Below are positions 1 through 64,000 of a DNA stretch of 64,000 nt, piece after piece. The notes beneath the pieces were generated by a model, which saw only the letters and a program-made list of their open reading frames with translations, ran no database searches and was not told the origin of the DNA. This stretch comes from Thermodesulfobacteriota bacterium (lineage in GTDB: Bacteria; Desulfobacterota_D; UBA1144). The stretch spans positions 87,796-151,795 of the forward strand of contig JAYYZJ010000003.1 of the NCBI GenBank assembly GCA_036340075.1, given 5' to 3'. Within the stretch, counting starts at the first letter, position 1, and the number at the start of each line of letters is the position of its first letter. A program made the position numbers and the translations under genes.

Positions 1-2
1 TA

Positions 3-350
3 AAAGATTATATTCGTAGAAGAGGAGAAAATATTAGCTCCTTTGAAGTAGAAAATCTTATTTCAACTCACCCTAAGATTGAAGAATCTGCTGCTATTGC
101 AGTAAAGCTTGACGAACAAGGTAGGCATTCGGAAGACGAATTAATGAGCGTCATTGTTTTAAAACAAGGAGAAAAACTTGACCCAAAGGAATTAATAGAA
201 TTCTTGGAACCAATAATGCCCAAATTTATGATTCCAAGATTCATTAGATTTAGAGATGCTCTTCCAAAAACTCCAACTAATCGAGTTCAGAAAGTCAAAC
301 TTAGAGAAGAAGGTGTAACCAAAGACACCTGGGACGCATTAAAGAAATAA
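3..350 (+). CDS. ATP-dependent acyl-CoA ligase (CaiC-like), C-terminal part; truncated by window start
   Basis: Frame open from position 3: KDYIRRRGENISSFEVE...PRFIRFRDALPKTPTNRVQK, the AMP-binding C-terminal motifs. Confidence 0.85.
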   Translation, partial: KDYIRRRGENISSFEVENLISTHPKIEESAAIAVKLDEQGRHSEDELMSVIVLKQGEKLDPKELIEFLEPIMPKFMIPRFIRFRDALPKTPTNRVQKVKLREEGVTKDTWDALKK

Positions 351-404
351 AGCTTTCTTCTTGTATTAGTTGTACCAGCTAATTTAACTCAGCCGCTAGA
401 AATA

Positions 405-1754
405 CTACTTATCCCAAGGATACTTTTTTACAGGCTTTTGCTTGTAAGGATTTTTCATATCAGGATTAAAATATTTAAATGTATTTACATGCTGATCAGT
501 ATATGAACCTGGAGGATAATATTTATCATAAAAATCTAAGTCCAAATTCTGAGCCTGAAAAACTAACCTCATATACATAGGGTCGACAAATGCTGGAAAT
601 GAACCATATGTTTCATATATGTATTCAGCTACCGACTTCACAATTTCTTTTGTTGTGTCAGTAGGCTTCGGAGCCTTAACTAAATGCTTATCTGGTTCCT
701 CATATGGAAAAGGCTTTGTATCTTTCCAGGCAGCCCATTTATGCTCATCCATCTTATCAAAAGCTTCCGACATTGATTTATAATACGGTGGACAATATCC
801 TTCAAATATTCCGTCTTTACCAACTGGTCTTGTTGGTCCAGCTTTTGGCTGCTCGAATCTAAATCCAAGCCCTTTGAAAAGCTCTGGATTAGAACCAAGG
901 GTAAAACGAGGAATCAGTCCTGTAAAAGTCCATCCGCCTAATCCAAGAGCTTGAAGTGCTAACGACATATTTTGACAAATAAATGCTTGTTCAACATTTA
1001 AACCTGTCAATATTCTTACTTCAAGATCATAAAGTGACATTTTAACTTCTTCTTTTATTCTTCCTTTTTCTATCCATTTATCTTGTCCGCAGGAACGGTT
1101 ATTCTTGTCATCCCAAATATTGAAGGCATAGGTGCTACTACAATACAGGGTTAAGAGGTTTAAATATTCCTCTGTTATGTCAGTTACTGGAATAAATGTT
1201 GTTGTTCCGGGCTTATTGGTGTTCCATTGATTAAAATCAAACAAGCCAGGCATTTTGTCAGGTAAATTTGCTCTTCCATCTTCTAATTTAACCAGGCCTT
1301 CTCTATATAGCTCAAGCAATCTTTCAATTTTATCGTTTCTATCAAGTTGAAAGAACATATCAAGTTCTTTGTCTTTGGGTAGCATGTGTTTTACATCTAC
1401 ATAGTATAAGCCAGAGTCATTGGTAAAGAACAATTCTGTTCCATGATTGTTACACGCAGACGGCCAAGTTCTTCCTGTCCATTGACACAATAAATCAATC
1501 CCATTTTCTGGAGGCAAGTCTGCTAGACACAAACCTGTTAATCCAGTTCCAGCCCATACCAACATTGCTTCTTGAAACTCTGTCAAAGGTATTGGTGGAA
1601 TATCAGATTTGTGAGCCAAGCTGCTATCGGATGGTAGCTCCATTCCTGTTCCAAATCTTCTTGATCTCCTATTAAATATTGCTTCAAACAAAGGATAGTT
1701 TAAAGCTGCATCGTAATTAACTTTCCCATTGGTTTTTCCGTTTTTCTTTGCCAT
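405..1754 (-). CDS. Uncharacterised large nitroreductase-fold protein (449 aa)
   Basis: EAIFNRRSRRF, WPSACNNH and QNMSLALQALGLGG resemble FMN-binding nitroreductase motifs; RBS-like AAGGGAG upstream. Confidence 0.6.
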   Translation of the reverse strand: MAKKNGKTNGKVNYDAALNYPLFEAIFNRRSRRFGTGMELPSDSSLAHKSDIPPIPLTEFQEAMLVWAGTGLTGLCLADLPPENGIDLLCQWTGRTWPSACNNHGTELFFTNDSGLYYVDVKHMLPKDKELDMFFQLDRNDKIERLLELYREGLVKLEDGRANLPDKMPGLFDFNQWNTNKPGTTTFIPVTDITEEYLNLLTLYCSSTYAFNIWDDKNNRSCGQDKWIEKGRIKEEVKMSLYDLEVRILTGLNVEQAFICQNMSLALQALGLGGWTFTGLIPRFTLGSNPELFKGLGFRFEQPKAGPTRPVGKDGIFEGYCPPYYKSMSEAFDKMDEHKWAAWKDTKPFPYEEPDKHLVKAPKPTDTTKEIVKSVAEYIYETYGSFPAFVDPMYMRLVFQAQNLDLDFYDKYYPPGSYTDQHVNTFKYFNPDMKNPYKQKPVKKYPWDK

Positions 1755-1780
1755 GATAAATCACACTCCCTTCTTATATT

Positions 1781-1789
1781 ATTATAGCA
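1781..1789 (-). promoter_or_regulatory. Extended -10 promoter element TGCTATAAT for the 449-aa gene
   Basis: Exact TGnTATAAT on the minus strand ~27 bp upstream of the ATG; the same 9-mer recurs at 19734 and 55888. Confidence 0.55.
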
Positions 1790-1815
1790 AAGGTAAAAAC
1801 GAGAAAAAAGGCTTT

Positions 1816-2250
1816 TTAAATTTGTTGTTTTAGCTGGTTTCTCTTGATTTCTTTGATAGCGAGCTTCAAGGTAGAGATGCCCAAAGTAGAACATTTGGGC
1901 CTAGAAAGCGTTAATTCTTCTCCTAAAATATCCGACATTAATTCTGGCCCCATATTTAGAACTTCTTCTATGTCTTTTCCTATAACCATTTCTGATATAA
2001 TAGATGTTCCAGCCTGACTAACTATGCATCCTTCACCTTCAAACTTGAAGTCTTTTATGACTCCATCATCATCTACTTTAAGACAAATGCTAATTATGTC
2101 ACCACATCCTGGATTGCCTCCCTTCTGGAGCACATCACAGCGACCTGCTTCTACATCTGCATCTTCAATAGTCCCTGTATTCCTAGGATTTTCATAATGG
2201 TCTAGGATGAAGTCCATTAACTCCTGTTTCTCTTGTGATTCGTCGGACAT
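1816..2250 (-). CDS. SufU/IscU (NifU N-terminal) family Fe-S scaffold or sulfur-transfer protein
   Basis: DHYENPRN, NPGCGD, GEGC and RPKC carry the three conserved Cys plus Asp; no LPPVK motif. Confidence 0.88.
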   Translation of the reverse strand: MSDESQEKQELMDFILDHYENPRNTGTIEDADVEAGRCDVLQKGGNPGCGDIISICLKVDDDGVIKDFKFEGEGCIVSQAGTSIISEMVIGKDIEEVLNMGPELMSDILGEELTLSRPKCSTLGISTLKLAIKEIKRNQLKQQI

Positions 2251-2261
2251 TATCTTTCCTG

Positions 2262-3104
2262 CTACTTCTCAATTGGTGCTTGAACTAAGTTGCCCCATTC
2301 GGTCCACGAGCCATCATAGTTCTTAACATCTTCAAACCCAAGTAGATAAGTTAAAACAAACCAAGTGTGCGAAGATCTTTCTCCAATTCTGCAATAAGCA
2401 ATAACATCATCTCCAGTCTTAAGTCCTGCACCGTTTTGATAAATTTCAACTAATTCATCTGCTGATTTAAATGTACCGTCTTCATTAGCAGCTGTAGCCC
2501 AAGGAACACTAGCAGCATTAGGGATGTGTCCTCCTCTTAATGCTCCTTCTTGTGGATATGCTTCCATATGAAGTAGTTCACCAGAATATTCTTTAGGTGA
2601 ACGAACATCAATCAATGGCTTATTTTGATCGCTATGAGCCCTTACATCATCTCTAAAAGCCCTAATTTTAGTGTTTAGGTTGCTTACTTTATAATTTGAC
2701 GCTGGAAAATCAGGCTTGTCTTTAACTACTGGCTTACCTTCGTCTATCCACTTTTGTCTTCCCCCATTCATAATAAGACATTTTTCGTGTCCATAAATTT
2801 TAAAGGTCCACAAAGCATAACATGCCCACCAATTACTCTTGTCTCCATAAAAAACAACTGTGTCATCGTTAGTAATGCCTTTTGATGACAACAATGCTTC
2901 GAAATTTTCTTGATTTACATAGTCTCTTACAAGGCTGTCTTGAAGTTCGGTTTCCCAATCAAGCTTAATTGCTCCTTCAATATGACTAACTTCATAAAGA
3001 AGTATGTCCTCGTTTGATTCTACAATTTTAATTCCATCTTTGTCCTTGTTTTCTAAAACCCAATCGGTAGTAACAAGAACCTCAGGATGTGCATAATCTG
3101 CCAT
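2262..3104 (-). CDS. Two-domain rhodanese / thiosulfate sulfurtransferase (SseA/CysA type)
   Basis: [18 protein letters not shown], active-site [19 protein letters not shown]. Confidence 0.93.
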
Positions 3105-3254
3105 TTTTCTTCCCCCCTTTACAATTTTGAGTCTAAATTGACCTAAAAATTGATGATTTAGTATAAAAAAACGCTAGAAACTAATGATACAACAGTTTTT
3201 ATTTTTAACAAATTTTTATTTAAAATTCTCATTTTTTTGTATATCATTTCAGAT

Positions 3255-3503
3255 ATGTCAGACGATGGAAACCAAACAGAGCTAGAAGATGGTCTTGAAG
3301 CCAAGCAAGCGGATGAAGCTTTTGATAGTGAAGCTTCTACCGAAGATGAATCAAGCGGAATAGAAGAAGTATTGCCCTATCCTGATAGAGTTCCGAATTC
3401 AAAAAAAGGGGTTTCGCATTCACATTCTTATGTGATGATAGGACTTGTTTTATTGATGGTTCTTTTCAGTTTTATTATTTCGAATTTTACTTTCTCTTAT
3501 TAA
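3255..3503 (+). CDS. Small hypothetical protein, acidic N-terminus with C-terminal membrane anchor
   Basis: Fills the gap between rhodanese and uvrA; D/E-rich then hydrophobic tail; ATG at 3255 preferred over TTG at 3237. Confidence 0.55.
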   Translation: MSDDGNQTELEDGLEAKQADEAFDSEASTEDESSGIEEVLPYPDRVPNSKKGVSHSHSYVMIGLVLLMVLFSFIISNFTFSY

Positions 3504-6293
3504 CCGATTTACATGCTTCTTTAAATATTTCGCAGTAGCAGAATCTAAACATTTCTCAAAATTTTTAGTACTCCCCTGGAAAATTACATGCCCGCCTTCT
3601 TCTCCACCTTGTGGTCCTAAATCAACAATGTAATCGCTTGCATTTATAATATCTATATTATGCTCAATTATAATTATAGTATTTCCTGCGTCTCTCAATT
3701 TATAAATTACATTCAATAATTTATCTACGTCAGAAAAATGTAAACCGATTGTTGGCTCATCAAGGATATAAAGACCTTTGCCGGTATTTTTTTTAATTAA
3801 TTCTTTTGAAAGCTTAATCCTTTGTGCTTCTCCTCCAGATAAAGTTGTTGCGGGTTGGCCTATTTTTAAATACCCCAAACCTACTGAATTAATTAAATCT
3901 ATTTTAGATTTTAATAACGGGAATCCCTTAAAAAAAATTGCGGAATCTTCAAAAGTCATATCTAAAACATCTGCTATGTTTTTATCCTTATATCTAATCT
4001 TTAAAGTTTCAAGATCAAACCTTTTACCCTGGCAGGATTCGCATTGCACTGTAACATCAGGCAAAAAGTTCATTTCGATTTTAATGCTTCCGCCTCCAGA
4101 GCACTCTTCGCAACTTCCTTCCTTAATATTAAAACTAAACCTACCTGGCAAAAATCCCTTCATACGTGATTCTTGCAAAGATGAAAAAATTTCTCTTATC
4201 GAGGAATAAATTCCCGTATATGTTGCGGGATTGGATCTCGGGGTCCTTCCTATAGGTGACTGATCGATATTGATTATTTTCTCAAAGTATTCAAAACCTT
4301 GAATGGATTCAACAAAGGGAAAGATTTTTTTGTTTAGTTTTTTTGGAGACATAGATAAAATTTTAAAAATTGTATCTACAGCTAAAGAACTTTTTCCGGA
4401 ACCCGAGACTCCAGTTATACAGGAAATTTTTCCAATAGGTATTCGAACATCAATTGATTTTAAATTGTTAAGACTTGCACCAAATATCTCTAAATGCTCT
4501 TCGTTGAAACTATTAGATCGATTTATATTAACTTTTTTCTTTCCTGATAGATATTGTCCCGTAATGGATAATTTGTTTTTTACTATGTCAGCAATCATTC
4601 CCTTTGCTACAATTTCTCCACCATTGGTTCCGGCTCCGGGTCCAATATCTATAATGTAGTCTCCGGTCCTAATAGTCTCTTCATCGTGCTCAACCACTAT
4701 TACGGTATTGCCTCGTTTCTTTAATTCCCTAAGAGATTTTTGCAACATATCATTGTCCCTAGGGTGTAGGCCAATGGTTGGCTCATCAAGAACATATGTT
4801 ACACCGGTAAGTTTGGCTCCAAGCTGTGAAGCCAATCGAATTCTTTGTGCTTCACCTCCTGATAATGTTGGTGCAGTACGATTTAAAGTTAGATAGTCTA
4901 ATCCAACATTAGATAAAAATTCTAGCCTGCTTAAGAGTTCGCTTTGAAGTTGGTCCCATATTTTTTGTTTCTCTTTTTTAAATTTTATTTTCTGGAAAAA
5001 TTTATAGCAATCTTTTACTGAGAGGGAACAAATATCAAATATGTTTAAATTATCTATAAATACATTAAGCGCATAATTGTTCAATCTGCTCCCCTTGCAT
5101 TCATCACAAGGTTCTGTTTTTTGATAAGTCTTTAAAAAAGTTTTTGTTTCTTCGGACCGTGACGAATCATACCATTCTTGTAGAATGTTTATAATTCCAT
5201 TGAATTTGTTTTTTTCATTTTCATATTCTTTGATAAAGCTTGCTATTGTTTTATTGTAAGCTCCGTAAAAAATCAAACTTCTGTCTTTCGCTGACAATTC
5301 AACAAATGGAATATCATCCTTAATTTTGTTTTTATCAATAAAGTCTTTTAATAATTTTTTATACAATTGTGAATCTTTTATTGGTTGAATTGCTCCTTCG
5401 TTTATAGATTTATTTAAATCAGGAACAATCAACGCCTCATCAAAATATTCAAACTGACCAATTCCATCACACTTCTTGCAGCAACCATAAGGACTATTGA
5501 AAGAAAAAAGTCTAGGGGAAACTTCTGGTAAGGAAATCCCGCAATTACTACAAGCTAAACTTTGGTTAAAAATCTTTCTTTCTAATTCTGTCTCTACAAG
5601 AACAATTCCTTCTCCATACTTTAATGCTGTTTCAATTGATTCAGCTAATCTCTTATAGTTTTTCGATGCTACTTTAACGCTATCGACGTAGACATGGATA
5701 TCGTGCTTCTTTTGTTTCTCTAAAACTATATTTTCATTTAGATATCTTATTTGGCCATTAATTCTTACGCTAGAAAACAACTTAGATACGAAGGAAATCT
5801 CATTTTTAAACTCGCCTTTCTTTCCCATAGCAATAGGGAAATAAATCTCTATGGTCTGACCTTGTAAGTTTTTTGTTAAAGAGTCAAGCATTGATTGTAA
5901 AGTTGTTTCTTGAACTGGATTGTTGCATTCGTAGCAATTTATACTTCCCAACCTAGCGAACATTAATCTAATAAAATCGTAAATCTCTGTTACAGTTGCA
6001 ACAGTTGACCGTGGGTTACGCATAAAAGTTTTTTGATCAACTGAAACTGAAGGGGAAAGCCCTGATACATATTCCAAGTCTGGTTTTTTAAACCTGTCAA
6101 CAAATTGTCGTGCATAATTTGATAAGGACTCTAAATATCTTCTTTGGCCTTCAGCAAATATTGTGTCAAAAGCTAGAGTAGATTTACCCGAGCCGCTTAT
6201 TCCGGTTAAGATAGTAACCTCGCCTCTGGGAATATCGATATCGATATCTTTTAAATTGTTTTCTTTTACTCCTTTAAGGGTTATTTGTTTCAC
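3450..6293 (-). CDS. uvrA: Excinuclease ABC subunit A
   Basis: GISGSGKSTLAFDTIFAEGQRRY, two LSGGEAQRI signatures, zinc fingers. Confidence 0.98.
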   Translation of the reverse strand: MKQITLKGVKENNLKDIDIDIPRGEVTILTGISGSGKSTLAFDTIFAEGQRRYLESLSNYARQFVDRFKKPDLEYVSGLSPSVSVDQKTFMRNPRSTVATVTEIYDFIRLMFARLGSINCYECNNPVQETTLQSMLDSLTKNLQGQTIEIYFPIAMGKKGEFKNEISFVSKLFSSVRINGQIRYLNENIVLEKQKKHDIHVYVDSVKVASKNYKRLAESIETALKYGEGIVLVETELERKIFNQSLACSNCGISLPEVSPRLFSFNSPYGCCKKCDGIGQFEYFDEALIVPDLNKSINEGAIQPIKDSQLYKKLLKDFIDKNKIKDDIPFVELSAKDRSLIFYGAYNKTIASFIKEYENEKNKFNGIINILQEWYDSSRSEETKTFLKTYQKTEPCDECKGSRLNNYALNVFIDNLNIFDICSLSVKDCYKFFQKIKFKKEKQKIWDQLQSELLSRLEFLSNVGLDYLTLNRTAPTLSGGEAQRIRLASQLGAKLTGVTYVLDEPTIGLHPRDNDMLQKSLRELKKRGNTVIVVEHDEETIRTGDYIIDIGPGAGTNGGEIVAKGMIADIVKNKLSITGQYLSGKKKVNINRSNSFNEEHLEIFGASLNNLKSIDVRIPIGKISCITGVSGSGKSSLAVDTIFKILSMSPKKLNKKIFPFVESIQGFEYFEKIINIDQSPIGRTPRSNPATYTGIYSSIREIFSSLQESRMKGFLPGRFSFNIKEGSCEECSGGGSIKIEMNFLPDVTVQCESCQGKRFDLETLKIRYKDKNIADVLDMTFEDSAIFFKGFPLLKSKIDLINSVGLGYLKIGQPATTLSGGEAQRIKLSKELIKKNTGKGLYILDEPTIGLHFSDVDKLLNVIYKLRDAGNTIIIIEHNIDIINASDYIVDLGPQGGEEGGHVIFQGSTKNFEKCLDSATAKYLKKHVNRLIRESKIRNNKTEKNHQ

Positions 6294-6305
6294 GGCTAGT
6301 CCTAA

Positions 6306-6977
6306 TCAATTTTTTCGTATAAGCCATTTGAAGATATCCATATCGAATTTGGACTTTGAGAGCTCTGGATGCCACTGGACAGCCAAAATTTTTCCATTAG
6401 GGCTTTCGATTGCCTCCACAATAGAATCTGAAGTTTGTGCGGATGCTACTAAGGGTCTTGGGATTTTATCAACTGCTTGATGATGAAAACTATTAACGGA
6501 TACTTTTTCTTTTTTTACAATTTTTTTCAACAAAGAAGATTTTTCAATCTCTACAACATGTTTTTTGCCTCCGGCATGTTTGATTGAATTTGGAACTAAG
6601 GATTTTATGTCTTGAAAAAGTGTTCCTCCTAAGCATACATTTATAAGTTGCATTCCTCCGCATATTCCCAAAATTTTTTTATTTTTTTTCCTTATATTGT
6701 TTATAAATAGAATTTCACTTTTTGTCCTATTTAAATCTAGTGGGTTAATTTTTTTAGTTGCCTTTTGTCTATAAAAGCGAGGGTCAATATCTCGGCTTCC
6801 GGATACTATTAGTGCATCAATATTCCTTGCAAGTAATTCAACATCTTTTTTAGAAATAGCCATAGGAAGATAAAAAGGTACCCCACCTGCTTTAAGAATC
6901 ATCTCAGAATAAAATTTTTCTGATTCAAAAAATTTTCCTTTAATATCACAGGTTATGCCAACCACAGTTTTTCCCAT
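6306..6977 (-). CDS. Gamma-glutamyl-gamma-aminobutyrate hydrolase family (peptidase C26, class I glutamine amidotransferase)
   Basis: ILGICGGMQLINV, VNSFHHQAV, VQWHPE triad motifs. Confidence 0.88.
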   Translation of the reverse strand: MGKTVVGITCDIKGKFFESEKFYSEMILKAGGVPFYLPMAISKKDVELLARNIDALIVSGSRDIDPRFYRQKATKKINPLDLNRTKSEILFINNIRKKNKKILGICGGMQLINVCLGGTLFQDIKSLVPNSIKHAGGKKHVVEIEKSSLLKKIVKKEKVSVNSFHHQAVDKIPRPLVASAQTSDSIVEAIESPNGKILAVQWHPELSKSKFDMDIFKWLIRKN

Positions 6978-7052
6978 ATTACTATTATTGTTTATTTTTA
7001 ATTAATTGAAAATCTTTTAATTGTTAAATAAATAATATAAGATTAGAAAATT

Positions 7053-8939
7053 ATGAAAGCCGAAAAGTATGACGTTTTAGTAGTAGGGGGAGGTCATGCT
7101 GGATGTGAAGCAGCTCTAGCTTCTGCCAGAATGGGAACAAAAACTCTTCTTATTACCGGAAACTTAGACACCATAGGAGTTATGTCTTGCAATCCTTCAG
7201 TGGGAGGTGTAGGGAAAGGTCACTTGGTAAGAGAAATTGACGCTCTAGGAGGAGAAATGGCAAAGGCTGCGGATTTTGCTTCAATACAATATAGAAGACT
7301 AAATACACGCAAGGGGCCGGCCGTACAAGCAACAAGAATTCAAGCTGATCGTAATTTATATAAAAACTACATGAAACAAGTAGTTGAATCTGAGGAAAAT
7401 CTAATTTTAAAACAAAGATTAATTCATTCGTTAATAGAAAAAGAAGGGAAAATTTTAGGTGTAAGAACAAATCAAGGAGAAGATATATATTCGGAATGCG
7501 TTGTTATAACTCCTGGAACCTTTCCAAATGGGCTTATTCACATTGGTAGTACTCAAATCAGTGCTGGCAGGGCTGGCGAAGCTCCAACGAAAGAAATTGC
7601 AAACTCCTTTAGACATTTGGGGCTCGAAGTAGGAAGGCTTAAAACAGGCACGCCTCCCAGGTTAGATGGAAAAACTATTGATTGGGATAGAACCGAAATT
7701 CAAGAAGGTGATAAAAATCCATCGTTATTTTCTTTTGAGAATTTTAAAATTAGGAATCCTCAACTGGCTTGCCATATTACTTACACAAATGAAAAAACTC
7801 ACGAAATAATTAGAAACAATATTGATAAATCCCCTATGTATTCTGGAACAATTGAAGGAGTGGGGCCTCGATATTGTCCTTCGATAGAAGACAAAATAGT
7901 AAAATTTCCCGAGAAAGAAAGACATCAAATATTTTTAGAGCCTGAGGGTTTAAATACAAATGAAGTTTATCCGAATGGCATCTCTACAAGTCTTCCAATT
8001 GATGTTCAAATTGAAATTGTCAATAGTATGATTGGTCTTGAGGCAGCTGAATTGATGCGTCCTGGATATGCAGTTGAATATGACTATTGTGATCCAAGAG
8101 ATCTTAATTATTCTCTTGAAAGTAAAAAGGTATCAAATCTTTTTCTTGCGGGTCAAATCAATGGAACTACAGGCTATGAAGAAGCAGCAGCTCAAGGATT
8201 AATTGCTGGAATTAATGCATCTCTTAAAATCAAGAATCTCCCCCCTCTGATTCTAAAAAGATCGGAATCATATATAGGTATCTTGATTGATGATCTTGTA
8301 ACATTAGGTGTAGACGAACCTTATAGGATGTTTACCTCTAGAGCAGAGCATAGGCTTTTACTTCGTGATGATAATGCTGATTTTAGACTTACTCCAATTG
8401 GTTACCAAATTGGATTGATAGATGATAAGAGATTTGAACAATTTGAAAAGAAAATGACCGAATATAAGAAAATTATGAAAGAAATTGAAATTGCTCAAAT
8501 TGTTCCTACAAAGAAAAATAATAAAATTTTGGAGGAAATTGGAACTCCTGGACTAAAGAAACCTTCATCTTTTAAAGAAATCTTGAGAAGATCTGAGGTA
8601 AGCTATGATGATTTAATTAAATTTAATCCAGATTATCAAATTACTGATAACAAAATATTAAAATCCTTAATTGAAAATGAAATTAAATACGAGGGTTATA
8701 TCGAGCGACAAAATGAGGAGATTAATAAGGTTGCCAAACTTCAAGAAACTCTTATACCGTCGGGGTTAAAGATAGATTCTATTCCTGGGCTATCAAATGA
8801 ACTCAAGCAAAAACTCTTAAAGGTAAAGCCGAAAACTATTGGTCAGGCATCACGAATTTCTGGAATTACACCTGCGGCACTAAGTATTTTAATGGTATAC
8901 ATCAAGAAAAATGAATTAGTAGACCAAAGAAATATATAA
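7053..8939 (+). CDS. mnmG: tRNA uridine-5-carboxymethylaminomethyl modification enzyme MnmG/GidA
   Basis: [47 protein letters not shown]. Confidence 0.98.
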
Positions 8940-8966
8940 CAATTCCATCAATCTTTGTAAGCTCTT

Positions 8967-11054
8967 TTAGTTGGTAAGTAGAATTTTTTTAAGCTCTTCT
9001 AAAGAAGAAACGGGCATCGTGCATGTATAGTCTTTGCAAACAAATATTTGAAATTCATCATTTAGTTCTGGAATGAAATCAGAATTTAAAATAATTTCTG
9101 AATAAATTTGTTTATCTTCATCTGAAGAAATATAGAAAATAGATTTATTTAAATGGTTAAAGTTAATAATGTAATTAACTATCTCGTTATCTAAATTTGG
9201 CTCCTTATTTTTATTCATAACAACAATCTGAAGCTTGTCGGACAAAATTGAATAATGGCTAGTTAAAAACTGTGCTAGATTAATTGGAAATTTTTTTGCC
9301 ATTTCTCCTAGTTGAGAAGATAGCTTATTCGCTTTGGTACCAAGTTCATCATCTCCAGTATAATTAGCAACTTTTAATAATCCATACAAGGCAATAGAGT
9401 TTCCTGATGGTATTGCTCCATCTAGCAAATTCTTTTGTCTTACAATAATATTTAAATCTTTGTTATTGGTAGCAAAGAAGCAGCCTTTTTCTTGGTCCCA
9501 GAACAATTCAATCATCTTGTTGCAAATATTCACTCCGTGTTTAAGAATTTCTGGGTTCAATGTAGTTTCATAAAGATCTAGACATGCTTTTAGAGTAAAA
9601 GCATAGTCATCTATCATTCCTTCAATGGATACTTTGTCTTTCCTATAACAATGAAGCAAGCTATGGTCTTCTAATATCATGTTTTCTTTAATAAAATTGA
9701 ATGCGCCTAAAGAAATATCTAAATAATGGTGGTTCCTAAAAGTTCTTGCAGCTTTAGCAAAAGAAGAAATTGCTAGCGCATTCCAATCGGTCAATATTTT
9801 ATCATCCAGCAATGGTCTTATTCTTTTGTTCCTTTCTTTCCTTAATTTATCTTTAATGCGACTTGTCTCAGATACAATCAATTCTGCATCTAAAGAAAAT
9901 GTTGAAGAAAAGGAATCAAGCTCGTTTCTTAAATAAACAATGTTTTTCCCATTTTTAGTTTTAGTCGTTTCGTCTTCGAAGTTTCCATCTAATTCAATAT
10001 TGTAAATATGTTCAAAAAATGAGTACTCATCGCTAGTTAGTATTTCTTTTAGTTCGTCGCTGGTCCATAAGTAAAATAATCCTTCCTCGCCCTCACTGTC
10101 AGCATCTTCTGCAGAAAAAAGTCCTCCCTTGTCAGAAAGCAAAATATCTTTTATATAAAAATATATTTCTTGAATTGTATGCTTGAATAAATCTTTCTTT
10201 GTTAAACTATATCCTTCTACAAGAGCTTCAACCATAAGAGCTTGATCATATAACATTTTTTCGAAATGTGGCACAAGCCATTTAACATCGGTTGAATATC
10301 TATGAAATCCATAGCCTATATGGTCATAAATTCCTCCTAATATCATTGAAGTTAAAGTTTGGTCAACCATCCTTAGTGAGTCTTTATTGTTTGTATCGCA
10401 AGTAAATTTTGATAAAAAAATCATGTTGTGAGGGCTGGGGAATTTGGGGGCTTCTCCAAAGCCGCCATATTTTTCATCAAAAAAATCTTTCAGGCTTTCA
10501 AATATGCTTTCCATGTCCTCTTTTACAATAAAGCTGTCTTTAATTGTTGGGTTGGACACGCTTTTAAGAGAGCCTATAATGCTTTCAGCTGATTTAAGTA
10601 CTTCGTCTCTTTTTGTTCTCCATACTTCATCAATCTTTGGAAGCAAGTCTAATAACCCTACCAGGCCATTTCTGCTCGTTTTAGGGAAATAGGTTCCGGC
10701 AAAAAAAGGTATTCTGTCTGGTGTCATTATTATTGTTAATGGCCAGCCCCCTCTACTAGTCATCATTTGACATACAGCCATATAGATACTGTCTATGTCT
10801 GGCCTTTGCTCTCTATCAACCTTGATTGAAATAAAATTAGAATTTAATAAAGATGCTATTTCTTTGTCTTCGAAAGATTCGTGCTCCATAACATGACACC
10901 AGTGACATGTCGAATAACCTATAGAAAGAAATATAGGCAAATCTTTATCTTTAGCTAATGTAAATGCTTCGTCAGACCACGGATACCAGTTCACAGGGTT
11001 CTCTGCATGTTGAAGCAAGTAGGGGCTATTTTCTTTATTTAGCTTATTGGTCAT
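8967..11054 (-). CDS. Thioredoxin domain-containing protein (YyaL/SSP411 family)
   Basis: [32 protein letters not shown]; start set at ATG 11054, which overlaps the upstream stop (ATGA). Confidence 0.92.
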
Positions 11055-11761
11055 TTGTTCATCTCGTTCATCACTAATTGCATATCTTCCCAAACAAGTT
11101 TTTTTCTTGAACCATCTCTCAATAATGCTGCAGGGTGATAAGTTACTATAACTTTTGCATTGTATTTGCTAAAAAATTTTCCCCTTAAGTCCATTATTCT
11201 ATCCTTGGTTCCAAGTATTCCTTCCGCTGCTGTTGCGCCAAGACATACTATTATTTTTGGATTGACAAAAGAAATTTGTGTTGCCAAATAATTGGAACAT
11301 GCTTCCATCTCGCTAAGCTCTGGTTTTCTATTGTCTGGAGGCCTGCATTTAACAATATTGCAAATATAAACATCATTTTCTGATAAATTCATAGCATCGT
11401 CATTAAACATAATCTTATCAAGAAGCTTGCCTGCTCTGCCTACAAATGGCTTACCTACCATATCTTCATCTCTTCCTGGGCCTTCCCCAATAAACATTAT
11501 ATCGGCTTTATCGTTTCCTCGAGAAAAGACAGTGTTGTTCCTATCCTTATGCAAAGGGCATAATGTGCATTCTTCTACTGCTGTCTTAATTTCTTCCAAG
11601 CTGTTAAATTGAGAATTAGGTTCAATGTTTCCTTGGATCAAATTTGCAACTTTATCTCTATCTTCCTTCTTTAAAAAAACCCCTTGGATTCCTAGAGATT
11701 TTAGGCTTCTTGCCCGCCTTATTATTTTTTTCATTTGTAGATTTTTATCTTCTTCATTCAT
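11051..11761 (-). CDS. Uracil-DNA glycosylase family 4 (Fe-S)
   Basis: [38 protein letters not shown]. Confidence 0.93.
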
Positions 11762-11810
11762 GATGTATATATTAAAAATAAACTATAATGTTTTTTTTTA
11801 AAAAAGGGTA

Positions 11811-14249
11811 ATGAAATACAATCATTTAGCAATAGAAAAAAAATGGCAAAACGAATGGGATAAGTCTGAGTTATTTTTAGCTGACAAAAATAAAAAAAAC
11901 AAGAAGTACTACATATTGGAAATGTTTCCATACCCGTCTGGGCGGATCCATATGGGTCATGTAAGAAATTATACTATTGGAGATGTAATAGCGCGGTACA
12001 AGACAGCGAACAACTATAATGTTCTTCATCCCATGGGGTGGGATGCTTTCGGTATGCCCGCTGAGAATGCTGCTATCCAAAATAATGTTCATCCTAGAAA
12101 ATGGACTTATTCAAATATCGAGACAATGAAGTCTCAGTTGAAACAAATGGGTCTTTCCTATGATTGGTCTAGGGAAATCAAAACGTGCGATAAAGAATAT
12201 TTTGTACATGAACAAAGATTCTTTCTTGAGCTTTATCAGGCAGGATTGGCATACAAGAAAGAAGCCTATGTGAATTGGGATCCTGTTGACCGAACAGTTT
12301 TGGCAAATGAACAAGTTATTGAAGGTAAAGGGTGGAGATCTGGTGCACTAGTTGAACAAAAAAAACTTTCTCAATGGTTCTTAAAAATTACTGATTTTGC
12401 AGATGATTTAAACGAAGGCTTAAAAGAACTGACAAATTGGCCTAAGAAAGTTGTATCAATGCAAGAGAACTGGATTGGTAAATCAACAGGAGCATTAATA
12501 AATTTTGACGTATCTGGTTCCACAAGCAGAATAGAAGTTTTCACAACTAGGCCTGACACAATCTTTGGTGCTTCCTTTATAGGATTGTCTCCTGACCATC
12601 CTATTTCTTCTAAATTGGCTAAGGAAAATTCTGATATAGACAGCTTTATAAAAACTTGTAAGAAAAGTGGATCGAGCATTGTTGAGATTGAGAAAGCGGA
12701 AAAGCTTGGTATAGATACTGGACTAAGAGCAAAACATCCTTACGATAAAGTTCATTTGCCTGTTTACATTGCTAATTTCATTTTGATGGATTATGGGACA
12801 GGTGCGATATTTGGATGTCCTGCTCATGATCAAAGAGATTTTGAATTTGCTAAAAAATATAATTTGGAAATTACACAAGTGGTTGCTGGAGAGGATTCGG
12901 TGGCAGAATTAAAAGAAGCATATACGGGAGATGGCAAAATTGTTAATTCTGATTTTCTAGATGGTTTATCTATTAAGGATGCACAAAAAAAAGTTCTTAC
13001 TGATTTAGAAAAAAAGGGTTATGGAAAAGAAACGGTCAAATACAAATTGCGAGATTGGGGTGTGTCGCGGCAAAGATACTGGGGATGTCCGATACCAATT
13101 ATGTATCTTGAGGATGGAACCGCGGTTCCTGTTCCTGAAAAAGATTTGCCTGTTGAGCTTCCAGAGGATATTGACTGGGAGCAGCCAGGAAATCCGTTAG
13201 ACAATCATCCAACATGGAAACATACGAAATGCCCTAACACTGGCAAGCCAGCAGTTAGAGAAACTGACACTTTTGATACATTTTTTGAATCTTCGTGGTA
13301 TTTCGCTCGTTTTTGCTCTCCCAAATCAAACTCAATAATTGACAAAGGTTTTTCAAAGTGGATGCCTGTGGATAAATATATTGGCGGTATAGAACATGCA
13401 ATTCTTCATTTGCTTTATTCGCGGTTTTTCATGCATTGTTTTCATAAGCTTGGGAAATCAGAAATAAAAGAACCTTTTGATAATCTCATTACACAAGGGA
13501 TGGTTCTTAATGATGGAGCCAAAATGTCAAAGTCCCTCGGAAACACAGTAGATCCAGAAGATATTATTGAAAAGTTTGGTGCTGACACTATTAGATTGTT
13601 TATCTTATTTTCTGCACCTGTAGACAAAGATTTAGAGTGGAGCGACAAAGGCATTGAGGGATCAAATAGGTTTATTAAAAGAATTTGGAATTTCGTTAAT
13701 GAGAATATTGCTTTAGCAAATACGACCTACAATGAGCCCATCGAATCATTAAACAGCGAGGAAAAAAGTCTACTAATTAAGATACACAAAACAATAAAGA
13801 AAGTTACTAATGATATCGAAAGCATGCAGTTTAATACTGCTATTGCGTCATTAATGGAATTATTGAATGCTGGATACAAATTTTTGGAGAAAAATAAAAA
13901 TGATAGCTTGATAGGTTTTTTTGTTTCACAGTTCTTATTGGTTTCAAATCCATTTGTGCCCCATATTTCAAATGAACTATGGTCTCTAAGCAAAGAAAAT
14001 CAAAAGGACATCAACTTGCTTTGGCCAACTTGGGATGAGTCGATAATCAACCAAGACGAAATACAAATTGTTATTCAAATAAACGGGAAAACTCGGGGGA
14101 CACTATCCTACTCTGCGGAAGGCATTAACGAGAAAAAGATTCTTGAGGATGTAAATAAAAATCCTAAGCTATATAAATATTTAGAAAAAGAGAAAATAAT
14201 TAAAACGGTCTATGTGGAAAATAGATTACTGAACTTAATAATTAAATAG
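11811..14249 (+). CDS. leuS: Leucine--tRNA ligase
   Basis: [13 protein letters not shown], editing domain TTRPDT/PAHDQRD, KMSKS. Confidence 0.98.
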
Positions 14250-15405
14250 ATAAGTTTTTAATTCTTTCGACTGCTTCGATAAGTCTATTATCTTCTATAG
14301 TGACAGAAGCTCTTGTATAGCCTTCACCATATTCACCAAAACCAGTTCCTGGTGTCATAACAATTCCTGCGTCTTCGAGTAAAATGTTAGCAAATTCGCT
14401 TGATAAAAGATTCTTTGGGTTCTTAAACCAAACATAAAAAGTTCCATTAGGCTTATAAACTTCAATTCCTATCGAGTTTAATCCATTAGAAAGAAGCTCA
14501 CATCTTTTTTTATATATTGCGACTCGATCCTGCAAACCATCTTCATAGTTTCTTAAGGCTTCTATGCCGGCTTCCTGTATGGCCTGAAATGCTCCTGAGT
14601 CTATATTAGTTTTAATTTTTCCAATACCTGCAACACCTTTTTCATTTCCAACAACGTGTGCGAGTCTCCACCCGGTCATACTAAAAGTTTTCGACAAACT
14701 GTGGAATTCGATTCCTACATCTATGGCTCCATCATACTCTAAGAAGCTTTTTGGTTTTTCGTTAAAGTAAACTTCTGTATATGCTGCATCATGACAAACT
14801 AAAATATTATTTTTGTCTGCAAATTCAATTGTCTTTTTAAAAAATTCGTCAGTAGCAAATGCAGTAGTGGGATTATTGGGATAGTTTAAGAACATAATCT
14901 TAGCTTTTTTAACAATGTCTTGTGGTATTGAATCTAAATCGGGCATAAATCCATTTGATTCAAGAAGTGGCATTTGATAAGGAATTCCTCCAGCAAAGGT
15001 AGTTGCTATTGAGTAAACTGGGTATCCGGGGTTCGGCACAAGTGCAATATCACCCGGGTTAATAAATGCCAAAGGTGCGTGGGCGACCCCTTCCTTGGAT
15101 CCAATTAATATAATTACATTTTTATCTCCTTCTACATCAACATTAAAACGTTTTTTATACCACGCGGCAACCTCGTTCCTAAAGGACATCATCCCAGCAT
15201 AAGATGGATATGTATGGTTGTCTGGATTTAAAGAAGCTTGATGTAGTGCCTTAATTATTCTTTCTGGGGTTGGGATATCTGGGTCTCCAACACCTAAATC
15301 AATTACATCCACCCCTTTCTTTATCAATTCATCTTTTTTTGCATCAATCTCTGCAAATAAATAGGGGGGCAAATTGCTTATTCTGTCTGACCATTGAATA
15401 TTCAT
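14242..15405 (-). CDS. dapL: LL-diaminopimelate aminotransferase
   Basis: [52 protein letters not shown]. Confidence 0.88.
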
Positions 15406-15452
15406 AGTTGCGTTAATTTAAACATAAAAAATCTCGACTTCAAACAAGATAT

Positions 15453-16526
15453 TTATCTTGTTAACAAAAGTATTTTAAACTTTTCACCCATCGAGTTAGG
15501 GAGTAAAAGATTTTTCATTCTTTCAATAGAATTTTTTTTCATATATTTACTTTCTGACTGATAAATATCAAGAATATTATTTTCTATAAGAAACTTACTT
15601 TGAGAATTAAAAAGAAGTTCTTTAAATCCATATGAAGTTGCAATTTGTGACAAAAGAGAAAAATTTACATCGTGAGTTATATCTTGAGAATAAATATTTT
15701 CATAAAAATTTCTTGATACTTTGTGTTTGTAAAAACAGCGGGCTGTTCCAAATGGATCCTCTGTTGTATTGTAAAATTCGGACTTGTTTCCATAGTCAAT
15801 TATAAGAAAAAATGCTCTAGTAAAATTTTTGGAAACGCTGTCAAAAAAGTTTTCGTAACTGTACTCTGTTGTTTTAGAGTTTGGAAATTCAAAAAAGAAA
15901 TTTTCTTTTGCTTTTAGTTTTAACATTGAAACCTTTTTTATCAAATCTTTGCATGCTTCTTCTTCGTACTCTTTAATTCCATCTATATTGCTTCCCGGAA
16001 TTGGTTCTTTTTTGTTAGAGTCGTATCTTATATTAATTTGATAAAGCTTATTTTCTCTAAAAACACATCTGTCGAATGGTAGGGAATCAAAGAGCTCGTT
16101 GCAAAATATAATCCCAGTTGTCTTGGTTTTGACTTCTGCAATACTTCGTTTAATAGAAAATCTTTTCTTATGTTTTTTTAGTTTAATTAAAATATCATTT
16201 TTCTTCGAGTTGTTTGTTTCGACTAGATAAACAATTAATCGATCGTAAATTTTCGGATGCCTCTCTAAGAAGAAATCAAGAACATCCTTCATTAGGCTTC
16301 CATCGTTTGGGGCAATCTCAATTAAACTAATTTCTCCTAAAATTTTATTCTCAATAATGGTTTTAGAAAACGAAGAAGCAAGTGCTCTGCCAAAAAGAGG
16401 GGTCTGTGAAGGTGACGTATAAAAATCTCCTTTTGTGCCTATATCCACTTTTTTTCTATAGTATCCATTAGGGCTATAAAGAGCTTCTGTTACAAAATCA
16501 GAAAAAGATTGCGAGTGTTTGTACAT
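15453..16526 (-). CDS. SAM-dependent methyltransferase, MidA/NDUFAF7 family
   Basis: ALYSPNGYY, GDFYTSP, NELFDSLP, IDYG, QDITHDVNF; start uncertain (16526 or 16571). Confidence 0.85.
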   Translation of the reverse strand: MYKHSQSFSDFVTEALYSPNGYYRKKVDIGTKGDFYTSPSQTPLFGRALASSFSKTIIENKILGEISLIEIAPNDGSLMKDVLDFFLERHPKIYDRLIVYLVETNNSKKNDILIKLKKHKKRFSIKRSIAEVKTKTTGIIFCNELFDSLPFDRCVFRENKLYQINIRYDSNKKEPIPGSNIDGIKEYEEEACKDLIKKVSMLKLKAKENFFFEFPNSKTTEYSYENFFDSVSKNFTRAFFLIIDYGNKSEFYNTTEDPFGTARCFYKHKVSRNFYENIYSQDITHDVNFSLLSQIATSYGFKELLFNSQSKFLIENNILDIYQSESKYMKKNSIERMKNLLLPNSMGEKFKILLLTR

Positions 16527-16588
16527 TACTAAACCATAACAAATATGGCTCAAATTGTTTAGGTGTATCAAATTGGTTAAAATAGAGC

Positions 16589-17149
16589 ATGGCCAAAAAG
16601 ACTAGAATATCTAAAGTTTATACAAAAACTGGCGACATGGGCAAAACCATGCTGGTTGATGGAAAAATTGTTTTTAAAGACTCTGAAAGAGTTATTGCGT
16701 ATGGCGACATAGATGAATTAAATTCAATACTTGGAATTGTTCTTAGCACTGAAATAAACAAAAGAGTTAGAACAATACTTACGAGGATACAAAACGATTT
16801 GTTTATTTTGGGTGCCGACCTAGCTTCAACAAAGGATGTAAATGTTCCTAGAATAAAGAAGTCAAAAATAACCTGGCTCGAGAATACTATCGATAAATAC
16901 GTAGAAGAAGTCGGTCCATTAAAAGAATTCGTTTTACCTGCTGGCACACTATCTGGCTCTACGCTTCATCTTGCAAGGACAGTTTGTAGAAGAGCTGAGA
17001 GGTCAGCTGTGTCTTTGCAAAAAAAAGAATGGATCAATTCTTTCTCGTTGATTTATATTAACAGGCTATCTGACCTTCTGTTTGTTTTGGCAAGATACGA
17101 AAACAAACTCAATGGAGAAGGAGAAGTGTTTGTTAATTTTAAAAAATGA
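16589..17149 (+). CDS. ATP:cob(I)alamin adenosyltransferase, PduO type
   Basis: YTKTGDMG, YGDIDELNS, ARTVCRRAER, INRLSDLLF. Confidence 0.95.
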   Translation: MAKKTRISKVYTKTGDMGKTMLVDGKIVFKDSERVIAYGDIDELNSILGIVLSTEINKRVRTILTRIQNDLFILGADLASTKDVNVPRIKKSKITWLENTIDKYVEEVGPLKEFVLPAGTLSGSTLHLARTVCRRAERSAVSLQKKEWINSFSLIYINRLSDLLFVLARYENKLNGEGEVFVNFKK

Positions 17150-19698
17150 ACAATAACTCAAAAGATTTTAGTCGGCGCTTTAAGCTTCTTTTTGAAAATA
17201 TTGAAAAATTTCATTTAACTGGAAAGCCAGGTGGTCTTGATGTGGCAAATAAATATTCAAATGAAATTGATAAATTAATATCAAGCGAACTTGATTTAGA
17301 CTATAAATCAAAAGGTATTGTTGTTTTAGCCCTCGGTGGATACGGAAGAAGAGAGCTCTGTCCAAAATCAGATATTGATATTTTAATACTTCATGAAAAG
17401 TCAAAAATTAATGAAGCAAAAATACTAGCAGAAAATATTTTGTATAAACTCTGGGACACTGGTCTTGAGGTTGGGAATTCTCTTCGCACAATCAATGATT
17501 GTCTTGAGCTTGCAAGTATGCAAGATTCCACAATCCTTTCCTCACTCCTGGACGAAAGAGCTATAGCCGGTGACTCAATCTTACATACAAAACTAAAGAA
17601 TGAGCTTAACAAGAAACTTCTTCCCAACATATCCAAAAATTTTATCAATGAAAAAATGGTTGAAAGAAAAAACCGGCATGAAAAATATGGCAGTGCAAAC
17701 TTTCTTCTAGAGCCAAATATAAAAGAGGGTCAAGGTTGTCTCAGGGATATACATAGCTGCTTCTGGATTCTCAGAGCTTTTTATTGTCAAATAGAAATTG
17801 ATAGATTTTTAGATGGTGGATTTTTAAATAAGGAAGAAATTAATACAATTAATCAATCGTTAGATTTTTTATTGAAAGTTAGAAATCATTTGCATTTAAA
17901 GAAGTCGACAGATTTTGATGTAATTGATTATGGCTTCCAGAGTAATGCGGCAGACTTTTTCAAAATAAAAGACGACGACTTTCTAACAAAAGAAAATCTT
18001 TTTATGAAAATTTTTTATGGAACAACGAATAGGATTTCTCTCTTAACTGATAAAATCATAGAGAGGACCCTGGAAAAGAAAATTTTTACTTCGAGAAGAA
18101 TTCAGAATTTAGATGACTTTTATATAATCCACAGGGGTAAGATTAGAGCAATTAATCCTGCTTTTATTCTAGAACAACCAAAAAATATTCTTAAATCATT
18201 TGAACATTCTGCAAATCATTCCAAAGAGCTATCGGATGAAGTTGTTGATGAAATAAAAAAAATAAAATCTTTCAAGTTTTCTATAGAGGGTAAAAAAATC
18301 TTATTTACTAGTTTCCTTGATTTGTTAAAAAGGGGGAAAAATATCTATACAGTATTGCGCAACCTTAACGATTTTGATTTAATTAATTTTTTTCTTCCTG
18401 AATTTGAAAAAATAAAAAATTTAGCTGTTGCGGATCCTTCTCATATTTACACTGTCGATATTCATTCTCTCTATATTGTTAATGAATTTGAGAGGTTGCT
18501 CGATGGATCTTACAAAGACGAATTTCCCTTGGAAACAAAAATCGCAAATGGGCTAAAGAAGCGTGAAATATTTTATCTGTCTGCATTGATTCACGATATA
18601 GGAAAAGGGTACGGCAATAATCATGCTAAACGTGGGGCTAGTATGTGTAAAAAAATCTGTTCAAGGCTCGTGGCAGATAAGTCTTTTTACGAATTGATAG
18701 AATTCTTAGTCGGTGAACACTTAACAATGTCTTCTTATTCTCAAAAAAGGGATTTGGATGACCCCGAGCTAATAAAAGAGTTTAAGGAACGAATCCAAAC
18801 AGTTGAAAGATTGGACTATCTCTTTATATTGACCTTCTGTGATCTCCGAAGTGTTGGTCCTGATGTTTGGTCTCCCTGGAAAGGGAACTTGTTGTCAACG
18901 CTTTATAAAAAAACAACGCAACTAATTTCTGACACGAAAAAGGGGGGGAGAGCTAAATCAAGACCTTCGTCCAGAAACGATAAGGAAAAAAAGATTTTTA
19001 ATGAAATAAACAAAAACGAGTTTGAGAGAATTGCTGGCAAAAGGCACTCGTCTTACTTTGACAACTACTCTGTTGAAGACATTGTGTATCAGGTTAATCT
19101 TTTGCCTAAAAATCCTGAGCTCTTATCTTTGGGATTAAAGTACAGTCAGAAAAAAGAAATAGACAAATTAACTATATGGTCCAAAGACAAAGAAATTGGC
19201 TTCCAAGAGATTTGTTCTGCTTTGTCTTCATTTAATATTAATATATTCTCTGGTCGAGTGACTCCTTTAAAAAACAAACTCGTTCTTTACACATTTGAGG
19301 TTAATAGGTTTGGCCACTCTACTTTTAGAGAAAGAGAAGTTTGGGGCTCTATTGAAAAGATACTTAAAGATAAAAATACTTTGTCTCTACCAAAGCCGAA
19401 TCAAACAAAGTACGTTAATTCTGCGGGAGGGACAATTACAACAAAAATCAAGATTGACAACTTGTCTTCTAAAAAATTTACAATTATAGAATTAGTGGCT
19501 AGAGACAGGCCTGGGATTTTGTATGATATTTCCAAAGGATTAAAAGGTTTTGATTTAGATATTGGGTTTGTAAAAATTGCCACAAAAAGAGGGTCTGTTG
19601 AAGATTCTTTCTATGTTAGAAAAAGAAGTGGGGATAAATTATCAGATGAGGACAACCTTTCTGAGATAAAAAATGGCTTACTCTCAATTGTTGCTTAA
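17146..19698 (+). CDS. glnD: [Protein-PII] uridylyltransferase / uridylyl-removing enzyme
   Basis: ALGGYGRRELCPKSDIDIL, LEPNIKEGQGCLRD, HIYTVDIH, HDIGKG, C-terminal ACT domain DRPGIL. Confidence 0.93.
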   Translation: MNNNSKDFSRRFKLLFENIEKFHLTGKPGGLDVANKYSNEIDKLISSELDLDYKSKGIVVLALGGYGRRELCPKSDIDILILHEKSKINEAKILAENILYKLWDTGLEVGNSLRTINDCLELASMQDSTILSSLLDERAIAGDSILHTKLKNELNKKLLPNISKNFINEKMVERKNRHEKYGSANFLLEPNIKEGQGCLRDIHSCFWILRAFYCQIEIDRFLDGGFLNKEEINTINQSLDFLLKVRNHLHLKKSTDFDVIDYGFQSNAADFFKIKDDDFLTKENLFMKIFYGTTNRISLLTDKIIERTLEKKIFTSRRIQNLDDFYIIHRGKIRAINPAFILEQPKNILKSFEHSANHSKELSDEVVDEIKKIKSFKFSIEGKKILFTSFLDLLKRGKNIYTVLRNLNDFDLINFFLPEFEKIKNLAVADPSHIYTVDIHSLYIVNEFERLLDGSYKDEFPLETKIANGLKKREIFYLSALIHDIGKGYGNNHAKRGASMCKKICSRLVADKSFYELIEFLVGEHLTMSSYSQKRDLDDPELIKEFKERIQTVERLDYLFILTFCDLRSVGPDVWSPWKGNLLSTLYKKTTQLISDTKKGGRAKSRPSSRNDKEKKIFNEINKNEFERIAGKRHSSYFDNYSVEDIVYQVNLLPKNPELLSLGLKYSQKKEIDKLTIWSKDKEIGFQEICSALSSFNINIFSGRVTPLKNKLVLYTFEVNRFGHSTFREREVWGSIEKILKDKNTLSLPKPNQTKYVNSAGGTITTKIKIDNLSSKKFTIIELVARDRPGILYDISKGLKGFDLDIGFVKIATKRGSVEDSFYVRKRSGDKLSDEDNLSEIKNGLLSIVA

Positions 19699-19714
19699 CA
19701 ACCAATGAATCTAA

Positions 19715-19776
19715 TTGTATTAGAAAAAAATAATGCTATAATCACTTCTGTGCATTACCGATTAGTGATAATCGGT
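19715..19776 (+). promoter_or_regulatory. Sigma70 promoter (TTGTAT-16-TATAAT with TG extension) followed by an inverted repeat in the korA leader
   Basis: TGCTATAAT at 19734-19742; ACCGATTA-GTGA-TAATCGGT at 19757-19776. Confidence 0.6.
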
Positions 19777-19797
19777 GCTTAATTGTTGGAAAATCGG

Positions 19798-21648
19798 ATG
19801 GCTGTAGATAAAACGGAACTAGAAACAATTACGGTAAAGTTCGCTGGCGACTCTGGTGATGGTATTCAATTAACTGGAGATCAATTCGGAAACACTACGG
19901 CTATTGCTGGAAATGATTTTGCAACGTTTCCTGACTTTCCATCTGAAATAAGAGCGCCTCTTGGAACAACCTATGGGGTTTCTTCTTATCAGATTCAGTT
20001 TGCATCAAAAGATATTTACACTCCGGGTGATAGGCCGGATGTCTTAGTTTGTTTCAACCCAGCCGCATTGAAAGTTAATCTTAGTGTCGTAAACAAAGGT
20101 GCAATTATAGTAGTCAATCAAGATGAATTTAATGAAAAAAATATTAAAAAAGCTGGCTTTGATAGTGACCCTTTAGAGCCTGGAAACAAATTACTATCTG
20201 ATTTCACTGTTCACAAGATTCCTATTACAACACTTACTCTAGAAGCATTAGCTGATATGGAAATGGGTCATCAGGACAAACTTAGATGCAAAAATTTTCT
20301 GGCATTAGGTGTAGTCTCTTGGCTTTTCTCTAGATCGCTTGAGCCAATAGAAAACTTTTTAAAAGCAAAGTTTGGAAAAAAACAAATGGTTCTGGAGGCT
20401 AATACAAAAGTTCTTCATGCCGGATTTAATATTTGTGATACTATGGAAATTTTTCCAGTTATGTACAAGGTCCCTCCTGCTAAACTAGAGCCTGGAACAT
20501 ATAGGAATATTAATGGTGCCCTTGCTACTACTTATGGTCTTCTTACGGCTGCTGAAAAAATTGATTTACCAATAGTATATGCTGGGTATCCAATTACCCC
20601 GGCTAGTGAGGTTTTGCATCTGCTTTCTGCTTTAAAACAATTTGATGTTTCAGCTGTTCAAACAGAAGATGAAATTGCTGCTATTACAATGGCTCTAGGA
20701 GCTGCATATGGTGGCTCTCTTGGTATAACCGGCAGTTCCGGCCCAGGCTTAGCTCTCAAAATTGAGGCGCTAAATTTAGCAGTAATGACAGAGTTGCCAT
20801 TAATTGTTTTTGATTTTATGAGATCTGGTATCTCAACTGGAATGCCTACAAAAACTGAACAAGGAGACTTATTGATGGCTCTCTTTGGAAGACCGTCGGA
20901 TTCCCACGTTATCGTGCTGGCCCCTTCAACAGCGGCAGACTGTTTTTGGATTTCCATAGAAGCAGTTAGGCTAGCAACGAAATATATGACACCAGTGGTA
21001 GTGTTGTCAGAAGGGTTCTTGGTTAATGCTTCTGAGCCGTGGAAATTGCCTAATTTGAAAAAAATACCAAAAATAAAATCTCCATTTAGAAATAAAGTGG
21101 AAGGCTATCTTCCATACAAAAGAAACAAAGAAACATTGGCTAGAGATTGGGTTCGAATTGGAACACAAGGATTGGAGCATACAATTGGTGGGCTTGAAAA
21201 ACTAAATGAAACTGGTGGTGTAACTCAGGACCCTGACAATCATGATTTGATGACTCGTCTAAGAGCAGAAAAAGTTCAAAAAGTTGCTAACGATATACCT
21301 GATTTAGAAATTATAGGAGAAGAAGATGCGGATTTACTTTTGGTGGGCTGGGGTAGCTCTCTCGGCAGTATGCGTGCCGCAGTAGAAGCCGTTAATCAAT
21401 CTGGGAAAAAAGTCGCTATGATTAATATTAGATACCTGAATCCTTTACCTAAAAATCTTGCCAACATATTGAGAAGCTATAAGAAGGTTGCTGTGGTAGA
21501 ATTAAACTTAGGTCAGCTAAATATGATAATCAGATCAAGATTTCTCATTGATACTTCTTTTCTTGGTAGAGTTACTGGGCAACCAATAGCTGTAAGTGAA
21601 TTAATAGATTTTATAACTAAGGAGCTTGATATGCTGAAACAGCATTAG
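19798..21648 (+). CDS. korA: 2-oxoacid:ferredoxin oxidoreductase alpha subunit (fused gamma-alpha type)
   Basis: FAGDSGDGIQLTG, YPITPAS, SSGPGLALK; ATG 19798 preferred; substrate specificity not provable from sequence. Confidence 0.9.
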   Translation: MAVDKTELETITVKFAGDSGDGIQLTGDQFGNTTAIAGNDFATFPDFPSEIRAPLGTTYGVSSYQIQFASKDIYTPGDRPDVLVCFNPAALKVNLSVVNKGAIIVVNQDEFNEKNIKKAGFDSDPLEPGNKLLSDFTVHKIPITTLTLEALADMEMGHQDKLRCKNFLALGVVSWLFSRSLEPIENFLKAKFGKKQMVLEANTKVLHAGFNICDTMEIFPVMYKVPPAKLEPGTYRNINGALATTYGLLTAAEKIDLPIVYAGYPITPASEVLHLLSALKQFDVSAVQTEDEIAAITMALGAAYGGSLGITGSSGPGLALKIEALNLAVMTELPLIVFDFMRSGISTGMPTKTEQGDLLMALFGRPSDSHVIVLAPSTAADCFWISIEAVRLATKYMTPVVVLSEGFLVNASEPWKLPNLKKIPKIKSPFRNKVEGYLPYKRNKETLARDWVRIGTQGLEHTIGGLEKLNETGGVTQDPDNHDLMTRLRAEKVQKVANDIPDLEIIGEEDADLLLVGWGSSLGSMRAAVEAVNQSGKKVAMINIRYLNPLPKNLANILRSYKKVAVVELNLGQLNMIIRSRFLIDTSFLGRVTGQPIAVSELIDFITKELDMLKQH

Positions 21649-21657
21649 GTTGATCAA

Positions 21658-22665
21658 ATGGCTACAGAAAAAAACCAATACAAAGCTACAGATTTTAAAT
21701 CACCGGCCGAACCTAGATGGTGTCCGGGATGCGAGGACTATGCAATATTAAAAGCTGTTCAGACCGCGATGGCTCAAATTGGTCGTCCTAAAAATGAACA
21801 TGCCGTTGTTTCTGGCATTGGCTGCTCCTCAAGATTTCCATATTATATGGGGACATATGGTTTTCATACAATACATGGAAGACCTCTTCCAATAGCAACC
21901 GGACTTAAGCTTTCTAATCCCGATTTAGCAGTATGGGTTGTTACAGGAGATGGGGATGGAATATCAATAGGCGGAAATCATTTCATTCATGCATTAAGAA
22001 GAAATGCCGACTTAAACATTCTTTTGTTCAACAATAAAATTTATGGTCTTACAAAAGGCCAGTATTCTCCAACAAGCGACAAAGGAATGGTTAACAAAAC
22101 TGCTCCTTACGGAACCCTAGAAGAGTCTGTGGACCCAACTGGTTTAGCAGTAGAGTGCGGGGCATCGTTTGTTGCTCAAATAGCAGCAGCATATGTTAAG
22201 GAATTGGTTGAAATATTAGTAGAAGCATATAATCACAAAGGAACTTCTTTTGTTCATATTTATCAAAATTGCTATATTTATAACAATGGTGTTTTTGATG
22301 GTTTCACAGAAAGATCGATTAGAGATGACAACAATATAAAAATTGAAAATGGAAAACCTCTTGTTTTTGGAAACGATTTGAATAAGGGGTTGATTATGGG
22401 CCAAGGAAGATTAGAGATAATTGAATTTGAGCCAGATAACATACCGGACAATGTTATTGTTTATGATGAAACTAATCCTGCATTGATAAAAATGGTTGCA
22501 AACATGAGGTTCCCTGAATACCCCGTACCAATGGGAATAATCAAGAGAGTGGAAAAGCCCTGCTTTGAGCAGTCTGTAAAAGATCAAATTGATTCAGCAA
22601 AAACAAAATTCCCTCCTAACTTAGAAAAATTAATTTCCTCTGGGGACACCTGGGAAGTTAAGTAA
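21658..22665 (+). CDS. korB: 2-oxoacid:ferredoxin oxidoreductase beta subunit
   Basis: WCPGC, SGIGCSSR, GDGD...NN TPP motif, YGLTKGQYSPT. Confidence 0.92.
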   Translation: MATEKNQYKATDFKSPAEPRWCPGCEDYAILKAVQTAMAQIGRPKNEHAVVSGIGCSSRFPYYMGTYGFHTIHGRPLPIATGLKLSNPDLAVWVVTGDGDGISIGGNHFIHALRRNADLNILLFNNKIYGLTKGQYSPTSDKGMVNKTAPYGTLEESVDPTGLAVECGASFVAQIAAAYVKELVEILVEAYNHKGTSFVHIYQNCYIYNNGVFDGFTERSIRDDNNIKIENGKPLVFGNDLNKGLIMGQGRLEIIEFEPDNIPDNVIVYDETNPALIKMVANMRFPEYPVPMGIIKRVEKPCFEQSVKDQIDSAKTKFPPNLEKLISSGDTWEVK

Positions 22666-22672
22666 TCCTCTA

Positions 22673-23515
22673 ATGAACAATGCTTTAAAAAGAAGTGTTG
22701 ATATCGTTCTCAGAATAGCTACAAAAGAAGACAAAACCAAAGAGGACATAACAACCAAGTTTCTGCTTAATTCAAAAAAAATTAAAATGGGAGTTTTTTT
22801 TAAGGAGACTGGTGTATTGTGCGGGAAGGGGATAGTTAACCAAATAGTTAAAAAAATAAATAAGGATATACAAATACGATGGAACTACAAAGAGGGAGAA
22901 GAAATTAAGAAAGGGTCAACTGTGGCAATCATATCGGGTCCGGGCAATACAATTGTTTCAAACGAAAGAGTAATATTAAATTTTTTACAAAAGCTTTGTG
23001 GGATTGCGACATTAACTAGATTGTTTGTTAAAAAACTGGACAACAAGAAGATTAAAATACTCGATACTAGAAAAACTATTCCTGGCTGGAGGCATTTGGA
23101 AAAATACGCAGTGGAAATTGGCGGTGGAAAAAATCACAGAACAGACTTGGCGGAATCAATTCTAATTAAAGACAACCATATAAAAATTTCTGGAGACATT
23201 GATACAACACTAAGAAAAGTTTTTAAAAATAAAAGGAAGAAAAAAGTTGAGGTGGAAGCATCCAGCATAAAGGATGTTAAAAAAATAATTGGGTTTCAAA
23301 TTAACCAAATAATGCTGGACAACTTCAAAGAAAAAGATATACCTAAAGCTACAAAAATAATTAGAGAATCTAGCTCTGCCAAAATAGAGGTTTCTGGCAA
23401 CATAAATTTAAAAAATATTAAATCTATGGCTAAATACGATATAGACTTTATCTCAATAGGGCGCATTACACATTCTGCACAATTCTTAGATATTTCAATG
23501 GATGTGTTAAGATAA
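22673..23515 (+). CDS. nadC: Nicotinate-nucleotide diphosphorylase (carboxylating)
   Basis: DTRKTIPG, NHR, LIKDNH, MLDNF, ITHSA. Confidence 0.95.
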   Translation: MNNALKRSVDIVLRIATKEDKTKEDITTKFLLNSKKIKMGVFFKETGVLCGKGIVNQIVKKINKDIQIRWNYKEGEEIKKGSTVAIISGPGNTIVSNERVILNFLQKLCGIATLTRLFVKKLDNKKIKILDTRKTIPGWRHLEKYAVEIGGGKNHRTDLAESILIKDNHIKISGDIDTTLRKVFKNKRKKKVEVEASSIKDVKKIIGFQINQIMLDNFKEKDIPKATKIIRESSSAKIEVSGNINLKNIKSMAKYDIDFISIGRITHSAQFLDISMDVLR

Positions 23516-23519
23516 TTTT

Positions 23520-24458
23520 ATGGGTGCACTAGAAAAAACTGTTAGGATTCTCAAATTAAAAGAAAAGAAGAATGCTGTAATTTTAGCTCACAATTATCAA
23601 ATACCTGAAGTACAGGATATGGCTGATTTTGTTGGTGATTCTCTTGGATTATCTAAAATGGCTGCATCTTCTAATGCTGACATGATAGTATTTTGCGGTG
23701 TTCATTTTATGGCAGAAACTGCATCGATATTGTGCCCAAACAAGAAAATCCTTCTTCCTGATGCTGACGCAGGATGCTCACTTGCTGAATCAATAAATGT
23801 TAGCCAGTTAGTGGAATGGAAGAAAAAAAATCCTGGAGCAGTTGTTGTCTCTTACGTAAACACTACAGCCGAAGTAAAAGCCGAAAGTGATTACTGTTGT
23901 ACTTCTTCCAATGCTATCAAAGTCGTTGAGTCAATTGATCCAGAAAAGGAAATTTTATTTTTGCCTGATATGTTTTTGGGAGCCTATGCACAAAAGAAAA
24001 CTGGAAGGAAAATCCATATTTGGCCAGGAGAATGTCATGTTCATGCTGCCATGACATATGAGGAAATTGAAAATCTTCGTGATGATTTTCCTAATTCAGA
24101 AATTCTTATACATCCTGAATGTGCTTGTGGTTCTCAAGCCATGTATTACTCAGAAAAAAATAAAGACAAAGATGTTCATTTTCTCTCCACAGAGGCAATG
24201 ATTTCGAGAGCAGGAACTTCGACTTCTGAGAACTTAATTGTGGCTACAGAAACAGGAGTTATTCACAAGATGAAAAAGATTGCGCCAGAGAAAAACTTTA
24301 TTCCTATCAGTCCAAATGCTACTTGTAAATATATGAAGATGATTACTCTTGATAAAGTTCTCCAAGCCTTGGAGGAAGAAACTCCTGAAATAAAAGTTGC
24401 CCCGGAAATCGCATCAAAGGCGAAACTAGCAATAGACAGAATGGTTAGTATAGTTTAG
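23520..24458 (+). CDS. nadA: Quinolinate synthase A
   Basis: LAHNYQ, FCGVHFMAE, GCSLA, CHVH, HPEC, CKYMK. Confidence 0.96.
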   Translation: MGALEKTVRILKLKEKKNAVILAHNYQIPEVQDMADFVGDSLGLSKMAASSNADMIVFCGVHFMAETASILCPNKKILLPDADAGCSLAESINVSQLVEWKKKNPGAVVVSYVNTTAEVKAESDYCCTSSNAIKVVESIDPEKEILFLPDMFLGAYAQKKTGRKIHIWPGECHVHAAMTYEEIENLRDDFPNSEILIHPECACGSQAMYYSEKNKDKDVHFLSTEAMISRAGTSTSENLIVATETGVIHKMKKIAPEKNFIPISPNATCKYMKMITLDKVLQALEEETPEIKVAPEIASKAKLAIDRMVSIV

Positions 24459-24530
24459 TGGCCGTGGGTGGAATTGAACCACCGACATACGCCTTATGAG
24501 AGCGTCGCTCTACCCCTGAGCTACACGGCC
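24459..24530 (-). tRNA. tRNA with CAU anticodon (Ile2 or elongator Met); CCA not encoded
   Basis: Minus strand GGCCGTG-TAGCTCAGGGGTAGAGC-G-ACGCT-CTCATAA-GGCGT-ATGTC-GGTGGTTCAATTCCACC-CACGGCC-A folds as a cloverleaf; G1-C72 pair argues against initiator. Confidence 0.95.
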
Positions 24531-24589
24531 AATGGATTTTGAGTTTATCATGCAAAAAAAGACTTTCAAGAATGGTAAGCTATTCGTTA

Positions 24590-25324
24590 ATGAGCTCACA
24601 GATTTCGAAAAAGGTTTTTGAAGAAAGAAGAGCGGCTGTTTTTCTTTTACTATCTTCTGTCTTTATTGCTTCGATGACCATGTTAAACATCCTTGGAACA
24701 TCAAGATTCCTGGATTTAAGCTTTGAATTGCTTGGAATACAGATACCGGTAATTGTAGCTGTCGGAGTCCTGCCTTATCCAATAACTTTTCTTTGTACTG
24801 ATTTTATATCTGAAATCTTTGGAAGAAAAAAAGCTTCTCAAGTTGTATGGGCTGGATTAATAGTAAATATTTGGCTTGCCTTTATTGTTTGGCTAGCAGG
24901 TGCTCTTCCTGATTTCAAAACAACTGAGCTTAGCGAGTCTTCTAATAATGCTTTTATGGTTATTCGGCAATTGTCGTTAAGTACAATAGTTGCTTCTATG
25001 ATTGCCTATTTTCTTGCTCAATATTCTGATGTAAGAATTTTTCATTTTTTTAAAGAAAAAACAAAGGGGAAACACTTGTGGCTTCGAAACAATGCCTCAA
25101 CAATGTTCAGTCAGTTTGTTGACACAGTTTCAGTGATTCTGATAACACACATTTTAACTCGTTCTATTCCACTGCCAGAAGAAAAAAGTGAAATTGAAGG
25201 ATTAGCTTTTTTAATCATAAATGCGTATGTCTTTAAATTTTTCTTTGCTGTACTAGATACTCCAATCCTATATGCAGGAGTAAAATACTTAAGAAATTAT
25301 TTGGGCCTAGAAACACAAGTGTAA
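24590..25324 (+). CDS. Queuosine precursor transporter (YhhQ/VUT family)
   Basis: YPITFLCTDFISEIFG, LWLRNNASTMFSQFVDT, DTP; multi-TM; ATG 24590 preferred. Confidence 0.9.
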   Translation: MSSQISKKVFEERRAAVFLLLSSVFIASMTMLNILGTSRFLDLSFELLGIQIPVIVAVGVLPYPITFLCTDFISEIFGRKKASQVVWAGLIVNIWLAFIVWLAGALPDFKTTELSESSNNAFMVIRQLSLSTIVASMIAYFLAQYSDVRIFHFFKEKTKGKHLWLRNNASTMFSQFVDTVSVILITHILTRSIPLPEEKSEIEGLAFLIINAYVFKFFFAVLDTPILYAGVKYLRNYLGLETQV

Positions 25325-25403
25325 AGGCTGCTTATTTGGCCCTCATCGTTAAGGAATAAAAGCAGGTGTTTCATTAGGTGTTTAATTATTATAAAATTTA
25401 AAG

Positions 25404-26780
25404 ATGGCGGATTTAATAAAATCTTTACCTCAGAATAAAGAGGCCGAGCAAGCCGTCTTAGGCTCTATACTTTTGGATGAACAAGCAATCAATGTTGCTC
25501 TTGAAGAAATATCAGCAAATGACTTTTATGATGAAAATCATAAAAAAATATTTGCCGCTATGCTTGATTTGGATTCAGAAAACAAGCCTATAGATGTTCT
25601 AACGTTATTTGAAAAGCTAAAGTCAAAAAAATCATTGTTGCAAGATGTAGGTGGTAGCTCGTATCTTTCACAATTAGTTGAGATTGTGCCTAGTGCATCA
25701 AATGTATCTTTCTATGCAAAATCAGTCAAAGAAAAGTCTGTTCTTCGGGATATGATTAAAACCGCTACTCAAATTATTCAAGAAGGACAGCTTGACCAAG
25801 TAAATGTTAGCGAATTTGTTGATCAAGCTGAAAAAAAACTATTTGATATTACCCAGGATAATCGTAGAACTGGTTTTTCCGCGGCCCCTGAGCTAGTTAA
25901 AGAAACTATTAAAATTATAGAACAGCTTTCACAAAGAAAAGAAGCTGTTACTGGAATTGCTAGTGGTTTTAAAAAACTTGACACTTTGACTGCTGGTTTC
26001 CAGCCCTCGGACTTAATAATACTTGCTGCAAGACCGGGAATGGGGAAAACTTCTATAAGTTTAAACATGGTTGTTCATGCGGCATTAAGTCATGATCTTA
26101 GCATAGGCTTCTTTTCTTTGGAGATGACAAAAGAACAATTGATGATGAGAATGCTGTCTTCAAAGTCTAAAGTTAATTTCGGCAAAATAAGAACCGGTTA
26201 TTTGTCAGATTCCGAATTCAAAAAAGTAATAGACGCTGCGGATTCGCTCCAGCGTGCAAATATTCATATCGATGATTCTCCGGGCATTAACGTTTTAGAG
26301 CTGCGATCAAAAACCAGGCGACTTATGAGTGAAAAAGGAATAGACTTGTTAGTTATTGACTACTTGCAGCTTATGAGAGGTGCAACAAGAGCAGAAAACA
26401 GGGAAAGGGAGATTGCCGAAATATCTTCATCCCTAAAGGCATTGGCAAAAGAGCTTGCCATTCCAATTATTGCAATATCTCAATTAAGCAGACAAACTGA
26501 AACAAGAACAGACAAAAAGCCGCAATTGTCTGACTTAAGAGAAAGTGGTGCGCTCGAACAAGATGCTGATATGGTCTTGTTTCTCCACCGTGCAGATGCT
26601 TACAAAAGAAACATTGAAGAACGCGATGGTATCGCTGAAGTTATTATTGGAAAGCAAAGAAATGGTCCGACAGGAACAGTTTCTCTTGCCTTTTTAGACC
26701 AACAAGGAGTTCCTGGTTTTGAAAATTTATCTGACGATTATTTTAACGAACTCCCTAATGGGGATGGGGACAATCTTTAA
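25404..26780 (+). CDS. dnaB: Replicative DNA helicase
   Basis: AEQAVLG, AARPGMGKT, IDYLQLM, SDLRESGALEQDAD, KQRNGPTG. Confidence 0.98.
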   Translation: MADLIKSLPQNKEAEQAVLGSILLDEQAINVALEEISANDFYDENHKKIFAAMLDLDSENKPIDVLTLFEKLKSKKSLLQDVGGSSYLSQLVEIVPSASNVSFYAKSVKEKSVLRDMIKTATQIIQEGQLDQVNVSEFVDQAEKKLFDITQDNRRTGFSAAPELVKETIKIIEQLSQRKEAVTGIASGFKKLDTLTAGFQPSDLIILAARPGMGKTSISLNMVVHAALSHDLSIGFFSLEMTKEQLMMRMLSSKSKVNFGKIRTGYLSDSEFKKVIDAADSLQRANIHIDDSPGINVLELRSKTRRLMSEKGIDLLVIDYLQLMRGATRAENREREIAEISSSLKALAKELAIPIIAISQLSRQTETRTDKKPQLSDLRESGALEQDADMVLFLHRADAYKRNIEERDGIAEVIIGKQRNGPTGTVSLAFLDQQGVPGFENLSDDYFNELPNGDGDNL

Positions 26781-27535
26781 AGCTCTATAGATACCGGGCA
26801 ATGGTCTGACCCGAGCACGTCGTTGTGTATTAATGCTTTTTTAATTTTGTTAATATCGGAAACCCAAAAGTAGTCAATTCTCCATCCAACGTTGTTTGAT
26901 CTGGCATTTCTCATATATGTCCACCAAGAATACTTAACTTTTTTTGGGTGAAGGTATCTAAAAGTGTCTACAAATCCACTTTTTTCAAATTTATCTAACC
27001 AATCTCTCTCTATCCTGAGAAAGCCTGATGTGTTTTCATTAGGCTTGGGGTGTTTTAAGTCGATTTCATTGTGCGCTATATTGTAGTCACCGCAAACTAT
27101 AATATTTTTCTTTTTTCTTTTAAGAGTTGCTGTTAAATCGTAAACGGCCTCATGAAATCTTAGCTTGTAGGCGAGTCGCTCTTCGTTCATTTGTCCGTTT
27201 GGAAAATAAAAATTTAGAAGAACAAAGTCTTTGTATTCTAAGCTCAACAACCTACCTTCAACATCAAATTCTTTATCCGATTTTAGGCTTGTTGATACCT
27301 TGGTTGGTTTAATTTTTGAATATATCGCTACACCAGAATATCCTTTTTTTGTTTTTGAAGAATTAAAATATGAAAAATAATTTGGCATATTAATTAATTC
27401 GTCGTCCAACTGTTCTTTTTCTGCTTTGATTTCCTGGAGGCATAAAATATCTGGTTTAAATTTTTTTACAAAGCCTAAAAATCCTTTTTTTTGAACTGCT
27501 CTAATACCATTTACATTCCAAGAAAAGATTTTCAT
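26777..27535 (-). CDS. xth: Exodeoxyribonuclease III
   Basis: SWNVNGIRA, LQEIK, GDYNIAH, GWRIDYF, SDHCP. Confidence 0.96.
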   Translation of the reverse strand: MKIFSWNVNGIRAVQKKGFLGFVKKFKPDILCLQEIKAEKEQLDDELINMPNYFSYFNSSKTKKGYSGVAIYSKIKPTKVSTSLKSDKEFDVEGRLLSLEYKDFVLLNFYFPNGQMNEERLAYKLRFHEAVYDLTATLKRKKKNIIVCGDYNIAHNEIDLKHPKPNENTSGFLRIERDWLDKFEKSGFVDTFRYLHPKKVKYSWWTYMRNARSNNVGWRIDYFWVSDINKIKKALIHNDVLGSDHCPVSIEL

Positions 27536-27563
27536 ATAACTAGTTTATAATATTAAAGTAATT

Positions 27564-28199
27564 ATGCAGTTTGTCATTGTCCCTTTTAAAAATTTCTTAG
27601 AGGCTAAGTCTAGAATGAGAAAGACAGTGTCTTACGACACAACAATAAAAATTGTAAAAATCATGCTGGAGCATGTATTGTCTGAAATCAAAAACTCAAA
27701 GAAATCTGACAAAAACTTTATTGTCACTAAAGACAAAGAGGCTGTTAAGATTGCTGAAAAATTTGGCTTTGATGTTCTTTTGGAAGAAAAGCAATCTGGT
27801 GAAAGCTCTTCTGTGGACTGGGCATCAAAAAAATTATACGAGATGGGTGCGAGCTCGGTTTTAAGGCTACCTGCCGACTTACCCTTGATAGAATCAAGAG
27901 ACGTTGACGAAATATTCGAGCGTTCAAATGAAACCAACAGCAGCATTCTGGTGCCTTCTAGAAGCGGGCTGGGAACTAACGCATTTTTGCGTTCCCCCCC
28001 CGAAATTGTTCCATCGTTTTTTGGTTCTAACAGCATGGAAAAACATATAGCTGCTTTTGAAGAAAAAGGCGCTGACTATTCCGTAGTTAAAAATGAAAAC
28101 ATCGGTTTTGATGTTGACTCAGGCGAAGATTTAAAAGAATTAGGATTGTTGGCCAAAAGAAGTTTGGCGGTAACCTCAATTTTAAATTTAATTAATTAA
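27564..28199 (+). CDS. cofC: 2-phospho-L-lactate/PEP guanylyltransferase (F420 biosynthesis)
   Basis: VPFK...AKSRM, PADLP, GTNA, FDVDSGEDL. Confidence 0.85.
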   Translation: MQFVIVPFKNFLEAKSRMRKTVSYDTTIKIVKIMLEHVLSEIKNSKKSDKNFIVTKDKEAVKIAEKFGFDVLLEEKQSGESSSVDWASKKLYEMGASSVLRLPADLPLIESRDVDEIFERSNETNSSILVPSRSGLGTNAFLRSPPEIVPSFFGSNSMEKHIAAFEEKGADYSVVKNENIGFDVDSGEDLKELGLLAKRSLAVTSILNLIN

Positions 28200-28491
28200 G
28201 GACTGCCAAAATATCCGTTTCTTCTAGAATCAACAAGTCTTTGCCATCAATGGAAAGCTCTGCTCCTCCATATTTGCTAAAAAGGACTCTGTCTCCTTCT
28301 TTTACAACAAGGGGTGTTACGTTTCCACTTTTGTCAACTCTTCCATTGCCTACAGCAACCACTGTTGCCTCAAGTGGCTTTTCTTGAGAAGCGTCGGGAA
28401 TTATTATCCCTCCTTCGGTCATCTCTTGTGCTTCGTTTCTTTCTACTAGAATTTTATCTCCTAGTGGTCGTATTTTTTTAGATTTACCCAT
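28192..28491 (-). CDS. groES: Co-chaperonin GroES
   Basis: IRPLGDKILV, TEGGIIIPD, VVAVGNG, GDRVLFSKYGG. Confidence 0.97.
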   Translation of the reverse strand: MGKSKKIRPLGDKILVERNEAQEMTEGGIIIPDASQEKPLEATVVAVGNGRVDKSGNVTPLVVKEGDRVLFSKYGGAELSIDGKDLLILEETDILAVLN

Positions 28492-28553
28492 TTTTATCTC
28501 CTAATAAAATTAACTTCTTATAAACTAATCATAAAAAATAAACTTTCAAGACA

Positions 28554-29216
28554 TCAAACAAATTTAATTGAAAATTCATGTTTGTGCTTAATGTTCATAT
28601 TTACAATTAAAGGAGTTATCGCCTCAATCATCCCAGAAAGCGCCAAAGGACCAGCGTCTATTGTTCTTAATTTTGGCATTTCTTCTGTTAGTCGTGCAAC
28701 AAGCGCTTTTGATTCCTCGTCATCTCCACAAATTACAACATCGTAATCTAGTTCTTTTTCAAAATTTGCTAAGCCTTTAGCAGGAATATTGTGATACGCG
28801 CTTACAATACTTACAGTTTCAGGCAATACTGATTTAATCTCTGCAGCAGACGATCCTGACTCGGGCTCCTCAAACAAAAAGCTTTTTGTTTCTTCATCTC
28901 TAACCATTGGCACAACCGGAGTTATAACAACTTGGTTTGTAAAGGAATCCTTAATCCCTTCTAGAGTAGACTTTGTATATTCATGGGGCAAGCAAACAAC
29001 TACAACCTCTGACTGTTTAGCTGCATCTTCATTTGAGAGGCCAGTAATATTAGCATCAACTCCTACGGATTTAGCCTTCTCAAGCATTTCTTGTGTAATG
29101 CCCTCTGCCTTTTCCTGTTTTCTAGAACCAATAAAAATCTCATGCCCTACCTTGGCCCATCTTATTACAAGACCTTCCGCAAAAGCCCCCGTTCCTCCAA
29201 GTAAACTTATCTTCAT
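28554..29216 (-). CDS. npdG: NADPH-dependent F420 reductase
   Basis: LLGGTG, IGSR...KA, SAYHNIPA, DVVICGDD, DAGPL...IEAITPLIV. Confidence 0.88.
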   Translation of the reverse strand: MKISLLGGTGAFAEGLVIRWAKVGHEIFIGSRKQEKAEGITQEMLEKAKSVGVDANITGLSNEDAAKQSEVVVVCLPHEYTKSTLEGIKDSFTNQVVITPVVPMVRDEETKSFLFEEPESGSSAAEIKSVLPETVSIVSAYHNIPAKGLANFEKELDYDVVICGDDEESKALVARLTEEMPKLRTIDAGPLALSGMIEAITPLIVNMNIKHKHEFSIKFV

Positions 29217-29278
29217 TTTCTTCTCCTATAACAAAATTGAGTGTATGTCGTAAAAACGAGCAAACAATTAGTTTTTAA

Positions 29279-29539
29279 TTATAACAGTTTTTTTAGATGT
29301 TCAACAACAATTTCGGTTTCAGCGTCTATGGCTAGTGTTTTTGTTTTTGATTTGTGGCCTGCGACTATGCTTATTTTGGATTTAGAAACATTAAAAAAAT
29401 CTGACAAAGTTCTTATTAGCTCTTTGTTGGATTCTTGATTGTGAGGTATTGCTGCAACTCTAACTATCAGAAGCTCTTCTTTGTAAGAAAGAACTTCGGA
29501 CTTATTAGATCGTGGTTTTACTAAAACTTTGAGTTTCAA
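29279..29539 (-). CDS. DUF167 / YggU family protein
   Basis: VKPRS...RVAAIP...SNKELIRTLSDFF...GHKSKTK; in the yggS-proC-yggT context. Confidence 0.85.
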   Translation of the reverse strand: MKLKVLVKPRSNKSEVLSYKEELLIVRVAAIPHNQESNKELIRTLSDFFNVSKSKISIVAGHKSKTKTLAIDAETEIVVEHLKKLL

Positions 29540-29541
29540 AA

Positions 29542-29829
29542 TTAAAAACTATAGGCCATATCAATCAACGACCTTACCAAAAAAATTTGTCCAATGTAGT
29601 GTATTAGAAGTGCGGCAATAATTGGGGACAAATCGATTCCTCCGAAATAAGGAATGGCGCCTCTAATTGGTTGAAGAATAGGCTCAGTAATTCTTTCCAA
29701 AAAATATACAATTTGATTGTAAGGGTCTGGGCTCACCCAAGAAATTAGACACCGGACGAGAATAAGCCAAAACATTATTTCAAACACTGCATTTAAAATG
29801 CCTGCTATTGCTAATAGTAGATTTGTCAT
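29542..29829 (-). CDS. yggT: YggT family membrane protein
   Basis: ISWVSPDPYN, TEPILQPIR, GGIDLSPI. Confidence 0.93.
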   Translation of the reverse strand: MTNLLLAIAGILNAVFEIMFWLILVRCLISWVSPDPYNQIVYFLERITEPILQPIRGAIPYFGGIDLSPIIAALLIHYIGQIFLVRSLIDMAYSF

Positions 29830-30650
29830 TTTTGTTTCCTCTTGTTTTGAATTTGTCTCCTTATTTGGGAGGATTTTTTAGTTGCTGCAAAAAGAGAGTC
29901 TTTTATTGTTTTTGAGTATTTATTTTTTCTAAGACTTTTTAAGCCTTCCTCGGTAGTTCCTCCTGGGGAAGCAACCATGGATATAAATTTGTTAATGTCT
30001 ATTTTGCTATACTTTAAAAATTCAACGGTCCCCAATATAGTTTCAAGAACCAGCAGGCTGGACACTGCTTTGCTGAAACCTTTTTGCTTGGCAAAAGACA
30101 AATTAGACTCGATGTGCTGGGCTAAAAAGGCTGGTCCCGACCCGCTTAGTGCAGTAACAGCATCAAAATCTGTGTCTTTCTTAAGTCGAAAAATTTTTCC
30201 AATTGAAGAAAGAAGATTTTCTGCAACTTTCATATCTTTGTTCGTACATTTTGAATTCTGCATAATTCCAACCACTCCTTTTCCTATTAGACAAGGAAGG
30301 TTTGGCATTGATCTTATAATCTTTTTATCGTTGCCAAAAAAGCTTTGTAGGGACTTCATGGATACGCCAGCGGCTACAGATATTAATATTTGATTTCTAG
30401 TTAAATATTGTTTGATTTCCTGTGCCACGCTCTCAACGACATTGGGTTTGACGCATATAAATAGAATAGTGCTGTTTTCTGCCGCCCCAAGGTTATTTTT
30501 TGTGGTTTTGACTCTTCTGTTCTTTTTTATTTTATTTAGCTGCTTTGAGCTAATATCTGAACATGTAATTTGTATATTTTTTTGTGTATTCAAAATACCG
30601 GATAAAATCGCGTTTGCCATATTTCCGGCCCCTATTATTCCCACTCGCAT
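29826..30650 (-). CDS. proC: Pyrroline-5-carboxylate reductase
   Basis: IGAGNMA, RSMPN, TALSGSGPAF, SPGGTT; start set at MRVGII. Confidence 0.95.
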   Translation of the reverse strand: MRVGIIGAGNMANAILSGILNTQKNIQITCSDISSKQLNKIKKNRRVKTTKNNLGAAENSTILFICVKPNVVESVAQEIKQYLTRNQILISVAAGVSMKSLQSFFGNDKKIIRSMPNLPCLIGKGVVGIMQNSKCTNKDMKVAENLLSSIGKIFRLKKDTDFDAVTALSGSGPAFLAQHIESNLSFAKQKGFSKAVSSLLVLETILGTVEFLKYSKIDINKFISMVASPGGTTEEGLKSLRKNKYSKTIKDSLFAATKKSSQIRRQIQNKRKQK

Positions 30651-30657
30651 AATTTGA

Positions 30658-31356
30658 TTATAATATCTTTTTTCTCTTTCCAAAAATTTTAGTTCCTATT
30701 CTTACAATTGTGGCTCCTTCATCAATCGCGACTTTGTAATCATTGCTCATACCCATGGACAAATCATGGCGCTCTTTGTCAAAGCTATCAGCAAAATCTT
30801 GGCCCAAGGCCTTCATTTTTCTGTAACAATCTCTGGATTTTTCGGGATCGTTAAAATTCTCCGTAATAGTCATAAGCCCGTCTAGTTTTATGCTGCCAAG
30901 GCTTTTAATTTTTGGGATAAGATATTTAAGGTCGGTGGCGGGAACCCCTGCCTTGTTGGAATCTTCGGAGATGTTTACTTGCAAAAGTATGTTTTGTTGT
31001 AGGATTTTTTTTTCGCTTATTTCACTTATAATTTTTGCTTTTTCATAGGAATCAACTGTGTGAATTAGTTTTGCTGTACCAACGATGTATTTGATTTTGT
31101 TTTTTTGTATTTGCCCTATGTAGTGCCATTCAATGTCTTGGGCTTGGTTATTTTGGTTTTCTAAACTCTTGTCTCTAAGCTCTTGGGCATAGTTTTCTCC
31201 GTACATCTTTTGGCCTTCTTCTGTAAGAGCAACAATGTCGGACAAAGGCATTGTCTTTGAGACGGCTAGAAGCTTTGCATTGCTATTTTTAGCAGAACAA
31301 TATGAGCTAAATTCCTGAAAAAAGGCTTTAAAATTAGTTTTAAGATTTTCGTTCAT
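30658..31356 (-). CDS. yggS: PLP homeostasis protein YggS
   Basis: LAVSK, GENYAQE, WHYIGQIQKNK, LSMGMSNDY, GATIVRIGT. Confidence 0.95.
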   Translation of the reverse strand: MNENLKTNFKAFFQEFSSYCSAKNSNAKLLAVSKTMPLSDIVALTEEGQKMYGENYAQELRDKSLENQNNQAQDIEWHYIGQIQKNKIKYIVGTAKLIHTVDSYEKAKIISEISEKKILQQNILLQVNISEDSNKAGVPATDLKYLIPKIKSLGSIKLDGLMTITENFNDPEKSRDCYRKMKALGQDFADSFDKERHDLSMGMSNDYKVAIDEGATIVRIGTKIFGKRKKIL

Positions 31357-31389
31357 AATTATAAAATTAATATATTATATATTTTCACA

Positions 31390-32250
31390 ATGAATGTTTC
31401 TATTGAGAACGAACTGATTAAAGCAAGGAGTCTTCTTCGCGAAAATGGGGCAGTAAATCCTGGCCTTGAAGTCAACCGCCTCCTTGAAGTATCTGCAGGG
31501 CGATCTTTAGAAAGAATTTTTTCTTCCCCTGAGATTCTCGCAAATGAAAATGTAAAAAAAAATTTTTTTTCTCTTTTGGAAAGGAGGGTTAGCGGAGAGC
31601 CTCTTGATTACATTTGTGGAAAAAGTTCTTTCTACTCTAAAGAGTTTTGTGTTGACAGAGGAGTTTTTATTCCTCGATCAGACACTGAGGTTTTGGTGGA
31701 TGCCGTACTGTCAGAAGCTGAAAAGTATGATTTGTATGATTTGATAGTTCTTGATATGTGTTGTGGAACCGGCTGTGTAGGCTTGTCTTTGGCTGATTTC
31801 CATAATTTTAAAAAAATTTATTTAGCTGACAAAGCACCTGATTCAATCAGCTGTGCAAAAAAAAATCAAACTCTGCATGGGCTTGAGAAAAAAACAGAGA
31901 TTTTTGAATCCGATTTATTTTCTTCTGTTCCTTCTGTTGCTTTTAAATATATTGTTTCCAATCCTCCCTATGTAAGCGCAAAAGAGTTTGCGCATCTCGA
32001 TAAGTCCATAAAAAATTATGAACCTATTGAAGCTTTGTTGTCTTCAAATGAGGGATTGTGGCACCTTGCCAAAATAGCTTCTGAAGGTAGAAGGTTCTTG
32101 CCAAAAGACGGCGGAATTTTTTTAGAAATTGGTGCCAGTCAAGGTCTGGCGGCTAAGAAAATTCTTTTTGATCTTGGTTATTCTGAGGTTGAATTATTAC
32201 CTGACTTGAATAAAATTGACAGAGTGGTTAAGGCAAAGTGGAAAAATTAA
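31390..32250 (+). CDS. prmC: Release factor glutamine methyltransferase
   Basis: GEPLDYI, FIPRSDTE, DMCCGTGC, SNPPY. Confidence 0.93.
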   Translation: MNVSIENELIKARSLLRENGAVNPGLEVNRLLEVSAGRSLERIFSSPEILANENVKKNFFSLLERRVSGEPLDYICGKSSFYSKEFCVDRGVFIPRSDTEVLVDAVLSEAEKYDLYDLIVLDMCCGTGCVGLSLADFHNFKKIYLADKAPDSISCAKKNQTLHGLEKKTEIFESDLFSSVPSVAFKYIVSNPPYVSAKEFAHLDKSIKNYEPIEALLSSNEGLWHLAKIASEGRRFLPKDGGIFLEIGASQGLAAKKILFDLGYSEVELLPDLNKIDRVVKAKWKN

Positions 32251-33521
32251 TTATAGAAGGTGGTGGTCGCCTTACTGGTTCCGTTGAAATTTCGGGTTCT
32301 AAGAATTCATCCTTGCCAATAATTGCCGCAACGGCATTACATGGCGGCACATACAAAATAAAAAACGTTCCCAATATTAGCGACGTTAAAACAATGCTTT
32401 TGTTGCTTGAAAAGCTAGGGGCTGGTTTTTCGTTTAACAGCGGAACAGTAGAGATAAACACTGAGAGAATTCACAGCTGGGAGGCGCCATATGATTTAGT
32501 TAAAACAATGCGTGCATCTGTGGTAATATGGGGAGCCCTTCTTGGAAGATTTGGCAGAGCAAAAATCTCTCTTCCGGGTGGTTGCGCTATAGGCGATAGA
32601 CCCGTGGATCAACACTTAAAAGGATTTGAGGCTTTGGGGTATAAAACCGATATTGTTTCTGGATACTTGGAGTCTGCCTCTGCTGTTAGCACAGGAGGTT
32701 CTTATAATTTTGAAGTTGTTACAGTTACGGGAACCGAGAATCTTATTTTGGCATCAATATTATCAAACAGTCCCACCGAGCTTAATAATTGTTCAATAGA
32801 GCCTGAGGTTTTAGATTTAATAAAGTTTTTAACTTCTTTAGGTGCGAAAATAGACTTATATGGGAACTCTATTAACATAGAGCCAGTTTCGTCATTGGGG
32901 AAACAGGTTCACCCGCACTATGTAATACCTGATAGGATAGAGGCCGGAACCTTCATGGCGTTAGGCTGTATGCCAGGAAACGAAATAACAATAACGAATT
33001 GCGACCCCGCCGAAATGGATGCCCCGTGTGCTATGCTTGAGAGGATGGGTGCTGTAGTGAGCACTTATGACAAAAGTCGGGCTGAAGGGCCTTCTGTGTT
33101 TGAACTTAAAGTCGTTCCCCCAGATAGAGTTGGGCCACTTGAAATAGAAACAAGCCCTCACCCTGGCTTTCCTACTGACTTACAAGCTCAGTTTATGGCG
33201 CTGTTATGTCTTGCGAGTGGGACCTCTAAAATAACCGAGAACATCTTCCCAAACAGGTTTATCCATGCAGCCGAGTTGAGAAAGCTGGGAGCCAAAATCA
33301 ACCTCGAGGCCAATGTTGCTACTATTTTAGGGGTTGATTCTCTAACGGGAGCAAAAATGCAGGCTAGCGATTTAAGGGCAAGCGCCTCTTTGTTAATAGG
33401 AGCTCTTGCGGCAAAGGGGAAAAGTGAAATTTATAGAATTTATCACCTTGATAGAGGTTATGAATCAATTGATAATAAACTTAAAGAAATAGGAGGGAAG
33501 GTTTGGCGAGAGAAAGAATAA
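32238..33521 (+). CDS. murA: UDP-N-acetylglucosamine 1-carboxyvinyltransferase
   Basis: SGSKNS, MRAS, LPGGCAIGDRPVDQH, PGFPTDLQAQ, DLRASA. Confidence 0.97.
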   Translation: MEKLIIEGGGRLTGSVEISGSKNSSLPIIAATALHGGTYKIKNVPNISDVKTMLLLLEKLGAGFSFNSGTVEINTERIHSWEAPYDLVKTMRASVVIWGALLGRFGRAKISLPGGCAIGDRPVDQHLKGFEALGYKTDIVSGYLESASAVSTGGSYNFEVVTVTGTENLILASILSNSPTELNNCSIEPEVLDLIKFLTSLGAKIDLYGNSINIEPVSSLGKQVHPHYVIPDRIEAGTFMALGCMPGNEITITNCDPAEMDAPCAMLERMGAVVSTYDKSRAEGPSVFELKVVPPDRVGPLEIETSPHPGFPTDLQAQFMALLCLASGTSKITENIFPNRFIHAAELRKLGAKINLEANVATILGVDSLTGAKMQASDLRASASLLIGALAAKGKSEIYRIYHLDRGYESIDNKLKEIGGKVWREKE

Positions 33522-34132
33522 AGCTGGCAATAGCAAAAGGAAGAATTCTTGAACAAGTGCTCTGGCTTATGGATAAGTCTGGCTATTCTACAACCAAAAT
33601 TAGGGCAGCGTCACGAGAACTTGTTGTTGATCTCGACGAGCTAAGAATTCTTATCTGCAAACCAGCTGATGTGCCTAAATATGTTGAGCTTGGAGCCGCA
33701 GATTGTGGCATTGTTGGCTCGGACTGTATAATTGAAGCTGCTTGCGATGTTTATGAGCCCCTTTCTTTACCTATTGGCGAATGCAAAATGGTACTCGCTT
33801 GTCCCAAAGAAAAAGAGCTAGACCTTACCGCTGGGTCAATGTTAACAATTGGAACAAAATATACGAACATAACAAGAAAGTTTTTCGAAACTATAAATAT
33901 TTTCCCGGAAATAATTTATCTTAGCGGTTCTGTTGAACTCGCTGCCGTGATTGGTCTTGCTGATGGAATAGTTGACATAACAGAAACCGGCGAAACAATA
34001 AAAAAAAATAATTTAAAAATAATTAAAACAATTCAAAACATTAACTGTAAATTTATTGTAAACAAATCTAGTCAGAAAACTCTTGGTGATGAAATTAATT
34101 CTCTTGCTTCTGCTTTCGTTAAACAAAAATAA
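33503..34132 (+). CDS. hisG: ATP phosphoribosyltransferase, short form (needs HisZ)
   Basis: AIAKGR, DVPKYVELGAADCG, GSVELA, IVDITETG; no C-terminal regulatory domain. Confidence 0.93.
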   Translation: MARERIKLAIAKGRILEQVLWLMDKSGYSTTKIRAASRELVVDLDELRILICKPADVPKYVELGAADCGIVGSDCIIEAACDVYEPLSLPIGECKMVLACPKEKELDLTAGSMLTIGTKYTNITRKFFETINIFPEIIYLSGSVELAAVIGLADGIVDITETGETIKKNNLKIIKTIQNINCKFIVNKSSQKTLGDEINSLASAFVKQK

Positions 34133-34232
34133 AAAATTTTATTTTTAATCCTTTCTAATTATTGAATAAAAATTTTTAAGAAAAATATTTCCTAGACGAC
34201 TCGTCTTTTATTTGATAATATTAAGCTCTGAG

Positions 34233-34307
34233 TGTGGATAATTTCTTAACTTAACTTGTTCAAATTATTAACATTTTTATCCACATCTTTCCACAAATTG
34301 TGGAAAA
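34233..34307. promoter_or_regulatory. DnaA-box cluster upstream of dnaA
   Basis: TGTGGATAA 34233-41, TTATTAACA 34265-73, TTATCCACA 34277-85, CTTTCCACA 34287-95, TGTGGAAAA 34299-307. Confidence 0.88.
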
Positions 34308-34322
34308 CTCGGGGGTGTTTTA

Positions 34323-35750
34323 ATGGCTGACGAAGCCGACAACTTGCGCAATTTGTCTCAACAAGACCATGTTGACTCAGACTTGGTAGACAAAAATGTT
34401 TTAGCCGCGATGATCGTGGACAATATAGCTGAAAACTATCCTGGCATAACCCATTTTTTTGACACTCTTAAGCTTGTATCGTTAACCGAGTCTGAAGCTT
34501 TTTTTTCTGTTACTGATGTTATGACATCAGAGTGGATAAATAACCACTATATGCACATTTTAGAAAAAGTTTTTAGAGAAGAGTCTGAGGAAGACTTGGG
34601 AATAAAAAAGATTCATGTGGACGCACGTGATGCAACTGTTGCCACCGGAATACATATTAAAAAAGAAAAACCGAAAAAGCGCGGCCTAACAAGGGTAAAA
34701 GAAGGCCAACTTAATGGCAGACAAACTTTTGACAACTTTGTTAAAGGAGCATCAAACACTCTTGCTGGTATTGCTGCAGAGAGGGTGGCGGAAAGACCTG
34801 GTCAATCATATAACCCACTTTTTATTTATGGTAGAACAGGGCTAGGAAAAACCCACCTTTTAAATGCCATAGGAAACAATGTTTACGACAACAATAAAGA
34901 GTTTAAAATTATATCCCTTACGGCTGAACATTTTACTAACCGTGTTGTTTCGGCAATTAGATCAGGAAAACAAAGAGAGCTTAGAGATGCTTTTCGCTTC
35001 GGATGTGATGTTCTTTTGATTGACGACATTCAGTTTATTTCCGGAAAAGAAGGAACACAGCAAGAATTTTTTCACACTTTTAACAACCTTTATGATTTAA
35101 ACAAGCAAATTGTGCTAACTTGCGACAAACCCCCTCACCAACTTTCGGGGATGCAAGAAAGGCTTATTGGGCGCTTTGAGTGGGGGTTCTCTGTAGAGGT
35201 TCTTCCTCCCGACCTAGAACACAGGGTGGCTATTTTGCAAACCAAGGCAAAAACAATGGGTCTTGTTTTAGAAGAAGATGTGCTGTTTAGTGTTGCTGAA
35301 AAATCTGGCGGCTCTATTCGTGAGCTCGAAGGGTTTTTTAACAATGTTGTGGGCCAAGCTGCTATGTTAAATGCCCCGTTAAACAAAAAGCTTGTTAACG
35401 ATGTTGCCTCTAGGCTTTCTTCAAACACCAGTGTTGATATTGTTAACGTGGAATTAATACAAAAAGAGGTTGCGGCCTACTATGGAACAACTATTGCTGA
35501 TATTTGCTCTAAAAAGAGGACCCGGGGTGTTGTTAGGCCCAGACAGGTTGGTATATATTTGTCGCGAGTTTTTACCGACGACTCTCTTTTAGAAATAGGA
35601 AGAAAATTTGGTGGTCGCGATCACTCTACCGTTTTACATTCTGTTGCCACAATTGAGGATCTTTTGGCAAAAAACCCTTCTCAAGAAAACCCCATCCGCA
35701 TTCTTTTGTCTAAAATTCGTAAGATTGCTGGTGGAAAAATTGACGATTAG
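34323..35750 (+). CDS. dnaA: Chromosomal replication initiator
   Basis: YNPLFIYGRTGLGKTHLL, LLIDDIQF, QQEFFHTFN, FGGRDHSTVLH. Confidence 0.98.
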   Translation: MADEADNLRNLSQQDHVDSDLVDKNVLAAMIVDNIAENYPGITHFFDTLKLVSLTESEAFFSVTDVMTSEWINNHYMHILEKVFREESEEDLGIKKIHVDARDATVATGIHIKKEKPKKRGLTRVKEGQLNGRQTFDNFVKGASNTLAGIAAERVAERPGQSYNPLFIYGRTGLGKTHLLNAIGNNVYDNNKEFKIISLTAEHFTNRVVSAIRSGKQRELRDAFRFGCDVLLIDDIQFISGKEGTQQEFFHTFNNLYDLNKQIVLTCDKPPHQLSGMQERLIGRFEWGFSVEVLPPDLEHRVAILQTKAKTMGLVLEEDVLFSVAEKSGGSIRELEGFFNNVVGQAAMLNAPLNKKLVNDVASRLSSNTSVDIVNVELIQKEVAAYYGTTIADICSKKRTRGVVRPRQVGIYLSRVFTDDSLLEIGRKFGGRDHSTVLHSVATIEDLLAKNPSQENPIRILLSKIRKIAGGKIDD

Positions 35751-35915
35751 TGTTGACTTTTTTTTCTTTTTTTAAATAAGTGTTAACTGGTGTTGTTTGG
35801 TGTTAGTTTTTTTTTCACTGTTTTTAGGGTTTTTTTAGTTTGTTAACAAATCAACACACATACTACTACTACTATATATTTAATATATAAATATAATATA
35901 ATAGGAGAAGAAGAG
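35751..35915. other. Putative oriC unwinding region
   Basis: Degenerate DnaA boxes TTGTTAACA/AAATCAACA 35840-56, DnaA-trio-like TACTACTACTACTA 35861-74, pure A/T tract to 35903, between dnaA and dnaN. Confidence 0.82.
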
Positions 35916-37031
35916 ATGAATTTTTCTGTTGACAAAAACCACCTGTTAAAACACTTGTCTTACACCCAAGGAGTGGTTGACTCTAAATCAACAATGATAA
36001 TTTTATCCCACATTTTATTTTCAGCGAAAGATGGCAAACTTTTTCTTTCCTCAACAGACCTAGAGTCATCAACCCACACCTCCCTCCCTGTAAACATAAT
36101 AGAGCCAGGGGATGTTTGTTTACCAGCAAAAAAAATATTAGACATAATAGATAAAATACCGGATAAGGATATAAAAATATCCAAAAACAACTCAAACCAA
36201 ATAGAGATTGATTATAAAAAAGGAAAAACCAAAATCAAATGCTTACCCGCAGAAGACTTTCCACAAATACCAAAACCTAACGATTTTATTTACACAGCAA
36301 TAAAAAGCCAAATGCTAAACGACCTAATACAAAAAACATCTTACTCTATAGGATCAGACGACTTAAGAAAAAATCTAACAGGAATATTTTTTGATATGAC
36401 AAATAGTAAAAAAATCAAACTTGTATCAACTGATGGCCACAGAATGAGCACAGTTGAAGACGACTTTGAAAACAATAGCCAAATAGAGTCCTTTCTTTTG
36501 TCAAAAAAAGCAGCCACTGAGCTAAAAAAGTTTGCTCTAGAGAGCGAGGTTGTTCAAATAGGAACAAACAAAAACTTTTTTATTTGTGACAACGGACAAA
36601 CGTCAATACTCTCAAGGCTGATAGATGTTAAGTTTCCAGACTATGCGCAGGTTGTACCCTCTGCCAAAACAAACACCTTTAGGGTTGACAGAAACGAGAT
36701 GCTCTCTTTACTCCAAAGGGTGTCGGTTGTACTATCGGAAAAAACCAAGGGGGCCCGAATATCAATAGGGCTACAAGAACTTGAAATTAAAACCACGTCA
36801 GACGACGGAGAAACAACAGAGCTTATCAGCATTAAAGAGAGGGCCAGCGAGCAAACGGACGCCGTGCTAGAGGTGGGCTTTAATGTCCGGTATTTAATTG
36901 ACGCACTATCCTCTTTTGCCGAGGAAGAGGTTTCTGTTTGTATAAACGATGAAGTGAGCCCAGCATGTATCTATTCGGAACAAGAAGGCGAAACAAAACA
37001 GTTGGCAGTTATTATGCCAATGAGAGTATAA
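35916..37031 (+). CDS. dnaN: DNA polymerase III beta sliding clamp
   Basis: STDLE, VSTDGHRM, KFPDY, GFNVRYL, VIMPMR; directly after dnaA. Confidence 0.97.
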   Translation: MNFSVDKNHLLKHLSYTQGVVDSKSTMIILSHILFSAKDGKLFLSSTDLESSTHTSLPVNIIEPGDVCLPAKKILDIIDKIPDKDIKISKNNSNQIEIDYKKGKTKIKCLPAEDFPQIPKPNDFIYTAIKSQMLNDLIQKTSYSIGSDDLRKNLTGIFFDMTNSKKIKLVSTDGHRMSTVEDDFENNSQIESFLLSKKAATELKKFALESEVVQIGTNKNFFICDNGQTSILSRLIDVKFPDYAQVVPSAKTNTFRVDRNEMLSLLQRVSVVLSEKTKGARISIGLQELEIKTTSDDGETTELISIKERASEQTDAVLEVGFNVRYLIDALSSFAEEEVSVCINDEVSPACIYSEQEGETKQLAVIMPMRV

Positions 37032-37032
37032 G

Positions 37033-38097
37033 ATGACAAAGAACAACAAAACACTTGCAGCAATAAGAAAAAACATTGACCTGGTAGACAACCAAATATT
37101 AAAACTTTTACTAAAAAGATCTCTGCTTGCCCAGCAAACCACCGGCCTTAAGGGGGATGTGGTGTTTGACCCAAAAAGAGAAAGCGAAATACTCAACAAA
37201 ATAAAGTCCGCCAACAAAGGTCCGATATCAACCAACAGCTTGCAACAAATATACAAAGAAATCCTCTCGGCGTGCAGAGAAGTACAACAGCCCCTTCTCG
37301 TGTCTTATTTGGGACCACAGGGAAGCAATACAAACGAGGCAACCATTAAACTTTTTGGCGAATCGACAACCCTAATGCCCCAAGGCTCTATATCCGATGT
37401 TTTTGCCTCTGTGGAGAAACAAGAAACCAACTTCGGCGTGGTTCCAATTGAAAATTCGCTTGAGGGACCCATAGGTGAAACCCTAGATCGCTTAACCGAC
37501 AGCACGGTAGTTGTCTGTTCTGAAATTTCGCAAAACATAGAACACTGTTTGTTGTCGAAAGAGAAAAATCTAAAAAAAATTACCAAAATAATTTCGCACC
37601 CACAAGCATTGGCCCAAAGCAAAAAATGGATTCAGCGAAACCTGCCAGAGGCCCAAGAAGTGGAGGCGCCGAGCACATCAGGAGCAGCAATATTGGCAAG
37701 AAAAACTAAAAATAGCGCCGCAATCTCTCCAAAAGGCTGCGCAAAAATATATTCACTAAATTTATTAAAAAAGAACATACAAGACGAAAAAAACAACACA
37801 ACTATTTTTATTTTAATAACCAAAGAAACGGAAAAGCCAACACTAGCATCAGCCCAAAAAGTTTCAGTTGCTTTTTCTTTGGACCACAAACCCGGAACGC
37901 TTTATGAATGCCTCCAACCTTTCAGAAATGCAAAAATTAATTTAACCAAAATACAATCTAGACCATCCCGTAAGCTCCAATGGGACTATTTGTTTTTTAT
38001 AGATTTCGTAGTAAGGGGAAAACAAAAAGAGGCGGCTCGTTGCATTGAGAAATTACAAAAAACAACTTCCTACTTTAAAATTTTAGGAGCATTTTAG
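37033..38097 (+). CDS. pheA: Chorismate mutase / prephenate dehydratase
   Basis: N-terminal CM2 domain, YLGPQGS, VPIENSLEG, SHPQALAQ, NLTKIQSRP. Confidence 0.95.
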   Translation: MTKNNKTLAAIRKNIDLVDNQILKLLLKRSLLAQQTTGLKGDVVFDPKRESEILNKIKSANKGPISTNSLQQIYKEILSACREVQQPLLVSYLGPQGSNTNEATIKLFGESTTLMPQGSISDVFASVEKQETNFGVVPIENSLEGPIGETLDRLTDSTVVVCSEISQNIEHCLLSKEKNLKKITKIISHPQALAQSKKWIQRNLPEAQEVEAPSTSGAAILARKTKNSAAISPKGCAKIYSLNLLKKNIQDEKNNTTIFILITKETEKPTLASAQKVSVAFSLDHKPGTLYECLQPFRNAKINLTKIQSRPSRKLQWDYLFFIDFVVRGKQKEAARCIEKLQKTTSYFKILGAF

Positions 38098-38099
38098 AA

Positions 38100-39182
38100 A
38101 TGCCTTCGGAATCTGAACGCATTAAAAATCTGCCAACATATGTTCCAGGAAAGCCAGTAGAAGAGCTACAAAGAGAGCTCGGACTAGAAAGAATAATTAA
38201 GTTAGCGTCTAACGAAAACCCGCATGGACCATCTCCGAAGGTTGTTGAAGCAATAAAAAATCAGGCCCCACAAGTAGGTCTTTACCCTGATGGAAATTGT
38301 TTTTATTTGAAACAAAAAATATCAATACACGAAGAAGTTTTGCCAAACGAAATTACTGTTGGAAACGGTTCAAACGAACTGCTCGAGCTTATATCACACG
38401 CATATTTAAGCAAAGAGGACGAAGCAATTATGGGAGAGTATTGTTTCATTGTTTACCCTATTGTTTCTACCCTTGCTCGGGCAACCATAGTTAGAAGCAA
38501 GATGCCCAACATGTCTCACGACTTAGATGACATGGCAAACAAGATTAATTCAAAAACAAAAGTCGTCTTCCTTGCGAACCCAAATAACCCAACTGGAAGC
38601 AAGGTTCAGCGCGGAGAACTTGAAAGCTTTATAAAAGAAATACCCAAACAAACCGTTGTAGTCATAGATGAAGCATATTGTCAGTACGTGAAGGAAGTCG
38701 ACCGACTTAAGCCCTCAGAAATTATAAAAGAACATAAGAATCTAATTATATTAAAGACTTTTTCAAAAGCCTATGGTCTTGCTGGACTACGTATCGGCTA
38801 TTGTGTTGCAGACAAAGCACTAATAGACTCAATAAACAGAGCGCGCGAGCCCTTTAATGTAAACTCCATAGCCCAAATCGCAGCGATTGAGGCATTGGGA
38901 GACCAAGAGTATATAGGCGAATGTATAAAAAACAACCAAGAAGGAATGGTTTATTTAAAGTCCGAACTAAACAAGCTTTCAATTAAATATTACCCCTCAT
39001 ACGCCAACTTTCTGTTGCTGGAGTTTAAAGCTGAGGCCAGAATAATTTACGAAGAGCTTCTAAAAAGAGGGGTAATTGTTAGGCCCCTAGAGGAGTACGG
39101 CATGAAGAACCACCTGCGTGTTACAATTGGAACGACAGAGGAAAACAAGCTTTTCGTGCAAGCCCTAAAGGAATCAGTTTGA
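38100..39182 (+). CDS. hisC: Histidinol-phosphate aminotransferase
   Basis: KLASNENP, ANPNNPTG, DEAY, TFSKAYGLAGLRIGY. Confidence 0.96.
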   Translation: MPSESERIKNLPTYVPGKPVEELQRELGLERIIKLASNENPHGPSPKVVEAIKNQAPQVGLYPDGNCFYLKQKISIHEEVLPNEITVGNGSNELLELISHAYLSKEDEAIMGEYCFIVYPIVSTLARATIVRSKMPNMSHDLDDMANKINSKTKVVFLANPNNPTGSKVQRGELESFIKEIPKQTVVVIDEAYCQYVKEVDRLKPSEIIKEHKNLIILKTFSKAYGLAGLRIGYCVADKALIDSINRAREPFNVNSIAQIAAIEALGDQEYIGECIKNNQEGMVYLKSELNKLSIKYYPSYANFLLLEFKAEARIIYEELLKRGVIVRPLEEYGMKNHLRVTIGTTEENKLFVQALKESV

Positions 39183-40039
39183 TGAACAAAGACAAAATAG
39201 GAACCATAATGATAGTGGGGTTGGGACATATAGGAGGATCCCTGTCGCTTGCAATTAAAAAAACTTACAAAGACAAAGTAAAAATAATAGGCGTAGACAG
39301 AAACAAAAAAACACTGTTGCAAGCAAAAAAAACAAAAAAGTTCGCTGCGCTTCTTTCCGCTCCAAGGGCCAAAGAAGTCGAAGCCAGCGATGTTATTTTT
39401 TTGTGCGTAAGCATAAAACAAATTCCAACAATATTAAAAAGCTTATCTAAAACGAAATTAAAACAAAACGCAGTAGTAACAGATGTGGTTAGCACAAAAG
39501 AAGAAATACTAAGCCTTGCTAAAAAGTTCTTGCCGAAAAAAACAACTTTTGTTGGTGGCCACCCAATAGCAGGATCAGAGGCAAGCGGCTTTCTCAGCGC
39601 CAACCCCAAGCTTTTTGAAAAAAAGATATTTATTGCCGCAGGCGCAAAAGGAAGAAGGGACGGAATTTTAAAAATAAAGTCAATATGGAAAGGGGTTGGG
39701 AGCAAGGTTGTCAATATGTCTCCCAAAGAACATGACAAAATCTTTTCATTGTTAAGCCACACACCTCATGTTTTGTCTTTTGGTCTCGGAAAAATTACGA
39801 ATTCTAAATTATCAAAAAAGGAAATTGATGGTTATGCTGGCACCAGCTATAAAGATTTAACAAGAATTTCTTCAAGCTCAACCAGCCTTTGGGCAGAGAT
39901 TTTTATGTCAAACAAAAAGAACCTTTTGGCTGACATAGCCTTATTCAAAAGGTATTTGGTTGACCTTGAGAAAGCCATTAGAAAAAACAATAATCGACAG
40001 ATTATAAAGGCAATTAATCAGACAACCCGAAAGCCTTGA
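39182..40039 (+). CDS. tyrA: Prephenate/arogenate dehydrogenase
   Basis: GLGHIGGS, GGHPIAGSE, HD...SHTPH; TGATG overlap with hisC. Confidence 0.92.
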   Translation: MNKDKIGTIMIVGLGHIGGSLSLAIKKTYKDKVKIIGVDRNKKTLLQAKKTKKFAALLSAPRAKEVEASDVIFLCVSIKQIPTILKSLSKTKLKQNAVVTDVVSTKEEILSLAKKFLPKKTTFVGGHPIAGSEASGFLSANPKLFEKKIFIAAGAKGRRDGILKIKSIWKGVGSKVVNMSPKEHDKIFSLLSHTPHVLSFGLGKITNSKLSKKEIDGYAGTSYKDLTRISSSSTSLWAEIFMSNKKNLLADIALFKRYLVDLEKAIRKNNNRQIIKAINQTTRKP

Positions 40040-40104
40040 TTTTTAAGGCAGGCTACTTAATATTTATTTACGCGTTAAAGAATTTCACGGAAGTGGTTTA
40101 ATTA

Positions 40105-42165
40105 ATGAAAGAAGCTATTTTGACATTGTTAGTTGTGTTCGCATTCCTTTTTTTACTCAGGAACGTTTTTGGTTTTTTTAAAATAATGTTGTCCGCCAAA
40201 AGACCAGCAGAAAGACTAGATCAAATAATCAACAGGATTAAGGGAATATTTGTTTACGTTTTAGGACAAAAAAGAATACTTAAAAATTACACCTGGGCAG
40301 GCGTAGAGCACTTCATGTTGTTTTGGGGATTTATGATTATAACATTTGGTTCTTTAGAAGTATTAATAATGGGATATGTGCCAGGTTTTGAAATTTTTGG
40401 TTTCCTAGGAGGTCATGCCCAAGAAGTCTTCCTTCTGATACTCGACATAGTTCAATCTTTGGTAATAGTAGCTCTGATTATGGGAGCCTTAAACCGAACA
40501 GTTATCCCAAGCGGAAAAAGAAGAGAGGTAAACAGCATAGACGCCGTAGTTATTTTAGGGATGATTTTTGGCTTAATGGTTACCGACTTTGGTTTCAGAG
40601 CATCTAAGATTTCAATGGGACTAGAACCATCAGACTGGCTGCCAATCTCTACCCTGTGGGCCTCTTTTTTCTTTTCCAACATTAATGTAACAACCGCTGC
40701 GTTTACAGCAGAGTTTTTTTGGTGGTTCCATGTATGTTTACTTTTAGCTTTTCTTAACTACTTGCCCTACTCAAAACACAGCCATGTTTTGACCGTTGTG
40801 CCGAATATTTTTTTTCAAAACCTAGAACCAAGAGGCAAAATGACAAAAATAGATTTTGAGAATGCGCCAGAAGACCAAGAGCATTTTGGCTCAGGGAAGT
40901 TCGAAGATTTCTCCTGGAAAGACATTCTTGATTCTTACACCTGTACTGAATGTGGAAGATGTACAGACAATTGCCCAGCTTGGGCAACAGACAAATCTCT
41001 TTCCCCGAGAGACATAGTTATTAAGCTAAGACATTTTGCTTCTGAAAATGCAGAAAAAGAAGAAATGACAACAGAGTATTTGCCTAGCGAAGAATGGGTA
41101 ACGCCAGAAGAGCTTTATGCGTGTACAACTTGCAGCGCTTGTGTTGAACAATGTCCATTGTTGATTGATCAGATGGGAAAAATTCTTGAAATGAGACGAT
41201 TTTTAACCATGGAGGGTCAACTTACAGGAACAGCAGTCAGAACACTTCAGAAGCTCCAGAGTCATGGAAACCCCTGGGGTTTTGAAACCAGTGACAGGTC
41301 TCCTTGGGCCAAAGAAGAAGAGGTGCCCGTGCTAGGGAACGGTGGCGGAGACAACGCTGAAGACTATGAAGTAATTTTTTGGACCGGGTGCTTTGGGGCA
41401 TATGACCCAAGAGGACAGGAGGTTGCCCAGACAATATCCCAACTCTTAAAAAAAGCCGGAGTTAGTTTTGCCATAATGGGCCCCAACGAAACTTGTACCG
41501 GAGACCCTGCGAGAAGACTAGGAGAAGAAGCGCTTTTTCAAGAACTAGCAATGACGAATGCAGAAAATTTAAACACATTTAATGTTAAAAAAATAATAGC
41601 AAACTGCCCACACTGTTTTAATACACTTAAAAATGAATATCCAGATTTTGGAGCGAATGTTGAGGTTGTAAGCCACACAGAATTTTTAAACGACCTAATC
41701 AAAGAAGGAAAGCTCTCCCCAACTCATGCAATAGAAGAAGAAATAACTTACCACGACCCATGTTATCTTGGGAGACACAATAGAATATTTGACGAGCCCA
41801 GAGAGGTTTTAGAGGCAATACCAGGATTAAAAATTAAAGAGCTAGAAAGAACTAGAGAAAATAGTTTTTGTTGTGGAGCAGGAGGAGGAAAGGTTTGGAT
41901 GGAAGAAGAAGCCCCAAGGGTTAACTGGAACAGGTTTGAAGAAATTCAAGACCACGGAGTAGAAACCGTAGCTGCCGCTTGCCCATTTTGTAGCACCATG
42001 TTTGAAGATGCAGCCAAATTTCATGGGAATGAAACAATTAAAATTAAAGACATATCAGAGCTTCTCAAAGACTCTATAGATTTGCCGGTTAATAATTCTA
42101 ATTTCAAAGAATTAGCATCAGATTCACCTGAATCAGAAGACAATGACAACACATCTGAAGTCTAG
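40105..42165 (+). CDS. Membrane-bound Fe-S oxidoreductase (FadF/HdrD-like; cytochrome b-like TM region, 4Fe-4S motifs, CCG domains)
   Basis: TM N-terminus with His residues, CTECGRCTDNCP, CTTCSACVEQCP, CPHC, YHDPCYLGR, CCGAGGG, ACPFC. Confidence 0.88.
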   Translation: MKEAILTLLVVFAFLFLLRNVFGFFKIMLSAKRPAERLDQIINRIKGIFVYVLGQKRILKNYTWAGVEHFMLFWGFMIITFGSLEVLIMGYVPGFEIFGFLGGHAQEVFLLILDIVQSLVIVALIMGALNRTVIPSGKRREVNSIDAVVILGMIFGLMVTDFGFRASKISMGLEPSDWLPISTLWASFFFSNINVTTAAFTAEFFWWFHVCLLLAFLNYLPYSKHSHVLTVVPNIFFQNLEPRGKMTKIDFENAPEDQEHFGSGKFEDFSWKDILDSYTCTECGRCTDNCPAWATDKSLSPRDIVIKLRHFASENAEKEEMTTEYLPSEEWVTPEELYACTTCSACVEQCPLLIDQMGKILEMRRFLTMEGQLTGTAVRTLQKLQSHGNPWGFETSDRSPWAKEEEVPVLGNGGGDNAEDYEVIFWTGCFGAYDPRGQEVAQTISQLLKKAGVSFAIMGPNETCTGDPARRLGEEALFQELAMTNAENLNTFNVKKIIANCPHCFNTLKNEYPDFGANVEVVSHTEFLNDLIKEGKLSPTHAIEEEITYHDPCYLGRHNRIFDEPREVLEAIPGLKIKELERTRENSFCCGAGGGKVWMEEEAPRVNWNRFEEIQDHGVETVAAACPFCSTMFEDAAKFHGNETIKIKDISELLKDSIDLPVNNSNFKELASDSPESEDNDNTSEV

Positions 42166-43279
42166 AAGCTCAAGTTGGAAGCTTGGTAAAAAACAGTATT
42201 CTAATATAAATTTTTCTGAACCAATTGGATGTATTTACGAAAACAAACAAGGGGTTTTTCTGACATATAAAGGTAAAACAAAAAAGAAAAAAAACATTTC
42301 CTGTATAAGCTTGATAGAAAAATTTTTAAAAAAAGGGCACTATGCTTGCGGTTATTTCTCTTTTGAGTTTTTAAACAAAAAAATCAACAAAACGGAATAC
42401 AAGGCGATTTTTAATTTATATGAAAGAAAAAACATATTAAAAAAAACGCCTCACACAACACATTTAAATAAAAAAGACACATTAAAAAAACTGCAAACAG
42501 ACAAACATTTTTTAGATGGAATAAGGAAAGCAAAGAATTACATAAAAAACGGTGACATTTATCAAATTAATTTAACAAGGGAGTTTTCGTTTGCCCCACC
42601 AAACAACCCCCACAATCTATTTTTACAATACTATTCTCAGCAGCCAGTTGACTATGCTTCATACATAGAATTTCCAGACCATGTTCTAATAAGTGGATCA
42701 ATGGAGCTCTTTTTGGAAAAAACCAACAACACTATCAAGACTAAGCCAATCAAAGGAACAGCCAGCGTTGCCAATAAAACAAAAAATCAAATCAATAATG
42801 ATCAAAAAGAATTAGCAGAAAATTTAATGATTGTAGATTTAATGCGAAACGACTTATCACGAGTATGCAAAACAGGTTCGGTCGTTTCAAAAAAACTTTT
42901 TAGGAAGAAAAAATACGCTACCCTTTATCAGCTAGAATCCGAAGTTGAAGGCAAACTGAAAAAGAATATTAAAACAACTAGTATTTTTAAAAACACTATG
43001 CCCCCCGGCTCAGTAACAGGAGCTCCAAAAAGCAGAGCAATAGAAATAATAAGGGAGATAGAAAAACACCATAGAGGTCCCTACTGTGGCGCCATAGGCA
43101 TGTTTGAACCTAATGGAAATTTTTGTTTTTCAGTTGGAATTAGGATATGTAAAATAAAAAATAATGATGCAAGATTTTATACAGGAGCAGGTATAGTTTG
43201 GGACTCAGTTCCAAAAAAAGAAAACAACGAAACAATGTTAAAAGCTAAAGCGTTTCGTTTGTCACTAGAGAAAAGATGA
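42143..43279 (+). CDS. pabB: Aminodeoxychorismate synthase component I (chorismate-binding enzyme)
   Basis: GDIYQINL, TKPIKGT, AENLMIVDLMRNDL, PPGSVTGAPK; followed by a class IV enzyme. Confidence 0.85.
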   Translation: MTTHLKSRSSSWKLGKKQYSNINFSEPIGCIYENKQGVFLTYKGKTKKKKNISCISLIEKFLKKGHYACGYFSFEFLNKKINKTEYKAIFNLYERKNILKKTPHTTHLNKKDTLKKLQTDKHFLDGIRKAKNYIKNGDIYQINLTREFSFAPPNNPHNLFLQYYSQQPVDYASYIEFPDHVLISGSMELFLEKTNNTIKTKPIKGTASVANKTKNQINNDQKELAENLMIVDLMRNDLSRVCKTGSVVSKKLFRKKKYATLYQLESEVEGKLKKNIKTTSIFKNTMPPGSVTGAPKSRAIEIIREIEKHHRGPYCGAIGMFEPNGNFCFSVGIRICKIKNNDARFYTGAGIVWDSVPKKENNETMLKAKAFRLSLEKR

Positions 43280-44091
43280 AAGAAAAACTATATTTTGATA
43301 AAGATTTTGAAAAAATCGAAGCCCTAAACAGGTCCTATATGTTCGGGGAGGGAGTTTTTGAAACATTTGCATACAAGAAAACTCTTCCAATTTTTTTCAA
43401 GAGACATTTAGATAGATTACAACTAGCAGCAAAATTTATAGGAATCAAATACCCAGGGGATGCATATATAGAAAGTTTTGTTGAAAAATCAACAAAGAAC
43501 CACCCGGACGAAAATCTAATAGTCAAAATTTCTCTCCTTAGCACAGGAAGCTCCCAATATTATGGCCAATCAGAGGTCACAACAATTTGCGTTTCGATTA
43601 AGACAGATGTTGAAGACCAACCCGAGATTTCCTTAACAGTCTCTGATGTTTTTATCAATCCAAACAACCCAATTATTTATCATAAAACCAACAACTATTT
43701 GCTTAATTCAATAGAAAGAAAGAATGCATTAGAAAAAGGCTTCGACGAAGCTCTTTACTTAAATACAAATAATTTTGTTTCAGAAACTACCTCTGGAAAC
43801 ATTTTCTGGATTAAGGGGTCGACAATTTTCACTCCAGATTTGTCCTGCGGTATGCTTCCAGGAATATCCAGGGCACTTTTAATCGAAACTTGCCAAGACC
43901 AAGGAATTAAAGTTGAGGAAGGAAGTTATGAATTAGGATCAATCTTGTTTCCAGAAGCAGTTTTTGTTACCAATTCATCAAAAGGACTCACTGAGGTAAC
44001 AAACATAGACAATGTCATACAGCCAACAAGAACGGCCAAACTATTTCCCAAGATTAGAGATGCCTTTTTAAAAAAACTAGACTGGTCTTAA
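43276..44091 (+). CDS. pabC: Class IV aminotransferase-fold protein, probable 4-amino-4-deoxychorismate lyase
   Basis: FGEGVFET, HLDRL, HKTNNY, ETTSGNIF, LPGISR; ATGA-coupled to pabB. Confidence 0.78.
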   Translation: MKEKLYFDKDFEKIEALNRSYMFGEGVFETFAYKKTLPIFFKRHLDRLQLAAKFIGIKYPGDAYIESFVEKSTKNHPDENLIVKISLLSTGSSQYYGQSEVTTICVSIKTDVEDQPEISLTVSDVFINPNNPIIYHKTNNYLLNSIERKNALEKGFDEALYLNTNNFVSETTSGNIFWIKGSTIFTPDLSCGMLPGISRALLIETCQDQGIKVEEGSYELGSILFPEAVFVTNSSKGLTEVTNIDNVIQPTRTAKLFPKIRDAFLKKLDWS

Positions 44092-44097
44092 CACTTG

Positions 44098-44126
44098 TTG
44101 CCTTTTTAACTTTTTCAATTTACAAT
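44098..44126 (+). promoter_or_regulatory. Sigma70 promoter for the thiolase-DUF35 pair
   Basis: TTGCCT-17bp-TACAAT. Confidence 0.55.
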
Positions 44127-44179
44127 TTCTCTTCGAGCTTGTTTTTATATTAGCTTGATATCATACAAGGGGGCTTAAA

Positions 44180-45346
44180 ATGGCTGATTTAAGAGATGTT
44201 TATATTATTGGAGTAGGTCAACACCCATGTGGCAAATTTCCTACTAAAGCCGCTCACGTTCTTGGAAGAGAAGCAGCTTGGGCAGCTATAAAAGATGCTG
44301 GCATATATGCCAGAGATATCCAAATGGGTTTTTGTGGACATGTTTATCAAGGAATGGGAGTTGGACAAAGAACGCTTAAAGATCTCGGACTAGTCGGCCA
44401 ACCAGTTATTAATATAGAGGGAGCCTGCGGAAGCGGAACACTAGCTTTTTGGGAAGCCTGGAGAACTATAGCCTATGGGCAAAGTGATATTATTTTGGCC
44501 TGGGGAGTAGAAAACTTAAGCAAAGTAATGTCGGGAGGACCTTTGCCATTAGAAGAAGACGATATTGAAGTTGCACTAGGAATGAGCATGCCAGGATTGT
44601 ATGCGATGAGAGCAAAAAGATACATGGAAGAATATGGAATTTCTGCCGAAACACTTGCCAAGGTTGTGGTCAAAAGCAGAAAGCACGCAGCTCAAAATCC
44701 AATAGCTCAATTTAGGAAAGAAACTACCGTAGAACAAGTAATGGCAGATCCTGTTATTGCAGATCCCCTAACAAGGAGTATGTGTTGCCCCGTTGGAGAC
44801 TCGTCTGCCGCTGCAGTCTTAGTTTCAGCGGACATGCTAGATAAAATTAAAAGAGACAAAAATAGAATGCCAATAAAAGTACTCGGTTGCGCAGCCCAAT
44901 CAGGAGGCTATTCATCGTCTACTGGTCTAACTTGTGATCCTTCAGAAAATGTTACAAGAACATCTAAGATGGCTTATGAACAAGCAGGATTAGGGCCCGA
45001 AGATATGGATATAGCCGAGATTCACGATGCGTTTGCTATTGCAGAAATAATAGTCGCGGAAGCACTAGGTTTTGTAGGAAAGGGAGAAGGGTCAAGACTA
45101 ATCGAAGAAGAAAAATCAAATTATGATGGAGATATTGCAATCAACCCAAGCGGTGGGCTGTTATCAAGAGGCCACCCCGTTGGCGCAACAGGACTTCTCC
45201 AGACCGTAGAAATTGTAAACCAGCTACGAGGAGAGGCAACAGGATTTCAAGTTCCAGATGCCAATGTTGGCCTTATAGAAACTATGGGAGGCGCACAGCC
45301 TGCTATGGATGGCATAACATGCGTAGTTAGCATTCTAGGAAAATAG
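44180..45346 (+). CDS. SCP2/SCP-x-type thiolase
   Basis: NIEGACGSG (Cys kept), EIHDAF, NPSGGLLSRGHPVGATG. Confidence 0.9.
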   Translation: MADLRDVYIIGVGQHPCGKFPTKAAHVLGREAAWAAIKDAGIYARDIQMGFCGHVYQGMGVGQRTLKDLGLVGQPVINIEGACGSGTLAFWEAWRTIAYGQSDIILAWGVENLSKVMSGGPLPLEEDDIEVALGMSMPGLYAMRAKRYMEEYGISAETLAKVVVKSRKHAAQNPIAQFRKETTVEQVMADPVIADPLTRSMCCPVGDSSAAAVLVSADMLDKIKRDKNRMPIKVLGCAAQSGGYSSSTGLTCDPSENVTRTSKMAYEQAGLGPEDMDIAEIHDAFAIAEIIVAEALGFVGKGEGSRLIEEEKSNYDGDIAINPSGGLLSRGHPVGATGLLQTVEIVNQLRGEATGFQVPDANVGLIETMGGAQPAMDGITCVVSILGK

Positions 45347-45368
45347 AAACAACTTATAGGAGATTAAT

Positions 45369-45779
45369 ATGAGCGAATCAGAAGAAAGAAGAGTATTACA
45401 CCAAGACTTTTTTACAGAAGACCCAGAGCCTAGGCTTATTGCAGGAAAATCTAAGTCATCTGGCAATTATACATTCCCACCATACTTGGCAGACCCAGTT
45501 TCTTTTCAAGATGATATAGAACATGTTCCACTTCCAAGAAACGGAATACTGCATTCGTTTACAATTGTTCGAAGAAGCTTGCCCGATTTCCCCGTTCCAT
45601 TTGGATTAGGTTTAATCGACTTCCCAGAGCAAGAAGTGAGAGTAATGGCTCAAATTGAAGCCGATGATTTAGAAAATGATTTAAAATTAGATATAGAAGT
45701 AGAAACAATTGTCGGGGTTGTTAGAAAAACAAAAGATGGTACCGACATCTACTCCTACAAGTTTAGACCGGTTAAATAA
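45369..45779 (+). CDS. DUF35 OB-fold thiolase partner, cysteine-free
   Basis: LIAGKSKSSG..TFPP, GILHSFTIV, PFGLGLIDF, YKFRP; directly after the thiolase. Confidence 0.82.
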   Translation: MSESEERRVLHQDFFTEDPEPRLIAGKSKSSGNYTFPPYLADPVSFQDDIEHVPLPRNGILHSFTIVRRSLPDFPVPFGLGLIDFPEQEVRVMAQIEADDLENDLKLDIEVETIVGVVRKTKDGTDIYSYKFRPVK

Positions 45780-45824
45780 GCATTTTCTCTAGTTTTAATT
45801 AAGCCTTAAAGCCTTTTAAACTTA

Positions 45825-45853
45825 TTGCAAAAAAAGACCAAAAATTGTACTAT
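45825..45853 (+). promoter_or_regulatory. Sigma70 promoter for the nitroreductase
   Basis: TTGCAA-17bp-TACTAT, then GGAGG RBS. Confidence 0.55.
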
Positions 45854-45899
45854 TAATAAGTTGCTTTAAATAATTTTATCAAAACAGGAGGGGAATATA

Positions 45900-46715
45900 A
45901 TGCCTTTAAATTATCAAAGCGTAGATTTTATTAAAGTTTTAGGCGAAAGACGTTCTTGCAGATTTTATGATCCAGAGAGACCGGTTGAGCCTGAAAAAAC
46001 ACAAGCTATATGTCAAGCTGCTAGAAATGCTTCACATATGGGTAACGCCAATTGTATAACTGTTACTATCGTTGAAGATCAGGGAACTAAAGACAAGTTT
46101 ACTGAGATTGTTTCAGCGTTTAACATCCCAATGGCAAAAATGGCTCCAGTGAGTCTAGTTTTTGCTCTTGATAGGGATTTATGGTACAACGGGCTACCAA
46201 AAGGACTTCCAGCACTATTCAAAATGGGTGGTGTTAATCCAAGTCATGGATGGAGTATGGACAATATTGAAAATACAACATTACCAAGACTAACAACGTT
46301 TCCACCGGAGATAGTTGCCTATCTTCTTTCATGTGAAACTGGAATGGCTATGGCGTCAGCTCAGTTAATGGCTACAGCCTTAGGTTTAGGAAGTTGTTGT
46401 TATGCTGGACAAGGACCAAAAATTGCTGAAGTTTTAGGTTTTAGAGAATCGATGCAGTTTGTTTGGGCAATGGCTATTGGTTACCCAGGAGAAACAGTTG
46501 AGTCCATGGGATGGAGACCAAGATCTCCATACGGAGATATCATTTACAAAGAAAAATGTGGTGTTCCTGCTGTCGCAGACCCAGCCGTCGACAAAGAGCT
46601 GGAAGCACTCGGCATGATGGGAGAGCCATCAGCGCTTACACCGCAAAGACTTGCAGATGTAAACAAAGCTGCTGAAGCTATGGGTCTACCAACTAGAACT
46701 GACGAAAACGGTTAA
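45900..46715 (+). CDS. Nitroreductase family protein
   Basis: ERRSCRFY, ASHMGN, AQLMATALGLGSC, AIGYP. Confidence 0.85.
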   Translation: MPLNYQSVDFIKVLGERRSCRFYDPERPVEPEKTQAICQAARNASHMGNANCITVTIVEDQGTKDKFTEIVSAFNIPMAKMAPVSLVFALDRDLWYNGLPKGLPALFKMGGVNPSHGWSMDNIENTTLPRLTTFPPEIVAYLLSCETGMAMASAQLMATALGLGSCCYAGQGPKIAEVLGFRESMQFVWAMAIGYPGETVESMGWRPRSPYGDIIYKEKCGVPAVADPAVDKELEALGMMGEPSALTPQRLADVNKAAEAMGLPTRTDENG

Positions 46716-46728
46716 TTTTATAAATAAA

Positions 46729-46749
46729 AAGGGGGCTTAAAGCCCCCTT
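46729..46749. terminator. Rho-independent terminator hairpin, possibly bidirectional
   Basis: AAGGGGGCT-TAA-AGCCCCCTT with A/T-rich flanks. Confidence 0.75.
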
Positions 46750-46760
46750 AATTTATTAGC

Positions 46761-47531
46761 ATGACCACAGTCCAAAAAATTGATCAATTGGCTTCTATGA
46801 TTAAGGAGCACAAGAATGCTGTTGCTTTCTCTGGAGCAGGAATTAGCACTGATTCAGGGATTCCAGACTATAGAACACCTGGATCTGGAGCCTGGACTAA
46901 GTATGACTCCTCAATTGTTTCAATACCCGGCTTCCTTAACGATCCAACTCAATATTATGAATATGCTATGGAGATGTATCCCATAAGAAGATCTGCAAAG
47001 CCAAACAAAGCACACTTGTTGCTAGCGAAACTCGAAAAGGAAGGATTTATAAATGGGGTTATTACTCAGAATGTTGACGGTCTTCATCTTGAGGCTGGAA
47101 GCAGAACTGTTCATGAACTCCATGGTTCTACAAGAAGAGCTTCATGTTTACAATGCGGACAACTTTATTCAATGGACGAAATAATGGAAAGAGTAGAAAA
47201 AGGTGAGAATCCACCTATCTGTAAAGAATTTGAAGGTAATCCTTGCCAAGGGCTTATTAAGCCCACAACGGTTTTTTTTGGAGAACCTCTTCCAAAAGCA
47301 CCCTGGGATGCATCGGTTGATAAATCCCGAGAGACCGCTCTTATGATTGTAATTGGATCATCTTTGCAAGTTTCCCCAGCAAATAGCTTGCCAGACATTG
47401 CTCTTCAAACTGGCTCTGAGCTAGTAATTGTAGATTTGATGAACACCCCCTTTGATTCCAGGGCCCATCTTGTTATCAACGAAAGAGCAGTCCTGGTTGC
47501 TGAAATGCTGGAAAAAAAGCTTGCTTTGTGA
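46761..47531 (+). CDS. cobB: NAD-dependent protein deacylase (sirtuin)
   Basis: GAGISTDSGIPDYR, TQNVDGLH, ELHG, FGEPLP, GSSLQVSPA. Confidence 0.93.
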   Translation: MTTVQKIDQLASMIKEHKNAVAFSGAGISTDSGIPDYRTPGSGAWTKYDSSIVSIPGFLNDPTQYYEYAMEMYPIRRSAKPNKAHLLLAKLEKEGFINGVITQNVDGLHLEAGSRTVHELHGSTRRASCLQCGQLYSMDEIMERVEKGENPPICKEFEGNPCQGLIKPTTVFFGEPLPKAPWDASVDKSRETALMIVIGSSLQVSPANSLPDIALQTGSELVIVDLMNTPFDSRAHLVINERAVLVAEMLEKKLAL

Positions 47532-47633
47532 AGAATGTCCAGATTTGTGCTCGACAGACATTAGACGAGCAGGCAACATGGCAAAATATGCTAAATTATT
47601 GAATAAATTTTGCTCCTTTTAATAAAAAAATCG

Positions 47634-47662
47634 TTGACTAATTAATGGCACTTTGCTTTAAT
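47634..47662 (+). promoter_or_regulatory. Sigma70 promoter for the ADC-like gene pair
   Basis: TTGACT-17bp-TTTAAT with TG extension; AAGGAGG RBS before 47753. Confidence 0.55.
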
Positions 47663-47752
47663 ATTAAGTAACGGGGTGCAGAAAATTCAAGTGGTTTTCT
47701 CACCAGCAATCTACCTTACTAACGCAAATCCAAAAGAAGGAGGTCTCTAACG

Positions 47753-48724
47753 ATGCCAAGTCATCTTAATGTAGACACAAAGTATTGGACTCTCACAGAT
47801 GAGATTCCAAATCCACCGGTTGAGAGAGACATTAAAACATGGATAATCGGAAACCCTTCCGATCCTCTATGGGATATTGATGTTCTTCCTCTAACCTATA
47901 CTAATTCAAGATGGTCAGCTTTTGTTGTTGACGTACCAGGCGATGCTAGACAAAGACTATGTCCAAATCCACCATTAACAATTTGGGATGGAGAGGATGC
48001 AGAACTTGTTGAGTATTGGTATGTTAACCACCTTAACACAATGCTAGGCCCTTATCTTGAGTTCGGAGTAACAATCTCCGCAACACACACTGACTCAAAA
48101 GGTAATACATGGAAAGCAGGTTACTATCCATATATGTACCTAACTAGTGATAGTGCTGTTGATGCTGGTCGTGTTTTAGGATTCCCTAAAAAAATGGCCT
48201 ACATCAGAGTTACTGAGCATGGCGGTGAAAAAGGCGATGACTATTTCGGTTATTCAATGACTAGAAATGGTTACCTTTTAACAGCACAGCAAGGTAAATA
48301 TGATGATGCACCAGTTAAACCACCATATTTCTATGGTAAAACTGACTGGGGTAAATTCAACATGAAAGTTATCACACGTCCTGACGTTGCAAGTTCAGAA
48401 TGGCAGTTAACATATCTACCATCTAAACTTCCACCTGCATTTAATGTAGAAGGACACAGATTCCAAATCAAAAACGAGTTAACAAGAACAGCTTCTGGCG
48501 ATGCCATTGACTGGTTCGCACAAGCAACTCCATTTGATAACATGGGAGCAGAGGTAAAAGTAAACGAAGTTAAAGGTTTAATTTCATTTACATTCGACCT
48601 TATTATCCCACCTGCTGAAGTTGTATGGTCAGAAACTTATGAAAGACCAGCTAGCTACAGAGGATACGCAACACCATATCAATATGGTTTAAGACAACAG
48701 TTCCCAATTCACCAAGGTGCGTAG
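47753..48724 (+). CDS. Acetoacetate decarboxylase superfamily protein, paralogue 1
   Basis: GPYLEFG, YMYLTSDSAVDAGRVLGFPKKMA (PKK Schiff-base lysine motif). Confidence 0.8.
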   Translation: MPSHLNVDTKYWTLTDEIPNPPVERDIKTWIIGNPSDPLWDIDVLPLTYTNSRWSAFVVDVPGDARQRLCPNPPLTIWDGEDAELVEYWYVNHLNTMLGPYLEFGVTISATHTDSKGNTWKAGYYPYMYLTSDSAVDAGRVLGFPKKMAYIRVTEHGGEKGDDYFGYSMTRNGYLLTAQQGKYDDAPVKPPYFYGKTDWGKFNMKVITRPDVASSEWQLTYLPSKLPPAFNVEGHRFQIKNELTRTASGDAIDWFAQATPFDNMGAEVKVNEVKGLISFTFDLIIPPAEVVWSETYERPASYRGYATPYQYGLRQQFPIHQGA

Positions 48725-48754
48725 GAACTTTAATTTTTTTAGGAGGAAATTAAC

Positions 48755-49726
48755 ATGGGAAAACAAGCAAACGAATACAGCTATCCATGGTTAGAAGAAG
48801 GTGAAGTTCCACCGCTACCACTTGACAGAGATAGAATTCACATTATCTCTCAGGGTGTTGCCGATCCTGTCTTTGACTATGACATCGTCCCTTTAACATA
48901 CACAGAAAGCCGCTGGATGGCTTTTGTTGTTGAAGCAGACGAAGCTAATTTAAAAGCCGTTATTCCTGATCCAGTTGAGCTTCATGACCCAATCCTTGAG
49001 TTCTGGTATGTTATACACAGAAACACAATGCTTGGACCATACATGGAGTTCGGTGTAACTGCCTCATCAACAGTAAAAGGCAGTGACGGACAGGTTTGGA
49101 AAGGTGGATATTATCCATATATGTACCTTTCAAACGATTCACCAATTTTTGCAGGTAGAGAGCCTTTCGGGTTCCCTAAAAAAGCTGCTTATATTGCTGC
49201 TTTTGAGCATGGAACTAACGATAACTACTTCAACATGACAATGGAAAGAAGAGGTTACGTATTCCATTCTGCAAATGGTCGTTATTCTGATAGACCAACC
49301 CCACACAAACCAACATTCTATGGTAAAACAGATTGGGGTAGATTAAACTACAGAATCACAACTCACCCAAGTGTATCTAACAGTATTCATCAAGTTACAT
49401 ACCTTGGTTCTGAGCTACCACCACAGTTCGGTACAGGACACAGGTTCCAATTAGATCCTAGTTCTGTTAGAACAGCTACTGGTGAAGACGTAAGAGCATG
49501 GTACTTAGCTGGTACACCTTTTGACTTCATGGGAGGTTCATTAGGTAACGTGACATGTCACGGATTGATTTCGTTCACATTTAACTTAATCATTCCACCA
49601 GCATCAATTGTATGGGAGAAAACAGTAGAAAGAGCTGAATCTGATTTTGGCGACTTACTCTACTCAACACCTTACAAATATACTATGAGACACAGATTTA
49701 TGACACCTTACTATCCAGGTGCATAA
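48755..49726 (+). CDS. Acetoacetate decarboxylase superfamily protein, paralogue 2
   Basis: GPYMEFG, YMYLSNDSPIFAGREPFGFPKKAA; collinear with paralogue 1. Confidence 0.82.
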   Translation: MGKQANEYSYPWLEEGEVPPLPLDRDRIHIISQGVADPVFDYDIVPLTYTESRWMAFVVEADEANLKAVIPDPVELHDPILEFWYVIHRNTMLGPYMEFGVTASSTVKGSDGQVWKGGYYPYMYLSNDSPIFAGREPFGFPKKAAYIAAFEHGTNDNYFNMTMERRGYVFHSANGRYSDRPTPHKPTFYGKTDWGRLNYRITTHPSVSNSIHQVTYLGSELPPQFGTGHRFQLDPSSVRTATGEDVRAWYLAGTPFDFMGGSLGNVTCHGLISFTFNLIIPPASIVWEKTVERAESDFGDLLYSTPYKYTMRHRFMTPYYPGA

Positions 49727-49740
49727 GAACCGGTACTTTT

Positions 49741-49772
49741 AGGGCTCTTCTTTTGAAGAGCCCTTCTTTCTT
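49741..49772 (+). terminator. Rho-independent terminator after the ADC-like pair
   Basis: AGGGCTCTTC-TTTT-GAAGAGCCCT then TCTTTCTT. Confidence 0.82.
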
Positions 49773-49801
49773 AAAACACTATTACATGATAAATTTAATG
49801 A

Positions 49802-51262
49802 ATGAGAAAGTGTTCCGCTTATATTAATGGCCAACTCATAGAACCAAAAAATTCATTCATCAGAGAAAATCCGGCAACCCTAGAGCCGTTACAAGAAGTT
49901 TATTTATGTTCAGAAAAAGAAATAAGTATGGCGTGCGAGGCAGCCAACGGGGCTTTTGGTGTTTGGTCTTCTACCCCAGGAAATGTTAGAGGAAGTATTT
50001 TGTTTAAGATTGCAGAAAAAATTAGAGAGCAAGCAGACTACCTTTCGTTAATTAACACAGAAGAAACTGGAAAACCTATAAATGAAAGCAAGCTAGTAGA
50101 ATTAGCAGGGGTAGCAAGAACATTTGAATACTATGCGGGCCTTGCATCCAAAATACAGGGCGAGTCACAAATAATTACACAAGACTTGATTTCGTTAACG
50201 ATTAAAGAGCCTATTGGTGTTATTGCCATGATTTTGCCATGGAACTTCCCTATGCTCCTAGTTGCATGGAAAATAGCCCCAGCGCTTGCTGCTGGCTGCA
50301 CAATGGTCATTAAACCATCTGAGCTTACACCGTGTGGGACACTAGAGCTTGCAAAAATATCCGAGGAGTGCGGTGTTCCCAAAGGAGTAATTAATGTTTG
50401 TCCGGGACAAGGGGATGATGCAGGCAGGGCACTTATAAACAATAATCTTATTTCAAAAATTTCTTTTACAGGTTCAACGGGTGTAGGCAAGCAGATTGTA
50501 GAAGAAACAGCGAAAAATTTACCTAAGCTTTCTCTTGAGCTAGGAGGAAAGGCTCCTAATATAATTTTTGAAGATGCATCAATAGAATCTTGCATAGAAG
50601 CAAATTTAAGAGGGGGGTTTTTTAACCAAGGAGAAAATTGCACCGCTGTTACCAGGCTCTTAGTAAACAAAAAAATATACAATAAATTTAAAAAAGTATT
50701 TCTAAAAAAGATTGAACAAATAAAACAAGGGGATCCTTTAGAAAAAGAAACAGAAATAGGAGCTCTCATCTCAGATAACCATCTTAAAAAAGTCATAAAT
50801 CTTGTCAATCAAGGAGTAAGCCAAGGAGGAGAAATTTTAATTGGAGGAGAACAGAACCCTAAGCTCACCGGTCATTTTTTTGCACCCACAGTAATTGAAA
50901 TTAATCCTTCAGAAGACAACGTGTTGTTTAATGAAGAGGTGTTTGGACCAGTCGTTGCCATAATGCCGTTCGAATCAGAGGAAGAGGCAGTAGCCCTGGC
51001 TAATCAAACCAGCTATGGACTTGCCGGTGGCGTATGGACACAAGATATTTCAAGGGCAATTAGAGTTTCTAAAAAAATTAACGCAGGATATTTGTGGATA
51101 AATACTTATGGAGGGATAATTCCCGAAACACCATATGGTGGGTTTAAGCAAAGCGGTTCAGGCAAAGAGCTTGGACATGCTGGATTAGAAGAGTTTTGCA
51201 GGTTAAAAAATATTAGCATTTTCACAGGAGATAGTCTTCCTAAGTGGTATGGGAACAAATAG
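49802..51262 (+). CDS. NAD(P)-dependent aldehyde dehydrogenase
   Basis: PWNFP, FTGSTGVG, LELGGK, NQGENC, EEVFGPV, PYGGFKQSG. Confidence 0.95.
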   Translation: MRKCSAYINGQLIEPKNSFIRENPATLEPLQEVYLCSEKEISMACEAANGAFGVWSSTPGNVRGSILFKIAEKIREQADYLSLINTEETGKPINESKLVELAGVARTFEYYAGLASKIQGESQIITQDLISLTIKEPIGVIAMILPWNFPMLLVAWKIAPALAAGCTMVIKPSELTPCGTLELAKISEECGVPKGVINVCPGQGDDAGRALINNNLISKISFTGSTGVGKQIVEETAKNLPKLSLELGGKAPNIIFEDASIESCIEANLRGGFFNQGENCTAVTRLLVNKKIYNKFKKVFLKKIEQIKQGDPLEKETEIGALISDNHLKKVINLVNQGVSQGGEILIGGEQNPKLTGHFFAPTVIEINPSEDNVLFNEEVFGPVVAIMPFESEEEAVALANQTSYGLAGGVWTQDISRAIRVSKKINAGYLWINTYGGIIPETPYGGFKQSGSGKELGHAGLEEFCRLKNISIFTGDSLPKWYGNK

Positions 51263-51842
51263 ATTAGATCTCGATGTTATTTTTGATTCGATTTGGGAAA
51301 ATCTGGAATTAGGGTCAAAAAAAAGAAGCCACCCATTTCATTTATGCACAATATCTACAATAAGCAAAAGTACAAAAGACACACCTGATGCAAGAATCGT
51401 TGTATTAAGAGAAGCGAATAAAGAGAAATTCACTCTAAGGTCAAATGCAGATTTAAGGACTAACAAATGCAATGATATTGAAGAAAACCCTAACACGCAT
51501 CTGCTTTTTTACGACAAAGAAGCAAAGATTCAAGTAAGAATTAGGGCAGAGTCAGAAATAATAAAAGATATCTCTTTAATTAAGGACATATGGCTTGAAT
51601 CCCAGGAAGTTAGTCAAAGATGCTATTTTGTCCCATTAGCACCATCTACTGAAATTGCCCAACCGTTCAACAACACAATGCTTGAGTTAGACAATGAAAA
51701 TTTAGGCTCAAATGTTTTTTGCTTGATATCGACCAAAGTTAAAGAAATAGACTGGTTAGAGCTGGATTATAATGGTCACAAAAGATGTAAATTTATATTA
51801 AATGATAAAGGGTTGTCTAAAAGTGTCTGGTTAGTTCCGTAG
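51249..51842 (+). CDS. Pyridoxamine 5'-phosphate oxidase-like split-barrel flavin-binding protein
   Basis: HPFH, PDARIVVLR, LLFYD...IQVRI, IDWLEL...GHKR. Confidence 0.82.
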   Translation: MGTNRLDLDVIFDSIWENLELGSKKRSHPFHLCTISTISKSTKDTPDARIVVLREANKEKFTLRSNADLRTNKCNDIEENPNTHLLFYDKEAKIQVRIRAESEIIKDISLIKDIWLESQEVSQRCYFVPLAPSTEIAQPFNNTMLELDNENLGSNVFCLISTKVKEIDWLELDYNGHKRCKFILNDKGLSKSVWLVP

Positions 51843-51852
51843 TGTATAAAGA

Positions 51853-51884
51853 AAAGGGGTCAGCCGTTTAAGACTGTCCCCTTT
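51853..51884. terminator. Terminator hairpin between convergent genes; U-tract fits the minus strand
   Basis: Minus strand AAAGGGGACAGTC-TTAAAC-GGCTGACCCCTTTT. Confidence 0.75.
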
Positions 51885-51891
51885 AATAAAT

Positions 51892-52386
51892 TTAAAATAA
51901 GGTTCCTTTTAAAAGCATATTCATTCCTGGAATCAATAGTGTTACGAATGATTCAGCAATAAATAAGTACGCTAATAAAGTTCCAAGAGCTTTACCTTGT
52001 GCAAGCACTAGGAATGCTACAAGAGTAAGAACAGCCCACGCAATGTTGAACAGTCCTAATTCCATTGCTCCTACGCCTAAGAAATACTGTCCGTACCATA
52101 GGAAAACTATAGTAGCGAATAGACAATACCATCCAAGCCCTTTACCGCCATGTCCAAGAGTGAACACACCGAAAGCTATGACATAGATCAATGCAAATAC
52201 TGAAACAAGAGCTGTACTTGCAGCCCCTTCAGGCCCAAGACCAGCACCAGTAAATGCAGCAATAAGAATTAGCACAGCTACCGCGCCGTTTAGCATACCA
52301 ACTTCTTTTCCATCGGTTTTACCTAATAAGGTCATACCGTTACAAAAGAATACGAAACCTACGAGTAAAAGTACATATCCTAACAT
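51892..52386 (-). CDS. AmiS/UreI family urea/short-amide channel
   Basis: MLG..LL.VG.V...NG...LGK.DGKE...LN and GKGLGWYCLF; ~6 hydrophobic helices; AAGGAGG RBS. Confidence 0.85.
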   Translation of the reverse strand: MLGYVLLLVGFVFFCNGMTLLGKTDGKEVGMLNGAVAVLILIAAFTGAGLGPEGAASTALVSVFALIYVIAFGVFTLGHGGKGLGWYCLFATIVFLWYGQYFLGVGAMELGLFNIAWAVLTLVAFLVLAQGKALGTLLAYLFIAESFVTLLIPGMNMLLKGTLF

Positions 52387-52530
52387 ATACCTGTACCTCC
52401 TTTTTCAGAGTTATTCCATTTAACCATAAATTTTAGTATAAAGTCAACATATATTTGCTAAAAAAATGAAAAAAAAAGGTGTAAACTACTGATAATGTTG
52501 ATATTTTTTATAGAAAAGGGGGGTTTTTTC

Positions 52531-52977
52531 TTACCCTTCTTTTCTTTGAACCAGTATGACCCATATGCCTTTTTGAACAACATCCCCGGTCTGATTGACA
52601 ACATTAACTTCCCAGTTAAGAAAACCCATATTTGGTCTTTTATGTTCTTTTTTCTCAACTAATTTTCTAGTTATTTTAATTGTGTCACCAGGTTTTACAG
52701 CTCCTGAAAATCTCCAATCTTGGAGTCCCATAAAAGCGATAGTTGCTAATCTTGGCATGGTAAACCATAGACCTGTTGCAATAGACAGCACACACATTCC
52801 ATGAGCAACACGTGTTTTAAAAACAGTGTTTTTGGCAAACTCTTCATCTATATGCATATTGTTAAAATCAGCAGACAAACCAGCAAAGTTGACTACGTCA
52901 GCTTCTGTTACAGTCCTTCCACTTGATTCATGCTCGGCATCTACTTCTATATCTTCATAATATATTTTGTCGTCCAT
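52531..52977 (-). CDS. MaoC-family (R)-enoyl-CoA hydratase/dehydratase
   Basis: RTVTEADVVNFAGLSADFNNMHID, RVAHG, VKPGDT. Confidence 0.92.
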   Translation of the reverse strand: MDDKIYYEDIEVDAEHESSGRTVTEADVVNFAGLSADFNNMHIDEEFAKNTVFKTRVAHGMCVLSIATGLWFTMPRLATIAFMGLQDWRFSGAVKPGDTIKITRKLVEKKEHKRPNMGFLNWEVNVVNQTGDVVQKGIWVILVQRKEG

Positions 52978-52992
52978 TTTAGCTCCCTTTTA

Positions 52993-53415
52993 TTAAACTG
53001 GTTTAAATTTAGCAAAAGTTACTTCATCAGTGGCGTCTTCAAAAACAACTTCAACCTCCATTCCTATTGTTACGCTTTCAGGATCGCAGTCTACAACATT
53101 AGACATCATTTTAACCCCATCCTCGAGCTCAATTAAAGCAACAACATAAGTTTCGCCTTTGTATGCTTTAGTAGGTCCCATATAATGAACCGAGTATGTC
53201 CACACTTTACCCTTCCCAGTTGATTCAACCCATTCAAAATCCATATTAACAGAACCAGGAAATGGACTTATTGCTCTAGGATAGAAGAACACCTTCCCTG
53301 TTTCTTTACACTTAGGTAATAATAGTTTGTGATTTTTTGTTCCATCCCAGAACGGTTTAGTTTCCGGTCTAAAATCTGGTAATGGTTTTTGATATTCAGT
53401 TTTTTCCTCTGACAT
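52993..53415 (-). CDS. DUF35 OB-fold protein with degenerate Zn ribbon
   Basis: PETKPFWDG, LLLPKCKETG..FFYPR, GKGKVWTYSV, IGMEVEVVF. Confidence 0.9.
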   Translation of the reverse strand: MSEEKTEYQKPLPDFRPETKPFWDGTKNHKLLLPKCKETGKVFFYPRAISPFPGSVNMDFEWVESTGKGKVWTYSVHYMGPTKAYKGETYVVALIELEDGVKMMSNVVDCDPESVTIGMEVEVVFEDATDEVTFAKFKPV

Positions 53416-53441
53416 TTTTATATCTCCTGTTAATCAGTTTT

Positions 53442-54653
53442 TTAACTTAATGGTTCATTGCCTAATAATATTGTACTATGAGCAGAAACTATACCACCAT
53501 TTCCATGAACCAAAGCAGTACTTGGGTTTTTAACTTGTCTTGCCCCTGCATCTCCTCTAAGCTGTAAAACAGCTTCAACAACGTGATGCATTGCACCTAA
53601 GTGAGCTTGTGACAAAAGTCCACCATGCGTGTTAAGAGGTATGTCCGCATCTTTATGTAGTCTGCCTTCCAGAGCAGCAGCTCCGGCATGGTTTCTAGGA
53701 ACAATGCCTAAACCTTCAAGCTCAAGAAGAGTTGTGATAGTAAAGCAGTCATATAAAAAAGTTATATCAACATTTTCATTAGTCATGCCAGCTGTTTTAA
53801 ATGCTTTTTCACCTGATGTTTCAATGGCACCATAAATTTGATCTAAATCAGCACATGAAGTTAAGTATTGATGAGAGAAGCCTTGTCCCATTCCGTGTAG
53901 GTAAACAGGGTCTCTTTTTAAGCCGAGCTCTTTGGCTTTAGCATTTGTTGTTACTATAAATGCTGCACCACCATCAGAAACAATAGAGCAGTCAAATTTT
54001 GTTAATGGAGAAGCAAGCAATCTTGTGTTCAAGATATCATCAAGGGACAAATCATCTTTGTTCATTGCGTTCTCTTTTAGTTTGGCATGCTCCCTCATTG
54101 TTACAGCAACAGAGTGTAGATGCTCTCTTTTTCCTTTTGATTCGTGAAGATATCTTTGAGCCATTAGGGCATACCCACCAGGTGTTGTTAATCCATATGG
54201 ATACTCAAATTCACCATGACACATTTCCCTAATAAGAGCAATCATCCCAGTAGACGAAATTCCTGAAAGTGTGTTGTCTCCCCTAACACATAAAATAACT
54301 TCAGCCTGTCCCGAATTTATTGCCATTGCTGCAGCTGCAGTCATCCAAACCGCAGTCGCACCACCAATAGCAACAGACTCAAAATATTTTGGATTTATTC
54401 CAATATAGTCTGCAAAAGTAGTACAATGCATAAAAGTTTCTTCAACAAGTGAAAAGGCTGTTATAATTCCGTCAACATCTGACTTCTGTATTCCAGCATC
54501 CTCTATCGCTAGTTTAGATGCCTCAGAAAGAAAATGAAACGAACTTTTTCCAGGAATCTTTCCTTGTTCAGTTTCTCCAACACCAACAATCCCTATTTGG
54601 TTTTTCTTTAAAAGTTCTCTAGTATCTTCAATATTTGGTATTTGTGTTCCCAT
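53442..54653 (-). CDS. Thiolase-fold protein lacking the nucleophilic Cys (Ltp2-like putative aldolase)
   Basis: IGGAT in place of the Cys motif, DCSIVSDGG, LYDCFT, NTHGGLLSQAH. Confidence 0.82.
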   Translation of the reverse strand: MGTQIPNIEDTRELLKKNQIGIVGVGETEQGKIPGKSSFHFLSEASKLAIEDAGIQKSDVDGIITAFSLVEETFMHCTTFADYIGINPKYFESVAIGGATAVWMTAAAAMAINSGQAEVILCVRGDNTLSGISSTGMIALIREMCHGEFEYPYGLTTPGGYALMAQRYLHESKGKREHLHSVAVTMREHAKLKENAMNKDDLSLDDILNTRLLASPLTKFDCSIVSDGGAAFIVTTNAKAKELGLKRDPVYLHGMGQGFSHQYLTSCADLDQIYGAIETSGEKAFKTAGMTNENVDITFLYDCFTITTLLELEGLGIVPRNHAGAAALEGRLHKDADIPLNTHGGLLSQAHLGAMHHVVEAVLQLRGDAGARQVKNPSTALVHGNGGIVSAHSTILLGNEPLS

Positions 54654-54694
54654 TACACTCTCCTTTTTTTCTTAATTAGATTATCTAAGATAAC

Positions 54695-55840
54695 TTAAAT
54701 TCCAAGCTCCTTGGCAATAATTACATGTTGTATCTCAGAAGTACCTTCCGTTATAGATGATAATTTTGCATCTCTATAGTAACGTTCTGCTGCATATTCA
54801 GTAGCATAACCATAACCGCCCAATACTTGTATTCCTTCGCTTGCACACCATTGTACAACTTCTGCAGAGTACAATTTAGCCATTGATGCCTCTTTAACAC
54901 AAGGGCGTCCTTGATCGTATAGCCATGCGGCTTTGTAGCCTAGCAAACGAGCAGTTTCTATTTTTGTTGCCATTTGGGCGAGTTTAAAACTAATAGCTTG
55001 AAATTTGTTGATTGGTCTACCAAAAGCTTCCCTTTCTTTTGAATAATTGAGCGCATATTCAAATGCTGCTGTTGCAAGGCCAACACTTTTAACCCCATGT
55101 GATATTCTCGCAGCAATTAAAGTTTCCATTAAAGCCTGAAACTTGCCCTCTTCTTCGCCAAGCAAGGCGTTTTGAGGAAGCTTGCAATTCTCAAAAACAA
55201 GTTCGGCAACATCTGATGACCTATGTCCCAATTTATGTATTTTTCTTGAAACCTCGAATCCCGGTGTATCTTTGTCTACTATAAAAATACTAATACCGTT
55301 TTTTTTGTCTTCTTTATTTGTATAGGCAGCAACAATTACATAATTACAAATAACTCCATTTGAGCACCATGTTTTTGTTCCATTTAAAATCCAAGAGTCG
55401 CCATCTTTAGTAGCATTAGTTTTAATTGCACGAGCATCTGAACCAGCATTAGGCTCAGTAATAGCAAGAGCGCCAATCATTTCTCCAGCAATTGATGGTG
55501 TAAGATATTTTTCTTTTTGTTCTTCTGTGCCAAATTTAGATACGGGCAAAGAACCTAGATCTACGTGAGCAGCTACCCCTTTAGCTATCCCCGCACAAGT
55601 TTTCCCGAGCTCCTCAGCTAGAATACATTGAGTAACCTTATCTAAACCAAGACCACCATATTTTTCATCAAAACAAATACCTAATAACCCCATTTCAGCC
55701 ATTTTGGGAAAAAGCTCTAAGGGAAAGGATTCCGTTTTCTCTGCTTCTTCAACCAGTGGTTCTACTTCTTCTTTACAGAATGTTTGTATAGCATCCCTCA
55801 TCATATTTTGTTCGTCAGAAAAATCAAAACATAAGCTCAT
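54695..55840 (-). CDS. Acyl-CoA dehydrogenase
   Basis: AITEPNAGSD, LNGTKTW, REAFGRPI..FQ, GGYGY, YRDAK...ITEGTSEIQ. Confidence 0.95.
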   Translation of the reverse strand: MSLCFDFSDEQNMMRDAIQTFCKEEVEPLVEEAEKTESFPLELFPKMAEMGLLGICFDEKYGGLGLDKVTQCILAEELGKTCAGIAKGVAAHVDLGSLPVSKFGTEEQKEKYLTPSIAGEMIGALAITEPNAGSDARAIKTNATKDGDSWILNGTKTWCSNGVICNYVIVAAYTNKEDKKNGISIFIVDKDTPGFEVSRKIHKLGHRSSDVAELVFENCKLPQNALLGEEEGKFQALMETLIAARISHGVKSVGLATAAFEYALNYSKEREAFGRPINKFQAISFKLAQMATKIETARLLGYKAAWLYDQGRPCVKEASMAKLYSAEVVQWCASEGIQVLGGYGYATEYAAERYYRDAKLSSITEGTSEIQHVIIAKELGI

Positions 55841-55887
55841 TTATAGCCTCCAATTGCACCTAATGGGATTTAAGAATAAACCATAGT

Positions 55888-55896
55888 ATTATAGCA
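55888..55896 (-). promoter_or_regulatory. Extended -10 TGCTATAAT for the acyl-CoA dehydrogenase operon
   Basis: Exact TGnTATAAT ~47 bp upstream of the start; GGAGG RBS. Confidence 0.55.
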
Positions 55897-55963
55897 GCGA
55901 GGTTAATATATCGCAAAGAATTTATTAAGTGAAATTTAATTTAAAATATATACTTTAATTGAT

Positions 55964-57355
55964 ATGACCAACAAGCTTCCAAATACTGAAGATACAATTT
56001 GTGCAATTTGTACACCACCTGGAATAGGCTCTATTTCTGTAATTAGGTTGAGTGGTTCTATGAGTGAAAACATAGCAAATAAAATTTTTAAAACTCTTTC
56101 TCCAAATGCAAAATTATTAGATCGTAATGTAATTCACGGAAAAATAATAAAAGACGATAGAACAATAGATGAATGTTTGTGTTTATTTTTTAAATCACCA
56201 AATTCCTATACTGGAGAAGATGTTATAGAGTTTCAAACACATGGAGGTGATGGAGTTCCAAATTTAGTAATCAGATATTTAATTGAAGAAGGTGCTAGAA
56301 TTGCAAATCCCGGAGAATTCACATATAGAGCTTTTATGAATGGTAAAATTGATTTATTAAAAGCAGAAGCCATTTCTTCTCTAATTAATAGTCAGGCAGA
56401 ATCAGCAGAACATCATTCATTCGATAGATTATCTACCAATATAGCAAAAAAACTCAATAATATCAGGGAGTTAGCAATACTTCTTATTGCACAGCTAGAG
56501 GCCAGAATTGATTTCCCTGAGGAAGATATACCTAAAATAGAAAAGCTAAAATTACTTGATGAATTTGATACAGTTATCAACAAAACAAATGATATTTTAG
56601 AAACCTATAAATCTGGAAGTCTTTATTTAAAAGGATTAAGAATAATGATAATGGGAGAGCCAAATGTTGGAAAATCTACCTTCTTAAACAACATCATTTC
56701 AGATGAAAGATCAATCGTATCTGAGATACCTGGAACTACTAGAGATATTGTAAATTCTGATATATATATTAAAGGAATTAGATGTAATTTTTTTGATACA
56801 GCTGGCCTTAGAGATGCAGATAATTTAATAGAAAAAAAGGGAATAGACAAAGCACTTGGAAAGATTCCCAGTTCAGATCTTATACTTTTATTATTGGAAA
56901 AAACATCAAATTTTCAATATATACAAAAGATTGTCGAAAATGTTCCACGTGGAAAAATCATCTATTTAATAAATAAATGTGATTTAATAGTGAAGGATGA
57001 AACCTGGGAAATTGAGAAAAAACTATTAGAAGAGAAAATACAATATATTAAAATTTCATCCAAAAATGGTACAAATATAGAAGATGTTAAAGAAAAAATA
57101 ATAGAATTAAAGAGTCTTGACAACGCAACGGATTTTTCAGAAGGGTTAGTGACAACTGAAAGACAAGCTAATCATTTAAAAAAAGGAATTAAAAAGCTAA
57201 AAAAATCAATGAAAATGTTTAAGAATAATGAACCTGTAGAGTTAATAACAATTGATTTAAGAGATTTTGTAGCTGAATTAGGAGAAGTGACAGGCGAAAC
57301 CACCAATGAAGACATATATGACGCTCTTTTTTCTAAATTTTGTGTAGGAAAATAG
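55964..57355 (+). CDS. mnmE: tRNA modification GTPase MnmE/TrmE
   Basis: SYTGEDVIE, PGEFTYRAFMNGK, GEPNVGKS, PGTTRD, FSKFCVGK. Confidence 0.97.
   Translation: MTNKLPNTEDTICAICTPPGIGSISVIRLSGSMSENIANKIFKTLSPNAKLLDRNVIHGKIIKDDRTIDECLCLFFKSPNSYTGEDVIEFQTHGGDGVPNLVIRYLIEEGARIANPGEFTYRAFMNGKIDLLKAEAISSLINSQAESAEHHSFDRLSTNIAKKLNNIRELAILLIAQLEARIDFPEEDIPKIEKLKLLDEFDTVINKTNDILETYKSGSLYLKGLRIMIMGEPNVGKSTFLNNIISDERSIVSEIPGTTRDIVNSDIYIKGIRCNFFDTAGLRDADNLIEKKGIDKALGKIPSSDLILLLLEKTSNFQYIQKIVENVPRGKIIYLINKCDLIVKDETWEIEKKLLEEKIQYIKISSKNGTNIEDVKEKIIELKSLDNATDFSEGLVTTERQANHLKKGIKKLKKSMKMFKNNEPVELITIDLRDFVAELGEVTGETTNEDIYDALFSKFCVGK
56941..56956. other. parS-like site inside mnmE
   Basis: TGTTCCACGTGGAAAA, 15/16 match to the palindrome TGTTCCACGTGGAACA. 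Confidence 0.6.
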
Positions 57356-57390
57356 TCAATAATCTCGGTACTTTAGATTGAAAATAATAT

Positions 57391-57421
57391 TTATCAACAA
57401 TTTTCCACATAGTGTTGATAT
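57391..57421. promoter_or_regulatory. Second DnaA-box cluster
   Basis: TTATCAACA 57391-99, TTTTCCACA 57401-09, TGTTGATAT 57413-21. Confidence 0.6.
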
Positions 57422-57495
57422 CTTATATTTAAAATTTTTATTAAAAAAAAGAGAAAATAAAAAAAATGTAGTATAATAGGACAGTTAGGTGTAAT

Positions 57496-59919
57496 ATGTT
57501 AGTTCCTTTAAGCGAAATTGAGAAAATTCTTGAAAAAAAACTAGATTCAAAAAAAGTTGAAGAATCATTAACAATGATCGGTCTAGAGGTTGAGAATGTT
57601 GAATCATGGGATTTTCACAATTTAGACAAAAAAATAGTAATAGGTCAAATACTTACAATCGAAAAGCATCCAGACGCTGACAAGCTCCAAGTATGCATGA
57701 TAGATATAGGAAATAAAAAATTAAATATTGTCTGTGGTGCAAGCAACATTAGTGTTAATGATTTTGTTCCGGTCGCAACCAATGGTGCTTTTCTGCCAGT
57801 ATCAAAAAGTTTCCCAGATGGTATTAAAATTAAAAAAACAAAATTGCGAGGAATAGAATCCGATGGAATGTTGTGTTCTTTGAATGAATTATCTATTCCT
57901 TCCAGTTCCGATGGAATTTTTATACTTCCTGACAATTTAAATGTGGGAACTCCAATTAATGAAATTTCAAGTTTAAACGAAACAATATTTGATGTATCAA
58001 TAACCCCTAACAGAGGTGATTGTCTTAGTTTTTATGGAATCGCTAGAGAACTAGCTAGTATTTTGAAATTAAATATAAAAAATGATTGTATAGATTATAT
58101 AAATAAAAATTATAAGATAAATGATTTAATAGAAAATGAATTTACCGTAATAAATAACTCAAAAGATTTGAATAGATATACAGCTATTAAAATTTCGAAT
58201 ATCAACGTTACTACTTCTTCACCATCTTTAAAATTTATTCTTAGTAAACTAAAACAAAAATCAATCAACAATATAGTTGATTTAACTAATTATTTAATGT
58301 TTTTAACAGGACAGCCATTACATGCTTTTGATTATGATAAAATTTCTGGACACAAAATTTTAATTAATGATGATGAAAATGATTCAATCAATGTTCTTGA
58401 CAATACTGTACATAAAACAACATCTCATCTGGTAATTTCAGATGATAAGGGTCCTATAGCATTTGCTGGAATTATTGGTGGCTTAAGAACCTCCGTCGAC
58501 CATGATACTAAAAATATTTTATTAGAATGCGCATCTTTTAATCCGGTTAAAATACGTAAAAGTGCCAAGATTCTAAATATTTCCACAGAATCTTCATATC
58601 GTTTCGAAAGATTTGTTTCTGAATATACAACTCATAATCTTTTACATTTCTGTGCAGAATATATATCGAAAGACACTCAAGGTAATGTTTCAGCAAATTA
58701 TATTGATACAAATTCAGATCTGATTGATAGTCGAATAATCACTCTGAACTTGTCAAAAATTTCTAAGGTCTTAGGAATTAAAATTGATAATGAAACTATT
58801 CTCAAAATTTATGAATCTTTATCAATAAAATTAATTTCAAACGATAATTCACTATATAAATTTAGACCCCCAAAATTTAGATCAGATTTAACAAGTGATG
58901 CTGATTTAATAGAAGAAATCGCTAGAACAATTGGCTTGGATTCCATACCGCCATCTTTACCCCATATACCATTAAGACCAGCTATAGATAAAGTTACAGT
59001 TGATTTTAGATCGATAAACAATTTAGCTAGAGATATTTTTTCTTCCGATGGTTTTTCTGAAGTCATAAATTATAGCTTTAATGATGATGAGACACTCTTC
59101 CCTGAAATTAACAAAATAAAAATTCTTAATCCGCATTCTAAAGATTCAAAATATTTACGAACCAGTTTGTTGCCCTCTCTTTTGCAAAATGCATCATATA
59201 ATTTTAATCACAACGTAGAAGCTTTTAAGCTTTTTGAAATCGGAAGCGTTTTTGTTGATTCAAAATCTGATTTAACTCAAAAACCAGAAATCTCTTTATT
59301 GTCCACACAAAAATCCATTGATAACTTTTGGAAAAAGAGCGAAGACAATTTTTTTGATTTAAAGAATTCATTACTTAAATTTTTTACGAAATTAAAACTT
59401 AAAACAGATGATTTAATTTTTAATACTGAACTACCCAAAGACTACAGAACTCTGTTGCACCCAGGAAAATCTTCCGGAGTTTATATAGGAAAAACATTTA
59501 TCGGCTTCATTGGAGAAATACATCCTCAAATTGCTGAACTTTATAATCTTAAGAAAACAGTTACGATATCATCTTTGTTTGTAGAAGAATTTTATGATTT
59601 TAATTCAAGTACTGTTAACATGTCTGAATTCACAACCTTTCCAATAATTCAGAGAGATTTATCAATAGTAGTTAACAAGGAAGTCGAATCTCAAAAAATT
59701 TTAGATATAATAAAATCTTTTTCATCTCCTATAATAAAAGACACGTTTGTATTTGATTTATTTGAAGATGCATCACTAGGCAAAAACAAAAAAAGCTTAT
59801 CCTTTTCAGTTGTGTTTGGTGCCAATGATAGAACCCTAGAAGAAGACGAAGTTTCCTTAATAATGAAAGAATTATTGTCTAATTTAAAAAGGGAGACAAA
59901 AGCGGAAATAAGAGAATAA
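57496..59919 (+). CDS. pheT: Phenylalanine--tRNA ligase beta subunit
   Basis: HPDADKL, VCGASN, TPNRGDCLS..GIARE, GQPLHAFD, DLIEEIAR, C-terminal FDX-ACB domain. Confidence 0.96.
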   Translation: MLVPLSEIEKILEKKLDSKKVEESLTMIGLEVENVESWDFHNLDKKIVIGQILTIEKHPDADKLQVCMIDIGNKKLNIVCGASNISVNDFVPVATNGAFLPVSKSFPDGIKIKKTKLRGIESDGMLCSLNELSIPSSSDGIFILPDNLNVGTPINEISSLNETIFDVSITPNRGDCLSFYGIARELASILKLNIKNDCIDYINKNYKINDLIENEFTVINNSKDLNRYTAIKISNINVTTSSPSLKFILSKLKQKSINNIVDLTNYLMFLTGQPLHAFDYDKISGHKILINDDENDSINVLDNTVHKTTSHLVISDDKGPIAFAGIIGGLRTSVDHDTKNILLECASFNPVKIRKSAKILNISTESSYRFERFVSEYTTHNLLHFCAEYISKDTQGNVSANYIDTNSDLIDSRIITLNLSKISKVLGIKIDNETILKIYESLSIKLISNDNSLYKFRPPKFRSDLTSDADLIEEIARTIGLDSIPPSLPHIPLRPAIDKVTVDFRSINNLARDIFSSDGFSEVINYSFNDDETLFPEINKIKILNPHSKDSKYLRTSLLPSLLQNASYNFNHNVEAFKLFEIGSVFVDSKSDLTQKPEISLLSTQKSIDNFWKKSEDNFFDLKNSLLKFFTKLKLKTDDLIFNTELPKDYRTLLHPGKSSGVYIGKTFIGFIGEIHPQIAELYNLKKTVTISSLFVEEFYDFNSSTVNMSEFTTFPIIQRDLSIVVNKEVESQKILDIIKSFSSPIIKDTFVFDLFEDASLGKNKKSLSFSVVFGANDRTLEEDEVSLIMKELLSNLKRETKAEIRE

Positions 59920-59921
59920 TT

Positions 59922-60206
59922 ATGACCAGGAAAGATTTAACAAGTATTTTACATAAGAGTCTCGGATTAAGCCTTAAGGAGTCCGCAAGAATAGTAGATA
60001 AATTTTTTGATATTATTGTTCGCAATCTCTCTGAAGGAAGTGCAATTAAGCTTCCCAAGTTTGGAACACTAAAAATCCAAGACAGAAAACCCCGCCCCGG
60101 GAGAAACCCTACCACCGGTGAAAAAATTGAAATCGGTGAAAGAAAAGCAATAGTATTCAGACCAAGCAAAGAACTTAGGAGAAGGTTGAAAGACCAAGAG
60201 AAATAG
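59922..60206 (+). CDS. ihfA: Integration host factor alpha / HU family
   Basis: MTRKDL, FGTL, GRNPTTGE, FRPSKEL; follows pheT as ihfA usually does. Confidence 0.8.
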   Translation: MTRKDLTSILHKSLGLSLKESARIVDKFFDIIVRNLSEGSAIKLPKFGTLKIQDRKPRPGRNPTTGEKIEIGERKAIVFRPSKELRRRLKDQEK

Positions 60207-60210
60207 TTTC

Positions 60211-60843
60211 ATGAAGACACTGATAACCTTTATAAGATCAAACTTTCTTGCTGGATTAGCGATTTTTATACCTTTCATTATTACTATTTATTTAGTAATA
60301 CAGCTAGGCACTTGGTTTAATTCTTTTGTAGATTTTACACCTGCAAGATTTATTGATTTGGACCAACTCCCAAAAGTTGTATCGGATTCGATTTTGTTTT
60401 TAGTTGCCTTATGTTTTTTTGTGTTAGCTATAACAATACTAGGAGTTGCAACTAAAAATTTGTTGGGAAAGTTTTTATTATCACTAGGAGAAAAAACAAT
60501 TTCAAAAATACCGCTCGCCAATTCTATTTTTTCAACTACAAAACAAATTTCCAAGATAGTCTTTTCTGAAGGAGGAAAAAATCAACAAGTTGTCTTGGTT
60601 GAATATCCGAGAAAGGGATCTTATTGCTTAGGGTTTGCAACTCAACCCATCGATTCAAAAAGCTTAGACAAGATACCGGTATTCGTGCCAACTTCTCCAA
60701 ACCCAAGCTCGGGTTTTTTGGTTTTTTTTGAAAAAAGTGATTTAAAAGAACTTAGTATTTCAGCTGATGATGCATTTAAACTTATAATTTCAGGGGGCCT
60801 TTCTATTAATGAATCAGAATCAATTTCAAAATATAATTTCTGA
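60211..60843 (+). CDS. DUF502 family membrane protein
   Basis: FLAGL...P...T, VEYPRKG, VFVPTSPNPSSGF, IISGG. Confidence 0.9.
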   Translation: MKTLITFIRSNFLAGLAIFIPFIITIYLVIQLGTWFNSFVDFTPARFIDLDQLPKVVSDSILFLVALCFFVLAITILGVATKNLLGKFLLSLGEKTISKIPLANSIFSTTKQISKIVFSEGGKNQQVVLVEYPRKGSYCLGFATQPIDSKSLDKIPVFVPTSPNPSSGFLVFFEKSDLKELSISADDAFKLIISGGLSINESESISKYNF

Positions 60844-62209
60844 TTTTGAAAAATACTTAAAAAAGAATGAAAAAATTGTTTTGGGCTTGTCGGGAGGACA
60901 AGATTCAATTGCGCTATTACATCTTTTACTAGAGTCTAAACTTGAATTAGATATTTATGCTTGCCATTTAAATCATTCATTAAGAGGAATTGATTCAGAC
61001 AAAGATCAAGAATTTGTAGAAAAAGTTTGCAAAGAAAAGAACATTCCTTTGTTTGTAAAAAAAATAAGTATAGCCCGAGCAGCAAAACGTTTAAAAATAG
61101 GAGTTGAAGAGACTGGTAGAGTATTAAGAAGGAAATTCTTTGAAAAGATTTGTGATGATATAAAGGCGAAAAAGATTCTATTGGCCCATCATTTAGACGA
61201 TCAAGTAGAGACTTTTTTCATGAGACTTCTAAGAGGATCTTCATTGAAGGGTCTCCAAAGTATGAATATAAATGATGGCAAGTACTTACGACCTCTAATT
61301 CCTTATAGGAAAGTTGATTTAACTAATTTTCTAGTTACTAGAAAATTAGATTGGATTCAGGATGAATCAAATAATCTAACAGATTATACAAGGAACAATA
61401 TCAGAAAAAATTTGATTCCAATATTGGAAAAATTTAATCCTAATATCCACTCAACTATATTTCATACTCTTGATTTAATTTCTCAACAGAACCAACAAAT
61501 AGGAATACAAATTGCCTCAATAGAAGAAAAAATAATTAAACAGGTTTCAGAAAATGAATATGTAATTTCCACTAAGGATCTCTTTTCTTTAAGTGATTTT
61601 GAAATTAGCGAAATGTTTTACAGGTTTTTTATTAGTAAAATTGGCCCTAAAGATTTCCTGAGCTATAAAAATATTAATGATTTAGTAAAAATGACAAAAA
61701 GCGAAAACGCATCCAGCGAGTTCTTTTTAACAAAAAATATCAAGATAGAAAAGGGATACGAATTTTTATTTATAAAAACCTATTTTGAAAACAAAGAAAA
61801 CCACAATTTAAATATCTCATCTGAAGGGATTTGGAAGAATGATTATTTAACGGTAAAAATTTCTAAAGAAAATTTAAACAATGAGGATAATTATTTATTT
61901 TTTGAATTACCAGAAGACGGCTTTCCCATAAATGTTAGAAGCTTTCAAAATGGCGACAGAATAAGGCTGAGGGGACTCAAGTCTCCTAAAAAGCTACATG
62001 ATATATTTATTGATAATAAAATCCCCAAGTTTATCAGAACAATGTTGCCAATATTTGAAGCTAATGGAACAATTTTTCATATACATGGTGTAGATATAAA
62101 TTCATCTTACAAATTAAAAAGCTACAAGAAAAACTCTATAGGCATCTCTGTAACAAGTAAAAATCTTGATGAGTTAATTAAGAGCACTATTCTTAATCAG
62201 AAAAATTAA
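60809..62209 (+). CDS. tilS: tRNA(Ile)-lysidine synthetase
   Basis: SGGQDS, HLNHSLR, AHHLDDQVET, DESN...YTRNNIR, C-terminal TilS domain. Confidence 0.96.
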   Translation: MNQNQFQNIISDFEKYLKKNEKIVLGLSGGQDSIALLHLLLESKLELDIYACHLNHSLRGIDSDKDQEFVEKVCKEKNIPLFVKKISIARAAKRLKIGVEETGRVLRRKFFEKICDDIKAKKILLAHHLDDQVETFFMRLLRGSSLKGLQSMNINDGKYLRPLIPYRKVDLTNFLVTRKLDWIQDESNNLTDYTRNNIRKNLIPILEKFNPNIHSTIFHTLDLISQQNQQIGIQIASIEEKIIKQVSENEYVISTKDLFSLSDFEISEMFYRFFISKIGPKDFLSYKNINDLVKMTKSENASSEFFLTKNIKIEKGYEFLFIKTYFENKENHNLNISSEGIWKNDYLTVKISKENLNNEDNYLFFELPEDGFPINVRSFQNGDRIRLRGLKSPKKLHDIFIDNKIPKFIRTMLPIFEANGTIFHIHGVDINSSYKLKSYKKNSIGISVTSKNLDELIKSTILNQKN

Positions 62210-63176
62210 GACTGTTACAATTTTTTTCTAGCCAACCGACTAGATCCACCATCATTTGATTTTCTAGGTGGTTCTTAATAAATAAAATTCCATTAGGTAT
62301 ATATTTCATATAGGATGTTTTTTTGTCTCTATATTGAAGTCTTGAAAAGATTCCAAGTATTTTTAAATTTCTTTGAACAGAAAAGAATGCGATTTCCTTT
62401 TGAATTTGAGCTGGGTCAAGATTTGATAAACTAATAAAGTAATCTACTAGAGAATCTCTTATATTCTTTCTCAAAGGTCTTCTGATATCTTCTACCAAAG
62501 AAACTAAATCATATACAGGAGAACCAGCAAGAGCATCTTGAAAATCAATTAATCCAACAGATTTCAGGCCTTGCCTGTCGTTGAGACAAAATAGGTTGTC
62601 CACATGATAATCTCTCATTACTAAAGTTTCAAAATTTGGGGAAACATAATGAAATAAATTAGAAATTATTAGTTCAAATTCGTTAATACTTTTTTTTCCA
62701 AGAGCAATATTTCTGTGTTCTTTTAAATACCAATCTGTAAAAAGCCTAGCCTCTTTTACTAGTTCAATCTCGGAGTACTCAACTATACCGTTCTTTTTAT
62801 TTAATTTTGGATTATACTCTCTATGAATAAAGTCTATTATATTAATTGCGGATTTATAAAGATCTTCTTCATTGCTATTAGATAAAGTTTTTGAAAAGAC
62901 TTCCTCGCCAAAATCTTCAAGCAGAAGAAAGCCATTATCTGAATCGATATCATAAATCTTGGGAGCACTCAATCCTAGTTTTAACAATATATTCCCAACA
63001 AGAAAAAAAGAATCAACAGATTCACCAAATTCATTTGGTGCATCCATAACCACTAGGTTCTTTCCCTTAATTCTATAATAGCTTCTAAAAGATGCATCGC
63101 TTTGAATTTTAATTAAAGGAAACCGATCTAATTTGTTTTTAGATAAAAATTGATGTATTAGTTTGTCTCTATTCAT
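62193..63176 (-). CDS. Aminoglycoside-phosphotransferase-fold kinase, probably MurNAc/GlcNAc anomeric kinase (AmgK-like)
   Basis: DASFRSYYR, VMDAP, LLEDFG, RDYHVDNL, IDFQDA, YDLVSL, QRNLKILGIF. Confidence 0.8.
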   Translation of the reverse strand: MNRDKLIHQFLSKNKLDRFPLIKIQSDASFRSYYRIKGKNLVVMDAPNEFGESVDSFFLVGNILLKLGLSAPKIYDIDSDNGFLLLEDFGEEVFSKTLSNSNEEDLYKSAINIIDFIHREYNPKLNKKNGIVEYSEIELVKEARLFTDWYLKEHRNIALGKKSINEFELIISNLFHYVSPNFETLVMRDYHVDNLFCLNDRQGLKSVGLIDFQDALAGSPVYDLVSLVEDIRRPLRKNIRDSLVDYFISLSNLDPAQIQKEIAFFSVQRNLKILGIFSRLQYRDKKTSYMKYIPNGILFIKNHLENQMMVDLVGWLEKNCNSLNFSD

Positions 63177-63212
63177 ACTATAATATCTATATCACCAAAT
63201 TAGGAGTTTGTA

Positions 63213-63899
63213 ATGAGTGAAAGTATATACAAAGATGATATTTCGTCATATATGAAAAAACTTAAAGATCTTGTGCCTGAATTAAATGATTCTTGGATGG
63301 GTTACCACAACGAAGTTTTTAAGGATGGGGCTATTAGCAATAAAGACAAGCAGCTTATAGCTTTGGCTTGTGCACATATAACAGGATGCCCATATTGTAT
63401 TAGAGCAAGAACAAAATCTTCCAAAGCCCAAGGGGCAACAGATGAACAAATAGGCGAAGCTATTTTTATTGCCATGAGATTAGCGATGGGACAACCTTAC
63501 GCCTTTGGTAGTATTGCATTTGAAAACTATGATTTAATGAAAGAAAAAAAGGATGTCACAGAAGGATATTTTATTAGTAAAAACATAACTCCTCAAATAC
63601 AAGAATTTCATCAACTCAGTGGAGAAACACATGAGAAATTTTCTAAATTTCACGAAATGGTCTACGAAGATGGACATCTTTCCAAGAAATTAAAGAAAGG
63701 ATTAATGGGGCTTGCATGTGCACTTCTAGCAAAATGTCCATGGTGTATAAGAAGTTGCGTGCGAGATGGTATTAAAGAAGGTGTAACGAAGGAAGAAATA
63801 ACAGAAGCAATAAATGTAGCCATGGTTATGAGCGCAGGAGCCTGTTGGGCACATGCTGGGATTTCTATGGAAACCGCAGAGAAATTTGGAAAAAAATAA
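63213..63899 (+). CDS. Carboxymuconolactone decarboxylase/AhpD family protein with two tandem domains
   Basis: Two similar halves: DGAISNKDKQLIALA..CPYC..GAT.EQI.EAI and DGHLSKK..LA..CPWC..GVT.EEI.EAI. Confidence 0.85.
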   Translation: MSESIYKDDISSYMKKLKDLVPELNDSWMGYHNEVFKDGAISNKDKQLIALACAHITGCPYCIRARTKSSKAQGATDEQIGEAIFIAMRLAMGQPYAFGSIAFENYDLMKEKKDVTEGYFISKNITPQIQEFHQLSGETHEKFSKFHEMVYEDGHLSKKLKKGLMGLACALLAKCPWCIRSCVRDGIKEGVTKEEITEAINVAMVMSAGACWAHAGISMETAEKFGKK

Positions 63900-64000
63900 T
63901 AGGAGCTTAATCAGTGAATTTCTCTAAAGCTGAAACAATTCACTATTTAATTATTACGACTCATGAGGATTAGACTAAACAGATATTTATCTGTTTCTGG

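Follow-up and report, generated by a model that had tools for sequence, protein, structure and literature searches.

Organization of the A/B locus

Within the window, i.e. the whole stretch of 64,000 nucleotides that was analysed, two adjacent open reading frames of 972 bp each encode proteins of 323 amino acids, here designated A and B, which are predicted to adopt the fold of acetoacetate decarboxylase (ADC). The locus comprises the following features.

47634..47664, + strand: promoter-like site TTGACT-17-TTTAAT, a by-eye match with TTGACT at 47634-47639, absent from the scanner's list
47738..47743, + strand: ribosome-binding site AGGAGG of A, a sequence match
47753..48724, + strand: gene A, predicted ADC-fold protein of 323 aa, GRVLGFPKK type, with K146, E87, E103, and S52
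48741..48746, + strand: ribosome-binding site AGGAGG of B, a sequence match
48755..49726, + strand: gene B, predicted ADC-fold protein of 323 aa, GREPFGFPKK type, with K142, E82, E98, and S52
49741..49772, + strand: intrinsic terminator-like hairpin (10 bp) with T-run; an RNA contig of run X3 stops at 49776
49802..51262, + strand: aldehyde dehydrogenase (ALDH), a local neighbour and no conserved partner

The products of A and B share 48% identity over 320 columns (E 9e-97). A preliminary description of this DNA had pointed to two adjacent collinear genes of equal length, a set of shared sequence blocks, an AGGAGG motif in front of each gene, and a clean terminator; the genes, all of the blocks in both proteins, both ribosome-binding sites, and the hairpin with its T-run were located. 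The claim that the pair has its own promoter held in part: a matching site was recognised by eye, but the scanner returned none. The site is supported by the unit that is duplicated in relatives, as this unit takes in approximately 180 nt upstream of A and approximately 95 nt downstream of B. The view of a self-contained operon consisting of promoter-like site, A, B, and terminator was borne out, and in relatives the unit is duplicated separately. The host's own assembly shows just one copy of the operon.

A and B belong to a bounded subfamily of the ADC superfamily

Both proteins passed the curated cut-off of the Pfam ADC model (PF06314; 29.8 bits), A with 63.8 and B with 89.9 bits. The NCBIfam model for acetoacetate decarboxylase (AADC; NF002614) yielded 24.5 and 57.1 bits, and neither protein passed its cut-off of 150. 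The structural model of B (pLDDT 82.6; Foldseek E 5e-16) was aligned to 3bh2 over 237 residues with Z 24.2 and an rmsd of 3.8 A; five ADC-superfamily chains were hit at Z 21-24, the next best structure following at Z 6.4. The predicted structure of B fits the ADC beta-cone fold as proposed earlier, and the same fold is presumed for A from its 48% identity to B. Among 1.8 billion representative sequences, 15 matches occurred at E<=1e-30, and ordinary ADC-like proteins of approximately 245 aa appeared near E 1e-4. Judged by sequence, A and B form a small, sharply bounded, and uncharacterised ADC subfamily. By name, its members originate from Dadabacteria/Thermodesulfobacteriota, Thermoleophilia, Desulfofundulus/Desulfovirgula, and archaea, and cultured carriers are Desulfofundulus luciae, D. 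thermocisternus, and Geoglobus ahangari. The ESM Atlas returned generic ADC clusters and nothing more specific.

Conservation was assessed on 373 unique full-length sequences (161 A, 212 B). In B numbering, S52, E82, W84, E98, K143, and D257 were invariant in 373/373 sequences and K142 in 372/373, and H88 was invariant or nearly so in both types. S52 occupies the position of Arg29 in AADC, which we take to be the carboxylate-binding residue, and serine is found there in all 373 sequences. Together with the scores below the AADC cut-off, this replacement agrees with the earlier suggestion that the pair is probably no ordinary acetoacetate decarboxylase. In front of the lysine, A aligns ungapped to Sbi00515 (4zbo) with A138 and L142 opposite Arg114 and Gln118, the residues on the helix before the lysine that presumably form the alpha-carboxylate site of Sbi00515 and MppR. 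By these alignments, neither A nor B has a known carboxylate anchor of the AADC or of the MppR/Sbi00515 type, and from the absence of such anchors we infer a neutral carbonyl substrate. Arginines that are invariant elsewhere in A/B (R25, R165, R230, R293, and R312) could provide an alternative carboxylate site. The preliminary description was right in that both proteins keep the lysine of the PKK motif, but GRVLG of A, which it had regarded as a departure, corresponds to MppR/Sbi00515-type spacing and not to a broken motif. Likewise, the idea of unequal active sites was weakened, since all catalytic residues are invariant in A as well as in B, whose catalytic cores look homogenised. Type-specific residues concentrate at both ends of the proteins (N-terminal arm and C-terminal tail) and in the pre-lysine helix. 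By the features tested, we concluded that A and B belong to the ADC superfamily and are neither true decarboxylases nor of the MppR type.

A and B are conserved as a pair and duplicated as a unit

Conservation of the pair was followed across 160 loci, all anchored on B and consisting of the best 80 of 239 and the best 80 of 305 hits. A directly precedes B in 143 of these, B stands without A in 9, and a contig edge interrupts the other 8; thus, pairing occurs in 143 of the 152 judgeable loci, across Dadabacteria, Thermoleophilia, and Bacillota. An A/B hit was obtained in 50 of the 61 genomes of the host's class; for two of them, it is weak or consists of fragments. In the class Thermoleophilia, hits were obtained in 26 of 201 genomes, each with 2 or 4. 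Many closed genomes contain a unit of 2.2-2.4 kb (leader, A, B, and terminator) twice, with 98-100% identity and different flanks. Such near-identical duplication with different flanks was observed in 12 of 16 locus pairs compared, of which two repeat genomes already counted. A divergent arrangement of the two copies around a regulator was seen in G161 and two further genomes. Relatives with a duplicated pair have also duplicated the UreI gene, separately from the A/B unit.

Exceptions to the pairing occur in both directions. The large Dadabacteria-type genomes G085-G087 (2.9-3.5 Mb) have one B-type gene, which adjoins TetR and B12 mutase genes, and no A, while G077 carries an additional lone copy of the A clade, indicating that an adjacent copy of the other type is not strictly required by either. 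No A-B fusion was found among proteins of 598-2000 aa, which is weak evidence; a single long hit that was considered as a fusion turned out to be B with an unrelated low-complexity tail.

In a balanced tree of 32 sequences, A and B formed sister clades with mirrored topology (SH-aLRT 99). Outside residues 50-126 and with motif columns removed, both clades were kept (SH-aLRT 97); removal of the motif columns left the AU test neutral (p 0.535). The segment B50-126 (containing E82, W84, H88, and E98), which was picked post hoc from a sliding window, grouped by lineage, and monophyly of A was rejected for it (p-AU 0.002). Two faster trees built from more sequences failed to unite A in a single clade, which we attribute to the mosaic of the A/B core versus the rest of the proteins. 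This pattern suggests that gene conversion has preserved the similarity of the catalytic strands but not of arms and tails, which remain type-specific. The old duplication that had been postulated is supported. Clade separation was obtained in the balanced tree but not in the two larger quick trees, and solo loci argue against A and B always occurring as a pair.

Codon bias and RNA of the A/B operon

With respect to C-ending codons for Phe, Tyr, Asn, and Ile (NNC codons), B ranked first (0.56; p 2.6e-10) and A third (0.44) of 859 genes, compared to 0.21 genome-wide and 0.22 for the downstream ALDH (rank 341); rank 2 was held by the gene of the UreI-type channel at 51892-52386. GC3 of A/B (0.27-0.31) resembles that of the neighbours (0.30 for the ALDH), so the NNC bias is not a simple GC shift. 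A general chi-square codon measure placed B 10th and A 22nd of 763 genes. Several genes of the dnaA region on the same contig likewise score high in this measure. The codon bias noted earlier (more frequent TTC, TAC, AAC, and GGT) is real, and it counts as a sign of high expression. An origin of the pair as a foreign islet was rejected in view of the neighbour-like GC3 and the occurrence in 50/61 genomes of the class.

Marine metatranscriptomes contained the A/B stretch in 20 RNA runs from 14 studies, 17 of them with at least half of its words; such runs and contigs show presence in RNA libraries and not expression rank. A and B were both covered by RNA contigs in all four runs compared, and one contig spans the gap between the two genes. 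In run X3, contigs had a mean depth of approximately 1,155 on A/B, whereas neighbours reached 12-90 and genes at 1-3.3 kb 7-37; these depths were not used for ranking genes because the runs were found via A/B and are contigs. Cover of the ALDH by RNA contigs was thin, which was not counted against a link to A/B.

The ALDH is not part of a conserved module

According to the preliminary description, the pair might release an aldehyde for the ALDH encoded directly downstream. The ALDH gene directly follows B in just 11 of 123 loci, and here a terminator lies between the two. No ALDH orthologue was obtained at E<=1e-110 in the 26 pair-bearing Thermoleophilia or in G061 (Desulfovirgula), and an orthologue is present in three genomes lacking A. 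Based on the locus counts and the missing orthologues, a role of the ALDH as conserved partner of A/B was rejected.

A set of CoA enzymes co-occurs with A/B

The following genes of the window are partners or recurrent neighbours of the pair.

1..350, + strand: acyl-CoA ligase, 3' end, partner; the full gene is G000:C3:86451-88145
405..1754, - strand: protein N, partner, an orphan of 449 aa with a weak nitroreductase-fold match
44180..47531, + strand: upstream cluster of recurrent neighbours, i.e. a Cys-bearing SCP2/BbsB-type thiolase, DUF35, a small nitroreductase, and a sirtuin
51892..52386, - strand: AmiS/UreI-type channel
52531..52977, - strand: MaoC-type hydratase, partner
52993..53415, - strand: DUF35 (ChsH2 OB-fold/zinc ribbon) subunit of T1
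53442..54653, - strand: T1, thiolase-fold protein with no nucleophilic Cys and a YDCF motif (Sal/SLP aldolase type)
54695..55840, - strand: acyl-CoA dehydrogenase (ACAD), partner

The 26 Thermoleophilia that bear the pair were set against 20 genomes without it, the first ones in a list of 175. T1 was present in 23/26 pair-bearing versus 0/20 pair-lacking genomes, MaoC at >=49% identity in 22/26 versus 0/20, and protein N as well as the CoA ligase at >=43% identity in 26/26 versus 1/20; like all co-occurrence counts given here, these ignore kinship, and as the genomes are not independent, their significance is overstated. An ACAD orthologue of 55-62% identity was located near the module in 5/5 genomes tested. 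In the Desulfovirgula family (Bacillota), T1 and MaoC at >=49% identity occur in the same 2/10 genomes as the pair, and G061 has T1, MaoC, ligase, and N in one run. In the class of the Dadabacteria, T1 was detected in 12/12 pair-bearing and 4/12 pair-lacking genomes. Linkage of partner genes with A/B is seen repeatedly, in three phyla. No T1 was detected in 3/26 pair-bearing Thermoleophilia, and none of T1, N, and ligase was found in the short-contig bins G078 and G081, which carry the pair and may be misbinned. The lone-B genomes of the G085-G087 type are without A and T1 yet keep ligase and N.

The motif of T1 is YDCF in the window, in G088, and in Desulfovirgula, and YDSF in the three Thermoleophilia aligned. 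The YDC motif is catalytic in CtSal, in which a Cys-to-Ser exchange abolished activity (as reported in parts of PMC12329534); the assignment of T1 to the Sal type is thereby weakened for Thermoleophilia. A second, Cys-bearing thiolase with DUF35 also recurs, accompanied by an HMG-CoA-synthase-like protein in Thermoleophilia and Bacillota; the one in Thermoleophilia appears to be without the catalytic Cys. Sirtuin and small nitroreductases recur near A/B, as does a small-solute channel, either UreI or, in two Thermoleophilia, SatP-like. The UreI-type channel is also part of the Bacillota module and was not found in three Thermoleophilia. Protein N had no Pfam, NCBIfam, or PDB sequence match, and its best Foldseek hits were nitroreductases (E 2e-3).

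Discussion

Comparison with characterised enzymes places A/B beside two groups. With AADC (EC 4.1.1.4; 3bh2, 3bgt/3bh3, 3c8w), the pair shares the fold and the equivalents of Lys115/Lys116, Glu76, and Glu61, and B matches the GRE..xxPKK spacing; however, AADC has approximately 245 aa, one gene type, and Arg29, whereas A/B have 323 aa, two gene types, and Ser. Solventogenesis is the context of AADC, that of A/B is acyl-CoA catabolic. MppR (4jm3), Sbi00515 (4zbo/4zbt/6eej), and Swit_4259 (5upb), non-decarboxylating aldolase/dehydratases of the superfamily, have the fold of the B model (Z 21-23) and a Schiff-base lysine, and the spacing before this lysine in Sbi00515 is identical, without gaps, in A. 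In contrast, A has Ala/Leu and B has Ala/Phe-like residues at the positions of Arg114/Gln118 of Sbi00515, identity to A/B is 11-15%, and these enzymes are single-gene homo-oligomers compared to two gene types. A precedent for tandem ADC-like pairs are the MppR-like, phenol-induced genes Sso1221/Sso1222 in a catabolic cluster of Saccharolobus solfataricus, which are set beside A/B by their description in sections of PMC7820114 and were absent among the family hits named. The partner module itself resembles the Shy/Sal and ChsH/Ltp2 retro-aldol routes of steroid side chains, which combine ACAD, MaoC, DUF35, and a YDC thiolase-fold aldolase (as outlined in parts of PMC12329534). Clustering yields two ACADs in the 1-Mb genome, which argues against steroids as substrate. 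To our knowledge, no ADC-like pair or protein N is part of these routes.

Taken together, we propose with a probability of about 0.5 that A/B form a two-subunit lysine-imine hydratase or C-C lyase for a neutral aldehyde or ketone, probably within a CoA-linked retro-aldol pathway. A heteromer of A and B appears likely. By analogy to the Shy/Sal bile-acid route (ligase, ACAD, MaoC, aldolase/DUF35), the ligase would activate an acid to acyl-CoA, ACAD would oxidise it to enoyl-CoA, MaoC would hydrate this to 3-hydroxyacyl-CoA, and T1/DUF35 would split the latter, releasing acetyl-CoA together with a carbonyl compound. At K146/K142, A/B would bind this carbonyl as imine/enamine and, with E103/E98 as acid-base residues, cleave it further; they are placed on the carbonyl side because a Schiff-base enzyme without carboxylate site fits there. 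Acetyl-CoA might be assimilated through the ethylmalonyl-CoA pathway; Ccr scores above its cut-off in the host's genome, and homologues of mutase, lyase, and hydratase are consistent with this pathway. Alternatively, A/B might act first and make the acid from a small neutral carbonyl entering via the UreI-type channel. Isovalerate/acetone, butyrate/acetaldehyde, carnitine, dihydrophloroglucinol, and dienoic acids were considered as substrates, with no discriminating evidence. A route by acetone carboxylase was rejected: Hydantoinase_B was not found in the host's genome (92.9% complete), and two HMGL-like hits of 519 and 527 aa are not of HMG-CoA-lyase size.

Other readings differ in the assembly or the chemistry of the pair. 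A and B might be independent homo-oligomeric enzymes catalysing consecutive steps or acting on related substrates, with chemistry and pathway as proposed above. Known ADC-fold enzymes are homo-oligomers, and separate enzymes would accord with the lone B of genomes devoid of A and T1 in which ligase and N are retained, with the MppR-type spacing before the lysine in A and the AADC-type spacing in B, and with the missing fusion among 598-2000-aa proteins. MppR, for instance, is a homotetramer (according to a section of PMC7820114). We consider this arrangement rather unlikely in view of the lineage-wise grouping of the post hoc segment B50-126 (p-AU 0.002), which suggests that both sites are kept alike, the clustering of type-specific residues in the N-terminal arm, pre-lysine helix, and C-terminal tail, and the duplication of the pair as one unit. 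Somewhat less probable still is a beta-keto-acid decarboxylase that holds the carboxylate of acetoacetate or a longer 3-oxo acid by a different residue and releases a ketone. True AADCs are nearest in structure and sequence (3bh2, Z 24.2; 3bgt), the equivalents of Lys115, Lys116, Glu61, and Glu76 are invariant, and the neighbouring thiolase and DUF35 make or use 3-oxoacyl-CoA; however, serine replaces Arg29 in 373/373 sequences, the NCBIfam AADC scores of 24.5 and 57.1 fall far short of 150, identity to AADCs is 16-19% with chains approximately 80 aa longer, and the non-decarboxylating Swit_4259 (Z 23.2) is within 1 of the best Z score.

The stand-alone enzyme of the preliminary description, handing an aldehyde to the downstream ALDH, is improbable. 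The genes adjoin here and in 11 loci, and other, unrelated ALDHs (26-31% identity) near the Thermoleophilia cassette render some ALDH step plausible, but the position is found in just 11/123 loci, the orthologue is missing from the 26 pair-bearing Thermoleophilia and G061 and present in three genomes without A, and the ALDH is separated by the terminator and lacks the codon bias. Gene dosage and codon bias of A/B above those of the partner enzymes might also be expected if the two proteins were abundant but not catalytic, serving to carry or trap a reactive carbonyl as Schiff base on behalf of the CoA enzymes; since Lys, two Glu, His, and Asp, a complete set of acid-base residues, do not vary, as catalysis would predict, we regard this role as most improbable.

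In the main texts of the open-access literature, no paper on the A/B subfamily was found, and searches of this literature yielded nothing for Dadabacteria together with acetoacetate decarboxylase and nothing that connects the family with Geoglobus, Desulfofundulus, or Thermoleophilia. A comparative study of Dadabacteria proposes peptidoglycan and phospholipids as food, and its main text mentions neither acetoacetate nor acetone (bioRxiv 10.1101/2020.06.22.165886). New in the present analysis are the controlled co-occurrence module, the mosaic core of A/B, and the rejection of the ALDH link.

The operon, whose NNC codon bias is the strongest in this genome of 1 Mb and of which many relatives maintain two nearly identical copies, now has a defined set of six or seven partner enzymes, which could be expressed and assayed jointly. 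Tentatively, and with the odds against so wide a claim, A/B might constitute the first enzyme of the ADC superfamily to be built from two subunits and might catalyse, at high dose, the key step of a novel CoA-linked retro-aldol pathway. This pathway (ligase, ACAD, MaoC, Sal-like aldolase, orphan flavoenzyme, and small-molecule channel) would be the one by which Dadabacteria from the ocean surface to sponges and soils mainly obtain carbon and energy, and it would be common to freshwater Thermoleophilia, thermophilic sulfate reducers, and some archaea. The pathway may be central to a widespread group of marine bacteria. The substrate of A/B, once found, would name a hidden carbon flux and extend the Schiff-base chemistry of a superfamily of which few members have been characterised.

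Partner and neighbouring genes of the ADC-fold pair

The nitroreductase-like protein N belongs to an unnamed family of about 440 aa that returned 624 matches and carries no Pfam assignment; two paralogues occur in the genome under study. In Thermoleophilia, this family accompanies the pair of ADC-fold paralogues A and B in 26 of 26 pair-bearing genomes. A CoA ligase is frequently its direct neighbour. The coordinates of N and of other genes noted in the window, the genome and its relatives are:

Window 405-1754 (-): protein N, nitroreductase-like; paralogue at G000:C12:139375-140682
Window 1816-3104 (-): SufU-like gene and rhodanese, immediately upstream of N
L103:11092-14216; L214:17799-19530: DUF2148 ferredoxin-domain paralogues, two in tandem
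Window 51892-52386 (-): AmiS/UreI channel
L063:4266-4799; L066:7321-7854: AmiS/UreI channel in relatives
G000:C3:85165-86451, C8:38633-42859, C4:38255-39421: ethylmalonyl-CoA-pathway-like genes, own genome
L043/L044/L072/L100:10001-10987: lone B-type gene, soil-type relatives

In the RNA runs examined, contigs cover the SufU-like/rhodanese stretch. At locus L103, the DUF2148 paralogues and then N lie directly downstream of the pair. The AmiS/UreI gene displays the second-highest bias towards C-ending Phe/Tyr/Asn/Ile codons, and in sponge-type relatives it is duplicated (copies 94-98% identical), separate from the ADC operon. Within the ethylmalonyl-CoA-pathway-like set, a double hot-dog hydratase directly adjoins the partner CoA ligase.

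Recurrent beside the Thermoleophilia cassette (L216-L232) of T1, the thiolase-fold Sal-like aldolase, are a stand-alone TPP enzyme resembling AHAS, an AAA protein of the CbbQ/NirQ type, a 362-aa protein and a large protein, the last with a VWA domain in L033.

Variant arrangements

In soil-type relatives, the lone B-type gene has a TetR regulator on one side and, on the other, a B12-dependent mutase in split form. A, T1 and the MaoC hydratase are all missing from three genomes of this kind. At L197 (7967-13380), L198 and L199, a BTAD-domain regulator of about 1000 aa lies between divergently oriented ADC-like copies, which are adjoined by a SatP/YaaH-like channel and were confirmed as A and B types in L197. 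P0061 and P0064 represent a divergent B subclade in which GHE.YGFGKK replaces GREPFGFPKK; P0049 falls within the same clade. In Desulfovirgula, an aminotransferase (L023:11088-12290) is located immediately 3' of B; it shares 61% identity, across phyla, with that at G000:C12:56651-57826.
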